This document shows, in pieces, positions 1-64,000 of a stretch of 64,000 bases of DNA. The stretch is taken from contig CBDCEW010000100.1 in assembly GCA_965215885.1 (NCBI GenBank), forward strand, positions 32,001-96,000. The letters run 5' to 3'. This DNA comes from Candidatus Moanibacter sp. Lineage in GTDB: Bacteria > Verrucomicrobiota > Verrucomicrobiia > Opitutales > UBA2987. Made by a program: the position numbers and the translations under genes. Numbering within the stretch: the first letter of the stretch is position 1; each line of letters starts with the position of its first letter. The notes under the pieces are model-generated. The model did not search any database. It was given only the letters and a program-made list of their open reading frames with translations, and was not told where the DNA came from.

Positions 1-804
1 GTGGCGGGGATGGAATCCCGGTTGCTCCAACATCTCGGAGTCGAGAAGGTATTGAGAGCGACGGGGCAAGTGTATCCCCGCAGCCTGGACTTTGAAGTTG
101 TCAGCGCGCTTTTTCAACTCTCCTGTGGACCGTCCAGTTTTGCCAAGAGCCTGAGATTGATGGCGGGGCATGAGTTAGCCAGCGAAGGGTTTTCCGAGGG
201 ACAGGTGGGTTCTTCGGTCATGCCTCACAAGATGAACAGTCGCAGCTGTGAAAGAATCAATGGCTTCAACAATATTCTGAGGGGGCACGTCGCGATGGCC
301 GCGAGCATATCGGGAGACCAGTGGAACGAGGGTGATGTGTCCTGTTCGGTGGTGCGTCGAGTGGTATTGGCGGATAGCTTCCTTACGATCGATGGACTCC
401 TCGATACATTCATTTCGGCGTTACTTAATTTGAAGGAGTTTCCCGCTTCAATCGAGCGCGAAAATAATCAGTACCTGCCGTTCCTTGCCACCACCACGGT
501 ATTGATGGAGGCGGTCAAGAACGGTGCAGGGCGAGAATTCGCACACGAGGTTGTCAGGGAGCACTCAATTCGAGTCCGGAAAGATCTGCTGGCGGGAAAG
601 ATCGCTGAAAATGATCTCCTGGAGCGCCTGGCGGCTGATTCACGACTGGGGCTGAACCGCACCCGGTTGCAGGAAATTGTCGACAGGGGAATTCGGTTGG
701 CGGGAACGGCATCGGTACAGGTCGACCATTTTATTAAAGATTCCTTATCCTGGAAGGAGCGTTTTCCGGAAGCTGAGAAATACCTGCCTGACGAGATTCT
801 TTAG
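1..804 (+). CDS. purB: Adenylosuccinate lyase, C-terminal part (5' end outside window)
   Basis: Fumarase/ASL superfamily signature GSSVMPHKMN, followed by a PurB-like C-terminus (SCSVVRRV, GREFAHEVVREH). Confidence 0.9.
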   Translation: MAGMESRLLQHLGVEKVLRATGQVYPRSLDFEVVSALFQLSCGPSSFAKSLRLMAGHELASEGFSEGQVGSSVMPHKMNSRSCERINGFNNILRGHVAMAASISGDQWNEGDVSCSVVRRVVLADSFLTIDGLLDTFISALLNLKEFPASIERENNQYLPFLATTTVLMEAVKNGAGREFAHEVVREHSIRVRKDLLAGKIAENDLLERLAADSRLGLNRTRLQEIVDRGIRLAGTASVQVDHFIKDSLSWKERFPEAEKYLPDEIL

Positions 805-866
805 GAATTAGGAATCTGTCGGCTTAGCCCTTCGACAAGACCGGGGCAGCCTCAGAAACGCTAAAC

Positions 867-2001
867 AGACCCCATTCGAAAAGCCTTTCGAGCGGGCGGT
901 TTAAGGTTCTCGCCACGGGCGGACCAGCCTATGGCTGGCAGGTTTCGGGTTTTAGGCTGCCGGCGCTGCCGATGAGCAGGTATTGAGCGGCCATCGGCGT
1001 GGCTTGCTGCACAATACGTATATTTGCCGCTGCCTGGAGGCATTCATCCCGTGGTGCTTTTTTCTCTGAGCTTCAAAGCGGTCAGATTCAGGCTGCCTGT
1101 TCCAGTTCCTCCCCCGGCGTTTCTTCAAGTATGATGCGGCAGAAGTTGTAGGCCAGAATCGAGCAGTTCATCGCCTACCGCATCGATGCCGCGGCGGCCG
1201 AGTTCGCCAAAGGCAAATCCATCTTTAATCGTGAACATCAGCGACTCCACTGCGGAGCATCGCGGCGTGCCTCGCGATACGCCTGCTCTCCCAGTCCTCG
1301 GGGGTGGTCAACTTCTTGCCCTTCGCGGTGCTTTAAGAGCACCTCCTTGCGTCCCTTCGCCGGCATATGTCAGGGCGAGAATTCGCACGAATCGCCGAGG
1401 TCAATGGAGTCAGGGTACGCAGGCTCGCTGCACCAGTTGTGGCTTGTACCCGATCGATTGCGGCTGTGTAGGCCGCCGGAAAGATCTGCTGGCGAGGAAA
1501 GATGCCCGCTCCGCGGCGAGTGAAAATCAAGATGGCTCAGTTCCCCCTGAGAGCGCCTGCGGGCGGCCTGTGTTTCTTCAGCTTGCCCTTCGACTTCGGT
1601 TTGCGCGGCCAGACAAATCTGAAACTCCAGCTTGCAGCCCGCCCAACCCATCCCTTGCGAAAATCCTCCAGCCCGAAGACAGGAAATTGTCGACAGCAGC
1701 TGGAAGGTGCTGTTCGGCTTTGGCTCCGGTTTATCAAAGAACTCGCGGGCATGACCAGGTACGTTCTCCAGGTCGTCACCATCAGTCCCCCGCTTGCAAA
1801 AATTAAGCTCATCGATCGCGCACAAACCGCCGTGCCCGTGGTACCCTCCTGGAAGGAGCCCCGTTTTCAGCAGCCGGATGTCCAGCTGCAGCCCTTCAAA
1901 GAATACCTGAAGTTTCTTCCTGCACGATCCTTCTCGATTCGATGATTTGCGGCGCGAAGGAATTAGGAACTCCGTGTCTGGAACCGGCTGTTCTAAGGGG
2001 G
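867..2001 (-). mobile_element. Deletion-riddled, mosaic copy of the IS at 27565-29485
   Basis: Starts with the same end (agaccccattcgaaaagcc) and follows the intact element collinearly with many deletions. Short purB fragments are interleaved. Flanked by a ~45 bp direct repeat (824-868 / 2002-2048). Confidence 0.85.
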
Positions 2002-2354
2002 CTTAGTCCCTTCGACAAGACCGGGGCAGCCTCAGAAACGCTAAACAGGTACAGCGGCAAAGCGGGGAGGGACTCAATCGAATCGAGTGAAAGTTTCGCC
2101 CAGTGGATCGTTATGGCATTTTTTGCTGGCCAACGGTTGCCGATTCGTTAAAGGGGCGGGTGAAGTTGTAACGGAGGCATTCCAAATGCACCTCGGTTTG
2201 CACCTTCTGCATTCCTCGTGAATGGAACGTGGCTACCGCGAGATGGTCTGAGGAGTTTCGGCGGCCCGGCCAAAGGCGAGGAAGAATTGAATTGCTTTTC
2301 TCGCTCGTTGTATATCTTTTGTTTCCATTTTTCTAATCGATTGATGCTCCATTC

Positions 2355-3620
2355 ATGGCCGAAGAACTTGCAGGAAATTGTTTAACAGCACAATCTGGAG
2401 GACCAACATCCGTCATAAACGCAAGTTTGGCTGGTGTCATTACGGAAGCGCTAAACCACGAGTGCATCGAAGAGATTTATGGTGGGCTTAACGGCATCCT
2501 CGGGATTCTAAACGAAGATCTTGTCGATCTTGCGTCAGAATCACAGCAGACGATACGTGGCTTGCGCTACACACCCTCTTCCGCACTGGGAACCTCCCGG
2601 TACAAGCTAAAAAGGTCCCAGGATTTCGAGCGCGTTTTGCAGGTCTTTGAAGCCCACAATATACACTTTTTCTTTTATATCGGAGGAAACGACTCACAGG
2701 ATACGGCGGACAAGATATCTAAACTCGCCCAGGAGCGGGGTTATTCTCTGCGCGTGATCGGTATACCGAAGACGGTCGACAACGATCTTGTCTCTACAGA
2801 TCACTGTCCGGGTTATGGGAGTGTGGCAAAATATGTGGCAACGACGGTGCGTGAAATGGCCTGCGATAATGTCGGAATGGGGCAGGGCGATCTCGTTTCC
2901 ATTCTGGAAGTAATGGGAAGAAATGCGGGTTGGATCGCTGCCGCGACCTCTCTGGCGAAGCGCCGTGATCGACCAAGCGATCCCCCACATCTCATTTACT
3001 TGCCGGAGGTCGCTTTCTCCCCGGAGAAGTATATTGAGGATGTGCGGCGTGTCCTGGGTAAGGAGCGGTATTGCTTTGTCGTTGTGGGCGAAGGCCTAGT
3101 GGACAAAGACGGAAATTACGTGGCCACCTCAAGTGGTCAAATTGACGCGTTCGGACACGCTCAGCTAGGCGGAGCCGGTGAGTATCTAAGGGGTTTGGCT
3201 GAACAGAATTTAGGTGTGAGGGCACGCGCCGCCAAACTCGGTATCGGGCAGCGAGCCGCCGCTCACTGTTCTTCCCAAACCGACAACGATGAAGCCTTTC
3301 TCGCCGGGCAGGCGGCAGTGAGAGCCGCCGTGGTGGAGTGTTTAACCGATAAGATGGTAACGCTCCTTCGCGGTGACGGCGATCAATACACTAGCGAAAG
3401 CGGTCTTTGCGATCTAAGTGAAATCGCAAATGGGGTAAAAATGGTTCCTGAAAGTTGGATAAATGATGACGGCGTGAGCCTGAATTTCCAGTTTTTCAAG
3501 TACGCCCTTCCTCTCATTCAGGGTGAGGTGAATGTGCCTTTCGAGAATGGGATACCCAAATATGCCTCACTGGACAAGATCCGGGTGGAGCGATTGTTAC
3601 GGGCCCATTCCTTCGAATAG
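2355..3620 (+). CDS. pfp: 6-phosphofructokinase, probably pyrophosphate-dependent
   Basis: AQSGGPT N-terminus, GGNDS and PKTVDND motifs (the Asp/Lys pattern typical of PPi-dependent enzymes), MGR motif. Confidence 0.85.
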   Translation: MAEELAGNCLTAQSGGPTSVINASLAGVITEALNHECIEEIYGGLNGILGILNEDLVDLASESQQTIRGLRYTPSSALGTSRYKLKRSQDFERVLQVFEAHNIHFFFYIGGNDSQDTADKISKLAQERGYSLRVIGIPKTVDNDLVSTDHCPGYGSVAKYVATTVREMACDNVGMGQGDLVSILEVMGRNAGWIAAATSLAKRRDRPSDPPHLIYLPEVAFSPEKYIEDVRRVLGKERYCFVVVGEGLVDKDGNYVATSSGQIDAFGHAQLGGAGEYLRGLAEQNLGVRARAAKLGIGQRAAAHCSSQTDNDEAFLAGQAAVRAAVVECLTDKMVTLLRGDGDQYTSESGLCDLSEIANGVKMVPESWINDDGVSLNFQFFKYALPLIQGEVNVPFENGIPKYASLDKIRVERLLRAHSFE

Positions 3621-3677
3621 CCCGCTTTTCGTTGCCGGCTCTGCCCTAGTACGTGTTTAGCGTCATGCCTTCGATTC

Positions 3678-3835
3678 CTAGCCCGGACATTTCACACACT
3701 TCGTAGCGAGACGGCGTAGATCGCTGCGTGTCAATGCCTTTCCGAAGCACGGCGGGCGACAGTGTGTTAAGACCCTCTGAGGTCGTCCCGGCACGCCGGG
3801 ATCGTAGCAGAAGATTTGTGAAATGTTCGGGCTAG
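3678..3835. mobile_element. MITE-like hairpin repeat, family A (internally shortened copy)
   Basis: CTAG-cccggacatttcac ... gtgaaatgttcggg-CTAG termini; homologous to copies at 13898, 21907, 41592 and 61430. Confidence 0.85.
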
Positions 3836-5415
3836 CCGGCCGAGATCGTTTGGTAGGCTCGGGCCAGGCTGTCCTTTAATTGTCCGATCAAGATCGGTTT
3901 CGCAATGTAGTCATTCATTCCCGCATCGAGACATTTCTCCCGATCGTTCTTGGAGGCGTAGGCGGTGATCGCGATCAGGTAGATAGCGCTATGCTCCTGC
4001 CCGCATTGTCCATCACGAATGCGGCGAGCCACTTCGAGCCCGTCCATATTCTGCATCTGGATATCGAGGAGGATAAGATTGTAGGCTTTCTCCTTGAGTC
4101 TATCGATCACACCGAGTCCGTCTTCAGCGAGGTCGGATGTGTAGCCGAGCCGAGCGAGGATTTCGCCAATAAGCTTCTGATTGGCCGGTTCATCTTCAGC
4201 CACGAGAATGCTAAGGGGCGCATTCTCCGCAAATTCGTGGTCCACTTGATTATCCATCGCATATTCGGAGACGGCCTCCTTTTCACCGGCTCCAGGTAAG
4301 TCCACTTTGAAATGAAACGTGGAGCCGATATCGGCTTCACTTTCAACCCAGATCTCACCGCCCATTATCTCGATGAGGCGTTTGCAGATCACGAGGCCCA
4401 GGCCGGTACCGCCAAAGCGGCGGGTGGTTGAGGTATCGACTTGTGAAAAAGGAATAAAGAGGCGATCAAAATTCTCCTTCGGGATGCCGATGCCTGTATC
4501 CTTCACGGCAAAAGCAACCGTCCAAAGATTATCCGCTGTTTCCTTGGATTCGATATTGACCTGAACTTCACCTTGTCCGGTGAATTTGATGGCATTGTTA
4601 ACCAGATTTAGAAGGACCTGACGGAGCCGGTGCGGATCGCCCAGATAAAAGCCATTCGATGGGTCTTCGATATTGAATTTTAGCTCTATCTTCTTCTCGT
4701 TTGCCTTTACCAGGACGAGCTCCAGTGCCTCGAGGACGGTGTGTTCAAGATTAAAGGGAGTCGATTCAAGTTCGATACCATGGGATTCGATTTTTGAGTA
4801 ATCGAGGATGTTGTTTATGAGATCGAGGAGATTCTTACCGCTGCGGTTGATGATCTGGAGATGCTCATGTTGGGTCTCATCAATTTCGCTTTGTGCCATG
4901 AGATCGGCAAAGCCAAGAATTGCGTTTAACGGGGTGCGGATCTCATGACTCATCATGGCGAGAAAATCGGACTTCATACGGTCGGCTTTTTCCAGTCTCA
5001 GGTTTGCCTTTTCGAGCGCGGCCTGGTGTTTGATAATCTCGTCTTCAGCATGCTTGATGCGTTGGACGACGCGGACTTTAGCGATCAGAATCTCCTCGTC
5101 GACGGGTTTGGTCAGGTAGTCGAAGGCGCCGAGTTCGAGTCCCTTTGCGATACGGTCGGGATCCCGATAACGCGCGGAGAGAAAGATCACCGGGATGTCT
5201 TTTGTCTGCTCATCCGCGATCAGAACTTCCAGGGTTTCAAAGCCATTCATTTCCGGCATTTGGACATCGAGGAGGATGAGGTCCGGGTGTTCTTCTTTGG
5301 CGAGTTTGATAGCCTCTGCTCCCGAGGTCGCGTCCATGACCTCACATACTTCTTCGAGCATGTCGTGGACGAGGTCGAGGTTGTCGCTATTGTCATCTAC
5401 GGATAGTACTTTCAT
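3832..5415 (-). CDS. Cytoplasmic hybrid histidine kinase/response regulator (REC-HisKA-HATPase-REC)
   Basis: N-terminal REC (VDD, LLDVQMP), SHEIRTPLNA H-box, N/G1/F/G2 boxes, C-terminal REC (LLDIQM); no TM segments. Confidence 0.9.
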   Translation of the reverse strand: MKVLSVDDNSDNLDLVHDMLEEVCEVMDATSGAEAIKLAKEEHPDLILLDVQMPEMNGFETLEVLIADEQTKDIPVIFLSARYRDPDRIAKGLELGAFDYLTKPVDEEILIAKVRVVQRIKHAEDEIIKHQAALEKANLRLEKADRMKSDFLAMMSHEIRTPLNAILGFADLMAQSEIDETQHEHLQIINRSGKNLLDLINNILDYSKIESHGIELESTPFNLEHTVLEALELVLVKANEKKIELKFNIEDPSNGFYLGDPHRLRQVLLNLVNNAIKFTGQGEVQVNIESKETADNLWTVAFAVKDTGIGIPKENFDRLFIPFSQVDTSTTRRFGGTGLGLVICKRLIEIMGGEIWVESEADIGSTFHFKVDLPGAGEKEAVSEYAMDNQVDHEFAENAPLSILVAEDEPANQKLIGEILARLGYTSDLAEDGLGVIDRLKEKAYNLILLDIQMQNMDGLEVARRIRDGQCGQEHSAIYLIAITAYASKNDREKCLDAGMNDYIAKPILIGQLKDSLARAYQTISAG

Positions 5416-5419
5416 AGAC

Positions 5420-5497
5420 TGGCGTCCCGTAGGGGAGTTGAACCCCTGTTTCAGGGATGAGAACCCTGCGTCCTGGGCCTGGCTAGACGAACGGGAC
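5420..5497 (-). tRNA. tRNA-Glu (CTC)
   Basis: Cloverleaf: acceptor GTCCCGT/ACGGGAC, anticodon arm CAGGG-TTCTCAT-CCCTG, GGTTCAACTCC T-arm, encoded CCA. Confidence 0.95.
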
Positions 5498-5632
5498 TGT
5501 GATGTTTCTAATCGTTATAAATGCGAAATTACCCCGCCGCACTCTCCTTGTCAACGTGGTGAAGAGAACCCCGGAATTAGCCCGAAGATTTCCTAGCGCA
5601 GCGTTCCTCTGTCAGATCTAATTCTCTAAATA

Positions 5633-7924
5633 TCATAGCTTTTCGGAGGCGGTTTCGCCGGAGTCCGGAAATCTGTGAGATCTCCGGACCAGGAGGCCGG
5701 CCAGGACGGTGAGATCGTTTGTCGGCAGCTGACAGACATAGTTCTCACAGACAAAAGCTGTAGTTAGGCCGTCAATCGGTGCGATCGATTCAAATATCTC
5801 CAGATTCTTCCGAAGGAACTTCTGTCCCACACCACCGTCAGCGAGCAGGATAATCTTGTTTGGGATATAGTGGCGATATACCTCCTGTAACATTCGCAGG
5901 GTCTGCTGATCCTCCCGGTCGCCCGCGATGATGATCTGTTTAGTGCTGTCCCGAAAGAAATCAAAGGCCACGACCAGCTGAGGCATGCTGAACGGTGCCT
6001 GGGAAAGCGTTTTGCTGAAGGCTTTGAGGGTTCGTTCCCCGTTTTGATTGTAGGAGGCAATGCCAGTCATTTCGGCGAGTCGAAAAAGGTTAAGTGCCGC
6101 AATTGAATTGGGCGAGGGTTCCGAACCGTCGTAGCTGTCTTTCAAACGCAGAAGAATAGAAGGATCTGTTCCCGTGTCGGCGAAGTAACCACCCCTCTCC
6201 TGATCGAGAAATTGGCTGTCTTGAGAATTCTGTAGTTTGATAGCGAGGTCGAGCCAGTGAAAATCCAAGGAGCTCTCGTAAAGATCGAGGAGACCGTGGA
6301 TGAGGAAAGCGTAATCCTGACAGAATCCGGGAATATCGCTCGGGCCGACTCGATAACTGCGGAACAGAGTAGCGCTCTCGGGCCGGTACAGGTTACTCTC
6401 GATGAAAGCGGCCGCTCGCTCCGCCCGATACAGGTATTTCGGCTCCCGTAAAATCTGTGAGGCACGAGCGTATGCGGAAATCATGAGACCGTTCCAAGCC
6501 GTGATAACCTTATCATCCAGAGCTGGACGGTGACGCTTTTGTCTTGCAAACAGAAGCTTACGTTTAGCGCTTGCCAGAACCTCGGCGGCTCTCTCGGGCG
6601 GGAGACCGGCGTGCTTTGCGGATTCATAAAGAGAGGCTCTCTCTATGAGCACATTGTAGCCGATGAATTCGTGGTGTGGATCGCTCTCCCGCGAAACATT
6701 GCCAATCGATTCGACACCATACCGATGGTTAAATACCCGGGCCTCTTCTTCATCCAGGAGCTTGCTTATCTCCTCCTTTTTCCAGATGTAAAAGGCGCCT
6801 TCTCGTTTCTCCTTCCCGCCCGCGTCCGCAATACTGTCTGCGTCTTCCGCGGAGAAGAATCCCCCGGCGGGTCGGCTCAGATCGCGAATTACATACTCGA
6901 GAATATCCGTCGCTGTTTCGGCATACAGGACGTCTTCGGTGATCTGGTATGCATCCAGGTAGGCGTTTGCCAGTTGCGCCTGATCGTAAAGCATCTTTTC
7001 GAAATGCGGGACGTGCCACCAACGGTCTACAGAGTAGCGGTGGAAGCCTCCTCCCAAATGATCGTGCACCCCACCCCTGGCCATCTTTCGCAAAGTAAAT
7101 AGCGCCATTTCGCGTGCTTTCTTCCCCTCTTTGCTCGCGCTCTCCTTCCAGTCTGAATAGTGAAAGAGGAAGGCCAGAGTGACCGGTCTGGGAAACTTGG
7201 GTTGAGGGCTGAAACCGCCCTCCTCGGGGTCGAAGGCTGCCGAAACCTGCCGGAAAGTTCCCGCCAGTATTTCGGGGCTCAACTCAGTCCGCTCCACGTC
7301 GGTCGCATTGAGGGCGGTTTCGAGGTATTTAATAATCTCGCTGCTTTGCGCATCGAGCTCATCACGGTTTTCCTTCCACATCTTTGCTATTCGCCCCACC
7401 ATATCGGGAAAGCCGGGTCTCCCCCGCATGCTCGCGGGCGGAAAATAGGTGCCGCCGACGACCGGCTTCAGGTCCGGTGTAAGCCAGACGTTCAATGGCC
7501 ATCCACCGCTCCCTGTCGTCGCCTGAACGAACTGCATGTATACGCGGTCGACATCCGGACGTTCTTCGCGGTCCACTTTAATGCTGACAAGATGCTCATT
7601 CATGAGAGAGGCGATCTCGGGATCATTGAACGACTCTCTTTCCATCACATGGCACCAGTGGCAGGTAGAATAACCGATCGAAAGAAAGATCATCTTTCCC
7701 TCAGCCCTCGCCTTCGAAAAAGCTTCCTCGCCCCAGGGATACCAGTCCACCGGATTGTAGGCGTGCTGCAGCAGATAGGGTGAGGTCTGGTTGAAAAGCC
7801 GGTTGGGCGAGCGTCCGCTCGCTTCCTCCTCACTGCCCGCAGCGATAGTGAAAGTGGAGAAGAGGGCGAGGCCGCCGATTCGAATTAGCCCGCTTTTCTT
7901 ACAGATTTCCGAGAGCACTTTCAC
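5633..7924 (-). CDS. YyaL/SSP411-like thioredoxin-domain protein (DUF255 plus six-hairpin glycosidase-like)
   Basis: [49 protein letters not shown] motifs. Confidence 0.9.
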
Positions 7925-8121
7925 GACAGAAGGTTCCTATTGACACTCTTCCGTAGAGCAGAGCTGGCCAGGAAAAGCGGGCTAATTCGGCTGAAAATGG
8001 AGTGGGCCATGACTTTTCGGTGATTGAGGCAATGGAGATTAGAAGCTGCGGAAGTCGGGAACGTAAGTCTTTAGCCCGACAGATTCCTGATTCGATATTT
8101 GCGTGTCCAGATAAAGAAAAC

Positions 8122-8199
8122 TGGCGTCCCGTAGGGGATTTGAACCCCTGTTACAGGGATGAAAACCCTGTGTCCTGGACCTGGCTAGACGAACGGGAC
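8122..8199 (-). tRNA. tRNA-Glu (TTC)
   Basis: Cloverleaf nearly identical to 5420-5497; anticodon loop TTTTCAT; encoded CCA. Confidence 0.95.
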
Positions 8200-8378
8200 G
8201 CGTCGAAAATGAGACCCAGAAACTATGTGGAGGAATGTTGCGGGCAAGACTTTTTTGAGGGAAATTGAATTCGGGTTAGGTGCCACGGATTGGGCCTTAG
8301 CAGTCTCAGGCTGCGCGCTTGACATGAAGATGGGAACCGTATTGCTTTCAACCTTTTCTTTCAAAGAAAGGAAGAAGA

Positions 8379-8513
8379 ATGAAGCCTACCTATAGACCGT
8401 CAAAAGTTCGACGAAAGCGAAAGATCGGATTTCGGGCCCGCATATCGACGCGAGGAGGGCGTAAGATACTGGCGAATCGTCGCAGGAAAGGACGCGAGAA
8501 ACTCTCGGCCTGA
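8379..8513 (+). CDS. rpmH: 50S ribosomal protein L34 (not in ORF track)
   Basis: Manual translation [44 protein letters not shown]; lies directly upstream of rnpA. Confidence 0.95.
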
Positions 8514-8530
8514 AGTCCCCATATTCTATC

Positions 8531-8899
8531 ATGTACCAGCGTTTGACCGCTCGGCAGCGCCTCCGCCGAGGGGAAGATTTTGCCGCCGTGCGAAGGACAG
8601 GCGGGCGAATGGATTGCGGTCCATTCCGGCTATTTGTATTGGTATTCCCCCCTGCTTCCGGGAGTGCTCCCCTACGCCGATTGGGTGTCGTTGCCTCTCG
8701 CAGGGTCGGGGGCGCCGTTAAAAGGAATCGGGCCAAGCGGTTGTTCCGCGAGATTTTTCGGAACAATCAGGAGCTGTTGCCACCGCGTGCCGACGTGGTC
8801 ATGGTGGCGCTCCGTGAATTCGATCGGTACCCCTATCATGAGATTCTAGTTCGCTACATTCGGGCCTGCCGGCGGCTTGCACCGCTTTCCCTTCATTGA
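8531..8899 (+). CDS. rnpA: Ribonuclease P protein component
   Basis: RLGVVASRRVGGAVKRNRAKR (RNR motif); synteny with rpmH. Confidence 0.95.
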   Translation: MYQRLTARQRLRRGEDFAAVRRTGGRMDCGPFRLFVLVFPPASGSAPLRRLGVVASRRVGGAVKRNRAKRLFREIFRNNQELLPPRADVVMVALREFDRYPYHEILVRYIRACRRLAPLSLH

Positions 8900-8901
8900 G
8901 A

Positions 8902-9204
8902 ATGAGAGGTAAAAACAGCTTGCAGGGGTGGAGGTCGTTCCCGGGAAAATTAGCCGCTCAAATCGTCAGGGTATATCAGACTGTCGTTTCGCCCCTTAAA
9001 ACGGTCGTATGGGGGCCGCTCGCCTCTTGCCGCTTCTATCCAACTTGCTCTGAGTATGCGATTATCGCTCTGAGGCGCCATGGGCTGGTGGAGGGCGGAA
9101 GTATGGCATTGAGGCGAGTCCTGCGTTGTCATCCTTTCAATCCCGGGGGGTATGATCCCGTAGCGCCTGTCGAGGGAGAGCGGGAAGAGGTATCGAATCG
9201 TTAG
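8902..9204 (+). CDS. yidD: Membrane protein insertion efficiency factor
   Basis: CRFYPTCSEY and RCHPFNPGGYDP motifs; located between rnpA and yidC. Confidence 0.92.
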   Translation: MRGKNSLQGWRSFPGKLAAQIVRVYQTVVSPLKTVVWGPLASCRFYPTCSEYAIIALRRHGLVEGGSMALRRVLRCHPFNPGGYDPVAPVEGEREEVSNR

Positions 9205-9269
9205 TCCGCTTATTTCACAGAATAAGCGGACTATAAAGCGAAACCGATTTGTAATTTGTATTAGCGCAA

Positions 9270-11096
9270 GTGGATAGAAAGTACACGATCATAGGGCTCC
9301 TTCTTCTCGGTTCGGCCCTTCTTATGCTCTTTCTGCAAAACCAGCAGCTTAAGAGATCCAGGCCGGATAGGATTGAACCCCAGGAACAGGTTTGGGAAGA
9401 ACCTCCTTCTCAGAGGGATTCGGCGATCGGCGATTCAGTTGAAAGTGAGGAGGCGAAAGAGGGTTTCATCGTCTCGGGTTCGGAACCCTCAATGGACCCT
9501 CTGGTGGAAGCGCAGGATGATCGGATTGAGCTAACGGAGCGAACACCGGAAGAGACTTATGTTATAGAGAATGATTACATCAGTATCCTTTTTACGAGTC
9601 GAGGGGGTGCCATAAAGCAGGTTGCTCTCAAACAGTACCCCGCTGCCCAGGGAGAGACTCTGCCCTATATATTTAACGAGGGCGCCAAGTATCCAGCTTT
9701 GAGTATTAGCCGGGCTTCAGACGACGGTGTTATTGAGGAGTACGATCCGGATTACAGTTTGGTGAGACTGGAAGGGAACGCCATCGAGTTCTCACGCGAG
9801 ACTTTTCCCGGCATTGAGCTGTTGCGGCACTATAGTATCTCAAATGAAACTGAAGAAGCAGCGCCGTATATCATCGAGCATGTCACAAAGATTATCAATC
9901 GAACCCCAAGCGCGTTTAAGGTAAATCGATTGTTCGTGAATGTGGGGACCGCTCCCGAGACGGAATCGGACCCCAACAATTTTCTCTTAAACCTGGCCTA
10001 TTTCGATGGTGACGATTTTGACTATATTAGCCTCAACAAATTCAAGGGCGGAGGATTTCTGGGATTTTTCAAAAGAGACCCGGTGAGCAAAATTAGAAAA
10101 CCGGTGCCGGCAGTGTGGGCAGCGGCAAAGAATCAGTTCTTCACTTCAATCGTTACTCCCGAGATACCTGGGGTGGGGGTGCTGGCGCGGCCGGTTGAGT
10201 TGAGCTCCAACCCGGATGCTGTTTCCCAAAGAGAGGGCATAACGGGGAGTATCGAGTTCGAACTGGAGAACGTAAAGCCACAGTCGGAGAGGGCTCTCAG
10301 AATCCAGTACTATGTAGGCCCGAAGGAGTATTCTCGTTTGAGCCGGCTGGAGCAAAATCAGGATCTCGTAATGCAGTTCGGCTGGTTCGGAATCATCGGG
10401 AAAACCATGCTCTACATGCTTCTCCATTTACACGGAATGGTGGGTAATTATGGTGTGGCCATCATCCTCATGACGATTTTCATACGGCTGCTCCTCTGGC
10501 CTTTAACCGCCAAGGCGGCCCAGTCCTCGAAGAAAATGCAGAAGCTTCAAGGACCGCTTCAGGAGTTGCGGGAGAAGTACAAAGACAACCAGGAGAAACT
10601 CAACCGGGAGATGATGAAGCTGTGGAAAGAGCATGGAGTTAATCCGTTTGCCGGGTGCTTTCCGATCGTAATTCAGCTTCCCATCTTCATATCCTTCTTT
10701 TACATGTTGCGCAGCGCCTCGGAGCTGCGATTCGAGGGTTTTCTGTGGGTGCGGGATCTTTCTCTTCCCGATACGATCGCCACGATAGGCGGATTTCCTT
10801 TCAACCCACTGCCCCTCGTGATGACCGTCTCGATGTATTATCAGATGCGAATGACGCCCATGAATGTGGACCCCGCCCAGCAGAAGATCTTCAGGATGAT
10901 GCCATTCATCTTTCTCTTCATCTGTTATCAATTCTCCTCCGGGCTCGTTCTTTATTGGACTATGTCGAATTTCTTCTCTATCTTACAACAGTACTTGACC
11001 AATAGGAAAAAGGACCCCGAGGAGGTGACTCCGGCAGCAGTTGCAAAGAGTTTCAAAGCTGGCAGGAAGAAACCCAAAAAGAAAAGAAGGAGGTAA
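9270..11096 (+). CDS. yidC: Membrane protein insertase YidC
   Basis: N-terminal TM, periplasmic domain, GNYGVAII, NPFAGCFP, WVRDLS, GLVLYW motifs. Confidence 0.95.
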   Translation: MDRKYTIIGLLLLGSALLMLFLQNQQLKRSRPDRIEPQEQVWEEPPSQRDSAIGDSVESEEAKEGFIVSGSEPSMDPLVEAQDDRIELTERTPEETYVIENDYISILFTSRGGAIKQVALKQYPAAQGETLPYIFNEGAKYPALSISRASDDGVIEEYDPDYSLVRLEGNAIEFSRETFPGIELLRHYSISNETEEAAPYIIEHVTKIINRTPSAFKVNRLFVNVGTAPETESDPNNFLLNLAYFDGDDFDYISLNKFKGGGFLGFFKRDPVSKIRKPVPAVWAAAKNQFFTSIVTPEIPGVGVLARPVELSSNPDAVSQREGITGSIEFELENVKPQSERALRIQYYVGPKEYSRLSRLEQNQDLVMQFGWFGIIGKTMLYMLLHLHGMVGNYGVAIILMTIFIRLLLWPLTAKAAQSSKKMQKLQGPLQELREKYKDNQEKLNREMMKLWKEHGVNPFAGCFPIVIQLPIFISFFYMLRSASELRFEGFLWVRDLSLPDTIATIGGFPFNPLPLVMTVSMYYQMRMTPMNVDPAQQKIFRMMPFIFLFICYQFSSGLVLYWTMSNFFSILQQYLTNRKKDPEEVTPAAVAKSFKAGRKKPKKKRRR

Positions 11097-11113
11097 AGGG
11101 GTAAGGAAAGACC

Positions 11114-11857
11114 ATGTCCGGCCACAGCAAATGGGCGACGACAAAACGCCATAAGGCCTCGGTGGATGCCAAACGTGGCAAAATCTTCAGCGTTGTCGCC
11201 AAGGAATTGGCCATCGCTGCTCGCGAGGGAGGGAGCAACCCCGAATTCAACTCTCGACTTCGCACTGTTATCAGTAAAGCGAAGACGGCCAATATGCCGG
11301 CCGAAAATATCGACCGGGCGATCAAAAAAGGCACCGGCGAATTACCGGGAGTGACTTTGGAACAGATTACCTACGAGGCCTATGGACCCGGCGGAGTCGG
11401 TTTGATTATTGAGGTGACAACCGATAACAGGAACCGCAGCGTTTCGGAGGTTCGCAACGCCGTGACGAAGGCGGGTGGCAATCTTGCCGGCGCTGGCGCC
11501 CTCGCGTTTAACTTCCGAAAACATGGACAGTTTCTGATCGCCGCGGGAAAGACCTCGGAGGACAATCTGATGGAGAGAGTGGTCGATGCGGGGGTCGACG
11601 ATATCAAGGACGAAGGTGATCATTTTGAAGTGGTTTGCCCTGTAAACGAATTCGACAATGTCGCGCAAGCTCTGGAAAAGGCCGCCATCCAGCCCGATTC
11701 TTCAGAATTGGCCTGGATTCCCAATAGCCTGATTTCGGTATCTGAAAGCCAGAATGCGAAAAAAATTCTCGCCCTAATTGATGCTCTTGAAGATCTCGAA
11801 GATGTGCAAAACGTCTTCGCGAACTACGATATCGATGACAGCCTCCTGGATGGCTGA
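11114..11857 (+). CDS. yebC: YebC/PmpR family protein
   Basis: MSGHSKWATTKRHK start; YEAYGPGG; TDNRNRS; DLEDVQNVFAN. Confidence 0.95.
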   Translation: MSGHSKWATTKRHKASVDAKRGKIFSVVAKELAIAAREGGSNPEFNSRLRTVISKAKTANMPAENIDRAIKKGTGELPGVTLEQITYEAYGPGGVGLIIEVTTDNRNRSVSEVRNAVTKAGGNLAGAGALAFNFRKHGQFLIAAGKTSEDNLMERVVDAGVDDIKDEGDHFEVVCPVNEFDNVAQALEKAAIQPDSSELAWIPNSLISVSESQNAKKILALIDALEDLEDVQNVFANYDIDDSLLDG

Positions 11858-11986
11858 CCTGACCTGAAACTTCTCTGCCGTACGGTAGAGCGGGTCTCCG
11901 GACGATGGACTAACGTTATCGCAGAGCAGCAACTTTCGGCCGGATCGCGGCGCCGACCCCTTCGACGCTGCTCAGGGTTGAAAAGT

Positions 11987-12117
11987 TCTCCTCCTCGTCC
12001 TCGGAGCGCAGCGATCTTTATGGAACGATCTATCCGAGAAATCACTCCTACCACTCTCCGATTCACTTTGATTGAGCGTCAACTTTGCATTTCAGGCTGT
12101 TTCGAGGACGAGAACGA
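11987..12117. repeat. Intergenic repeat family B with (CTCGTC)n/(GACGAG)n inverted ends
   Basis: Core ctcggagcg...gaacgatctat...cactctccgattca...ttcgaggacgag shared with 56757-56907. Confidence 0.75.
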
Positions 12118-12202
12118 TTTGTAAGAGGACTCGGAAACCCAAATTAGAGGTTTCACACCCGTTTGATCCGGCTGCCCGCCGGGGGCCGTACTGACCAGTA
12201 AT

Positions 12203-12910
12203 CTACCTTCTAAATAATTCTGGCAAAACATCGACGACACTGATTCCCCCGACGCCGGCGGTGAGTAAAGCGAGCGCATAGGTGAGGTAAATGATGGGCG
12301 TAAACATCAGAATGCGGAAGAATTGCAGATTTATGAGAACAAGGAGAATTAGAAAACCCCATCGGGAAAGGTTTGTGTAGGTCTCTTCGCTCATCCCGAC
12401 GGCGTAGCGTAGAAAGTGAGAACCGTCCAGGGGAGGAATTGGTATCATATTGAAGATGATCAGGGCGACGTTGAGCATAATGATCTTCCCGAAGAGCGGG
12501 GCGATACCCGGGATGAACCGCGATAGTATCCCTCCAACGAAAGCTGCCCCCAATGCAATGACAAGATTTGAAGCGGGGCCGGCAGCGGTTACGAGAAGGT
12601 GATCCCGCACCCGCTTCCGGAAATTGTAAACGTTGACCTGGACCGGCCGTCCCCACCCGATGAGCGCGAGCGGAAATGAGCCGCCGAATAGTAGGGGAGA
12701 AAAGATCATGAACAGCGGGATGAGCCCGGTGCCGATTGGATCGAGGTGAGCGAGGGGATTTAATGTTACACGCTCTTGCTGTCTGGGCGTCGAGTCACCT
12801 AATCGATCAGCGGTTACTGCATGTGCCCATTCGTGTATGGCAATACTAGAAGCAAGGATTATGTAAAAAATGAGTCCGCTACGAATGAATTGGAAGGTCT
12901 CGGGATCCAT
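12203..12910 (-). CDS. Site-2 protease (M50) family membrane metalloprotease
   Basis: HEWAH, AAGPASN and NMIPIPPLDG motifs. Confidence 0.92.
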   Translation of the reverse strand: MDPETFQFIRSGLIFYIILASSIAIHEWAHAVTADRLGDSTPRQQERVTLNPLAHLDPIGTGLIPLFMIFSPLLFGGSFPLALIGWGRPVQVNVYNFRKRVRDHLLVTAAGPASNLVIALGAAFVGGILSRFIPGIAPLFGKIIMLNVALIIFNMIPIPPLDGSHFLRYAVGMSEETYTNLSRWGFLILLVLINLQFFRILMFTPIIYLTYALALLTAGVGGISVVDVLPELFRR

Positions 12911-12938
12911 TGGTTGCTAAGATGTTTGGGGTGCGGTC

Positions 12939-13892
12939 CTAATTTGCTCGCCTCGCCCTGCTTGTGAGCTTTTCGGAAACTGTCGCCACTTTGTCGAGTA
13001 CCTCCTGGCGACTGATCTGCAGTGCGGGAAATTCAATCATTTCCGCCAGTTTCCTGGCCTCCTCAAATCTTCCGAGTTCAGCCGAGGCATAGGCGCGGTG
13101 CAGTAAAACGGCATCGTTCTCCATACCTGGCTGCGACTTTTCCTGCAAGGATTCCCAAAGGCTGAGAGCTTTCTCCCAGTCCGGAGCTTCCACATCATAG
13201 AAGCTTTCGGCGTAACGATACTGAAACTGCCGATTGTTCACATCGAGACTGGCTGCTTTGGAAAAGGCTTCCTGCATATGACGGTCGAGCTCGGCGCGGT
13301 CGAACATCCCGCTCAGCAGTATGTTCTCGCTATAGGTGTTCATAATCTCGGCAATCTGGTAATGGTAAAGCGCCGATTCGGGACTGAGCACGATTGCATC
13401 GAGAAAGAAACCGAGCGCCTCCTCAAATTTACCGTGTTCCGCCATATAATTTCCAAGTTGCTGTTTTACTACGGCGATTTTGGGATCGAGCTGATCGGCG
13501 CTGAGAAATTGCCGGACCGCGTGTTCCTCCTGGCCGATCTTATTGAGCAATTTTCCGTACAGGATGTAGGCGATTACATCTTGCGGATTTCGGTGAAGAT
13601 ATTCCTCGTACTGGTTGGCGATGCTGCCTATTTTGTCCTCCAGATCGCCTTCATGATACTCTCCCTTTTTTTCTTCAATTCGTCGAAAAATGGACTCCTG
13701 CCTCTGCACGATCTCCTTCAGCCGTCTCTCAGCGAATGACTCACTGGTTGGGATTGGTTCTTTTTCCCCAGCCGATTTCGAAGTGCTCTCTTCTTTTTTT
13801 CCATACGATTGCGCAAGCAGGACAGGGAAGAGAAGGGCAACGATTATTCGAAACAGACGTCGCGCCCTCGAAGATGCGCCGTTCTTGGACAT
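12939..13892 (-). CDS. Exported TPR-repeat protein
   Basis: Hydrophobic N-terminal segment after MSKNG and helical TPR-like repeats. The upstream ORF extension to 14039 is MITE sequence. Confidence 0.7.
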   Translation of the reverse strand: MSKNGASSRARRLFRIIVALLFPVLLAQSYGKKEESTSKSAGEKEPIPTSESFAERRLKEIVQRQESIFRRIEEKKGEYHEGDLEDKIGSIANQYEEYLHRNPQDVIAYILYGKLLNKIGQEEHAVRQFLSADQLDPKIAVVKQQLGNYMAEHGKFEEALGFFLDAIVLSPESALYHYQIAEIMNTYSENILLSGMFDRAELDRHMQEAFSKAASLDVNNRQFQYRYAESFYDVEAPDWEKALSLWESLQEKSQPGMENDAVLLHRAYASAELGRFEEARKLAEMIEFPALQISRQEVLDKVATVSEKLTSRARRAN

Positions 13893-13897
13893 CGGCG

Positions 13898-14079
13898 CTA
13901 GCCCGGACATTTCACACACTTCGTAGCGAGACTGCGTAGGTTGCTGCGTATCAGTGACTATCCGCAGCACGGCGGGCGACAGCGTGTCGGAACCCTCTGA
14001 GGTCGCCGGGCAAGGGAAGGCTTTGAGACGCAGTGACATCCGCGGTCGTAGCAGAAGATTTGTGAAATGTTCGGGCTAG
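13898..14079. mobile_element. MITE-like hairpin repeat, family A (182 bp)
   Basis: CTAG-bounded terminal inverted repeats with long imperfect arms. Confidence 0.88.
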
Positions 14080-14297
14080 TTCAGCCCACAAGTCCCTCCC
14101 GATATACCGCAGGTAGGACAGTCAGGTAATGCTTGCGACAGGTCCTTCTTCTCCGAGCCGTTACCGGGAGCGAATGTTGAGAATTGCTTTTCAAGCTTCC
14201 GGCTATGACATTCCGGACATGCCGGTGCGCGGGAAGATTGTAGGAGCAATTCGAAGGATTGATCACAGTCTTCACAGATGTATTCGTATATCGGCAT
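14076..14297 (-). CDS. FmdB-family zinc-ribbon protein
   Basis: MPIYEYICEDC...FE...CPECHS pattern. Confidence 0.88.
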   Translation of the reverse strand: MPIYEYICEDCDQSFELLLQSSRAPACPECHSRKLEKQFSTFAPGNGSEKKDLSQALPDCPTCGISGGTCGLN

Positions 14298-14361
14298 GGT
14301 TTTCTTCTTTCTAAAATCCTCTAGTATCGGTTGTGTTCGGCCACATTTCAAGACAACCTTC

Positions 14362-15108
14362 TCACAGACCTTTGAAAAGATCACCGAAGGGTTCGCTCTT
14401 AAATTCGCCCGTCTTCAGGTCGATCTCGGCGATGAGCTCGGGGCCATTATTCTTCGGACTGTTTACGAGAGTCGAAATGGGAACCCGCGACATTGGTCCA
14501 GCGGGAAAGGGCCTGAAGAGGGGGCGTATGCTTTCGCTGCGGCTCTCATTCGGAACCAGCCAAAGATCGAAATCTCTCTCTTCGAGGAGCACGGGCATGC
14601 GGTCATGGATGGGTGCCATGATGTCGTTGGCCGAGGTGGTGAGGATGCTACACGACTCCAGGACAGTTCCCTCGGGGCTCTTCCATCTCTCCCACAGTCC
14701 GGCCATCGCAAACGGTTCGCCATTCCTAGCAGCAAAATAGTAGGGTTGTTTTCGGGTCGAATTTTCGGGTCGTTGCCATTCGTAGAAGCCGCTTGCCGGA
14801 ATGATACACCGCCGGCTCTTCATGGCGGCACGAAAAGACGGTTTTTCTGCCGCCGTTTCGCTGCGCGCGTTGATCATCTTGTAGCCGATCTTCGCGTCCT
14901 TTGCCCAAAACGGAACCAGCCCCCAACTAAAGAGGGATGCTTCGCGCCCACCGTCAGGTTTTGAGGAACGGATTGCGACGATCGACTGACTCGGCGTAAT
15001 GTTATAGCGAGGCTGCAGATTCTCCACAACTTCCCGGGAGAGATATTTGAGGAGAAACTTTCGCGCCAGTTCCTCCTCTTCGGCCATCAGCGTGTATCGC
15101 CCACACAT
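14362..15108 (-). CDS. SOS response-associated peptidase (SRAP/YedK/HMCES family)
   Basis: MCGRY N-terminus, RYNITPSQ, WGLVPFW, INARSET, IHDRMPV. Confidence 0.93.
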   Translation of the reverse strand: MCGRYTLMAEEEELARKFLLKYLSREVVENLQPRYNITPSQSIVAIRSSKPDGGREASLFSWGLVPFWAKDAKIGYKMINARSETAAEKPSFRAAMKSRRCIIPASGFYEWQRPENSTRKQPYYFAARNGEPFAMAGLWERWKSPEGTVLESCSILTTSANDIMAPIHDRMPVLLEERDFDLWLVPNESRSESIRPLFRPFPAGPMSRVPISTLVNSPKNNGPELIAEIDLKTGEFKSEPFGDLFKGL

Positions 15109-15214
15109 CTTATCCCTCCGACAAATTGCTTACCGTTGGTCCTCTTGAAAGGTCTCTCTCCACCTTTGACTTTGAAGCGGAACTCTCCAAACCTGCCCTC
15201 GTTCATCCGATAAA

Positions 15215-16471
15215 GTGATGACCTTGAACGACCTTCATAGCAATGAAATAGCTCGCCGCAAGGAATTCCCTATCGCGGAAAGGGAGATTTTCCTGGCCAA
15301 TGCCGCCATCTGCCCCCTGCCCAATCGAGTCGGTCAAGCCATGCGATCTCTCGTCGATGAGGCCGTTAACAACAAACTGAATCTCGACGAATTTGAAGCT
15401 CCGTATGAAGAAGCGCGCCGTCTCGCCTCTCGAATTCTGGGCTGCCGCCCTGAGAATCTAGCGCTCCTCGGCCCTACCTCCATCGGTCTCTCCCTTGTTG
15501 CCAACGGTCTCAAGTTCGAGCTGGGAGACAACATCGTTTACTACCACGATGATTACCCTTCCAATGCCGTCGTATGGATGAACCTGGAAAAGAGAGGGGT
15601 CAACTTGCGGCGCGTCAGGGTTGAGGAGCCAGGATTCATAACTGTCGACGATCTCAAACCGCTTGTCGATGAACGCACCCGCCTGGTGGCGCTCGCATCG
15701 GCACATTTCATAGGCGGTTACCGAATAGATCTCGACGCCATAGGGGAGTGGGCGAGGAGCCGAGGCGTGTTATTCTGTGTAGACGGAATCCAAACCGTGG
15801 GAGCATTGGAGACGAGCCTGGATTACGTCGATTTTCTCTCCGCGGATGCCCATAAATGGCTGCTGGGACCTACCGCAATCGGACTCTTTTATGTCAACCC
15901 CGAAGTGATGGATCTGCTTGAGCCTACCCTTCTCGGATGGAATAACGTAATCTGCCCCGAGTTTATTACGCCCGAGAAGATTGTTTTTAAACCGGACGCT
16001 GGTCGGTATGAAGCGGGTTGTCCAAATCTTGTCGGACTGCTTGGATTCCTCGCCGCTCTTGAGATGTTGAACGAGTTTGGGATTGAAGAGATTGAAAAGA
16101 CGGTGGTCGAGCATACGCGCCGCATTCGGGAGGGCGTTCGCGTGAGAGGATATACTTTGGCTTGTAGCGATGATGACCGGCTCTCCGGGATATCGACGTT
16201 TCGACGAGCGATATCGACATCGAGGCGCTCTATCAGAATCTGACGCAGGCTGGCGTTGTCTCTTCCCTCCGGACTACACCCGATGAGCAAAAGTGGCGAT
16301 ATCGACATCGAGGCGCTCTATCAGAATCTGACGCAGGCTGGCGTTGTCTCTTCCCTCCGGACTACACCCGATGAGCAAAAGTGGATACGTTATTCTCCAC
16401 ACTGTTACAAGGTTTCTTCAGTAAAACGGCAAAGCACGGACGAAATCGACGCCGCCCTCGAGATGTTATGA
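15215..16471 (+). pseudogene. Class V aminotransferase/cysteine desulfurase-like gene, 3' end disrupted by a frameshift and an 88-bp tandem duplication (possibly an assembly artefact)
   Basis: VDGIQ and DAHKWLLGP PLP motifs; duplication 16208-16295/16296-16383; C-terminal WIRYSPHCY...TDEIDAALEML lies in another frame. Confidence 0.75.
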
Positions 16472-17278
16472 AAATCGAATCTATCGTGTTCTATATCGTT
16501 ATCCCGGTCATAATCCTGGTCGTCCTGATTCTGAAAAGTGGGGGCAAGGGCAAGCGGAGATTGTTGATGGAGCAGGTTCTTTGGCCGGGAATCTCGGCAT
16601 CGGCCTGCTGGGAGGCGAGCCTGTTTTTCCGCGAATCGCTTTTCTGGAGAACGTGCTTTCTCCGCAAATCGTTTCAGGCGGAAGGGGAGTTTCGTAATCG
16701 TATTCTGGAGGATTTTCGCAAGGGATGGGTTGGGCGTTGGCTGGAGGAAATGGACAAGCTGGAGTTTCAGATTTGTCTGGCCGCGGGCAAACCATTTCTC
16801 CACCGGTTCCGGAGATAGTCGCACCAGCTTTACGCTACGGTGCGATTGATCGGTCCGAACCCTAAAGCGCTGACTTTCCAGTTTTCCCGTGAAGGTTTCT
16901 CGTACCGCAGTAAAATCGGCAAAGCAGTCATTGCTGAACTGGTCAGCACCGATGGGATGCAGGATGTGCAGGTGGGAGATACCCGCTTTGATAAGCTCTT
17001 TGTCGTCAAATCGAAGGCGATCCCGACTTTATAAGTGCGGCTCTTCTACCGGAAATAAAGGACAGATTCTATCAAGTAAAACCCGAAACCTGCCAGCCAT
17101 AGGCTGGTCCGCCCGTGGCGGAGAGGAACACGAAGCTAAAGGGACCCTTAAGCTCGAAGGGGAGGAGATGTGCTACGATGAAGTGGGCACCATTTCTACC
17201 GATGCCGTCCGCCTTCGCTGCGAAGCAGTGGCCAACCTCCTCGCCGATCTCGCTGAGGCTGTCGATGTCTATGGGTAG
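16468..17278 (+). pseudogene. Membrane-anchored hypothetical gene interrupted by three fragments of the 27565-29485 IS
   Basis: N-terminal TM (MKIESIVFYIVIPVIILVVLIL); IS-identical blocks at 16705-16793, 16927-16954 and 17077-17124. Confidence 0.6.
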
Positions 17279-17372
17279 AACGCTCCTAAGGCAGCCTTCG
17301 CCCGCCCTCTCATCTCCCATCGTGACTCTCAATCGTGAACTGCAGTCGCCCATTGACAATTCACTGGGTGCC

Positions 17373-18836
17373 TTACTGATCCGAACGGAATCGTTCGCAG
17401 ACAATCCCCGCCACTACGAACAGTGTAGCAGCGAGGAGAGCCCAAAGTGAGGGATGGAGACGATACTCGCGCGGCAGCAGGTCGGGATACCATTGCAGAA
17501 CGATTAGAATCCCTACGCCGCTGAGAATACTGCCGAAGGCGAAGCCGAGGGGAATCTTTATCTTGTAAAGACCGGCCAGAAATACGGGAGCGAGTTGCAT
17601 CATGCCGGAAAAGGAGATAAACACGAGGTCGGCCACGAGAGCGAGCGGTTTCACGCTTGCGGCGTAAGCCAGAACCGCTACTCCGAAGGTAAACCATTGA
17701 TTGAATCGAAATATCTTCTTCGTATCGACATCGGGAGTGTCACGGTGGACCTGCTCGGTAACGATGAAGCCGAATGTCAGGAGGAGCGAATCGGCCGTTG
17801 ACATGGTCGCGGCAATAATACCGACGAGGGCCATTGCTCCGAGAATACCAGGAGTAGTCGCCGCTACTCTTCCAATAATAGTGTCTCCGGATTCCAAACC
17901 CGGGAAGTGAACCGCTCCCCCTAAGCCGATTGTCCCCGATACCGCGATGAGGATAAACCCCATGAAGGGAAAGACCCAAGCCATGAGAGTGAGGGTGGAG
18001 GCGTCATTTACAATGATGTATCTCTTCGCCATGTGCGGCATGGTAAGCGATCCGATCGATATGAATAACGAAATGGCTACCAGGGTCGGGATCGTATAGA
18101 AGCCCGTCGGTCCCGGAAGACTGAGAAGGGACGGTTCGCTCACGGCATCGACGTCGCGAACGAATTGTAGGAGGTCAAAGCGCCAGAAGCGGTATAGAAA
18201 TACCGTTACTACTGAGAGAATGCCCACGAGCGTCATTACAGCCTGCACGACGTCGGTCTTTATGATGTTCTTCAGACCACCCGTTTCAGAATACAGATAC
18301 ATGACAGCTAGGGCGACGGATGCGGAGAAAAAGTAGGGGATGCCGAAAGCTCCCTCCATTAGCCGGGAGAGGCCGGTGATTTGCGCGGCGAGGTAAGGGA
18401 TAAGAAGAACGAAGGTTATCAGAATCACAGTCCATTCCAGAAAGGGTGAACGGTAATTTCTCAGAAAGAGTTGGATGGGTGAACGAAGATCAGGATATTG
18501 GCGTGCTTCCTTCCAGAGTCTCTTGCCTGCGGTTCCCGTCAGTATGCCTATTATGATGTAGGCGCAGCAGGAAAAAATCAGGTTTCCGATTCCGTGAATG
18601 TAAAAGTAACCGGCGGCGCCAATGACTGCCCCTGCGCTGAAATAGGTGGCCCAGAAAGTAAAGAGCGAAGGAACCAATCGAACGGACTTTCCGGCCAGAA
18701 AAAAGTCAGTTCGGTCGCCCTTTTGCTGGCTCCAGGAGCGGATGGTCAGAAATACCAACCAGGCTAGGTATCCGAGTAGGAGAAGCGTCGACCAGACCTT
18801 GAAGCTGGCATTTTCAGAGGTGAAGGCATTTTCCAT
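17373..18836 (-). CDS. Sodium:solute symporter (SSS) family permease
   Basis: DFFLAGK, GGLKNIIKTDVVQ and AATMSTADS motifs; many TM segments. Confidence 0.9.
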   Translation of the reverse strand: MENAFTSENASFKVWSTLLLLGYLAWLVFLTIRSWSQQKGDRTDFFLAGKSVRLVPSLFTFWATYFSAGAVIGAAGYFYIHGIGNLIFSCCAYIIIGILTGTAGKRLWKEARQYPDLRSPIQLFLRNYRSPFLEWTVILITFVLLIPYLAAQITGLSRLMEGAFGIPYFFSASVALAVMYLYSETGGLKNIIKTDVVQAVMTLVGILSVVTVFLYRFWRFDLLQFVRDVDAVSEPSLLSLPGPTGFYTIPTLVAISLFISIGSLTMPHMAKRYIIVNDASTLTLMAWVFPFMGFILIAVSGTIGLGGAVHFPGLESGDTIIGRVAATTPGILGAMALVGIIAATMSTADSLLLTFGFIVTEQVHRDTPDVDTKKIFRFNQWFTFGVAVLAYAASVKPLALVADLVFISFSGMMQLAPVFLAGLYKIKIPLGFAFGSILSGVGILIVLQWYPDLLPREYRLHPSLWALLAATLFVVAGIVCERFRSDQ

Positions 18837-18964
18837 AGTCTGGTCGAATCGGGCGGAAATCAGGATGGGGGATCTCGGAAAAGACTTTACCGCCGGCTGA
18901 GGCGTTGACAAACTTTTCCAAGCGCTTACAGGCCACCCTCGAAAAATTTGAGAAAGGGGAGAAT

Positions 18965-20002
18965 ATGATTAAAATCAAGGAGTCGGATTATCTTCCGCGG
19001 GAATGCACCTTTTCTCCCTCCGATTGGAAAGTCCTCTCCGGTTTCTGGTTCCCAATCGCCTTAAGCAAGGATATCGGCGAAAAACCGCACCCAGTGACTC
19101 TGCTCGACGAAAGGCTGATAGTCTACCGCGTTTCAGCCGGTTACGTTGTCGCCAAGGATCTGTGCGTTCACCGCGGCTCGCCCCTTTCCTATGGATCGGT
19201 GGAGGGGGATGAGATTGTCTGCGGATACCATGGCTACCATTACGGACCTGACGGGCGCTGCACCCTGGTGCCCTCAGACCCGGATATGAATATTCCGGAA
19301 AAGCTCTGCATCCAGGTCTACCCGAGTGAGGAGCGATACGGGGTAATCTGGACCTGCCTCTCGGGAACTCCCAGGAATACTATTCCGGATTGGCAGCGGG
19401 AATGGGTCGACAAGAGTTTTCGTTGGTTCACATGGGGCCCGCACATCTGGGACTGCTCGCCGGGGCGTGCGATTGAAAACTTTGTCGACACGGCTCATTT
19501 CTCTTTCGTACACCGAGGCACTTTCGGCCAGGAATCCAGTGCCCGGATGGAGGACTACAACCTCGCGCATCACGATGACGGATTTAGTATGGAGTTTGGC
19601 TACATGGCTAATAATCCGGATCAATCACCGATTAAGGGTCAGGAGCAAATTCAGCGGCGAATGATCCGGCGCTTGACCTATCCCTTCTGCACGGCATCTC
19701 AGATCTATTATCCCGAGGGAAGAGAGCACATTATACACATCACAGTGATTCCTGTCTCTGCCCGCAAGTCACAGCTCCTCTTTCTTTTCTCGCGCAACTT
19801 TGACCGTGACGTGCCCGAAGAAGAGTTGATCGCCTGGGAAGCAAGAATTCTCACCGAAGACAAGCGCTTTATTGAATCGCAGAAACCCGAGGAGATCCCT
19901 CTCGACCTCGCAGCCGAGGTGCACGTGCGCGCCGACAAAGCCTCCGTCGCCATGCGTCGGTGGATGATCGATATCGGCCTCGGCCGAGACTTCACCGCTT
20001 AG
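18965..20002 (+). CDS. Rieske non-heme iron oxygenase alpha subunit (VanA/N-demethylase-like)
   Basis: Rieske motif CVHRG...CGYHG; mononuclear Fe motif ENFVDTAHFSFVH; C-terminal EDK..IESQ.P and ADKAS. Confidence 0.88.
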   Translation: MIKIKESDYLPRECTFSPSDWKVLSGFWFPIALSKDIGEKPHPVTLLDERLIVYRVSAGYVVAKDLCVHRGSPLSYGSVEGDEIVCGYHGYHYGPDGRCTLVPSDPDMNIPEKLCIQVYPSEERYGVIWTCLSGTPRNTIPDWQREWVDKSFRWFTWGPHIWDCSPGRAIENFVDTAHFSFVHRGTFGQESSARMEDYNLAHHDDGFSMEFGYMANNPDQSPIKGQEQIQRRMIRRLTYPFCTASQIYYPEGREHIIHITVIPVSARKSQLLFLFSRNFDRDVPEEELIAWEARILTEDKRFIESQKPEEIPLDLAAEVHVRADKASVAMRRWMIDIGLGRDFTA

Positions 20003-20026
20003 ACTGTCGATTTCGTCGTCAAGCCT

Positions 20027-21376
20027 GTGGAAATAATTGCACCAGTATTGACACTGATTGCAGGTCTCGCACTCGGGCTTGGGCTCGTCTTTTTTCTTAC
20101 GCGATCTCAAATTGCGGATCTGCGTAAGGGCCTGGGGGAGAAGGAGGCCCTGGTCTCTTCGTTGAGAGACGAAAAGCAGCAGTTGGAGAAGCGGGAAGCG
20201 ACTCATGAAGCGGAGAGAAAGGCGGCCGAAGAGAAGCTCGCTCTGCTGGAGGAGGCGCGGAAGAATTTCAGTGAGGCATTCAAAGCGCTTTCCGCGGATG
20301 CTTTAAAGAGCAACAATCAATCGTTTCTTGAGCTCGCGAAAACGACTCTGGAGAAATTTCAGGAGGGAGCCAAAGGGGAGCTGGAACAGCGGAAACAGGC
20401 AGTCGATCAGCTTGTCAAGCCAGTCCGAGAGTCCCTCGAAAAGGTCGACGCAAACATACGGGAGTTGGAAAAGAGGCGCGAGGGTGCCTACGCGGATCTC
20501 CAGGCACAGATAAAGCATCTTCTCTCGAGCCAGGCTAACCTGCAGGTAGAGACGGCAAACCTGGTACAGGCCCTTCGCACGCCTAACGTGAGGGGGCAGT
20601 GGGGAGAGATTCAACTCGAGCGCGCCGTGGAATTTGCCGGGATGGTGGAATACTGCGATTTCGTGCAGCAGGAATCGACAACCACGGAGGAGGGGCGCCT
20701 GCGCCCGGATCTGATCGTTCGATTGCCCAATGGGCGCAATATCATCGTGGATGCGAAGGCACCCTTGCTTGCCTATCTCGATGCGATTAAGACGAACGAC
20801 GAAGAGACGCGAAAGGCTAAGCTGATCGAACACGCCCGGCAGATTCGCAACCATATTACCAATCTCAGTTCCAAGGCGTATTGGAAGCAATTTACACCCA
20901 GTCCCGAATTCGTAGTGCTTTTCCTTCCGGGCGAGGCGTTCTTCAGTGCAGCCCTCGAGCAGGATGCCGAGCTTATACAATTCGGATCTAATGAAAGGGT
21001 GATATTGGCCACTCCTACCACCTTGATAGCGCTCCTCAAGGCGGTCGCTTATGGCTGGCAGCAGGATAAAATCGCCGAGCACGCCAAAGTGGTGAGTGAA
21101 CTTGGGCGTGATTTGTATGACCGGCTGGGCACTCTGGCCGGCCATTTTGGCCGTCTCGGTGGCCATCTCGACAGAGCGGTCGATGCCTACAACAGCGCGG
21201 TTCGCTCAGCCGAGAGCCGCGTATTGGTTACGGCCCGGAAATTCAAAGAGCTGGGAAGCGGTAGCAGTAAGGAAATTGAGCAGCTCGATTCGATCGATAA
21301 AATCACCACCCCCCCGCAAGCCGAGGAGCTGCAGACTCCGGATTCGGAAGACGAGATCGGCAAGCAGGTAGGGTAA
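20027..21376 (+). CDS. rmuC: DNA recombination protein RmuC
   Basis: N-terminal TM, coiled coil, [37 protein letters not shown]. Confidence 0.93.
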
Positions 21377-21521
21377 ACGGCTTCGGATCTCAGGAGCGAT
21401 TCACCGATTATTTCAATGCCCCTGCATTACCAGCATACGCGCTTATTTTGTATTTAACAAAAATGTAAAATAAGCGTAGGTCGGAGTTCTGCGGCGCGAC
21501 ATCCACCTCTGAATCCCCGAA

Positions 21522-21878
21522 TTAGAACAATGCTGTCAGCCTGTAAATGACGAAGGGCAGACTGATGATGGCCGGGAGCATCGGCCAGAATCGCGGACGC
21601 TCCCTTTTCTTTCTTTGGACGGCGACTACTTCGAGTATTGAATAGAGTGCGAGAAAAAAGATAACAAGAGCGAGGAGGATGCCGAAGGAGACGGAGATTT
21701 TCTGCTCGCTATTCAAATTCGAGAGATTCAAGAGGTTGCCGAAGATTAGACGCGGTATAGGTAGGACAAAGACAACCGCACTGATCGCCAAGATCCATTG
21801 TACAGCGTTATTTCCCAGGATTGAGGTATGGAGATTCCCCTTCTTGCTCGATCCGGCTTGCTCAGATTCGTCTTCCAT
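21522..21878 (-). CDS. Small membrane hypothetical protein (about 3 TM)
   Basis: ORF with three hydrophobic segments. Confidence 0.55.
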   Translation of the reverse strand: MEDESEQAGSSKKGNLHTSILGNNAVQWILAISAVVFVLPIPRLIFGNLLNLSNLNSEQKISVSFGILLALVIFFLALYSILEVVAVQRKKRERPRFWPMLPAIISLPFVIYRLTALF

Positions 21879-21906
21879 GTTGTATAGGAATTGGAGGGAT
21901 ACGAGG

Positions 21907-22088
21907 CTAGCCCGGACATTTCACACACTTCGTAACGAGACCGCGTAGATCGCTGCGTGTCAATGCCTTTCCGAAGCGCGGCGGGCGACAGCGTGTTGGG
22001 ACCCTCTGAGGTCGCCGGGCAGGGCAAGGCTTTGACACGCGGTGAGATCCGTCGTCGTAGTAGAAGGTCTGTGAGATGTTCGGGCTAG
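21907..22088. mobile_element. MITE-like hairpin repeat, family A (182 bp)
   Basis: CTAG-bounded inverted termini; homology to other copies. Confidence 0.88.
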
Positions 22089-22134
22089 ATCCGTTTCGCG
22101 AGCTTTCAATGATATTCTCCATTTTTCTAAGTGC

Positions 22135-22410
22135 ATGGAAGATGAAGCAATAGAATTGCCCATCGACGGTACCCTTGACCTCCACACTTTCAGACCGCAG
22201 GAAGTGAAATCCCTCGTTCACGATTATTTGGAGGCGTGCAGGGATTCAGGAATTACTCACCTGCGAATCGTTCACGGCAAGGGCACCGGGACCCTCCGCG
22301 AGATCGTCCATTCCCAATTGCGCGCTTCCTCCCTTGTTGCTCATTTCAGCCTCGCCGATCCCTCCAGAGGGGGCTGGGGCGCTACCCTCGTGCGGTTGCA
22401 CGCCTCTTAA
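22135..22410 (+). CDS. Stand-alone Smr/MutS2 C-terminal domain protein
   Basis: LDLH, IVHGKGTGTLR, GGWGAT motifs. Confidence 0.9.
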   Translation: MEDEAIELPIDGTLDLHTFRPQEVKSLVHDYLEACRDSGITHLRIVHGKGTGTLREIVHSQLRASSLVAHFSLADPSRGGWGATLVRLHAS

Positions 22411-22846
22411 TCCGGCCCCCGGCTGCCGCTGAGCGGGAGCGACGGCGGCGCCTCCTATTTCCCGTCTTTGGCGGGCAAGTCCCATCCTTGGGGGTGATGG
22501 ATAAACTACCTGTCCCTAATCTCTGCCCTTCTCGAAAGCTCGCAAGATTCGAAAAGCTACCGCTTTCCGCTACACGCTCGGATTCAGTCGGTAGCGGAAA
22601 GCGGAAGCTTTTCGTTCTGGGTATCGTGCTCGTGCTTCGCGCTCAGCGGACTAATAGCGCTCGAAATGAGGCCCAAAGCTAGCCTCTAACTCAGAGCAGG
22701 AAGAGGCTCCAAATGGAGCCATTTTGACCCATATTGACTGACTCTAATGGCGGATAGATGGTGAATGAGACAATTTGTCCCATATCTACTTCGGAAGTAA
22801 TACTCTGTAAGACTTTGCTACTCAATGATTAACAGATATACAGGTA

Positions 22847-22863
22847 TTGGCATGGAGGCTGCA
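22847..22863 (+). promoter_or_regulatory. Candidate sigma-54 (-24/-12) promoter of hsp20
   Basis: TTGGCATGGAGGCTGCA has the GG-N10-GC spacing, about 55 bp upstream of the hsp20 start. Confidence 0.55.
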
Positions 22864-22916
22864 GAATGGGGAATAGTGAAAAAAACAATAACCGAAAAAT
22901 TAAGGAGGAAAGTAAG

Positions 22917-23345
22917 ATGAAGTTAATTCGATATAGAAATCCGGAGCTCAGCAGCATCTATGATTGGGACCGCTGGTTTGACGATGCGTTTACCAGTATT
23001 GGTCTGGGTGGGAGCTTGTTCGACGGTGCTGGGATCGGCGGACGCGCATTTCGGCCTGCCGCCAACATCAGCGAAGAAAACGAAGAGTATATTGTCCGCA
23101 TTGAATTGCCGGGCGTAAAGAAGGGTGCCGTTGAAGTCGAACTAAGCGATGCAACAGTGACCGTAAAAGGAGACCGAAAGGAAAAGGGCGGAGACGGAGA
23201 GCAATCTCTCTCTTTTCGCCGTTCCGTCAGAGTGCCGAATGAAGTAGATACGGAGAGAGTTAAGGCGAAGCTAAAGGACGGAATATTGACAGTGACATTG
23301 CCTAAGGCGGAGTCCAGCAAGCCCAAGCTGATCGCGGTCAGTTAA
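22917..23345 (+). CDS. Small heat-shock protein Hsp20/alpha-crystallin family
   Basis: ELPGV, FRRSVRVP, AKLKDGILTVTLPK, C-terminal IxV; SD AAGGAGG upstream. Confidence 0.92.
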   Translation: MKLIRYRNPELSSIYDWDRWFDDAFTSIGLGGSLFDGAGIGGRAFRPAANISEENEEYIVRIELPGVKKGAVEVELSDATVTVKGDRKEKGGDGEQSLSFRRSVRVPNEVDTERVKAKLKDGILTVTLPKAESSKPKLIAVS

Positions 23346-23385
23346 TGGAACGAAGGGTAGTTGAGAGAGGAATCGTAGAGAATGG

Positions 23386-23416
23386 AGCCGGGCTGAATTC
23401 AGCCCGGCTTTTTCTT
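23386..23416 (+). terminator. Rho-independent terminator after hsp20
   Basis: AGCCGGGCTG-AATT-CAGCCCGGCT hairpin followed by a T-run. Confidence 0.85.
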
Positions 23417-23502
23417 GTCTCCAGGACTTTTGGTCAAATGCTTATCCCTCCATTAAGAGGGAGCTCATGGGCCGTTATCCACGCCATGAATGGAAATAGA
23501 TC

Positions 23503-24288
23503 TTACTTTCCGACTCGTAATTGAGATTCGAAAAGACGAATCTCGTAGTTGAGGATGGTGAGGGCAACTGTTGAGGCGGTTTCCGCTCTCAGCACGTGTT
23601 CTCCCAGTCTCACGGGTTGAAATCCGCGGTTGCGAGCCAATCCGTATTCCCTCTCCGTAAAGTCGCCCTCTGGGCCGATCAGCCAGAAGACTTCAGTGGG
23701 CGGAATTCCGCCCTGCGACCCCAGGAATTCTCTCAAAATGACAGAGAATTCGAGCGCTCCAGGGGAGAGACTCGCAATCAGCCTTAGTGAGCTGTCCGGA
23801 ACCGAGGCACAGACTTCCTCGAAATCGGATACCGAATCAATGGTAGGCAGGTGGGTGCGCCCGCACTGTTTGCAGACCCCTATGGCTAGAGATCGCCACT
23901 TCCTCAACCTCAGGTCTTGCCGACGAGCTGGGAGTTGCACTTCGCACCGCTCGGTGGAAATTGGAATGATTCCTGAGGCGCCCAACTCCGTGGCCATCCG
24001 GATGACCGTATCCATTGCCCTGCTTTTGAGCAAGGCCGGTGCCAGGGTGGCTTTCATTCGGGGTCCCTTTGCTCGATAGTGTTTGAGGATCGTCAAAGTG
24101 GCTTTGGGTTTGGTTGGGTCGCGGATTATGCATTCGAATTCGTTGCCATCGCCATCAAATACGCAGACTGGGTCATCTCGTTTGGCACGACGAACATTGA
24201 GCAGATGGTGTGATTCTGCGCTACTCAATGTGATCGAAGTGCGGGGTAGTTCGGGTGCCGGTTCGATAAAGCAACGCAGACGAGGCAT
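23503..24288 (-). CDS. rsmE: 16S rRNA m3U1498 methyltransferase RsmE (copy 1)
   Basis: HHLLNVRR, ATELG, IGPEGDF, LGEHVLRAETA; likely start MPRLRCF. Confidence 0.9.
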   Translation of the reverse strand: MPRLRCFIEPAPELPRTSITLSSAESHHLLNVRRAKRDDPVCVFDGDGNEFECIIRDPTKPKATLTILKHYRAKGPRMKATLAPALLKSRAMDTVIRMATELGASGIIPISTERCEVQLPARRQDLRLRKWRSLAIGVCKQCGRTHLPTIDSVSDFEEVCASVPDSSLRLIASLSPGALEFSVILREFLGSQGGIPPTEVFWLIGPEGDFTEREYGLARNRGFQPVRLGEHVLRAETASTVALTILNYEIRLFESQLRVGK

Positions 24289-24343
24289 CGGAATCCTGAT
24301 TATGGTGCTCTCGCTGTGAGGCGTCGAGAAGCGAAGAAAATAG

Positions 24344-24470
24344 AAAAAAAGACGCCGCAGAATCCCTTCTGCGGCGCCACCCACTGCTTAACAAACTACA
24401 AACCAGACTGAAACCGTCTATTAAGCTCTAAACCATAAACCACATGAAAACAAACTAAACCTTAGTTTCA
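24344..24470 (-). ncRNA. Candidate sRNA, paralog 1
   Basis: Preceded by TTGAAC-N17-GTCTAT; starts TGAAACTAA; contains TTTTCATG and a 23-nt core shared with paralog 2; ends in a 10-bp GC hairpin plus T7. Confidence 0.65.
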
Positions 24471-24475
24471 TAAAT

Positions 24476-24504
24476 ATAGACTGTAATTATCCAAATGCGT
24501 TCAA
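24476..24504 (-). promoter_or_regulatory. ECF/sigmaE-like promoter for sRNA paralog 1
   Basis: Minus strand TTGAAC gcatttggataattaca GTCTAT. Confidence 0.6.
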
Positions 24505-24545
24505 TATTGACCCCATTGTTTCAAGAGATCGAGATGTGATGAGGG

Positions 24546-24664
24546 CAAAACAAAACGCCACCGGCATTGCCGGTGGCGTTTGCAAGAGTTCAACCAAACT
24601 ACAAACCAGACTGAAACTATGAAAATGAAACTCTCCCACCCATGAAAATGCAGGATTAGTTTCA
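24546..24664 (-). ncRNA. Candidate sRNA, paralog 2
   Basis: Preceded by TTGAAC-N17-GTCAAA; starts TGAAACTAA; same 23-nt core; ends in a 13-bp hairpin (aaacgccaccggc/gccggtggcgttt) plus a T-rich tail. Confidence 0.65.
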
Positions 24665-24669
24665 AAGAG

Positions 24670-24698
24670 TTTGACGGCGGTTGCAGCAAAACGTTCAA
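24670..24698 (-). promoter_or_regulatory. ECF/sigmaE-like promoter for sRNA paralog 2
   Basis: Minus strand TTGAAC gttttgctgcaaccgcc GTCAAA. Confidence 0.62.
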
Positions 24699-24736
24699 AA
24701 TTGTAGTGAATTCTATTTGGAAAGGGAAAAAAGGGA

Positions 24737-25309
24737 ATGCGAATTACCGGAGGCAGGGCCAAGGGAATTGTTTTACGAATCCCCAAAGGTAAGGGAATCA
24801 GGCCGGCTACTGACAGGTTGCGTGAAGCGACTTTTTCGTGCCTCGGTGAATCTGTGGCAGGAAAGAGAGTTGTCGATCTGTTTGCGGGCAGCGGTGCCTA
24901 CGGGTTAGAGGCCATCAGTCGCGGTGCGTCGAGAGCCTCCTTCGTGGAAAGAGACGGGCGGTGCTTAAACGCTATCAGGATGAATCTGGAGGCGGCGAAA
25001 AGGAGTATGAATGAGCCCGATATCCAATGTCAGGTGTTTGCATCTGATGTTTTCAAGTGGTGTCGAGCCGAATCGGAAAAATACGATCTTGTCTTTCTCG
25101 ATCCACCTTACGATCTGATCAAGCGTACTCATATCGAACTGATTAGGCTAGTGGCGAAAAGAGCCTCCCTTCATTCCGAGGCGCGTATCGTTATTGAGAT
25201 GCCGGGAGATTTGGATCTTCATACTCCCGGATGGGCGCTTGAACGCCGATTGGGAAAAGGTAAGGGGCCGGATGATCCAACCGTAGCTGTATATTCCTTG
25301 GTGGATTAA
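24737..25309 (+). CDS. rsmD: 16S rRNA m2G966 methyltransferase RsmD
   Basis: MRITGG, IRPATDRLRE, DLFAGSGAYGLEAISRGA, FLDPPY. Confidence 0.93.
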   Translation: MRITGGRAKGIVLRIPKGKGIRPATDRLREATFSCLGESVAGKRVVDLFAGSGAYGLEAISRGASRASFVERDGRCLNAIRMNLEAAKRSMNEPDIQCQVFASDVFKWCRAESEKYDLVFLDPPYDLIKRTHIELIRLVAKRASLHSEARIVIEMPGDLDLHTPGWALERRLGKGKGPDDPTVAVYSLVD

Positions 25310-26025
25310 ATGAGTCTCATCATAGAACTGACGAGACCTACCGCGACGGTTGCGGCGGTTTCCGTGCGGAGAACACGATCACCAATTCGAGCGAGGGTGA
25401 ATTCGCCTTGCCGCAAGGCGTCGCGCTCGGCGCCGGACCATCCTCGTTCCGGACCGATCGCAACCACCGACTGGTCAAATTGAAACCGGGCAGCGGTTAA
25501 TTGCACGGTAGCCTCGTAAAGGTCGAGGGCGAGTTTATTGGAGATAGCATTAAGCTGTGCGATTCGAGAATAGAGGGAGTTATGGTGCGTGACGACTGGG
25601 AGGCGTGTATGGAATGCCTGCTCCGCCCCTTGAATGAGGAGATGTTTCCACTCTCCCGTTGACCAGAGAGAACTCTGTCGGTATGACGGTTCACCCTTGT
25701 CGGCCTGGAAAAACGAGATTCTCGAAACGCCCAGGCTGGTGCATTCCCTTAGGATCCGCCGAGCCGCCTGCGGCCTGGGAAGACCTACGAGCAGTTCGAT
25801 GGGGAGGCTCTGAGGAATATCGGTTTCCCAAGTGAACCGGAGGTGCATTCCCATGTCCGAATCGTCAGAGAGAATCGACGCCTTCCCTCGCGGTCCGTTG
25901 ACGACGCCGACGTCGAATCGATCACCGACATCAATCCGGAGCACGACCCGGAGATGCCGGACCCGAGGATCGGTTGAAGGAAGGATAACTTCGTCGGACC
26001 GTTCTTCGAATAGAATCAGGTTCAT
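25306..26025 (-). CDS. rsmE: RsmE-family methyltransferase (copy 2)
   Basis: MNLILF start, GLPRPQ, IGPERGWS, IGDRVLRTETA. Confidence 0.85.
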   Translation of the reverse strand: MNLILFEERSDEVILPSTDPRVRHLRVVLRIDVGDRFDVGVVNGPRGKASILSDDSDMGMHLRFTWETDIPQSLPIELLVGLPRPQAARRILRECTSLGVSRISFFQADKGEPSYRQSSLWSTGEWKHLLIQGAEQAFHTRLPVVTHHNSLYSRIAQLNAISNKLALDLYEATVQLTAARFQFDQSVVAIGPERGWSGAERDALRQGEFTLARIGDRVLRTETAATVAVGLVSSMMRLI

Positions 26026-26074
26026 CGGTTCCCTTGACTTGGCTGAGACGCGAGAATCTCGGGAATAATCGCAG

Positions 26075-27298
26075 GTGCTGTGTGTCGATAATATTGTGGC
26101 GTTCTACGGTGTTATGACTAAATTTGTCGATATGTGTTGGAGAATTTTCCTTAGAGCCGGGCGATCTCTGGCCTTCGTGATCACACTGGCAATTCTTGGT
26201 TTGGTAGAGGGTCGTGCCGAAAGTAAATCTGAATCGGACTTTTCCTCAATGATCCGGAGCCAGGAGCTTAGGGAAAGTTCGCTGCATATTATACCACCGG
26301 TCGTGAGTCGGCCCGTTTTTTCGAATGGGTCTGTACGTATAGAATTTAGAAACAAGGAATCGCATCCGGTCGAGGCGCTTTTTCGGCTCGTCGTCGACGA
26401 GTCTCTCTTTGCGAAACCTTCGGAAATTCCAGTAAACCTCCAGGCGGGCGAATCTACCAAAGTCGAATTCGGACTGGGAAGTTCCACAACCCGTCATCCA
26501 TCGGAGGTCCCTATCTCGATCCTGGAGTACTCCCTCACGTATAAGCTCCCGAACGGTGTGGCAAAGCTTAAGGGATCCAGAAAAGTTGGGGTGGGGCACG
26601 TTTGGCCCGTCCCGAAAGCCGGTCGAGCGATAGCGATTAATGGAGATCTCAAAGATTGGGGTTGGTTGCCGTTAGAGTTCGAGAAACCGGCCGAGTTTCA
26701 GCCTGCGGACCGACGGGAACAGTGGCGAAATAGATTGGATGGGTCCGCAAAATTCGAAATCTTACATGATTCTAAAATGCTCTATCTGGCATTCGAAGTG
26801 TGGGACGACACGGTGCGGGTTCGAAAAGCTGACGACGCCCGGGAAAATGACGGAATTCTGATCTGGGCCGATGTAACTCCGGGAGGAAGGGGGACTGGAA
26901 AACCCTGGTTCATTATCAATCCCGGTCTGGTAGAAACGAATACCGATATCGCGCCGATCGGAGGGTTGCCGAAAGGGGCGTCAGCCGCGGCGAAATTGAC
27001 CGGCATCGGGTATAATGTCGAAATTGCCTTACCGATTGATTATTTCGAAACACTCGGCCGTGACGGTACCAGCGGTAATAGCGAAGTGTATATTCGGCTC
27101 AATTTCGCAGTCAATGACCTCGACCGGAAGGATGAGGGTCCCGTGAGCCTTTTTTGGCATCCTGCTTGGCTTGGAGAAAGAGATCACGGTTGGTCCGGAT
27201 TGGTCACGTTGGATAGCCGCACGGCGGAAGAGGCCGAGAGTGAGCGCAGGGCAGGGGCTGAGCCCAAGAAGAGCGCCAAGAATAAAGGCGGCAACTGA
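26075..27298 (+). CDS. Exported protein with a CBM9-like sugar-binding domain
   Basis: Signal-like N-terminus; INGDLKDW, LYLAFEVWDD, YNVEIALP, NFAVND motifs; start uncertain. Confidence 0.65.
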   Translation: MLCVDNIVAFYGVMTKFVDMCWRIFLRAGRSLAFVITLAILGLVEGRAESKSESDFSSMIRSQELRESSLHIIPPVVSRPVFSNGSVRIEFRNKESHPVEALFRLVVDESLFAKPSEIPVNLQAGESTKVEFGLGSSTTRHPSEVPISILEYSLTYKLPNGVAKLKGSRKVGVGHVWPVPKAGRAIAINGDLKDWGWLPLEFEKPAEFQPADRREQWRNRLDGSAKFEILHDSKMLYLAFEVWDDTVRVRKADDARENDGILIWADVTPGGRGTGKPWFIINPGLVETNTDIAPIGGLPKGASAAAKLTGIGYNVEIALPIDYFETLGRDGTSGNSEVYIRLNFAVNDLDRKDEGPVSLFWHPAWLGERDHGWSGLVTLDSRTAEEAESERRAGAEPKKSAKNKGGN

Positions 27299-27343
27299 GA
27301 TTCGTGTTGCGGCGGGTCGAGAAGGGATTCCTGGTGCGAATTT

Positions 27344-27417
27344 TGGTGCGGGCACCCGGAATCGAACCGGGGACACCAGCTTGGAAGGCTGGGGTTTTAC
27401 CGCTAAACTATGCCCGC
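27344..27417 (-). tRNA. tRNA-Gly (TCC)
   Basis: GCGGGCA/TGCCCGC acceptor, CCAGC-CTTCCAA-GCTGG anticodon arm, GGTTCGATTCC, CCA. Confidence 0.95.
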
Positions 27418-27511
27418 GGATTCCGTGAGGACGACTTTTTCAGCGGAATCTATTCTCATATAAGGAAGGGATTGGTGAAGACTCCTGGCAATAAGAAAAT
27501 GGATGCATGCA

Positions 27512-27567
27512 AGGTCGTCCCGGCTTGCCGGGATCGTGGTAGAAGGTTTGTGAAATATCCTGGCTAG
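27512..27567. repeat. Right-end fragment of MITE family A abutting the IS
   Basis: aggtcgtcccgg..gccgggatcgtggtagaaggtttgtgaaatatcctggCTAG resembles the right end of copy 3678-3835. Confidence 0.7.
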
Positions 27568-29485
27568 ACCCCATTCGAAAAGCCTTTCGAGCGGGCGGTT
27601 TAAGGTTCTCCGCCACGGGCGGACCAGCCTATGGCTGGCAGGTTTCGGGTTTTAGGCTGCCGGCGCTGCCGATGAGCAGGTATTGAGCGGCCATCGGCGT
27701 GGCTTGCTGCACAATACGTATATTTGCCGCTGTCTGGAGGCATACTCATCCCGTGGTGCTTTTTTCTCTGAGCTTCAAAGCGGTCAGATTCAGGCTGCCT
27801 GTTCCAGTTCCTCCCCTCGGCGTTTCTTCATCAGTATGATGCGGCAGAAGTTGTAGGCCAGAACCTTCTCGAGCAGTTCATCGCCTACCGCATCGATGCC
27901 GCGGCGGCCGAGTTCGCCAAAGGCAAATCCATCTTTAATCGTGAACATCAGCGACTCCACTGCGGAGCGATCGCGGCGTGCCTCGCGATACGCCTCGCTC
28001 TCCCAGTCCTCGGGGGTGGTCAACTTCTTGCCCTTCGCCCCACTGATACTGATCTGCTTTACCCCCATGCTCAGCACCTCCTTGCGTCCCTTCGCCGAAG
28101 CATATCCGTCATCGGTGCTGACCAGTTCAGCAATGACACCGGTGCGCTTGATCGAATCGCCGATGGCCGGCGCCAGCTCAATGGAGTCTGCCGCGTTGCC
28201 TTGCGGTACGATCAGGCTGGTGACAAAACCGTTTTCGCTGCGAACCAGTTGTGGCTTGTACCCGATCACTGGATTGCGGCTGCCCTTCTTGATGTAGGCC
28301 GCCGATCCGTCCGAGAGGCTCAGGACCTTCTGTGTGGACGGTAGCTTCTTTTCGTGAAACACCCGATCATGAGCATACTCAACAACCCGCTTGGCGTCGG
28401 CAATATCGCCCCTGATCTGGCTCAATGCCCGCTCCAGAAGCTCCCGGCGAGTGGGAGGCAGTGAATCCATCGACAGGCCCTCTTCAAGATGGCTCAGTTC
28501 CCCCGTTAGTGAGTCGGCCGCCTTGCGGCCCCGCTTGAGCAACCGCCGGTAGTGTTTCTTCAGCTTGCCCTTCGACTTCGGTTTGCCCGCGGCCAGACAA
28601 ATCTGAAACTCCAGCTTGTCCATTTCCTCCAGCCAACGCCCAACCCATCCCTTGCGAAAATCCTCCAGCCCGAAGACATGCAACTTCTGACCCAAACGAT
28701 TGGCCCGCATCAAAAGACCGCTCAGAATCTTCCCATCGGTGGGCCAGCAGCTGTTTGCTTTCACCGAGGTGCTGTCGATCGTCAGCTTCCCGAAATCGTC
28801 CCATTGCTCCTGGAGGATAAACCCAATCTGTTTATCAAAGATCAACTCGCGGGTCGTATGGCTGACCAGGTTCACGTTCTCCAGAATCGTCGTCACCGCC
28901 GGCATTCTCAGTCCCCCGCTCTGCAAAAATCCGTACAAGCTCATCGACTCGCGCACAAACCGCCGTGCCGGTTTCGTGGTCAACGAACCCAGAAACCCTC
29001 GAATCATCACGAACACGTATACCGCATAAGCCGGCATCCGCGGCCGGCCTGCCCCAAGATTCAATTCAGCAGCCAGAATATTCTCCTCCTCGATGTCCAG
29101 CTCCGGCAGCTCCGCTGTGCGCCCTTCAAAGAACCTGCGATCTTCCAATCGAAGTTTCTTCTTCTCACGCGCATGGGCGTCCAGATCCTTCTCGATCGCC
29201 TCGATGATTTGCGGCGCGAACCCGGCCAATTCTTCAACTTCATCCAGAAAATCACGGAAATCCGTGTCTGGAACCGGCAGAATGAGGTTGCTAAGGGGCG
29301 TCTTATCGCTTTTGTTCTCCTCTGTCGCACATGTTGGCATGTTTAACTCCTTTCTTAATCTTAGGTTGTTAAACACTAGCATGTTGCGACACTTTTTATC
29401 AAGCCAAAAAATGATTTTTCTCAAGTTCTTCTTGCGCCTTTTGCGCCTCTTTGCGGCCAATCAGTAGCTTTTCGGATAAGGTCTA
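27565..29485 (-). mobile_element. Insertion sequence with DDE transposase (IS5/ISNCY-like)
   Basis: 19-bp imperfect TIRs tagaccccattcgaaaagc / gcttttcggataaggtcta (16/19); single long transposase ORF. Confidence 0.88.
27790..29340 (-). CDS. DDE transposase
   Basis: IDSTSVKAN..WPTD, STDDGYAS and RSAVESL..TIK DDE motifs; likely start MPTCATEE after SD AAGGAG. Confidence 0.88.
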   Translation of the reverse strand: MPTCATEENKSDKTPLSNLILPVPDTDFRDFLDEVEELAGFAPQIIEAIEKDLDAHAREKKKLRLEDRRFFEGRTAELPELDIEEENILAAELNLGAGRPRMPAYAVYVFVMIRGFLGSLTTKPARRFVRESMSLYGFLQSGGLRMPAVTTILENVNLVSHTTRELIFDKQIGFILQEQWDDFGKLTIDSTSVKANSCWPTDGKILSGLLMRANRLGQKLHVFGLEDFRKGWVGRWLEEMDKLEFQICLAAGKPKSKGKLKKHYRRLLKRGRKAADSLTGELSHLEEGLSMDSLPPTRRELLERALSQIRGDIADAKRVVEYAHDRVFHEKKLPSTQKVLSLSDGSAAYIKKGSRNPVIGYKPQLVRSENGFVTSLIVPQGNAADSIELAPAIGDSIKRTGVIAELVSTDDGYASAKGRKEVLSMGVKQISISGAKGKKLTTPEDWESEAYREARRDRSAVESLMFTIKDGFAFGELGRRGIDAVGDELLEKVLAYNFCRIILMKKRRGEELEQAA

Positions 29486-29724
29486 TCTATGAGGCAGTAG
29501 ACGGCAGGCTCCTCAATTGGAAGTATCGAGGTATCATGCACGAGGGCAGCGGCGAATGCCCCAACTTCGTAAGCTGGCTGACAGATGGGTACTGATATAC
29601 GGAGCCTACCAATGGGTGGATTATTTTGTCGGGAGCTTCGATGTCGATACGTTGAAATTCAGGTCGGTAAAACAGGGAGTGGTGGATTACAGCTACGGAG
29701 CGGCACACCCTAACTTCTGGACTC
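29485..29724 (+). pseudogene. Internal fragment of a GH32-like glycosidase, frameshifted and cut by the IS end
   Basis: Manual translation IYEAVDGRLLNWKYRGIMHEGSGECPNF / KLADRWVLIYGAYQWVDYFVGSFD...VVDY (ECP motif region). Confidence 0.55.
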
Positions 29725-30402
29725 GTGGTCGAATTCGTGCATAGTGATGCGGCTGCATCTCCGGGTGCCCGGTGCTACAATTGCCACATGCCTCACACGA
29801 CTTACGGATTACTTAAGGAAATTCGCAGCGATACGATCGGGCGCAGCCCGTCTGTGCGCGAATCTGTCGAATATGGGCGGCCGAATGCGTGTAACCTCTG
29901 TCACCTCGACAAGAGTCTCGCCTGGACCGGGCGCTATCTGGAGGAATGGTACGGGCGGGCAAAGGAATCCGTCCCAAGCGAAGAGGAAGAGACACGTTCG
30001 GCGGCCCTGCTCTGGCTGCTCAGAGGGGACCCGGCACAGCGCGCTCTCGTAGCGTGGCGCATGGGTTGGAGTCCCGCAATCGAGGCATCGGGATCCGATT
30101 GGATGCCTCCCTATCTTGCCGAAGTCCTCGATGACCCTTATTCCGGCGTCCGTTTCATCGCTGGGCGGTCGCTCCGGCGAATTCCAGGATTCGAGGACTT
30201 TGACTACGATTACGTTGCACCGGTGCGGGCGCTGGCCGATGCAAGGGCTAAGGTTCAGGCCCGATGGCGGCGGATGCATCCAATTGAGACGTTTCAGGAC
30301 CGCACGGACCTATTCTTTGACTCAGACGGAGAAGTCGATGTAAAGGCGGTAATTGACGTGCTGCGCAGGCGCGACAAACGGCCTGTCTTTATATCGGAAT
30401 AG
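29725..30402 (+). pseudogene. C-terminal fragment of a multiheme c-type cytochrome
   Basis: CYNCHMP and PNACNLCH heme motifs, no signal peptide, HEAT-like tail. Confidence 0.7.
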
Positions 30403-30485
30403 AGGGCGACTTTGTGATTCATCTCGGCGAAGTGCAAAAAGGAAAAACCCATCCCTCTGATGGAAGCCGGCCCGACAGGATATTC

Positions 30486-31086
30486 ATGCGATTGTGGAAT
30501 TTCTTTTTCCCTGATGAAAAGGAAGTTCCTTTGTTTGCAGTGGTGATCATGGCTGGGTTTCTAGCCTTTCTCATTGTTTTCGGGCATGGCTACCTGACCG
30601 CTACGCTACGCGAGCTGGGCGACGCGCCGGGATTTATGCATCGCGTGAATCTCGTGTTTCATGAAGCGGGCCATTTGATTTTCGGGGTATCTGGCAGCCG
30701 ATTTGTTATGATTGCAGGTGGCATCTTGGGCCAGCTGCTCGTGCCCCTGATTCTGGTCTTGGCGTTCCGATTTACCAACAAAGAGGCCTTCGGGGCTGCA
30801 GTCTGCCTCTGGTGGTTTGGACAGAGCTTCGTCGATTGCGCCCCCTACATCAACGATGCGCGTGCCCTCGACCTTCAGCTTCTTGGCGGGGGAACGGGAA
30901 GGGAAGTGGAAGGGCACGATTGGGAGTACCTATTGACTGAACTCGATCTCTTGAACAAGGATATCTACATCGCTCGCGGGTGTCCTCAAGACCGGTCGCG
31001 CGATCATGATTCTAGCCTATCTGTGGGCCGCCCTGGCGATTTTCAACCCTGCTCTCCGTTGGCGGCGCCGCCGAAAAGGTGTCTGA
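30486..31086 (+). pseudogene. Membrane protein with HExxH motif, +1 frameshift near 30980
   Basis: VFHEAGH, APYINDAR, GHDW; the final TM (VLKTGRAIMILAYLWAALA) continues in another frame. Confidence 0.55.
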
Positions 31087-31181
31087 TCCTAAATTCCGTA
31101 AGATTTCCGGGTCAGATGAAGACTGTGGACACCGTGGGGATTCCTTGCGAGAATATGGCAAAAATGGGAGTTACTTGAAGG

Positions 31182-31976
31182 GTGACCAGAACGATCAGTT
31201 CAGATGACATAGAATTCTTCCAGCGGAACGGATACATTCAATTTGAAGGGTTTCTTTCCGATCTGGAGATCACTGACCTGCGCCGGGCCATCGATGATGC
31301 CGTTGCGAGCAACCGCGAGCGCATTGTGGGAGCCGAAAAGGGCGGACGGCAGTCGGATGACTACGAACGCGTCTTTAATCAAATGGTGAATCTCTGGACA
31401 GATTATCCCGAGGCGAAAGAGATCGCCTTTGACGTCCGTCTGGGTGAGTGCGCCCGGCGTCTGAGTCGAAGGCAGCATGTTCGCATCTACCACGATCATG
31501 CCATGATCAAGCCACCTGGCGAGGACGGCAAATTGACCAATTGGCACCAGGATGCGCCCTACTGGCCGATGGATCCGGTCGGTGCTCTGTCTGCGTGGAT
31601 TGCTGTTGATGACGTCACCATCGAGAACGGCTGCCTTCACTTTGTCCCAGGCTCACACACCTATGGCCGCTTGGAGCCAATCAAGCTGGGTGTCGAAGGG
31701 GAGAGCATTGTCGATAAATTGAAAGCCCGGGGATACGAAGTCCCGGAACCCAGACCGATGCCTATGAAGGCCGGAGGTGTGACTTTTCACCATGGCTGTA
31801 CCTTTCACTATGCGGGGCCCAACCGGACTGCTGAGCCACGGCGGGCGTTTGCCATCATCTACATCCCCGATAATACTCGGTTTACAGGGGGTAAGGACGC
31901 AGCGGGAGCGGCAGACGAAATGGAGGTTGGTGGATCCTGGGAGCACGCGCTTCACCCGGTGATCGCGGGAAACTGA
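31182..31976 (+). CDS. PhyH-family Fe/2OG dioxygenase
   Basis: WHQDAPYW, ENGCLHFVPGSH, FHH..TFH. Confidence 0.9.
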   Translation: MTRTISSDDIEFFQRNGYIQFEGFLSDLEITDLRRAIDDAVASNRERIVGAEKGGRQSDDYERVFNQMVNLWTDYPEAKEIAFDVRLGECARRLSRRQHVRIYHDHAMIKPPGEDGKLTNWHQDAPYWPMDPVGALSAWIAVDDVTIENGCLHFVPGSHTYGRLEPIKLGVEGESIVDKLKARGYEVPEPRPMPMKAGGVTFHHGCTFHYAGPNRTAEPRRAFAIIYIPDNTRFTGGKDAAGAADEMEVGGSWEHALHPVIAGN

Positions 31977-32086
31977 ATCTGGCAATCTGTCCGACTAAGG
32001 GTCCGACAGGCTCCCAGGCCGAATTCGACAGGTGCAGTTCTGCTTCCAGAAGACTGTTGGGAATGGAACTGTTTTGATGGATCATA

Positions 32087-33115
32087 TCATATCGTTGGCG
32101 CAGCAATGCTGTCGTCCCAAGTGTAGTCTGTCTCACCTTCTTCGCAACGCTTTGCGGATGCCATCATGGTGGAAAGGTCGCCCTTAGGTTGGTATCCGAT
32201 CATGGACTTCGCTTTACCGATCGCGTGATCGTAGATATTTCTGACCGGCAGCTTGATCTCGAGAGGTTCGATACCCCGGATCTCGCCGAGAAGTCTGGCA
32301 CCGTCCACGAACGAGAAGGGTTCCGGGGCGCCTGCATTGAAGGCTTCACCCAGCACGGTGTCTGATTGGAGTGCGCATACGATGCAGTGTGCGATGTCCC
32401 GGGCGTCGTTTGGCTGATACATCCACGGCCGACCTTCGAGATCCGTCACGGCGCAGGGCTGATCGGGGCTTTCAGAATTCTCTTCGACTTGATGCCAGAG
32501 TTCGGTGCCGTCGGGCATGTAGAGTTCGGATCCGGGCCTTTGGCCTTTCTGCAAAAGGCCGATTACCCGTCCCACCGTGAATTGGCCGAACAGTTTCGTT
32601 CCCGACAAGACGTGGCTCGGCCGCACAATGGAGTAGCGGAGCCCGGTCTCCCTCGATGCTCTCTCTGCCAACTGTTCCCCGAAGAATTTGGAGAGCGAGT
32701 ATTCATTGTCCGGTCGCTTCGGGTGTAACTCATCGACGGGATGGTAGGCGCACGCAATATTCTCACCGTTATTCGGGTAAACGCCTGAGGAGGAGATGCA
32801 GATGTATCGATCGAGTCGATCGGCGGCGTCGGCACACGCCCGCGTGACTTGGAGATTTATGCTCATGTTTGTTTCGAAATGGGGACCAACGAGGTTGGCT
32901 GTATGGATGACGGCATCGACTCCCTCGAGGGCGGACTTTACAAAGTTTGGATCCGTCAGGTCTCCTTCGCACAGATCGACGTCTAGACCGGCGATCCGAT
33001 CTGCAACGGGGTCGTCGGGAAGAAGGGTGCCACGCACATCATGATTGCGGTCCAACAGCTGGCGCACGAGTCGGCATCCAACCTGGCCGGCGGCGCCCGT
33101 GACGAGAACCTTCAT
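32087..33115 (-). CDS. NAD-dependent epimerase/dehydratase (extended SDR)
   Basis: VTGAAGQVG, SSSGVY, YSLSK. Confidence 0.9.
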   Translation of the reverse strand: MKVLVTGAAGQVGCRLVRQLLDRNHDVRGTLLPDDPVADRIAGLDVDLCEGDLTDPNFVKSALEGVDAVIHTANLVGPHFETNMSINLQVTRACADAADRLDRYICISSSGVYPNNGENIACAYHPVDELHPKRPDNEYSLSKFFGEQLAERASRETGLRYSIVRPSHVLSGTKLFGQFTVGRVIGLLQKGQRPGSELYMPDGTELWHQVEENSESPDQPCAVTDLEGRPWMYQPNDARDIAHCIVCALQSDTVLGEAFNAGAPEPFSFVDGARLLGEIRGIEPLEIKLPVRNIYDHAIGKAKSMIGYQPKGDLSTMMASAKRCEEGETDYTWDDSIAAPTI

Positions 33116-33471
33116 GATTCGCTGATCCCATTCAACGCGTAGTCGAGATCCCTCGTCCTGAGCAGAAAGCTACAGGCTAACAGTCTATTCGTGTCCATGC
33201 ATTCAGCCTCTTGTCACGTTGTTTTTGGTATATGCTTCGCGAAAGAGCGACTGCCGTTTGAGCGGCATCTTATTGAATTGCTCGGGATGGGGACGTGAAA
33301 GGCTCCAGCGAGTATTGACGGAATTGTAAGTGTTGAATATTGCCATGCGATCGTATTAGGTGGGTGAAATTACAACCACGAATTGATTCTGCTGAAAAAG
33401 TCGTCGTATCGGAATCCTATACCACGTTCTTGCGAACGCGGGGGTATTTCACCGGAATCACGAATTCTAAC

Positions 33472-35019
33472 ATGACCTCTGATTATACATCAAAAGTTCC
33501 CTTTTACAAATTTCCAAATACCCTCGAGGAGCAGGAGGCGGCGCTTGCGACGAATCCCCTCATGCAGCGATTGATCGCCTCGCGCAAGACTTACGCCGAT
33601 GACCCGCTCCGGCCGATTTACCACTACGTCAACCCGGAGGCGATGCTCAATGACCCGAACGGCCTCTGCTTCTGGCAGGGACGCTGGCACCTCTTCTACC
33701 AGGCCTATCCGCCGGAAGACACGCGCCAGCACTGGGGGCACGCCGTCAGCGACGACCTCATCCACTGGAGGGATCTTCCCTACTGTATTTACCCGGATCC
33801 CGAGGATAAGTGTTTCTCCGGCGCCACGCTGGTTGAAGACGACCGTGTCATTGCTCACTATCACGGAACCGCGGTCGGAAACATGGTCGCAATTTCGAAT
33901 GATCCACTTCTTCTGAATTGGGACAAGGTGGCCGATAGAGCTGTCATCCCCCTCGCGATGCCGGACGGCGTTCACTGGCCGCCGCGCATATTCGACCCCT
34001 GCATCTGGAAAAAGGACGACGCCTACTACGCGCTCTCAGCCGGCACAAAGCCTGAGGGTCCGGCAGGCAAACCTATTCGGGCGAACTTTCTCCTCCGCTC
34101 GAAAGATCTCGAGCACTGGGAGTACCTGCATCCGTTCATCGAAGACGATCATTACACGATGGTCGGGGACGATGGCGCGTGCCCTTATTTCTGGCCCATC
34201 GGCCATAAGCACATGTTGCTGTTCTTCAGTCATCGAAGCGGGGGGCAATACCTGCTGGGAGACTATGACAAAGCGCGGGACAAGTTCGTCGTCACCTACG
34301 GTGCAAAATTCAATTTCGGCCCCTACGGCCCCGCCGGCGTGCACGCACCATCCGCAACACCCGACGGCGAGGACATTATCGTCATTTTCAATATGAACCC
34401 GGGTAAACCTACAGAAGGTTGGAATCAAATCATGACCCTTCCACGGAGGCTGAGCCTCTCAGGCGACGAACAGATTCTGATGGAACCGGCGGGCGACATC
34501 GAGTCCCTGCGCGGCGCCCACCACCGTATCGAGAACATGATGATTCCGGCGAATCAGGATACGGTTTTCGACCAAGTGGCAGGTAACGCGATTGAATTGA
34601 TTGCGGAGATAGATCCCAAGGGCGCATCGATGGTAGAACTCGATGTCCTCCGCTCCCCAGGACGCGAGGAGTTTACGCGAATCTCTTTTTACCGCGAACG
34701 CGGGTATCGGGATACGATCCGGCGGTCGGGTGCTGTTGCCAGCGCGATCACATTGGACAACTCATATTCATCGACCGCCGCCGACGTGCGGGCGCGCATC
34801 CCGGAAACGGCTCAGGTCCAACTCGAACAGGATGAACCGCTGCGCCTCCGCGTCTTTGTCGACCGGAGTGTCGTGGAGGTTTTTGCCAATGGCCGCCAGT
34901 GCGTTGCCGCTCGCGTCTACCCGGAACGGGAGGACAGCGTTGGCGTGTCCATGCGTTCGCAGGGGAGCGGTTGTGAATTGCGTTCGCTCGATGTCTGGCA
35001 GATGTCCGGGATATATTGA
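33472..35019 (+). CDS. Glycoside hydrolase family 32-like protein (cytoplasmic)
   Basis: LNDPNG, WHLFYQ, HWGHAVS.DL.HW, FSG, C-terminal FVDRSVVEVF beta-sandwich. Confidence 0.88.
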   Translation: MTSDYTSKVPFYKFPNTLEEQEAALATNPLMQRLIASRKTYADDPLRPIYHYVNPEAMLNDPNGLCFWQGRWHLFYQAYPPEDTRQHWGHAVSDDLIHWRDLPYCIYPDPEDKCFSGATLVEDDRVIAHYHGTAVGNMVAISNDPLLLNWDKVADRAVIPLAMPDGVHWPPRIFDPCIWKKDDAYYALSAGTKPEGPAGKPIRANFLLRSKDLEHWEYLHPFIEDDHYTMVGDDGACPYFWPIGHKHMLLFFSHRSGGQYLLGDYDKARDKFVVTYGAKFNFGPYGPAGVHAPSATPDGEDIIVIFNMNPGKPTEGWNQIMTLPRRLSLSGDEQILMEPAGDIESLRGAHHRIENMMIPANQDTVFDQVAGNAIELIAEIDPKGASMVELDVLRSPGREEFTRISFYRERGYRDTIRRSGAVASAITLDNSYSSTAADVRARIPETAQVQLEQDEPLRLRVFVDRSVVEVFANGRQCVAARVYPEREDSVGVSMRSQGSGCELRSLDVWQMSGIY

Positions 35020-35161
35020 CGTGACAGGGAAGCCCAGTTCCGACCAGTGGCCGATCTCGCGAGGTTAGCAATATATATAGCCTGTCGCTTATTTTCTTGG
35101 AAGATTGAGGTTGTTTGGGATCTGAGAATTCGTTAGTCGGGTAGCTTCTCTATATTGAAAG

Positions 35162-35989
35162 ATGATCATTGACACGCACACGCATTTTTACGATCCGACT
35201 CGCGAGGGGGGGACGCCGTGGCCCGACCCGGAGGATGAAGTTCTCTATCAGCCGACGTATCCAGAACGGTGTAAGGCGCAAGCCGTGCCGCTCGGAGTAA
35301 CGGGCACCATCATGGTGGAGTGCAGCGAGTGGGTAGAAGACAACCAATGGGTTCTCGATCTGGCAAAGGAGGATCCGTTTATCCTTGGTATGGTGGGCAA
35401 TCTGGACCCGCACGAGGATCGGTTTGAGGAGCACCTCGATCGCTTCAGCCAGGATCCCGTTTTTCGCGGTATCCGCGCGCGTCTGTGGAAGCCTGATGAT
35501 ATCGGCGCCTTGCGTCTTCTCGCGGATCGCGACCTTTCCCTCGACCTCGGCCTTGACAAAGATACACCGAAGATCGCACGTGAGATTCCCGACCTGAGGA
35601 TCATCATCAACCATTCCGCCAGCCTTCCGATGGAGGGGGAGAAACCACCTGCGGATCTCGTTGCCCTGATGCGCGAAGCAGCATCCCACCCAAACGTATT
35701 CTGTAAGCTTTCCGGAATGATGGATCTGCGATGCAAGATTCGCCCGGCTCCCACCGATGTTTCCCATTACGCGCCCGTTCTGGACCTGCTATGGGACGCC
35801 TTTGGCGAGGATCGATTGATATTCGGTAGTGACTGGCCCGTATCCGACCACAGCGAGCGCACTTACGCCGAAGTGTTAAAATTGGCACAGGATTACGTTC
35901 GGCCCAAAGGGGAATCTGCGATGGAGAAGGTCTTCTGCGAAAATTCACGCAAAGCCTACAGATGGCAATGGCGCGGCGATGGGGAGTGA
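35162..35989 (+). CDS. Amidohydrolase_2 family protein (sugar lactonase-like)
   Basis: IDTHTHFYD, IINH, CKLSG, FGSDWPV. Confidence 0.88.
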   Translation: MIIDTHTHFYDPTREGGTPWPDPEDEVLYQPTYPERCKAQAVPLGVTGTIMVECSEWVEDNQWVLDLAKEDPFILGMVGNLDPHEDRFEEHLDRFSQDPVFRGIRARLWKPDDIGALRLLADRDLSLDLGLDKDTPKIAREIPDLRIIINHSASLPMEGEKPPADLVALMREAASHPNVFCKLSGMMDLRCKIRPAPTDVSHYAPVLDLLWDAFGEDRLIFGSDWPVSDHSERTYAEVLKLAQDYVRPKGESAMEKVFCENSRKAYRWQWRGDGE

Positions 35990-36019
35990 GAGTTAATGAA
36001 AATGCACATTCATGCACTC

Positions 36020-36180
36020 TTTCCCCTGGTCGTTTCTGGCCGAATCCCTATCCGACAACAACCGATACGCGGGGTGTATTTCACAGCTTTCAAATAGCGG
36101 ATGTGGAATTCCTCTTGCTCGACGACTCTTATCACCGCGATCCGAATCTTGCGGAGGACCGTGCCACCATGCTGGGAGCC
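36020..36180 (+). pseudogene. Short PhoD-like alkaline phosphatase fragment
   Basis: FWPNP...GVFHSFQIADVEFLLLDDSYHRD...TMLG resembles PhoD core strands. Confidence 0.45.
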
Positions 36181-36246
36181 GTCTTCGAACGAGATTCGCC
36201 GCGCCGGGCTGGCCCGGACTACCGCCATCGACAGAGAACAATATTG

Positions 36247-37407
36247 TTACACGCAGTCCTGGTGCGGCAACATCAGGGGTAGGGGACACCAGGCCTCGAG
36301 AACTCGAGCTTCGTCCCGCAGCGGCAGAATCTGGGAGGGCACCAACGGTCCGAACAGTAGTCGCATCGCGACGTCTGGGTCGCAGACTAGATGGAGATCC
36401 GCAGGTTCATGGACTTTGCGACAACCGGCATTTTCCCTGTCAACGCTCAATTCCATCGCTCCCCATCCATTGATCGCGATTGTCACCGAGCCATCGGGGA
36501 GGGATTTCGACTGGTGCCTGAGCCGCATAAGCGCTTCGACGACAGCATCCCATTCAAAGACCCGCCAGTTGCGGGCCTGGCAAATTTCCATTCGTTCACT
36601 ATTCTCGGCAAGTTCCCGAAGAAGCGCGTCCGGGACGGGGCTTATTCTGATTCTCAGATTTTTATCGGTGCAAGATTTCTCCACCCAAGCCCGCACCATA
36701 CGGACACCAAGACCGGTCGATTCGGCGACGAGTTCCGACACATAGTTACCCGGCTCGTCGGCGACCAGATAGCCGACCAGTTCGTCGCTCCTGTCAAAAG
36801 CCGCCCAAGGACGGAAATTCCAAGACTCGCAGAAGCGGCAAAAATCCTCGAGGGGCCGGTCACAGCGAATGGATTTTGCATCGTGGATCGTCTTGGCCTT
36901 TTGAACGGATTCGAAATCCTTTTCGTCAAGGGGACGAAATATGACAGCAGGATCATCGGTGTAACAATGCCGAATATTCGCCGGACTTATGGTAAAGGTA
37001 AGTGCGTTGCCGCAGACCTCGTAGCCGAAGTAACGGTATCGCTGCCTCTGGCCCCCAAGGTAGGAGAGGTGATATCCTGCACCCTGAATTACATCGAGGC
37101 AATGATGCATGAGGTGCTTCATGAGACCCTCGTTGCGGCATTTCGGGTGGGTGGAGACGCCTCCGATTCCTGCCACTCGAAGCACCCTGTCTCCGACGTG
37201 CAAGGTGATGGGAAAGAGACCAACGATAGCCACAATTTCGCCGTTCCGTTTGACGGCATAGTTGCAGGCCATGTGTTTATCCGTCCGGCGGTAGATAGAC
37301 GGTATTAACCTCTCCATGTCATGCGGTCCATGTTCGCCAAAGACGAGGTTGAGGAAATCCATCGCCTCCTCGAAGTCGTCGGCCCGAAGCTGTACGATCT
37401 CGTCCAA
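36247..37407 (-). CDS. Eis-like GNAT acetyltransferase with C-terminal SCP2-like domain
   Basis: GIGGVSTHP..RNEGLM, RYRYFGYE. Confidence 0.8.
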   Translation of the reverse strand: MDEIVQLRADDFEEAMDFLNLVFGEHGPHDMERLIPSIYRRTDKHMACNYAVKRNGEIVAIVGLFPITLHVGDRVLRVAGIGGVSTHPKCRNEGLMKHLMHHCLDVIQGAGYHLSYLGGQRQRYRYFGYEVCGNALTFTISPANIRHCYTDDPAVIFRPLDEKDFESVQKAKTIHDAKSIRCDRPLEDFCRFCESWNFRPWAAFDRSDELVGYLVADEPGNYVSELVAESTGLGVRMVRAWVEKSCTDKNLRIRISPVPDALLRELAENSERMEICQARNWRVFEWDAVVEALMRLRHQSKSLPDGSVTIAINGWGAMELSVDRENAGCRKVHEPADLHLVCDPDVAMRLLFGPLVPSQILPLRDEARVLEAWCPLPLMLPHQDCV

Positions 37408-37411
37408 TAGG

Positions 37412-38254
37412 TCAGCTTACGAGTTCCGGACCGGGAACGCGATTCAGCTCCATCGGTTCGGTATCGCCGTTGTAGACCGCCTGAAGGGGAAGAAGACGAT
37501 TGCGCGCTTGTTCCGGCCAGTCGTTCGGAACCCGGGAGATGGCAAGATGGGCTCGCATGCTGTCGGGCAAGTCGTAAAAGAGTGGGTGGTACCAGAGTGT
37601 AATGACGGTGCGCCGGTCATCGCTCCTGTTGGCGTAGGCACTATGGAGGATGCGGGCGTCGCCGATGACGAGATCCCCTGCTTTCACTGCAATATCGATC
37701 TCGCCCCCGGCGCGTTGAAAGGCGGGATGATCGGGGTCGGATGCGCGTTGCAGATCCTCAGTATGAGCCATGGGCACGGCGTCGTGCATGATGTGCCGCT
37801 TGAGATGGCTGCCCGGAATAAGGCGGAGGCATCCGTTACTCGGTGTCGTATCGACCAGATAGTACATAAGAAACACCTGCTGGGGCAGGGGCTTATAACT
37901 GACCGGATCGTTCCATCCAAACCAGTCCTGGTGCCAGAAGAGCGGCGGACTGTGGGGAGGTTTGCTGATAATGTAGCCGCTGTAAAATGTGGCGCGATCG
38001 AAACCTAAGGATTTCAGGGCTACGAGAGCGGCAGGCCAGGTGATAAGGTCGACGAAGAACGGGTCTTCAAATACAGTGGCGAGGCTGCCCGTCGATTTCT
38101 GTTTCTCGAAATGCTCGGGGTCTTGAGTATCGAGGACGTGGTTGGAGGTGTCCCCGACCCGACGGACCATTTCCGCGTCGAGGACCTTTTCGAAGACGCA
38201 GAAACCGTCTTCGATGAGTTGGGTGTACTTCTGCTTGCCGAGATCGATTTTCAT
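37412..38254 (-). CDS. PhyH-family Fe/2OG dioxygenase
   Basis: FWHQDW, NGCLRLIPGSH, GDLVIGD.RILH. Confidence 0.9.
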   Translation of the reverse strand: MKIDLGKQKYTQLIEDGFCVFEKVLDAEMVRRVGDTSNHVLDTQDPEHFEKQKSTGSLATVFEDPFFVDLITWPAALVALKSLGFDRATFYSGYIISKPPHSPPLFWHQDWFGWNDPVSYKPLPQQVFLMYYLVDTTPSNGCLRLIPGSHLKRHIMHDAVPMAHTEDLQRASDPDHPAFQRAGGEIDIAVKAGDLVIGDARILHSAYANRSDDRRTVITLWYHPLFYDLPDSMRAHLAISRVPNDWPEQARNRLLPLQAVYNGDTEPMELNRVPGPELVS

Positions 38255-38313
38255 GGATTGTTCTGAAAGAGAAATTCTCCCCACGGATTCGAGCCTTCTT
38301 CTCCCGCTTGGCG

Positions 38314-39919
38314 CATACGCGTAAACCTTATTTTCGCAACTTAGTCAGATTCAAAGACTTGCGAGGTATTTTGCGGCGGAGTATGAGGGTGTCTCTATCC
38401 TCGAGGTTCCACTCCATTTGTTCGCCCTTTTCTATTTGCTTCGTTTCGACCACAGCGGTGAGGAAATTCGCAGTTGAGCGAGTGCATTTTGGCCGGGTTA
38501 TCTTCTCTACTTTTACCGTCTACCCCATTTTTTTTCACTTTGGCAGCATTTTATACTGTACATTCGTTCATATATAGGATTTATCCTTCGGATGCAAAGT
38601 ATAAAAAAAGCTGATTGTATCCGTCAAACCTTCCGTAAGTTGAACCTCACAGCCCTCGCTAAACAGAGTGGTTTTAGAGAGAGGAAATCGCGCAAGATCT
38701 CCCCTCTGAACTTTGTTTTGGCTTTGCTGGCGATGGCTTCTAAGGGGGCCTTGTCCCTTGGCAAAGAAGCCGAGCTTATTGGATTCTTAGCCAACCGCAC
38801 CATTTCCAGACAAGCGGTCCAAAAGTGCGCCAAAAAAGCCACCGCTTTTATGACCTTAGTGCTCCTGAGGCTTTTAGAACTTAAAGCTTATGGGCCTGTG
38901 GGCAGAGCTGTTCCAAATTGCATGAGGAGCTTTGAACGGGTTCTCATTGCCGACAGCACTTCGATTGGCTTGCCTAAGGTCCTGGCCCCCTTCTTCCCCG
39001 GAGCGTCCAATCAGACAGGCTCCAAACAGGCTCAACTGAAGATTCAGGCCTATTACGATCTGCGCAATGAATCCTTCGTTGACTTCAGCCTCAGTAGCTT
39101 CCGAAAAAACGATCAGGCTGCTTCCAAAGACATTCTCGCTCTCGCTCAACCCAACGACTTGATCCTGCGCGACTTAGGCTATTTTGTCCTCGATGTCTTT
39201 AAGCAACTCGATCAGCGCGGCTGCTTCTTTGTGAGTCGTTTGAAAACCGGCACTTGCCTTTTAGCCAACGAAGGCGATGAAGAGCTCGATCTACGCAAAC
39301 TTTTACGTGGCCAAAAGCTTCTCGATATGCCCGTTCGGGTGGGTAAAAAAGCCAAGCTTCCGGTTCGTCTGATCGCCGTCAAACTCCCTCAGAAGGTGGC
39401 CCATAAACGCCGCCGCGAGCATAGACAAAACCGCGACAATAGACTTCGATATACCAGCCGCACCAGCTTCCTTCTCGGTTTCCAAATCTTTATTACCAAC
39501 CTCCATCAGAAAGACTTTAGCCCTAAGCAGATTCTGAGCTTTTACGGGCTTCGCTGGCGCATCGAAATTTTCTTTAAGGCCTTTAAGCAACATCTTAATC
39601 TCGGTCAGGTCAAAGAGACTACTCCCTACCAGGTTGAGCTTCTTATCTACGCCCGTCTCATCCTCATTACCCACTTACTCAACTTCGTCTATGGTCCCCT
39701 TAGACACTATTCGAATACCAGTTTGTCCTCTCCTCTGAGTATCCTTAAATTCTCCTACTGGTTTGGCTTCTTTGCTCCCTACTTCTTCATCCTCTCTCAC
39801 CTTCCCAAAGATCAGATCATCCCCCGATGGCTCAAACAAATCCCCAAACACTGCACCTATGAAAAGCGTTCTCGTCTTGATTTCCTCTCTTGTTTCTTCT
39901 CCTTAGGTTAACGCAAATG
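38314..39919 (+). mobile_element. IS4-family insertion sequence
   Basis: CAT-initiated imperfect TIRs catacgcgtaaacctta / ttaggttaacgcaaatg; AT-richer than its flanks. Confidence 0.85.
38592..39911 (+). CDS. IS4-family DDE transposase
   Basis: IADST, LRDLGYF, YGLRWRIEIFFKAFK (YREK signature). Confidence 0.92.
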   Translation: MQSIKKADCIRQTFRKLNLTALAKQSGFRERKSRKISPLNFVLALLAMASKGALSLGKEAELIGFLANRTISRQAVQKCAKKATAFMTLVLLRLLELKAYGPVGRAVPNCMRSFERVLIADSTSIGLPKVLAPFFPGASNQTGSKQAQLKIQAYYDLRNESFVDFSLSSFRKNDQAASKDILALAQPNDLILRDLGYFVLDVFKQLDQRGCFFVSRLKTGTCLLANEGDEELDLRKLLRGQKLLDMPVRVGKKAKLPVRLIAVKLPQKVAHKRRREHRQNRDNRLRYTSRTSFLLGFQIFITNLHQKDFSPKQILSFYGLRWRIEIFFKAFKQHLNLGQVKETTPYQVELLIYARLILITHLLNFVYGPLRHYSNTSLSSPLSILKFSYWFGFFAPYFFILSHLPKDQIIPRWLKQIPKHCTYEKRSRLDFLSCFFSLG

Positions 39920-40192
39920 CGCGCAGCGGGACGCGCCGAGCCAGGGAAAACCGCGGATTGATATGCGAAATGTGAGAGAATCCCAATGGATTCGAGAAGA
40001 CAACGGGTTTTTTCGCAGAATAGGACGGCCGCCGGTCAGGCTGTGTGCAACCCGGTTCGGCATATCGAATGTAGGATTTCGCTTTGGAAAGATTCAAGCT
40101 TTACTGGCTGTCCGAGCTCTATCCCGCGCAGGCGGGGTCCTACATATCTGATGAATGTTGTTGTTGGATTTTTCGATATCTCGATGAAAAAT

Positions 40193-41548
40193 TCAAAAGT
40201 AGCTTTTGCGGTTGTAGACACCCGATCGATGCACGTATGGCTTTTCTGCACCATCGGAGTCCGGTTGGGTAAAGATGTAGATCGCCTCCCCGTGATAAGG
40301 TTGGTAGAGTACGGTCTCCTCACGGTCGTCTCCGCAGAGGTCGGCGGCGATGGCCTGGACTGCGAGTTGCTGCTTGCTGGTTCCGGCATGGAGGAATTGC
40401 GCAACATCTTTGTCTTGCCCACCAAGGTCCTGCAGGCAGCGACCCCGGCCGTCGACAAGCATGCGGTCTACGGGAATCCAAAGCGCGTCGGCATCCTCCG
40501 CGCCCCAGCGGACTTTCACAGGCATATCGGGATATTTGCGGTGCCCGTTGTCGTCGACGATGCCGGCGTGATGTTCGAAGGTGGCCAAGGTTATTCCGTC
40601 CTCCGCATCGACGGTGGTGAATTTTCCGAAATGGCCGGACGTTTGCAGCACGAGTTCCGATCCGTGCCGATCGGGCAAAAAGTTTCCGGCCCAGACGGAC
40701 TGTCCGTGCGGGACTTCCTCCTTGCTCTTTTCCCAGATCGTGTCCCCGGCAGGGGTGAGGCAATAGGCGGGACCGTGAACACAGATACTTAATACAATGC
40801 GTCTGTCACCGGAAGGACTATCGAAGATTTCCACCATATCGGCGTGGGCGCCGAATTCGCGTTCGAAAACTGTCTCGCCTTCACCGTTTACGGCAAGCTC
40901 GCCGAATATGATCTCGTCCCGGCCGTCCCCGTCGATATCGCCGACAGAAGCATGATGGCCCATAGCGGTGGGTTTCCCTTTGACATGCCATATTGTGTTC
41001 AATTCCGCGTCGAAGGCCACCGCGTGAGTGGGTATCTGGTGGGAGGCTTCGTATTTCAGCACGAATGAGGGTGGGGAACTCACGCCATCGAAGTACGCGA
41101 TCAAGGTCATCGGCGAGGGGCGTGAGGGCGAGTAACCGTTTGGATGCCGGACTTGCCTATTGAATGGCGACGGAGTCTCCGCTCTAATCTCTCCAGTTGC
41201 ACCATCGAGCAGATAGAGGATTGGATCACCGTCGTTCCAGAATTCCGCGAGAACCTCGGTTCGGCCGTCTCCATCGATGTCGTAAGCTACGCAAAATCCG
41301 CGGCAGGGGTTGCCCATGTCCCGAAGAGTACCGGAGGCATGCTGGCTGACGGACGCGTCGCCGAATTCCCAGAGTTTCGCACCATCCAGATCGACCGCGA
41401 TGAGATGGAGGTGGGAGGAATACGGTCCGAGGTAGGAAAGGAGAAATTCAACCTCCCCGTCGTTGTCGATGTCCCCGAGGGTGACATAGGTCCCTTTGTA
41501 CTCGGCGATGTCGATGCGCTTCCAAAGTTTTGCCGCAGTATCAGGCAT
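40193..41548 (-). CDS. FG-GAP-repeat beta-propeller protein (rhamnogalacturonan lyase-like)
   Basis: Repeated DIDNDGEVE / DIDGDGRTE / DIDGDGRDE / DLCGDDREE Ca-binding loops; GHH. Confidence 0.65.
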   Translation of the reverse strand: MPDTAAKLWKRIDIAEYKGTYVTLGDIDNDGEVEFLLSYLGPYSSHLHLIAVDLDGAKLWEFGDASVSQHASGTLRDMGNPCRGFCVAYDIDGDGRTEVLAEFWNDGDPILYLLDGATGEIRAETPSPFNRQVRHPNGYSPSRPSPMTLIAYFDGVSSPPSFVLKYEASHQIPTHAVAFDAELNTIWHVKGKPTAMGHHASVGDIDGDGRDEIIFGELAVNGEGETVFEREFGAHADMVEIFDSPSGDRRIVLSICVHGPAYCLTPAGDTIWEKSKEEVPHGQSVWAGNFLPDRHGSELVLQTSGHFGKFTTVDAEDGITLATFEHHAGIVDDNGHRKYPDMPVKVRWGAEDADALWIPVDRMLVDGRGRCLQDLGGQDKDVAQFLHAGTSKQQLAVQAIAADLCGDDREETVLYQPYHGEAIYIFTQPDSDGAEKPYVHRSGVYNRKSYF

Positions 41549-41591
41549 TTTGTGTGTATACTCTTATGCTGTGTTGAAAAGCGAACCAGAA

Positions 41592-41773
41592 CTAGCCCGA
41601 ACATTTCAAAAACCTTCTGCTACGACCACGGATATCACTGCATCTCAAGGCCTTACCTTGCCCGGCGACCTCAGAGGGTCTCAACACACTGTCGCCCGCC
41701 GTGCTACGCAAAGGCTCTGATATGCAGCAATCTACGCGGTCTCGCTACGAAGTGTGTGAAATGTCCGGGCTAA
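41592..41773. mobile_element. MITE-like hairpin repeat, family A (182 bp, reverse orientation)
   Basis: ctagcccgaacatttca ... tgtgaaatgtccgggctaa. Confidence 0.85.
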
Positions 41774-41821
41774 CCGCGGAGAATGCGGAGAACGCCGGGA
41801 AATTCAAAAAGAATAGACTCT

Positions 41822-41915
41822 CGGATTCGAGCCGTCTTCTCTCTGCCGTATCCCGGCGCGCCGGGACGCCGAGCCAGGGAAAACCGCGGATTGATATGGG
41901 AGATATGAGAGTGTC
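41822..41915. repeat. Repeat family C, intact copy (the other copy is split by IS4)
   Basis: cggattcgagcc..cttctc matches the IS4 left flank; gccgagccagggaaaaccgcggattgatatg matches its right flank. Confidence 0.7.
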
Positions 41916-42082
41916 CGAGCGGATGCTGCGAATTTGCTGCAAGCTTTGACATGTTGAAATGCAGGAAACGTGAGAGAGATACCAAAGTCCGTTAAGGTTT
42001 GGAGGGTCGACTTTCTCGAACTCTTTGGTATCTTTCTTGACCCTGCCGAGTTCGTCATCTGACTGACCGGTTTTCCGGAACA

Positions 42083-43228
42083 ATGGGTGAGTATCAGTAT
42101 TATCAATTCGATGCCGTTACACATCTGTTATCGGAACGGGAGCAGAGTGAAGTCGGTTCGCTCTCGTCGCATATCAGCGTCAATTCCAGCAGCGCCTACG
42201 TTGAATACCACTACAGCGATTTTAGACACGACGCTATCGAGGTGCTTGAACAACATTTCGATGTTTTGCGGTATGGAGCGAACTGGGGCACTCTCCGTTT
42301 AGCATTCAGATTCGACGAACAGACGGTGGATTTCGATGCAATTGGTCATTATGCTTTTGAAGACGTAATCAGTATCTACAGACGGAATGAGAATGTCGTT
42401 ATTGATGCTTACTTTTCAGAAGAGACCGAATACGAATATTACGTGGAAGGGGCGGAAGGCGGCTCGAATCCCTTTCTCTTCTTTCATCAGGAGATTATGG
42501 AAGGTGACTATCGGTCACTGTTTCTCATGTGGTTGAAAGCCGCGAATATATCTTATCACTGGGAAGAGGCGGATGAAGATTGCCCTTACGAAGTGCCCGT
42601 TCCGGCTGGCCTGAAAACGTTGAATGCGGCTCATCAGGAACTTGGGAGATTCATCGAATTAGAGAGCGAATTGATCGAAGCGGCTGAAACACACAGTGAG
42701 CCTCTCATTCAGTGTGGGGACTTTGCTACCGACAAGACTCTAAGCCGGCTGTCCGCGCAAGAGCAGCGTCAGTTTCTGAAGAAGCTCGCCACAGAGAGCC
42801 CGCAAGAGACCAAGTCCAAATTGGTGCGGCGATTGAAAACTCTGCAGATGGAAATGGATCCTTCCAAAAATTCCGGTCCAAAAAAAGAGTCATTCCGTTT
42901 CAAAGTCTTGCGCGATAACGCCGACCAGTCGATTGAGGAACGAAAAACACGGGAAAGAGAAAAGGCTGAACATGAGCGATTGGAATATCTTGAACGAATA
43001 GAAAGAGATGAGTCGGAGTTGTGGAAGAGTGTACATGATAATATTCAGACTAAGAATATTAAAGGCTATGACGAGGCGATTTTGATTTTGCAAAGGCTTA
43101 AGGAACTTGCGGAACATCGAACATGCTTGGAGGCTTTTGAACGTCGCGTGTCTGAGATCTATATGGCCTATCCGCGACTCTCTGGCCTTCGCTGGCGTCT
43201 GAAGGCAGGCGGATTGATTGAAGAGTAA
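42083..43228 (+). CDS. Conserved hypothetical protein
   Basis: 381-aa ORF with the M.EYQYY.F / YGANWGT pattern; function unknown. Confidence 0.7.
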   Translation: MGEYQYYQFDAVTHLLSEREQSEVGSLSSHISVNSSSAYVEYHYSDFRHDAIEVLEQHFDVLRYGANWGTLRLAFRFDEQTVDFDAIGHYAFEDVISIYRRNENVVIDAYFSEETEYEYYVEGAEGGSNPFLFFHQEIMEGDYRSLFLMWLKAANISYHWEEADEDCPYEVPVPAGLKTLNAAHQELGRFIELESELIEAAETHSEPLIQCGDFATDKTLSRLSAQEQRQFLKKLATESPQETKSKLVRRLKTLQMEMDPSKNSGPKKESFRFKVLRDNADQSIEERKTREREKAEHERLEYLERIERDESELWKSVHDNIQTKNIKGYDEAILILQRLKELAEHRTCLEAFERRVSEIYMAYPRLSGLRWRLKAGGLIEE

Positions 43229-43361
43229 GTTCCCAACGGGTCCGAAGAGACGCACCGCGGACGAAGTGAGAACATAATAAAAAACATCGAACACTGAACG
43301 TCCAACATCGAAGTGAAGATGAGATTGGGAAAAGGGATCAAGACGAACGAATAATCGAATC

Positions 43362-44861
43362 ATGAGTAGTGAAAACGCGCAACCGAATGTAGTTTGGATC
43401 ATGGCGGACGACTTGGGCTGGGGAGACCTGGGGTGCTACGGCCAACAGATTACGAAAACGCCCCGGCTCGACCGCATGGCCCGGGAGGGCACGCGTTTTA
43501 CCGACTGCTACGCCGGTGCCCACATGTGCGCACCGTCGCGGGCTACCTTCCATACCGGGAAGCACGAAGGGCACTCCTCGGTGCGGGAGATCTGGTTCCG
43601 CACCGAAGGATTCAACAACCGCGCCTACCTCCGCCCGCACGAGCGAACGGTGGCACAGGCGCTGCGGGACGCGGGATACGCCACGGGCCTCTTTGGCAAG
43701 CGCCACGCCATCGGTTTGGGGATGTCAGAGCATTTTGGTTTCGATGCCTTTTACCACGCTGACAACGGGCACCCGGTGCTCGGCGCCCATTATCCATTGG
43801 AGATAAACACCGAATCCGGTAACATTGAAATTCCGGTCAACGCCGATATCGGCAAGTCGCTCTCAAGGCGCCGGGATGGCGTGGAGCGGGAAGTGGCATT
43901 CGATTTTATCGACCAGTACGAGGATTGGGTGGAAGGCACCTACATGGACGATATTTGCACCGACGCGGCGTGCGATTTCATCCGGCAGAAGAAGGATAAG
44001 CCGTTCTTTCTCTCCCTCTCCTTTCACGCCCCGCACACCAATTATGTGAGCCCCGACATCGGGGACTACATGCACAAGGATTGGGACCCGCTCTCCAAGG
44101 GTTATGTCCCCATGATCGAGCGTCTCGACATGCATGTCGGCAAGGTGCTCGAAACGCTCGGAACCTCCGGGCTCGATGAAAACACGATCGTTTTCTTCAC
44201 CTCCGATAACGGCGGTGTCTGCCGGGACGGCCGCGGCGGTGACGAGCGGGAGGGGTGGGTCGGTTTTCGTAACCGAATGCAGGTGAACCGCGATTTGCGC
44301 AAGGGCAAACACTACCATTTCGAGGGCGGTATCCGAGTGCCCATGATCGTCCGTTGGCCGGGCAAGGTCCCGGCCGGCGGGGTGAGCGACCTGCCGTGGT
44401 TCTTTGCCGACGCCTTCCCCACAATTGCTGAGATCGCGCACGCCTCCGATGGCGTCCCGGACGATGTCGACGGCTTCAGCGTTTTGCCGACCCTGCTGGG
44501 CGGTGCCCAACCGGAACTAGAAGACCGCCCCATGTACTGGGAGGCTCACAAATTCTTCTGCTTTTACCAGGTGGTGCGGAAGGCGGACTGGAAACTCATC
44601 CGCTGGACCAAACAGGCCCCGCGGCAGCATCCCCTCGGCGACACCGACCCGATTCTACCCGACGACCGGTACCCGCTGCTCGAGCTGTATAACCTGAAGA
44701 AGGACCACCGAGAGGAAAACAATCTGGCCGAACGTGAGTCGGCAAAAATGGACGAACTGCTTGCCTTGCTCAATTCCGCCGACGCGCACCTCGAAGACCC
44801 CGAGTGGCCGCTGACGGAGGAGGAGAAGAGGGTCTTGGCCGATATGGGGTGGAGGAGTTAA
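43362..44861 (+). CDS. Cys-type formylglycine sulfatase (arylsulfatase-like)
   Basis: PNVVWIMADDLGWGD, CAPSRA, FTSDNG, EGGIRVP. Confidence 0.92.
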   Translation: MSSENAQPNVVWIMADDLGWGDLGCYGQQITKTPRLDRMAREGTRFTDCYAGAHMCAPSRATFHTGKHEGHSSVREIWFRTEGFNNRAYLRPHERTVAQALRDAGYATGLFGKRHAIGLGMSEHFGFDAFYHADNGHPVLGAHYPLEINTESGNIEIPVNADIGKSLSRRRDGVEREVAFDFIDQYEDWVEGTYMDDICTDAACDFIRQKKDKPFFLSLSFHAPHTNYVSPDIGDYMHKDWDPLSKGYVPMIERLDMHVGKVLETLGTSGLDENTIVFFTSDNGGVCRDGRGGDEREGWVGFRNRMQVNRDLRKGKHYHFEGGIRVPMIVRWPGKVPAGGVSDLPWFFADAFPTIAEIAHASDGVPDDVDGFSVLPTLLGGAQPELEDRPMYWEAHKFFCFYQVVRKADWKLIRWTKQAPRQHPLGDTDPILPDDRYPLLELYNLKKDHREENNLAERESAKMDELLALLNSADAHLEDPEWPLTEEEKRVLADMGWRS

Positions 44862-45083
44862 GGAAGAATGGAGTGATGGAATGGTGGAGAGATGGAGTGA
44901 TGGGTGAGTGAACAGTGAACAGTTTTCTCCTGTTCCGGCCGGGGTGGGCCGGGCCGTCCCGGCACGGCATTCGTTTGAGCTCTAAGCACCGCTCGTTCCG
45001 TGTCGAGACGCCACTGCCTGCGGTGAGCCTCTCGAAGGGGACCACCTGCTTCGCGCTTCTGAATAACCGTGTGTGATCGCGAG

Positions 45084-45221
45084 CTCCTCCTCGTCTTCGT
45101 CCTCGAAACCGTATGTCATTGCAGTTTGAGCCGACTGTGTCGTTTGCCTGCTATTTAGGGGCCATTTACCGGCGTATCGCGTCGCTCCGAGAACGAGCAC
45201 GAGGAAGGAGGACGAGGACGA
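45084..45221. repeat. Repeat family B, divergent copy in reverse orientation
   Basis: ctcctcctcgtcttcgtcctcgaa ... cgctccgag ... gaggacgaggacg ends. Confidence 0.55.
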
Positions 45222-45815
45222 AACTTCAGCACTGACTACGGCCACGTGGGCAGCCTGGGTTCGCAAGACGTTATCCTTCTTGATGGAAAACTTACCAACA
45301 ACATGATCCTCGCGCTCCACTTCGATGACGAAAAACACCGCGTTTCGAGATGGTGGCCCAGCAGAATACCTTCTGGACGAGCAATTACGGCCAGATGTGC
45401 CATCCCCATACGATCTCCGACCAGTCCGGAAAGTATGTCGCCTTCAATTCGCTGGACCGTAAGAAAATCGTTCCGGATGTGATTGTGGTGGAGTACTAAC
45501 GCGACGATCGTTTGATCGTCGCATTCGAGAATGCGAAATCCCTGGGTGCCGGATCGGTGCTGTGCAGGTTCGATCGCTGTCAAGCGTATAGGCCCATTCG
45601 AATGCCGCCCGAAAGCCGACGGCATAATAGCCGAAAACGGCTCAATCGCAGATACAATTCCCGGCTTTTAATCGCTTCGGGTTTAATTCCCCGAAGCTTG
45701 CTTCGTTTCTAATTCATAAAGTCTAATATCAAATGCCTCGGGGCTTGCCCCGAGGATCTTTAAGAGCTAAAGAAAACGGTAGGCTTCATCTTCGAACCAT
45801 CAAATTCGAAGAAAA

Positions 45816-48077
45816 ATGGAGAAACCTACCGTCAAAGAAGAGACCTTCTTACAGTGCATCCTTGGAGTGGACAAGGGTCATCCCTCGATCACGGTCTATC
45901 GGGATCTGAGCGAAGGCAAACTGCACGTCTATTACGGGCATGAGCTTTTTGAAGTCGTAGAGGACGATCGGGAGCAAGTTGAATTCAAGCTATTGGTGGG
46001 GCGCCTCTACAATGCGGGGTTGAAGAAAGGGCGCTTAGAGAAGCAATTTGAGGTTGACCCCAAAACGATGAAGCGGTGGGGGGAGGCGCTTCAAAGCGGA
46101 GATGCCGAGACCTTAGCGCGAGTGCTGGCGGGACGCAGCGCTCATCGCAAATTGACGAGGGAAATCCGGAGTTTTGGGCGGGTGCGCTTCGGGCAGATCT
46201 ATGGGGAGAGTCGGTATGGCTACAGCAAGAAGATACGGGGGGAGATCGAGGAGGTGTTCGGAGTTAACCTCAGTGGGGAAACTTTGCGCCCTGTCTTTAA
46301 GGAGCTTAAAGAGGCCCGGGCAAAGGAGGCCGAAGCCGAGAGGGCGCAAAATCGGGAGACTCCCTGGGATTGCCCGGAGGACTCGGGGAGGGACGAACAG
46401 GAGCGAGAAGCAGAAAATAGCCCCGAAAGCGAAGGGGACAATCGCAAGGAGTCTCCCGGTTTTTCGAGGGAGAGCTCCGAAGCGGGGCAATGGTATCGGC
46501 ACCTGGGAGTACTTCTGTTCAGTGCCGCGCTCAGAGAAGTCGCTCAGATTGATCGCGAAGAGGGCTGGCTTTTGAAACAATGGGTGGCTTGCGGGTTGTT
46601 GGCCGCGGTCAATATCGAGCAGAGCAAACTGCTCGATCTCGAAGACCTGCAAAAACTCATCGGGCGAGTCCTGTATACCCCCTATCTGCAACGCCAAAGC
46701 CTTAGCGCCCTGGCCGATGAAGGGCTTTTAAGAGAGATCCTCAGAGTGAACGCGAGGGGCCTGAATGCTTCGGATGAAGAGAGCTTTAATTATGATCCGC
46801 ACACCAAACATTACACCGGAATGAGCAAGGTGCTGGCGGGATGGTGTCCGGGTATCCGTCTGGCCGACAAAGCGCTCCACAGCGATTTTATTCATACCCT
46901 CAAGGGCTATCCGATCTATTTTGCGAGTACCGACAACTATGAGGATATAAGGGAACATCCCCAACTGCGAAGCGATGCTCGAGCTGGTGCTTGCCGGCTG
47001 ATAAGAAGGTGAGTATTTACGTGGACCGGGCGATCGCCGCGGAGTGGTTTTACGAAGCCATCGTGGAGCACCCTCAACTCGAAATCATTACCTGGGAAAA
47101 AGGTTACAAGGCCAGCGCCCAGCCCCTCCAACGGATCGACGGGCAGTTGCGCCTGCAGCGCGCGCGCAACCATGCCGAAGATCTCCAAGAGTATCATCTT
47201 CGCTATCAGCGGGGCCCCTGGAAGAAAAATCCTCAACTGGTGCAGTGGATCGTGGAGGCGACCAATCCAAAAAATCGAACCATTACCGCGAGCATCCTGG
47301 CGACCGATCAGCAGGCCCGAAATGAAGAGGTAATCAAAGGGATGTTCAGTCGCTGGCTTCTTTCGCAGGAGAAAAACCGAAGAATTGAAAAGACTGCTCC
47401 TGGCCGAGCATGCCACCCGGGCAAAAGCGCCTCAAGCACTTTGGCGATTAAAGATCACGTCTTACTCGCATCCGGCCACTACAAGCGATTAGCCCAACTC
47501 CTTGAGGACAAGCAGGAGAAAAGCGGTGGCGCCAAAGCCCTCCGAAGCAAAAACCGCAATGCCTCGAAGAATTGCAGACGCTCCTGTCCGAGCATGCCCA
47601 TGCAAAAGCGCCTCAAGGGGCGAAAAGATCCCGCCAGGCCCTCAAAGCCCTCCAACTGAACTGGAGCAAATCGACACCGAATGCTCGAGGCTGCAGCGCC
47701 TCATTATGAAAACTATGTCCGCCTGGACACCGCTAACAAGTCCCTCATGGATGCCTTGAAAATCTTCGCCCGCAACAGCTTCTACAAGCAGCTCGAACCC
47801 TTTAAAGCTCGCTACAACAACTATCGTGACGACCACGATCTGTTTCGATTTGACTCACAGTGACGGCGTTCTTATAGAGAGGGGCTGTGCGGTCGAAGCG
47901 CATTTATTCCCCACCGCAACTTATCCCCCTCGGGTGCAGGCGGTGGTGCTTGAGTATCTGCAAACTCTCAATGAGAAGCCCTTACTGATGCCCGACGGTT
48001 CAGGCCGAAGAATCAACTGGGCAAAAAATCGGGATTTAAACTTGCGATTGCATAGTGCCTTTAGAGGGGCAATATAG
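45816..48077 (+). pseudogene. Large putative transposase gene, fragmented by frameshifts and deletions
   Basis: HTH-like N-terminal region, YDPHTKHYTG, YVDRAI and MFSRW segments spread over four ORF pieces. Confidence 0.6.
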
Positions 48078-48177
48078 TGAGGTCTGAACGTATTTGCGAA
48101 GTCCGTGGACTTCGTTAGGACGCATTAGCGCTCACGTGAGAGTGATCAAGACATTTTGTACACGTGTAATCTCTGTG

Positions 48178-48242
48178 TCGCCCAACCTCAACCAGGAGGC
48201 GCACCTTCAGGCGTTGCCTCGCTAGCCGCCGTAGGGGCGATC
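48178..48242 (-). other. Degenerate attC-like site
   Basis: Minus strand tcgcccctac ... gaggcaacgcc-tgaa-ggtgcgcctc ... GTTGGGC at the 3' end of the GNAT gene. Confidence 0.4.
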
Positions 48243-48715
48243 GTAATCAGATACCTTCCCACGCTTCTCTTGGCCGGGTTCGCGCTGCAGTACCACATTT
48301 TCATATTCTCCTGCAACGGCACGCCAGAAGTAGACCGCTGGAGTGTTCGCGTCATCGAACGAAAACACTCCATTTACCCGATAGCAAACTCAGCGTCTTT
48401 CTTGCTGCGTCTCGCCCAATGCCCGTTCTGCGGTACCGCCGCAGAATGAAAAATTCGGCGATCTGGAAGTCCCAATCCTCCTCGCCGTTGCTTTCGCGAA
48501 CCATCACAAAGCCGCCGAGTTGCCCGCCAACACGTATGAAATACGGATATCGATGTGCCTCTTTGAAATAAGCGTCGAACCAATGATAATTGAACTTTCC
48601 ATCGGAACCGATTTCAAACCTGTCGAATTCGGAGTAATCATGCATGCAGAGCTGCATCAATCGCCACAGCACGTTTCTTCTCTCGAGGAGCGACTCTCTT
48701 TAGTTCGACGGACAT
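48230..48715 (-). pseudogene. GNAT acetyltransferase gene cassette, frameshifted
   Basis: HDYSEF, GFVMV, IAEFFILRRYRRTGIG; ATG at 48715 is out of frame; second frameshift near 48360. Confidence 0.65.
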
Positions 48716-48729
48716 ATGGTAAATTCTGC

Positions 48730-48760
48730 GGCTAACTTTAGGTGATTAGCAAGTTCCGCA
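48730..48760 (-). other. attI-like site
   Basis: Minus strand gcggaacttGCTAAtcacctaaaGTTAGCC, about 15 nt before the cassette ATG and divergent from an intI-like fragment. Confidence 0.45.
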
Positions 48761-48867
48761 TTATCCCGTCCGAGGATCATGATGTAACGGTTAGTTGCAT
48801 GGGATGTGGCGGTCTTCTACCTTGTGTTCCTTACAGAATCGTATTTGACGCATTTCCGTCTTTTCCG

Positions 48868-49025
48868 ATGAAAAAGGAGCCCGAGGCGCCGAATAGAGCG
48901 TTTCGCAAAAAGCTGCGTGCGGAAGGGGTGGCGCGGCGGGAATTCGCCGACTGCCTGAAGTGGCTGCGGTATTACCTTGGTTTCTGCTATGAATTCCGCC
49001 ACCCGTTTGCGAGTGAAAGTGAAAC
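48868..49025 (+). pseudogene. N-terminal fragment of an integron-integrase-like protein
   Basis: AFRKKLRAEGV...LKWLRYYLGFC..FRHP resembles the N-terminal extension of long IntI proteins (recognised by pattern, not by search). Confidence 0.5.
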
Positions 49026-49068
49026 AGCGAACCGGCAGAGGTCAGAGGACAGAAGTCAGTGGAAAGGA

Positions 49069-50202
49069 CTACAGCCATTTTACTAATGCCGGAAGGCTCA
49101 TGAAATTAACCTGCATGTCCTTGATCTTTCTTGTGAAGGTCCGGTCGACATCGTGGGCGAGAATGACTTTATCGGTCTCAGGATGACTGCGGTGAAAGGC
49201 GGCCAGGTTTCCAGTGTCGCCAGGATCCGCTTTCCACTTCGTTTCTATCGCGCAAGGCGGCTTGCCGCGCCGCAGCAATACGAAGTCTACCTCCCTCTTT
49301 TGTTTGTCTCTCCAGTATCTCAATTGATCCTTCCAGCCGTGGGCGCAAAGCTGGTTGAGCACGAAATGCTCCCAAAATGGACCTCGATCCTCTTCGCGGA
49401 TCGCCGACCAGCCTCGCTGGTAGGCCACGAACCCGGTATCGAAGCAATAGACTTTCGGCGCTGAGATGATTTCCTTTGTCCGGTACTTGAAGAAAGGCTT
49501 AAGGACGAAAAAGACGTAAGTCTCCTGCAGTATTTGCAGATAGTTGGACAGGGTGGGGCGGCTGGCCCCCACCGGGCCCGCCAGGGAGCTGGCCTCGAAC
49601 ATTCCGCCGCTCTGCTGAACGAGAAGTTCGAAAAAGCGAAAGAAAGATGCTCGGCGCTCAACCCTGAAAAGTTCCTGAACATCTTTTGCCCAATAAGAGT
49701 CCATCCATTCCTGGTAGTCCTTTTCCGGGTATTTTCCGGCCAGGTAAAACGGAGGGAGGCCTCCTCTGATGAATCGGTGATCCCAGCCGAAATTTTCAAA
49801 CGCCTCCAAATCCTCGAGGATCATCGGCGAGAGCCAGATGTCACGGTTGCGTCCCGCCAGAGTATCTTTGAATTTTGCCGACGCACCCAGCGTGGAGGAG
49901 CCGGTCGCGACGACCTTCGTGTCGGGAAAATGATCGGCTACAATTTTCAGTAGTTCCGAGGGATTATCCAATCGGTGAATCTCGTCCAAGGCGACGCGCC
50001 GTCCTCTCAGTAATCCCAGAAACTCTTCCGGATCACCCATCTGGCGTCGCACCCGCGGCAGTTCGCAGTCAAAATATTCCACGTTTTCCAGACTTCGACA
50101 CAGCATCGTCTTGCCTGAGCGCCGCACCCCGCTCAGCCAAACCAGGTTGCGCTCTTTCCAGGCCGACTCTACACGGCCTATCCAATACTCTCTCTTAACC
50201 AT
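49069..50202 (-). CDS. AAA_14 ATPase with DUF4143 C-terminal domain
   Basis: GVRRSGKT, LDEIH, ATGSS, GGLP, KVYCFDTG, YWRD...EVDF...IETK. Confidence 0.9.
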   Translation of the reverse strand: MVKREYWIGRVESAWKERNLVWLSGVRRSGKTMLCRSLENVEYFDCELPRVRRQMGDPEEFLGLLRGRRVALDEIHRLDNPSELLKIVADHFPDTKVVATGSSTLGASAKFKDTLAGRNRDIWLSPMILEDLEAFENFGWDHRFIRGGLPPFYLAGKYPEKDYQEWMDSYWAKDVQELFRVERRASFFRFFELLVQQSGGMFEASSLAGPVGASRPTLSNYLQILQETYVFFVLKPFFKYRTKEIISAPKVYCFDTGFVAYQRGWSAIREEDRGPFWEHFVLNQLCAHGWKDQLRYWRDKQKREVDFVLLRRGKPPCAIETKWKADPGDTGNLAAFHRSHPETDKVILAHDVDRTFTRKIKDMQVNFMSLPALVKWL

Positions 50203-50409
50203 ATGAAAGTGATTATTAATATAGTATAACTATTTGCAATTTTATTTACATATGGAAAATTGGAATACACTCGGAGGGGCAAAGGGAACTACGTGAACGG
50301 TAGCAGCGACGCGACGCGGGTGGCTGCCGTGAGCGGCGGCCTAGTGGTAACACTACCCTTCGACTACGTTCAGGACGGGCTTACCGGGGCTACAGATGCC
50401 CCTGGCTAC

Positions 50410-51297
50410 TCATCCCGACCCTGCCAACCAGACCCGTTCGCCGTCGGATTCCAGAATGGGCTGCTCTCCATCGGGCAAATTCACGGTGCCTAAATGTGCC
50501 CCGGGACCGTAGAGTACCGCCCGCTGCTCCGGGGTCAGCTCGGATACCCATTCGCCGTAGCGCTTTTGGGGTTCGAAGTGGCGCCCGACGTACCGCGCGG
50601 CTCCGCGTGAGGCGTACTTGTAGAGCACGGAGCGACGCTCGTGATCGGCGCGCCACGGCAAGGCGCCGTGAGCCGCCGTTTCGGCGAAAAAGAGTAGATC
50701 ACCGGCGCGCATCGCCGGCTGCACGACCACCCCCATATCCTCTTCCATGTCGATCAATTCGGGCGGCATGGGTTCGCGGCTCTTGTGGCTGCCGGGGATA
50801 ACACAGAATCCGCCTTCACCTTCGGCGCAATCGGCCAACTGCCACGCCACCGTTACTCCCCGGCAATGGATCCTGCCGTTTTGCACGTGATACCAGACAG
50901 GCGGGTTGAACGGAGTTCCCGAACCGTGGAGGCGGTGTCCTTCGGTGCCCTTGGTAGCGCCGAGCAACCATGGGCCGTGGTCGAGGCGAAAACCGGGGCC
51001 GCAAAAGGCATTGAGACATGATACCACGACCGGGTGCACCAGCATACGCCGGAAAGGCGCGCGGTGCGGCTCCGGCCAACCGAGCATGCCCGTCAATTCG
51101 AGGCGCCGGGATTTGCCCACAAACCCAACCGCGCCGCCCGAGGTGCTGTCCGCGCGGGGTTTTACCTGATCGCGATAGTGGTCGAGAGCCGCGTTCGCCG
51201 CCGCTACCTCATTGACAGTGAGCACACCCGGAACGACCAGGAAACCTTGCAGGTCGAAGGTGTATTTTTCCTCTTCTGAAATCTGGAATCCGTGCAT
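50410..51297 (-). CDS. PhyH-family oxygenase (HxS variant)
   Basis: FDLQGFLV, LHGSG, GGFCVIPGSHK, AGDLLFF.E...HG. Confidence 0.85.
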   Translation of the reverse strand: MHGFQISEEEKYTFDLQGFLVVPGVLTVNEVAAANAALDHYRDQVKPRADSTSGGAVGFVGKSRRLELTGMLGWPEPHRAPFRRMLVHPVVVSCLNAFCGPGFRLDHGPWLLGATKGTEGHRLHGSGTPFNPPVWYHVQNGRIHCRGVTVAWQLADCAEGEGGFCVIPGSHKSREPMPPELIDMEEDMGVVVQPAMRAGDLLFFAETAAHGALPWRADHERRSVLYKYASRGAARYVGRHFEPQKRYGEWVSELTPEQRAVLYGPGAHLGTVNLPDGEQPILESDGERVWLAGSG

Positions 51298-51299
51298 TG

Positions 51300-52190
51300 T
51301 CAAACTCTCGTGGGTTTCCCGACAGAGACCGCACCTTCCCCATCGATATCCAGGAACATTTCGTCGCTGCCCGGCGCTGAAGCGGGTCCGAACATCACCG
51401 CGCGCTCCACCGGAGTCATATCCTCCACTGTCTCTTCACCCCAGTAAATCCCGGGCTCGCACAGTTCACGCGACGGCCCGCCTCGCGTGGCGGAGCGCGT
51501 GGCATATTTGTAGAGGATGGAACGACGGTCGTGGTCGTTGCGCCAGGGATGGCTGCCGTGGGTCTGCGCGCCGTCCATGAAAAAGAGGACGTCCCCGGCC
51601 TTGATTTCGGGTTGAATGACGATACCTTCCGTGCCGTCGCTGTTGCGCACCGTCGGGGGCATGCGGATTTGTGATTTGTGGCTTCCCGGCACGCAGGCGA
51701 ATCCGCCGCCGCCCGCCGGGCAGTCCGTCAGGTTCCAAGTCACCGTTACTCCACCGCAATAGCCCTCGCCGTCCTGGTGGTGGTAGGCGACGTATTCACG
51801 GTGGGGTTCGCCCGATCCATGCATGCGCAGTCCCTCCGTGCCTTTGACCGCGTTGTTGAACTGCGGGCCGTGGTCGAGCCGGAAACCCGGACCGCACATC
51901 CAGTTGAGTCGCATCACCACGGCAGGATGGACGAGGAGGTTTCGGAAGGGTTCGCAGTGCGGTTTCTGAAGATTCAGCAGGTTTTGCCCGCTGTACCACC
52001 GTGGTCCGGTGCCTTTCAGAAAGCGAGAGTCGCCGGTGCTCTGTGCTCCCATAACGATTTGCTCAAGAACAGTGTCGATGGCGGCGTTGGCCGCGGCGAT
52101 CTCCTTGGCGCCTATAACGCCCCGAACAACCAGGTAACCCGTCAAGTCCCAGAAATACCGCTCGCGGCGGTCTGCTTTTTGGTTTTCCAT
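51300..52190 (-). CDS. PhyH-family oxygenase (HxS variant), tandem paralog
   Basis: WDLTGYLV, MHGSG, GGFACVPGSHK, THGSHPW. Confidence 0.85.
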   Translation of the reverse strand: MENQKADRRERYFWDLTGYLVVRGVIGAKEIAAANAAIDTVLEQIVMGAQSTGDSRFLKGTGPRWYSGQNLLNLQKPHCEPFRNLLVHPAVVMRLNWMCGPGFRLDHGPQFNNAVKGTEGLRMHGSGEPHREYVAYHHQDGEGYCGGVTVTWNLTDCPAGGGGFACVPGSHKSQIRMPPTVRNSDGTEGIVIQPEIKAGDVLFFMDGAQTHGSHPWRNDHDRRSILYKYATRSATRGGPSRELCEPGIYWGEETVEDMTPVERAVMFGPASAPGSDEMFLDIDGEGAVSVGKPTRV

Positions 52191-52221
52191 ATTTGCTCCA
52201 ACCGTTAACAGAGTTGCACCC

Positions 52222-53238
52222 ATGAATCCATTCGAATCCATCGCTATTGGCAATGCCGGCGTTGAAGTGACCCGCTTGGGCCTTGGCGGAGCCGCGGTGA
52301 GCGGCATGGTGCTGGCCGACGGCCTCTACCGCGGGAGCGGTTACGAGGAGGCGTTGCGTGTCATTCGCCGCTGTCACGAAGTCGGCATTCGCTACTTCGA
52401 CACCGCTCCCCTCTACGGTTGGGGAAGAAGCGAGCATCGCTTCGGGCAGGTGCTGGGCGCCTTGCCCCGCGATAGCTTCACTCTCTCGACCAAGGTATCC
52501 CGCACCCTCGTGCCAGGGGAACCCGGTGAAGTCACCTCGCGCGACGAGGACGGCATCCCGGATTACGCCTGCGTATTTGATTTTTCCGAATCCGGAATCC
52601 GGGCCCAATTGGCCTCGAGCCTTGAACGGCTAAGAGTGGACTATGTGGACATCCTCTATCTCCACGACAGCGACTACGCCGGCGAGCATACCGACGCGCA
52701 ATTTGCCGAAGGGCTCGAAGCGCTCTCGAAGATGCGGGAGGAAGGTATCGTCAAGGCGATCGGCATGGGGATGAACCAGTGGGAGGTGACCGCGCGCATG
52801 GTCGAGCGGTTCGATCTCGACATTATCCTGTTGGCGGGCCGCTACACGCTGCTCGAGCAAACCGCGCTGCCGGAATTTTTGCCCCTCTGCGTCGAGCGCG
52901 GCGTGCGGCTGACGATCGGTGGCCCTTATAACAGCGGCATCCTGGCGAGCGATTTGGACGGGCCGGCAAGCTTCGATTACCTGGGGGCGCCGGAGGAGAT
53001 GCTGGTAAAGGCCCGGAGCCTCAAGGCGGTATGTGACCGCCACGGGGTCAATCTCAAAGCCGCCGCGCTGCAGTTCATCGCCGCGCACCCGGCGGTGGCC
53101 ACGATTATTCCCGGATCCACGACAGTCGCCATAGTCGAGGAGAATGTGCGTATGTTCGAAGAAGAAATTCCCGTTGCGTTGTGGGCGGAGTTAAAGGCCG
53201 AAAAGTTGCTGCCCGATTCGGCGCCGGCGCCGGGGTGA
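52222..53238 (+). CDS. Aldo/keto reductase (aldose 1-dehydrogenase-like)
   Basis: FDTAPLYG.G.SE, LSTKV, SLERL..DYVDILYLHD, LLAGRYTLL. Confidence 0.9.
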   Translation: MNPFESIAIGNAGVEVTRLGLGGAAVSGMVLADGLYRGSGYEEALRVIRRCHEVGIRYFDTAPLYGWGRSEHRFGQVLGALPRDSFTLSTKVSRTLVPGEPGEVTSRDEDGIPDYACVFDFSESGIRAQLASSLERLRVDYVDILYLHDSDYAGEHTDAQFAEGLEALSKMREEGIVKAIGMGMNQWEVTARMVERFDLDIILLAGRYTLLEQTALPEFLPLCVERGVRLTIGGPYNSGILASDLDGPASFDYLGAPEEMLVKARSLKAVCDRHGVNLKAAALQFIAAHPAVATIIPGSTTVAIVEENVRMFEEEIPVALWAELKAEKLLPDSAPAPG

Positions 53239-53289
53239 GGGGAGGCAGAGGCCGGATCGCAGATGTCAGAAGTCAGAGGTCAGAAGTGA

Positions 53290-54480
53290 ATGATCGTTAG
53301 CGACAATAACCCCACCCCGTCCATCGACCAATACAACGTCGTCTGGACGACCCAGAGCAAACACTTCGGGGAGTCCATACCTTGCGGCGGCGGCGATAAC
53401 GGCAAGGACTGTTTCGATTTCCAAGTCCGGCAACAAGCGCTCGAACCGGTGCGCGGGGACATGGTAAATCCGCTCGAAAACCTCGTCAGGGGCGGGGCGC
53501 TCGTCGGCGACGACTTCGCGCTTTCCGAAGAGACCGCCGGTGAATACGCGGGATGCCCCTTTCACGGTTGGAAGTACGCCAGCCGTTCCCCGGCTCGCTC
53601 GCACCGAATACGCGTCTGCCTGCACACGGACCAGGTGGAGCGCCATGATACCTGGGACGCAGCGCTGCAAGAGCTGATCGACCTCCCGCCGGAAGCGGAC
53701 CGCGACGCTTGGCGCGAGCAGCGGAAATCGTGGTCCGGTTTCTGGGACCGGAGCCATGTGGTCATTAACTCGGGCCGCGGCGAAGAAGACGTCGGTTGGA
53801 GGATCGGGCGCAATTACCAGCTCTTTCGCTACATGCTCGGTTGTAATCGGAACGGCCGCGAGCCCACCCTTTTCAACGGCGGACTCTTCACCTTTGATCC
53901 GCTCTACGTCAACGGGAAGAAGGGGCCGGGCTACACACCGGACCACCGTCAGTGGGGCGCGGCGTTTACCGCGCAGAACCAGCGGCTGTTGTACTGGCCG
54001 ATGCTGAAATCCGGCGATTTCGACCTCATGCCGCCGGGATTCTCGTTCTGCCCGATTTGGATATGATGAAACAGATCTCATTGGCTACCGGCAGCGACAG
54101 GTTTGAAACCGATTCCTGGCAACAGGCCAACATCCACGCGGCGCGGCTTGGCGACGCCGAAGTCGCGCGGGATCTTAACGCCCGAAAAATGGAAAACGGA
54201 CCCTACCGCTTTCCGGCGTTCTGGCCCGAGACCATCGACTGGGCTCCCGACCACAATTGGGGAGGCAGCGGCATGATCGGCATCCAGGAGATGCTGCTGC
54301 AGACGCATTTCGCGTCCGGCGAGCTCGGAAAAATACGACTCCTTCCGGCATGGCCGGCCGAGTGGGACGTGGACTTCAAACTCCACGCGCCGGGCCGGAC
54401 GACGGTTGAATGCAGATTCGAATCCGGCGAGATAGTGTGTTTGAAAGTGGAGCCTAAGGAGCGGCAATCCGACTTCGCCC
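53290..54480 (+). pseudogene. GH95-like (DUF5703-type) glycosidase remnant with internal deletions
   Basis: YNVVWTTQS...PCGGGD, NYQLFRY, FTAQNQRL.YWP, PDHNWGG...QEMLLQ, LLPAWP..W in two frames. Confidence 0.65.
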
Positions 54481-54489
54481 ATTGTTCCC

Positions 54490-54705
54490 CGGAATCGTTT
54501 TACGCGGCTGCGAAAGATTTGGCCGGCAGTGTGAAGGACGGGCCCCCTGATTTATCGACCGATCCCAAATACCTCGAGGGATTCGGACGGTGAGGGAACG
54601 GATTATCGCGGATACCGGAACGCTTGTCGCCTTTCTCAGCGAGCGGGACAACTATCACGAATGGGTGGTTAAGGAAGCGGGAAGCCTTGATTCGCCGTTC
54701 TTTTC
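54490..54705 (+). pseudogene. Truncated vapBC-type toxin-antitoxin remnant
   Basis: Antitoxin-like tail DLAGSV.DGP.DLSTDPKYLEGFG overlapping (GTGA) a PIN N-terminus IIADTGTLVAFL...D.YH.W, which then breaks off. Confidence 0.6.
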
Positions 54706-54730
54706 GAATATGGTGGTTGCGGCAGGTGCC

Positions 54731-55477
54731 TCATTCATCCACCAGGAGTCGCAGACTTGCCAGACTGTCTACAATGTTGTCTCCGTCATCGAACTTGATG
54801 GCATATTTACCTTCGGTGGAGGTATTCGATACGGTTCCGGGATAGTATCTCCCGTCGGTCCAGCGAGCCAGAACCCGCGTACCGGCTCTCACTTGGCTTG
54901 CGGATGGAGGCCGGTCGGGCACGATCAAAGATGGCGCAAGGTCTGCTTGATCTCCATCATCGAAGTCGACATGGAAACCGATCGGCCTCTTCGCCGTTAC
55001 CTTGCCGTGATACCATGCATTGGGCTTCCACTGTGCCCAGACACTATCGCCAATTTTTGTATTCTCAAAAGCCCCCGGTGTCGCAGCGCGTAGCCGGATC
55101 TGTGCAACCGCGACTGTTCTCCTATCTCCGTCGTCAAACCATATTCGGAATTCCCCCTTTTCACTTACATTCGCGACCGTGCCGGGGTAGTATCTTCCGT
55201 CAGTCCACTGCGCCAGAACACGGATGCCGACTCGAACCAGCGCTGCCGATGAAACTTTGTCGACCACGATCAAAGATGGTGAGAGGACTGCTTGATCTCC
55301 ATCGTCGAAAGCTACGCGGAAACCGGGGGGGTTCTTCTCGGTTACCTTTCCGTGATACCATGCATTCGGTTTCCACTGCGCCCAAACGACGTCCCCGACT
55401 TGAGGGGGCTGTCCAAGACCTAATGTAGAGGCGGCAATGAAACAGGCTGTGATGAGAGCAGGGATTCTTTTTATCAT
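54731..55477 (-). CDS. Secreted protein with four Tudor/Agenet-like domains
   Basis: Signal-like MIKRIPALITACFIAASTLG; four repeats of G..V.A.W....Y.G.V.......FDDGD in an ABAB layout. Confidence 0.8.
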   Translation of the reverse strand: MIKRIPALITACFIAASTLGLGQPPQVGDVVWAQWKPNAWYHGKVTEKNPPGFRVAFDDGDQAVLSPSLIVVDKVSSAALVRVGIRVLAQWTDGRYYPGTVANVSEKGEFRIWFDDGDRRTVAVAQIRLRAATPGAFENTKIGDSVWAQWKPNAWYHGKVTAKRPIGFHVDFDDGDQADLAPSLIVPDRPPSASQVRAGTRVLARWTDGRYYPGTVSNTSTEGKYAIKFDDGDNIVDSLASLRLLVDE

Positions 55478-55680
55478 GTATTTTTCTTCTTTCCGTAAAC
55501 AATTGCTTTGATGAAAAAGTGGTCGTTTGGTAATCCTCGACCACCCTGTCGTACGGCAAGGCGGCTTTTTTCTGTTCAAAGATGCATGTCAAGGCTGCAT
55601 CGTGGTTTATCGGACGGATTTTGTCCACTGCCATGAAGCTACGCAGGTACCTGCCGTACAGCGGAGTGATACTTTGACTC

Positions 55681-55722
55681 AACCCACCCCTGTCCCCTCC
55701 CAGGAAGGGACAGGGGTGGGTT
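55681..55722. repeat. Perfect 16-bp inverted repeat (REP-like)
   Basis: aacccacccctgtccc-N10-gggacaggggtgggtt. Confidence 0.7.
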
Positions 55723-55841
55723 TGTTCCAAGACGGCTTCTACCATCAGAAAACGTCAACTCATCGCCCGAAAACCGGCATGTGCACTAAAATTTCAATTC
55801 CGTTTGGCGAATTGCTTGAACGATTTGTCCCGAATCGCACC

Positions 55842-56711
55842 ATGTTCACCATGCAAACCGTGGAAATCAGTCTTTCGGAGAGAGAAAGCGGGGAGATGAG
55901 AGAGGCGACCCTGAATGCTGCCGTCGAAGCCATTATTCGGGACGGAGTGGTGCTGCTTCCGCAAATGATTGATGTCGGCCATGTCGATGCCCTTGGAGAG
56001 AAGATGCAGGCCGACATCCGCCGGCTGAGTGGGGCGGAGCGTTTTCAAGGGAGCTGGTCCGGCATCCGTCCCCCGCCATTCGCCCCGTATTTGTTCAAAG
56101 ACATTGTCTATAATGAAATGGCGATCGCAGTGACACACCGTATTATGGGCGACGGAGTAGCTCTCGATTCCTATGGTGCCAATACTGCGTTTAAGGGAGA
56201 CCAGGCGCAGTCCATCCATTCCGACACCCATCAGCTATGGCCACATCTGGAAGTGACTCCACCACCTCACTGCATTGTTGTAAATGTCTGCCTTTCCGAT
56301 GTCGACGAGACCAACGGTGGAACGAAAATCTGGCCGGGAACGCATACCGATAATCGGATCGTGGCCGATAACCGAAGGCCTACTGCCGATATGGTTGCCG
56401 AATGGGAAGAGAGGCGGCCACCTGAACAGGTACACAGCAAAAAGGGAGATCTTATACTGCGTGATATGCGAGTGTGGCATTGTGGGATGCCCAACACGAC
56501 CGATACCCCGAGAGTGATGTTGGCCATGATTCATCGACCTCAGTGGGCGATAAAATGGGGTTTTGAGGCGGAGAAAGGATCGGAGGGATTCTTCGACCAT
56601 CCGATTTTGGACCATACGGCGGTCTTCCTCGAGCGACCCATCGACTATCTTCATCAGGGACACAGTCAACCGAGGCTCACCCCTGCTACGGTATCCGCTG
56701 CTCGCACCTGA
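55842..56711 (+). CDS. PhyH-family Fe/2OG dioxygenase
   Basis: QSIHSD, NGGTKIWPGTH, GDLILRD.RVWH. Confidence 0.88.
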   Translation: MFTMQTVEISLSERESGEMREATLNAAVEAIIRDGVVLLPQMIDVGHVDALGEKMQADIRRLSGAERFQGSWSGIRPPPFAPYLFKDIVYNEMAIAVTHRIMGDGVALDSYGANTAFKGDQAQSIHSDTHQLWPHLEVTPPPHCIVVNVCLSDVDETNGGTKIWPGTHTDNRIVADNRRPTADMVAEWEERRPPEQVHSKKGDLILRDMRVWHCGMPNTTDTPRVMLAMIHRPQWAIKWGFEAEKGSEGFFDHPILDHTAVFLERPIDYLHQGHSQPRLTPATVSAART

Positions 56712-56756
56712 AGTTTCAGTTGGGCCTTCGCCCGCCGCCAAAAGGCAAAGAGCGGA

Positions 56757-56907
56757 TTCTCGTCCTCGTTCTCCTTCTCGGAGCGGAGCAATCTTTATCG
56801 AACGATCTATTCGAGAGACTACTCGTAACACTCTCCGATTCATGTTGATCGAGCGCCTGTTTTGTCTTTCGGCCTGCTTCGAGGACGAGGACGAGGACGA
56901 AGACGAT
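56757..56907. repeat. Repeat family B copy
   Basis: Homologous to 11987-12117; ends in gaggacgaggacgaggacgaagacg. Confidence 0.75.
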
Positions 56908-57100
56908 ATTAAATCCGCGAACTGGGAAGCCCGGCGATGCCGAGGTCTGCCCCCGAACCCTCACACTCGCCACCCGTCTCTCGAATCCTTCCACCTCCTC
57001 TTCCTCCTTTGTGTTTGTGCCTCGGTTTCGAACCTCCCATATTTCCCGTTGATGGGCAACACGCCCTCAGTAAAGTAATCAACAACTCACAGGATACACC

Positions 57101-58135
57101 ATGCCGCTTGAACTTATCGCCGATCGTCCCGGCCACGCCATCCTCAGCGAATATGAAGAGCTCGCGCTCGAACCGTATCAGGTTCGGATCAAGAGCCTCT
57201 TCAGCTCGGTAAAGCACGGGACCGAACTCCGCGGCTTCCGCGCCGATACTCCCGACGCCTCCGACCGCTGGGATGGCGAGTTAACGCTCCACCGCCGCGG
57301 TGAATCGGCGGGTGATGCACTCCTCCGCAAACTCGGCAACATGTGCCTGGGTGTTGTCACCGAAGTGGGCGGCGAAGTCGAGACATTGAGAGTCGATGAT
57401 CGCGTCTTTGGCCACATGCCCATCCGAGAGACACATACCAAAGCCGCCTCGAGCGTCAAGAAAGCCCCGGAGGGAGTCTCGGCCCAGGCTCTGATGTACT
57501 GGGATCCCGCCGACTTCGCCGTAGGTGCGGTCCGCGACGGTCCGGTGCGCTTAGGCGACCGCGTGGCGGTATTCGGTCTCGGTGCCATTGGCCTGATGGT
57601 CGCGCAGGCGGCCCGTATCTGCGGTGCGAAGTGGGTTGCGATTGTGGATCCAATTGAGCGCCGACGCGACGCTGCGTTGCGCCACGGCGCCGATTTAGCC
57701 CTCGATCCGACGGAGGTGGACGCCGGACTGGAGATCAAGCAGATTACTGATAAATTCGGCGCCGACATCGTCTTCGAAACGAGCGGATCTTACCGCGCCT
57801 TCGAAGACGCCATGCGCTCGACCTGCTACTCTGGAACCCTCGTCTCAACTGCTTATTATCATGGCGACCAGGGTTTGCGCCTGGCCGGCGAGTGGCATCG
57901 CAATCGCATCAATGTCGTTTCCAGCCGCGCCTGCAGCCAACCGCTGCCACAGCCGAGTTGGGATTTCAGACGCATCCAGGAAGAGTCTCTGGCGCTCCTC
58001 GTCGAAGGCCGACTCGAAGTCGACGATCTCGTCGATCCCATCGTGCCCTTCGCCCGGGCGGCTGACGCCTACCACGAGATCAACGAACACCCCGAGCACT
58101 CGATCAAGCTCGGGATCGACCACGAGTTGGAGTAA
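57101..58135 (+). CDS. MDR-family alcohol dehydrogenase
   Basis: GTE motif, VFGLGAIG Rossmann fold, FETSG. Confidence 0.85.
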   Translation: MPLELIADRPGHAILSEYEELALEPYQVRIKSLFSSVKHGTELRGFRADTPDASDRWDGELTLHRRGESAGDALLRKLGNMCLGVVTEVGGEVETLRVDDRVFGHMPIRETHTKAASSVKKAPEGVSAQALMYWDPADFAVGAVRDGPVRLGDRVAVFGLGAIGLMVAQAARICGAKWVAIVDPIERRRDAALRHGADLALDPTEVDAGLEIKQITDKFGADIVFETSGSYRAFEDAMRSTCYSGTLVSTAYYHGDQGLRLAGEWHRNRINVVSSRACSQPLPQPSWDFRRIQEESLALLVEGRLEVDDLVDPIVPFARAADAYHEINEHPEHSIKLGIDHELE

Positions 58136-58197
58136 CCCGCTTGTTTTTTAAGGTTGCTCCGACTGAAGTTTGTGAGATAAGCGTGTTAGGACTGGGA

Positions 58198-59016
58198 ATG
58201 AAAATTGGAATTCATGCTTTTGGAGCGGATGCGCTAACGGCCGATGGGGTAAATCGCGCCCGCGCCGTTGGTGCCGAAGGAATCTGTCTGGGCGTGTTCG
58301 CGGTGGCCGGCTTCCAGGAAGAAGGTGTCGCGAAAGCGGAGGCACTCTCAGACGCGGTGTCCCGCTACGGTGACGCCGGAATCGAGGTGCCGGTTGGCCA
58401 TATCGGCCCGGTGCCCCACGAACTGATGTTGGGCGATCCAGCCTACGAAGACGACTATGGCAAGATCCGATCCAATCTCGAGCGTATGGCGGAAGTGGGA
58501 ATCAAGGCCCTGATACTCTATGTGACTCCTGAGCGGCCGGCTGATGCCGATGACGAGCAGCGGGCGCTGGATGGGTTCATTGCTTTTGCTCGCCGGCTCG
58601 GCGCCGATGCCGATTCGATTGGTGTGGGTATCGCCTGTCACCCGTGGGTGAGCCGACCGGAGCTGTTTCATGGCTACCGGCGTCTGGAGGAGGTGTGCCG
58701 GCAAGTGCCCGATCACGCCTTTGGTATTACTTTCTGTCCGGGTGGTGCTCTCGCGGGAGACGACATGGTTGAAGTGCGCGAGCAGTTCCAGGGCCGGATC
58801 CATTTTGCTCACCTCCGCGACCAGATCGGACTCTCGGATGACTTTGAAGAGGTGTTTCCCGGGACCGGTGATGTCGGTGTGGCGGACCTGGTTCGAGGGC
58901 TGCGCGACTCCGGCTACGAAGGCCTCATCTGTCCGGAGCACCTGGGACCCAAGGAAGAGGGCAGGGACCTGGAAGCGGAGGCCCTGCAGTATTTGAGAGA
59001 GGTGAGAGGGGACTAA
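58198..59016 (+). CDS. Sugar phosphate isomerase/epimerase (xylose-isomerase-like TIM barrel)
   Basis: IHFAHLRD, PGTGDV, GYEGLICPEH. Confidence 0.8.
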   Translation: MKIGIHAFGADALTADGVNRARAVGAEGICLGVFAVAGFQEEGVAKAEALSDAVSRYGDAGIEVPVGHIGPVPHELMLGDPAYEDDYGKIRSNLERMAEVGIKALILYVTPERPADADDEQRALDGFIAFARRLGADADSIGVGIACHPWVSRPELFHGYRRLEEVCRQVPDHAFGITFCPGGALAGDDMVEVREQFQGRIHFAHLRDQIGLSDDFEEVFPGTGDVGVADLVRGLRDSGYEGLICPEHLGPKEEGRDLEAEALQYLREVRGD

Positions 59017-59233
59017 GGTAACGGCCTCTTTCTCGATATTGGATCTTCTTCATCTATTTCTTTTCACCCAACACCTCTGGGATCCGGAAGAGTTCGATTT
59101 GCCGTGGCAGAGCGAACCGGGTTTTGAAATCTTGAGACGAAGCTTCGACGTCAGAATTCGTCCGGCGGAACTTGCTGAGGCCGACGATTGGCAGTCGCGG
59201 CCATTCGCAGGACTTTAAGAGAATAAATCAAGA

Positions 59234-60058
59234 ATGGTAGCTGATCTCGATATCTATCTCTTCGATCTTCGTGGGTATCTGGTAATCGAAAACGCGCTTG
59301 ACACCGAGCATCTTCGGGAAGCGAACTCAATTCTTGACGAGTTGCGCGGATTGAAGCCCGGTGAGTGGTCCGGGTTTGTCCATGGACACGTATTTTCGAC
59401 CGAAAAAGAGGGGCTGAATCTGCAACAGATTTACGAAGCCGGCGAGCCGTTCGAACGTCTGATCGATCATCCGGCCTGGATCGAGCATGTGAAGACTTTC
59501 GTCGGAGGGGAGGGCACCTTTGATTGTCACCATGGTCCTCTTTTTATTGACGAGAATTTTGCCAGTATCCGCGGTCCGGGCGAGGCGATCTTTCTGCACT
59601 CGGGCCCGGTCCCCTGGATCAAAAGGTGCCAGTTTCACGTCCGAAATCAGCAATTCAACTGTGGGCAGATCAATGTGCTGGTGGCGCTGAGTGATATCGG
59701 GTCCGGCGACGGGGCGACGATGGTGGTGCCCGGGAGTCACAAATCAAACTTCCGGCATCCTGAGATTGACAAGATCAGGGCGACTTCGCGAATCGCATCC
59801 GTGGACCTCATACCGGCCGGCGTTGAAGTGCACCTGAAAGCGGGGGACGCGCTTCTCTTCGTCGATGCCATAAGCCACGGTTCGGTGGAACGGGTAAACG
59901 AGGGCGAGCGCAGAAACGTGGTCTACCGTTACGGGCCTTCATGGGGCTTCTTTCGCCACGGATATCGCCCGTCCAAAGAACTGCTCGAGAGGCTGACGGA
60001 GGAACGGCGCAAAATCGTGTGGCCGCATGAACGGATCGCCGGTGCGCCGGGCGCTTGA
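59234..60058 (+). CDS. PhyH-family oxygenase (HxG variant)
   Basis: FDLRGYL, LHSG, GATMVVPGSHKSN, AGDALLFVD..SHGS. Confidence 0.87.
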   Translation: MVADLDIYLFDLRGYLVIENALDTEHLREANSILDELRGLKPGEWSGFVHGHVFSTEKEGLNLQQIYEAGEPFERLIDHPAWIEHVKTFVGGEGTFDCHHGPLFIDENFASIRGPGEAIFLHSGPVPWIKRCQFHVRNQQFNCGQINVLVALSDIGSGDGATMVVPGSHKSNFRHPEIDKIRATSRIASVDLIPAGVEVHLKAGDALLFVDAISHGSVERVNEGERRNVVYRYGPSWGFFRHGYRPSKELLERLTEERRKIVWPHERIAGAPGA

Positions 60059-60075
60059 GGCCGCAAGAGTGCTTA

Positions 60076-61152
60076 TCAGCCCAAATCCAGATTAAAATCG
60101 GCGGGGTCGAGCTCGCTGTCCTCAGCCAGTCCCCGCAGACTGATCAGGACATCCTCGGGCATAAAGATGCCCTCTGTGAGGGCTTTTCCCCGCTTGTTCC
60201 ACTCCATCTCTCCAGGTAGAAAGATCGTTCCGCCTTTGGCTGGGGAGGCGCTCTTTATCTCTTTGCACATGGCGGCAATCCGGGCGTGGAAATCTTCCAG
60301 AGGCATCATGGCGCCGACGTTGATGGCCAGAAAGGCGTGCCCTTGACTCGAGGGCTTGTCAGTGTCCGCCACCCAGCTCTGCACTCCGCTCATCATCGCT
60401 GCACCTGAAAGGGTCGCCGTCAGAATCTCCACCAGCACGGCCAACCCGTAACCCTTGTGTCCAGCCATGGGCAGCTGCGCCCCCTTCTCTGGAAACTCGG
60501 TGGGATCGGTTGTGGGTATACCCTCTTCATCCGTAAGCCAAGTGTTCGGTATGCTGCGACCTTCGTTCTTGGCCGCCAGTATCTTGGTGGCCGCAACGGT
60601 GCTGGTGGCGATGTCCAGCATGATCGTGCGGTCCGTGCCGGTCGGTGCGGCGTAAGCGATCGGATTGGTCCCGAGTATCTTGCTCTTCGCCCCCGGTACT
60701 GTCATGCAAGGCTCCACGTTGCACATGGAAATACCGATCATGCCGTTCTCAGCAATCAGGTTGGCGTAAAAACCGGCAGCGCCGAAATGACTGCTGCCTC
60801 GGATGCCGATGTAGCAGATACCGCCTTCCCGGGCCTTTTTTACGGCCAAACTGGCGGCGCGGTAGGAGATGGATGGAGGCATGCCGTCGCAGGCGTCAAT
60901 AATGGCCCAAGAAGGTCCTTCGTTGACGATTTTCTCCTTAGACGCGGCGACCAGACGACCGCGCCGCGCATTTTTCATCAAGCCACGGATCTGCCGAGTG
61001 CCGTGCGTAAAGGTGCCCCAGGTATCGGTGGTGACGAAGACGCGGGCACTCAGTTCGGCATCCTCTCTGTTGAGGCCGGCTTTGACCATGGCGGCGATAC
61101 AAAAGGCCTTCAGGTCATCGGGTCGGATGCTTCTGTCGGGAGAATCAGTCAT
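60076..61152 (-). CDS. Ldh_2 family (type 2 malate/L-lactate/ureidoglycolate-like) dehydrogenase
   Basis: THG, SSHFG, GTNPIA, LDIATS, GHKGYGL, LPGE. Confidence 0.9.
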   Translation of the reverse strand: MTDSPDRSIRPDDLKAFCIAAMVKAGLNREDAELSARVFVTTDTWGTFTHGTRQIRGLMKNARRGRLVAASKEKIVNEGPSWAIIDACDGMPPSISYRAASLAVKKAREGGICYIGIRGSSHFGAAGFYANLIAENGMIGISMCNVEPCMTVPGAKSKILGTNPIAYAAPTGTDRTIMLDIATSTVAATKILAAKNEGRSIPNTWLTDEEGIPTTDPTEFPEKGAQLPMAGHKGYGLAVLVEILTATLSGAAMMSGVQSWVADTDKPSSQGHAFLAINVGAMMPLEDFHARIAAMCKEIKSASPAKGGTIFLPGEMEWNKRGKALTEGIFMPEDVLISLRGLAEDSELDPADFNLDLG

Positions 61153-61429
61153 GCATGGGGCCAATTTGGGCAAATCCTTCAGCGGTCCGTTATGCTGTCC
61201 CGGAGCCAGCCCAGGCCACTGGTTCCACTTTTCGATATTTCTCGACCACCACTGAATCCTACGTTCTCAACCGTCTGGTAATGCTATCCTGATGATTGCA
61301 GATAAGACAACAAAATAGCGAAAACACAACTGATAATCGCCACCAGTATCAACCAACCATACCAAGGAGTCGAATTGAGTGGATCCAACTCCATCATCGC
61401 GCGGTGCGTGTATCGAATCAAGATCGTTG

Positions 61430-61611
61430 CTAGCCCGCAAATTTCACAAGCCATCTGCTCCAACTGCGGATGTCACAGCGCCTCAAGGACTTACCTCGTC
61501 CGCCGACTTCCACGTGTTCCAAGACGCCGTCACCCGCCGGACTTTGGTAAGCCCCTGATCCGCGGCAACCTCCGCAGTCTCGCTTCGAAGTGTGTGAAAT
61601 ATGCGGGCTAG
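61430..61611. mobile_element. MITE-like hairpin repeat, family A (182 bp, divergent, reverse orientation)
   Basis: ctagcccgcaaatttcac ... gtgtgtgaaatatgcgggctag. Confidence 0.8.
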
Positions 61612-62459
61612 CGTCTTGCTTCATCGTTAAACGGCTCAAATAGCGCTGGATGAAACGGAATCTGATCGGAATGGTGTTTCAAGACTATCCTTTCCGCTCT
61701 CGGCTTCTTCCCGCCGGAGAGGAATCTCCTGTTTACCTCTGGGAGAGAGTTCATACACGCAACGTGATACCCTGTTGAACCAGCCGTATACGTCTCTATA
61801 CAAGATATCCCTGGCCTTTGGCTCTCCTTGTTGGCAGATCCGCTAATTTGAGAGTTTCGCACTTGCCAATCGGTTCAAACTGATACCCGATTCCGCAGCT
61901 TCCAGAGCGAGCTTTCGATGTACATCAGGAGGCACTCGAATGAGAAACCCTCCACTGTAACGCCTGCCCGTTAATACGACACAAGTCCGAGAATCGCACA
62001 TTCTTCGGATTTCTCAAAATCTTGGCGACGATCGCTTTCGATTTCGCCAAAATTATACGATACCACTATTGATATCATAGTCAGGTGCAATTTTTCTGCC
62101 ACCGATCAGGTCAGGAGTTGATTCTGATTCCGTTGAAAAACCCCCACGTTCTTGCGAACGCAGCTACAAGATCTCGTAAGTCGTTGATATTTGTAGCCGC
62201 GTTCGCAAGAACGTGGTCGAGGATTACGAAACAAGGACTTCTTCAGCAGAATCAATTCTTGATCAAACCTCTTGAAGCACTTTTGATCTCGATTCCATGC
62301 CAAGATCGCTTCGTTTTGAATATGCCGGTGCGGCACTCGATGATGTTGGAACAGATGTGGTTCTTGGCATGGCTCTAGATCTCGCCCTCTCCGTGGTCCC
62401 GCTGAGCGGACTACTTGGCCGTATTATCGTAAGACTTCCGACCTCCAATACATGCTGAG

Positions 62460-63902
62460 GTGAGCATATCCTTCGACAATACCTACGCCCGATTGCCGGA
62501 ACGGTTCTTTGCCAAACAAGAACCCGCTCAAGTTCCAAGCCCGCAGCTCATCCGGCTGAATCGTGAACTCGCCAAGCAACTCGCGATCGACCCCACTTGG
62601 CTGCAGTCCGCCGAGGGCATCGCCACGCTGGCCGGCAACACCGTTCCCGAAGGTGCGGAACCGCTCGCCCAAGCATATGCCGGGCACCAGTTCGGCGGTT
62701 TCGTGCCCAGGCTTGGCGATGGCCGCGCCATCCTGCTCGGCGAGGTCATCGATGCCGACGGCGCACGCCGCGACCTGCAACTGAAAGGCTCCGGCCACAC
62801 GCCGTTCTCACGGGGCGGCGACGGCAAAACCGCGCTCGGCCCGGTGCTCCGCGAGTACCTCGTCAGCGAAGCCATGGCTGCGCTCGGAATCCCAACTACC
62901 CGCGCACTTGCCGCCGTTACTACCGGCGAAACTGTTCGGCGCGAAACACTACTGGCGGGTGCCGTATTCACCCGCGTCGCCGCCAGCCACATCCGGGTCG
63001 GCACTTTCCAATACTTCTCTGCACGGGAAGATATCGAAGCCCTGCGTCTACTCGCGGATCACGCAATCGACCGCCATCACAGGGATGCCGCCGGCGCGTC
63101 CACTCCTTGTTTAGCACTGTTGGAGTCTGTCATTGCCGCACAGTCCAAACTCATCGCCCAATGGATGTCGGTCGGTTTTATACACGGCGTGATGAATACC
63201 GATAACGTCGCCATTTCCGGCGAGACCATCGATTTCGGCCCGTGCGCATTCATGGAAGCCTTTCACCCGGGATGCGTGTTCAGCTCCATCGACCACAGCG
63301 CCCGCTATGCCTGGGGCAACCAACCCGCCATCGCCCAGTGGAATCTGATTCGTTTTGCCGAGACTCTCCTGCCACTGATCGATGACGACGCGAGCAAAGC
63401 AACCGAACTCGCCGAGACCGCCCTCGTCGGCTTCTTCGGCCAGTTCCAAAAACACTATCTCCAAGCTTTTCGCCTAAAACTCTGCCTGCCCGACGACGGG
63501 GCGGCGTTGATCAAGGAAACCCTCGAAGTAATCGAAAGTCAGAAGGTGGACTTCACCTTGTTCTTCCGCCACCTCACTCGCGTCGCCGCAGGAGAAAGTC
63601 CCGACACCCTCGCAGCGCTGTTCGCCGATCGCGCCACCTTCGAGACTTGGCTTACGAGCTGGCGGGCGCTTGCTGACCCCGAGAAAAATCTCGCCGAGAT
63701 GCGCGCCGCCAACCCGATCCTCATTCCGCGCAACCACCGCGTCGAGCAAGCCATCCAGAGCGCCTACGCCGGCGACTTCGCCCCATTTCACCGGCTCGCT
63801 GATGCCCTGACGGAGCCCTACACTGAGCAGGACCAACATGCAGATCTGGAAGCGCCGCCCCGGCCAGAGGAAGTTGTCCACGAAACTTTCTGCGGCACCT
63901 AA
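62460..63902 (+). CDS. selO: Protein adenylyltransferase SelO (YdiU family)
   Basis: YAGHQFG, LGDGRA, LKGSG.TPFSRGGDG, GFIHGVMNTDN, TIDFGPC, C-terminal TFCGT. Confidence 0.95.
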   Translation: MSISFDNTYARLPERFFAKQEPAQVPSPQLIRLNRELAKQLAIDPTWLQSAEGIATLAGNTVPEGAEPLAQAYAGHQFGGFVPRLGDGRAILLGEVIDADGARRDLQLKGSGHTPFSRGGDGKTALGPVLREYLVSEAMAALGIPTTRALAAVTTGETVRRETLLAGAVFTRVAASHIRVGTFQYFSAREDIEALRLLADHAIDRHHRDAAGASTPCLALLESVIAAQSKLIAQWMSVGFIHGVMNTDNVAISGETIDFGPCAFMEAFHPGCVFSSIDHSARYAWGNQPAIAQWNLIRFAETLLPLIDDDASKATELAETALVGFFGQFQKHYLQAFRLKLCLPDDGAALIKETLEVIESQKVDFTLFFRHLTRVAAGESPDTLAALFADRATFETWLTSWRALADPEKNLAEMRAANPILIPRNHRVEQAIQSAYAGDFAPFHRLADALTEPYTEQDQHADLEAPPRPEEVVHETFCGT

Positions 63903-64000
63903 GTACTCGAACTCGTAAATACGGTGACGTATGCCGAGGCGATTTTGGATGCTGGGGGAGGCGGTCGAGTCGAGCAACGCTGCCCAGCGCCAAAATCGCC

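Follow-up and report, generated by a model that had tools for sequence, protein, structure and literature searches.

The two units that lie on the minus strand between rsmE and rsmD in the window (the whole stretch of 64,000 nt analyzed here) are members of a real, order-wide and apparently undescribed family of small RNAs (sRNAs) of the Opitutales. They are best explained, with a probability of about 0.62, as paralogous trans-acting sRNAs that would be transcribed from ECF-type promoters and would block the translation of outer-membrane mRNAs, thereby acting as the repressing arm of an envelope response. This explanation draws on the conservation of the units, on the linkage of promoter, RNA and terminator, and on complementarity to porin leaders in related genomes.

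Both units share one layout, in which an ECF-type promoter is followed by the identical 23-mer and by a terminator, as had been proposed in the initial annotation, and each of the listed elements was found in its place. The features, in window coordinates, are:

Between rsmE and rsmD: intergenic stretch of 448 nt, with both sRNA units inside
24737..25309, plus strand: rsmD, divergent neighbor (context; TIGR00095, 116.9 against a cut-off of 117.5)
24670..24698, minus strand: ECF-type promoter of type A, the upstream unit (-35 TTGAAC 24698-24693, -10 GTCAAA 24675-24670, 17-nt spacer)
24664 (type A) and 24470 (type B), minus strand: TGAAACTAA, 5 nt past each -10 box
24648-24641 (type A) and 24450-24443 (type B), minus strand: TTTTCATG box
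24546..24664, minus strand: predicted sRNA type A of about 119 nt, its start placed by promoter spacing (match to model R1 of 77 bits, copy in the training set; folding; overlapped in part by RNA contigs)
24629..24645, minus strand: species-specific type A segment that lies in part within the 5′ hairpin loop, complementary to mlaF -13..+3
24595..24625, minus strand: conserved anti-leader block of type A, made up of TTCAT(A) and the 23-nt core (alignment A1, unpaired in the consensus fold, minimal homologs)
24617-24595, minus strand: 23-mer core of type A, order-wide seed 24607-24595
24546..24583, minus strand: terminator hairpin of type A with broken U-tract (fold; stem covaries across homologs)
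24476..24504, minus strand: ECF-type promoter of type B, the downstream unit (-35 TTGAAC 24504-24499, -10 GTCTAT 24481-24476, 17-nt spacer)
24342..24470, minus strand: predicted sRNA type B, about 129 nt (match to model R1 of 81 bits, copy in the training set; RNA-contig cover)
24431..24450, minus strand: species-specific segment of type B including TTTTCATG, with complementarity to two TonB-dependent receptor genes at their start regions
24392..24414, minus strand: 23-nt core of type B, order-wide seed 24404-24392
24342..24378, minus strand: intrinsic terminator of type B with 7 U (fold), 54 nt before the rsmE start
23503..24288, minus strand: rsmE, the usual downstream neighbor (context; TIGR00046 above cut-off; synteny)

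The word shared by the two units is exactly 23 nt long and thus exceeds the longest repeat (16 nt) that arose when the 448-nt intergenic stretch was shuffled 1000 times with its dinucleotides kept; no third copy with up to four mismatches was found in the 6.36-Mb assembly. The -35 box of type A is located 39 nt from the rsmD start. The two intrinsic terminators that had been annotated both fold as hairpins, at -25 kcal/mol for type A and -23 kcal/mol for type B, with the reservation that only type B ends in an unbroken U-tract. Whole-unit folding yielded z = -3.4 and -3.8, and since these values fall to -0.9 and -1.4 once the terminators are removed, the folding stability comes from the terminators. 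The 5′ end of type A is predicted to form a hairpin of its own with the anti-AUG word in the loop. That the 5′ GAAAC pairs with the first letters of the core, as suggested previously, is formally possible; it is disfavored by pairing probabilities of 0.003 and 0.034 (P < 0.04) and was rejected. Elsewhere in the window, a second rsmE-family gene (25306-26025, minus strand) lies beyond rsmD and converges on it, and a transposase-like ORF (27790-29460, minus strand, labeled by eye) is repeated on other contigs, with fragments near 16400-16830.

The core is present in seven of eight genomes of the same family, and none of the 40 listed relatives is a congener of the genome analyzed here. A covariance model for the order, built from the core-plus-terminator alignment A1 (51 source copies, duplicates left out) and not including the promoter, matched 84 of 150 Opitutales genomes at E ≤ 0.01, a count for which 30 candidates per genome were scored and in which most weak matches are uninspected. 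No match was obtained in one GC-rich family (0/6 and 0/8 genomes in overlapping sets) nor in several families with genomes of about 1 Mb. In a sample of the phylum, 14 of 19 matches fell inside the order; the other five were weak (E 0.002-0.009) and were taken as chance, the one that was inspected containing neither seed nor promoter. Named records with the element beside rsmD or rsmE belong to the Opitutales or Puniceicoccaceae. One search pattern fits only type-A copies and missed the family of the window itself, so that its 39/401 is no distribution count. Matches to exact patterns in non-Verrucomicrobia records lacked the flanking features and were set aside. The architecture sought beside rsmE and rsmD in relatives is part of an order-wide family, in which the two paralogue types recur, the window having one of each. 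Arrays of up to four copies occur (genome G259), each copy with its own promoter. Copy number varies; nine model matches, most of them weak, were seen in genome G045.

Across these copies, what has been conserved is a G/U-rich seed, single-stranded and immediately ahead of the terminator, rather than TTTTCATG or a 5′ pairing. In the consensus fold the core is unpaired and only the terminator covaries; for type B, 5 of 11 terminator stem pairs change on both sides among 12 copies. A long helix involving the type-B core was considered and rejected, as only 1 of its 15 pairs changed on both sides, most were invariant or G-U, and it is absent from the fold of all copies. The shortest predicted RNAs consist of little more than an AGTTTG(T/A)-type seed block and the terminator. 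No conserved ORF was found, and an intrinsic terminator with a covarying stem is present, as is general for sRNAs. The anatomy of a trans-acting sRNA, as the initial annotation had proposed, and the conservation at rsmE are both supported. Its account of the conserved boxes needs correction in two respects. The 23-mer was regarded as the conserved core, which holds for its 3′ half, the invariant part. Likewise, the exact anti-start-codon box TTTTCATG occurs in only 2 of 49 copies, both of them in the window, while 18 of 49 have the related TTCAT, in most cases immediately 5′ of the core, where it complements the AACTATGAA start context of porin genes. Two further loci deserve mention. Between rsmD and rsmE of genome G030 (locus L025), the place is taken by another kind of short RNA-like unit, which has an ECF-like promoter, a terminator and a TTTTCATGG word but not the family core, and the rsmD leader of genome G146 (locus L323) contains a perfect 11-mer seed complement.

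The ECF-type promoter assignment was borne out at the level of both the genome and the family. A promoter weight matrix was derived from 37 promoter pairs, the copies of the window being left out. When the genome was scanned with it, the type A promoter obtained the best score (26.0 bits) and the type B promoter the second best (19.6 bits). A promoter of at least 10 bits, mostly 18-28, was present at 35 of 38 model matches that had not been used for training, vs 0 of 38 antisense controls; the three misses were one strong copy with a different -35 box and two of the weakest matches. In the 35 copies, the RNA length from promoter to terminator amounts to 59-119 nt.

The same motif is found at a sigma factor gene. 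Among 21 sigma-70 region-2 matches in the genome of the window, only an RpoE-like ECF gene has it upstream with at least 15 bits; this gene is followed by a likely membrane anti-sigma gene, and an OmpA-family gene is located nearby. The motif precedes 9 of 21 RpoE-like orthologs (at least 57% identity, this genome included) and 4 of 4 more, 13 of 25 in total, against a background of 0.3% of 600 random upstream windows that reach 12 bits. The RpoE-like sigma itself scored 138 bits vs an RpoE cut-off of 236 and stays below family cut-offs. At E ≤ 1e-35, this sigma was not found in 11 of 32 genomes. Six of the nine genomes from one RNA-bearing family are among these 11, and the sigma is present in a family in which the RNA was not found. 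A second ECF gene occurs in the five small genomes examined. In 6 of 7 copies, the motif lies inside its 3′ end, in front of the downstream gene, and uses codons there that the genome of the window employs rarely (TTG, 16% of Leu; TCT, 9% of Ser). With the RpoE-like sigma patchily distributed and the motif also present at the second ECF gene, the two are no more than candidates for the cognate sigma. At locus L092 near 1600 (G000:C99:85100, plus strand), the motif of the second ECF precedes a gene without NCBIfam match. In genome G110 (loci L297 and L430), a family RNA lies about 670 nt upstream of the second ECF with one short gene in between. Orthologs of the RpoE-like sigma without TTGAAC often have GGAAC 42-51 nt before their start (loci L097, L103, L107 and L109-L112), perhaps a variant promoter.

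Few protein genes follow strong promoter matches, and no classic envelope genes were recognized by eye among the 70 best. Further RNA-like units were seen at some matches. Three sRNA-like units in tandem (L123:2090-2830, minus strand; G000:C100, about 15100-15830) lie outside the window. They have a TT(T/A)GGGGTAA-type word in common, and their terminators are almost identical; of the three, only the last carries the same ECF promoter, which at 19.5 bits ranks third in the genome, and no Rfam match was obtained. They may form a second RNA array of the regulon. In genome G006 (L255:3344-3500, plus strand), a promoter of 20.3 bits precedes about 100 nt that are rich in U and G, contain no ORF and lead into a hairpin; this is another candidate for an ECF-driven sRNA.

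The initial annotation had also proposed that the G/U-rich core faces A/C-rich leaders of outer-membrane protein genes, and complementarity of this kind is supported in relatives by porin leaders. Porin loci were collected as homologs of a PF07642 porin by protein similarity, and 19 of 23 entered the analysis after removal of two that were partial and two whose genomes have no copy of the RNA. Their leaders are A/C-rich and many end in ACTATGAA. The RNAs of the same genome pair across these leaders as far as the AUG. In 10 of 13 tests, covering six of nine genomes, at most 3 of 100 shuffles did as well; in the remaining three genomes 6, 34 and 75 of 100 did. In permutation tests, a modest preference for the own genome stood at 150/5040, 24/720 and 3/120 for the best leader (the last set without the discovery genome and one congener) and, more weakly, at 204/5040, 49/720 and 15/120 for the mean, figures that are only suggestive because the tested porin genomes are kin. 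The type A RNA of the window also pairs with the porin leaders of relatives (0/100 shuffles), type B less so (19/100). Judged by these sequence comparisons, predicted pairing with porin start regions is beyond chance in six of the nine relatives.

TonB-dependent receptors gave a more variable picture. Tested against about 250-320 background genes in three genomes, receptor leaders were equaled by 0 of 40 shuffles in one, by 4 and 7 of 40 in another and by 6 and 21 of 40 in the third; core-only tests without background gave 3 to 51 of 60 (mean energy), and receptors in two genomes that had been chosen after seed matches gave 0, 11 and 12 of 100. Perfect 11-mer complements of the seed in five genomes comprised three TonB receptor starts and one PF07642 porin leader (30 loci read of 45 matches, 4 of them RNA copies and 26 non-self). 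In five genomes of another family, none of four non-self 11-mer sites was located in a leader. The frequency of the 11-mer was discarded as an argument, with 45 matches vs 50 for a reversed control that is nearly the same word. The gene rpsL, which appeared among the core targets in two genomes in different registers, was set aside.

For the genome of the window, 4286 genes were ranked by a perfect-helix model plus accessibility; genes and signal peptides were called by rough scripts, and some starts are wrong. The gene mlaF encodes a function in outer-membrane lipid handling and is embedded here in an MlaE/F/D/C context by Pfam. It ranks first for type A, with 17 bp (one G-U) over its start at -20.8 kcal/mol (0/100 shuffles), and two TonB-dependent receptors (by Pfam) rank first and second for type B (0/100 shuffles). 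Both of these pairings use the variable 5′ parts, the anti-AUG box among them. Within the top 400, genes with signal peptides are over-represented (0/100 and 4/100 shuffles), and in the type B top 100 they are not (74/100). TonB receptors as a class (22 called of 26 Plug matches) showed no gain over shuffles (23/100 and 13/100), and the core alone gave no enrichment of them in this genome (AUC 0.57 and 0.52). Plain duplex energies were discarded, as they gave no signal-peptide enrichment and suffered from G-U artifacts. A bulge-tolerant model placed mlaF fourth and the best receptor ninth, ranks that are not trusted because its top matches are over-long duplexes whose opening cost the script underestimated. 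The mlaF site was not seen in the mlaF leaders of two relatives, and no PF07642 porin was found in this genome (90% complete assembly). Target ranks in this genome depend on the model, and mlaF and the receptors are to be taken as leads only.

The family resembles several known systems in part. RybB, MicA and MicL of enterobacteria as well as MicV and VrrA of Vibrio are likewise short RNAs with an ECF-type promoter and an intrinsic terminator. Two sigma-E sRNAs share a seed, carry private segments besides and target outer-membrane mRNAs, the same being predicted here; according to PMC6694218, the seed shared by RybB and MicV is CRCUGCUUUU and forms the 5′ end of these RNAs. In contrast, the seed of the present family adjoins the terminator, its RNA strand does not contain CRCUGCUUUU, and its order is without Hfq and has tandem paralogue arrays, unlike the sigma-E sRNAs. 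A 9-letter match to the RybB/MicV seed (as given in that paper) occurs at 24381-24389 on the plus strand, so that the type-B RNA is complementary to it, probably by chance. No Rfam family was matched at gathering level, GcvB included. In E-value mode eight weak matches appeared, none near gathering, the best being RF02871 ncS54 of Burkholderia, which covered the terminator and the U-rich stretch (E 0.0026, 25.9 bits vs a gathering score of 43); coming from a different phylum and lying below the gathering score, it was taken as chance. Six homologue loci gave only a tRNA. Judged by analogy, the family would act like RybB, MicA, MicV and VrrA, yet is homologous to neither these sRNAs nor GcvB.

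GcvB has a GcvA-activated sigma-70 promoter, is Hfq-dependent, measures about 200 nt and targets amino-acid uptake. Its logic raises the question of the signal, as the RNAs might be ECF-driven base-pairing repressors that answer to nutrient state or growth phase instead of envelope damage, which we regard as unlikely while giving it real weight. The predicted targets are uptake proteins, no classic envelope genes stood out by eye among the top promoter matches, and neither candidate sigma reaches the RpoE cut-off (see the bit score above for the one scanned). Moreover, a G/U-rich single-stranded seed directed at ACA-rich leaders corresponds to the way in which GcvB addresses ACA-rich translation enhancers of transporter mRNAs, as described in PMC3879156. 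An envelope signal is, however, favored by the RpoE-like character of the sigma whose gene carries the motif, by its likely anti-sigma partner and the OmpA-family gene nearby, and by the outer-membrane role of mlaF.

A different function altogether, in which the RNAs would mainly be decoys that titrate an RNA-binding protein via repeated AGUUU-like words and in which the leader complementarity would be a by-product of composition, appears rather improbable. CsrB/RsmY-type decoys also have short repeated words and several paralogues, and the core is indeed an imperfect AGTTT repeat, single-stranded and multicopy, that on its own finds no target class in this genome. The inventory of helper proteins fits such a role as well: Hfq (PF17209) was detected in none of 101 genomes of the order, positive controls being detected, ProQ was not found in the one genome searched, which is that of the window, and three RRM proteins are present in it. 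Against titration, dinucleotide shuffles, which keep the composition, pair much worse with porin leaders, and the pairing, which takes in the species-specific 5′ parts and runs as far as the AUG, tends to favor leaders of the same genome. The GGA loop repeats of the CsrB/RsmY type are absent, and the repeats here sit in a single-stranded block complementary to mRNA leaders.

Evidence for expression comes from RNA contigs of 4 of 15 listed runs, which were chosen for holding words of this stretch and are unstranded, with no end information. Contigs of three of these runs, from two studies, overlap the units; one ends at the type B U-tract, one carries the copy of a relative, and others continue through the sequence that separates the two units. 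Neither the contig depth, which was 51 and 35 on the units and 2-8 on other pieces, nor the absence of cover on rsmD was counted as evidence. One contig skips 36 nt across the type-A terminator (window 24558-24593) at a 3-letter microhomology, likely an RT or assembly artifact or a strain difference. Another contig spans a terminator and runs into rsmE, which, together with the frequent synteny and the position of the units on the same strand 54 nt upstream of rsmE, would suit cis-acting leaders or attenuators of that gene. This is nevertheless very improbable: although 11 of 31 loci adjoin rsmE, 20 of 31 show no rsmE within the fetched flanks, the arrays repeat promoter and terminator, and no conserved alternative structure exists. 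Even less credible is a duplication relic or a set of plus-strand mini-ORFs without functional minus-strand RNA, since, despite short plus-strand ORFs that begin at ATGAAA words and the lack of a discrete RNA in the unstranded contigs, seed and promoter are kept order-wide with free spacers, the ATG word is missing in 31 of 49 copies, and promoter and U-tract indicate the minus strand.

In the favored reading of trans-acting repressors of outer-membrane mRNAs, an RpoE-like ECF sigma factor would transcribe each paralogue from its own promoter and the intrinsic terminator would end each RNA. The single-stranded G/U-rich seed beside the terminator would then pair with the A/C-rich leader of an outer-membrane mRNA, and the variable 5′ part, often with an anti-AUG word, would extend this pairing to the start codon. 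Putative targets are porins where present, TonB-dependent receptors and, in this genome, possibly mlaF. Pairing is expected to block translation initiation, and the RNAs may thus represent the repressing arm of an envelope response like that of MicA and RybB in enterobacteria, presumably of separate origin and working without Hfq. A bolder extension, which we consider doubtful although conceivable, is silencing across the order that is free of Hfq and ProQ: the RNA would mirror the generic A/C-rich leader and start codon of the most abundant exported proteins, the ECF regulon would largely consist of such arrays, the tandem units outside the window being a second one with another seed, paralogues would retune their 5′ parts to the outer-membrane genes of each genome, and an RRM-type or other protein would replace Hfq.

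The literature search yielded no description of this family, most subscription papers lying outside its scope. The main texts of PMC11109978, PMC8632094 and PMC5737381 and one supplement contain no match to the lineage names, a listing in the other two supplements being conceivable. No regulatory sRNA family for the Opitutales was found in the literature searched. A promoter consensus and a seed are now at hand, as are porin targets and two candidates for the sigma factor, which makes ECF signaling and sRNA action in an Hfq-less PVC lineage directly testable. If the proposed mechanism is true, it would mean an independent origin of the arrangement in which an ECF sigma factor pairs its activating arm with a porin-silencing RNA.
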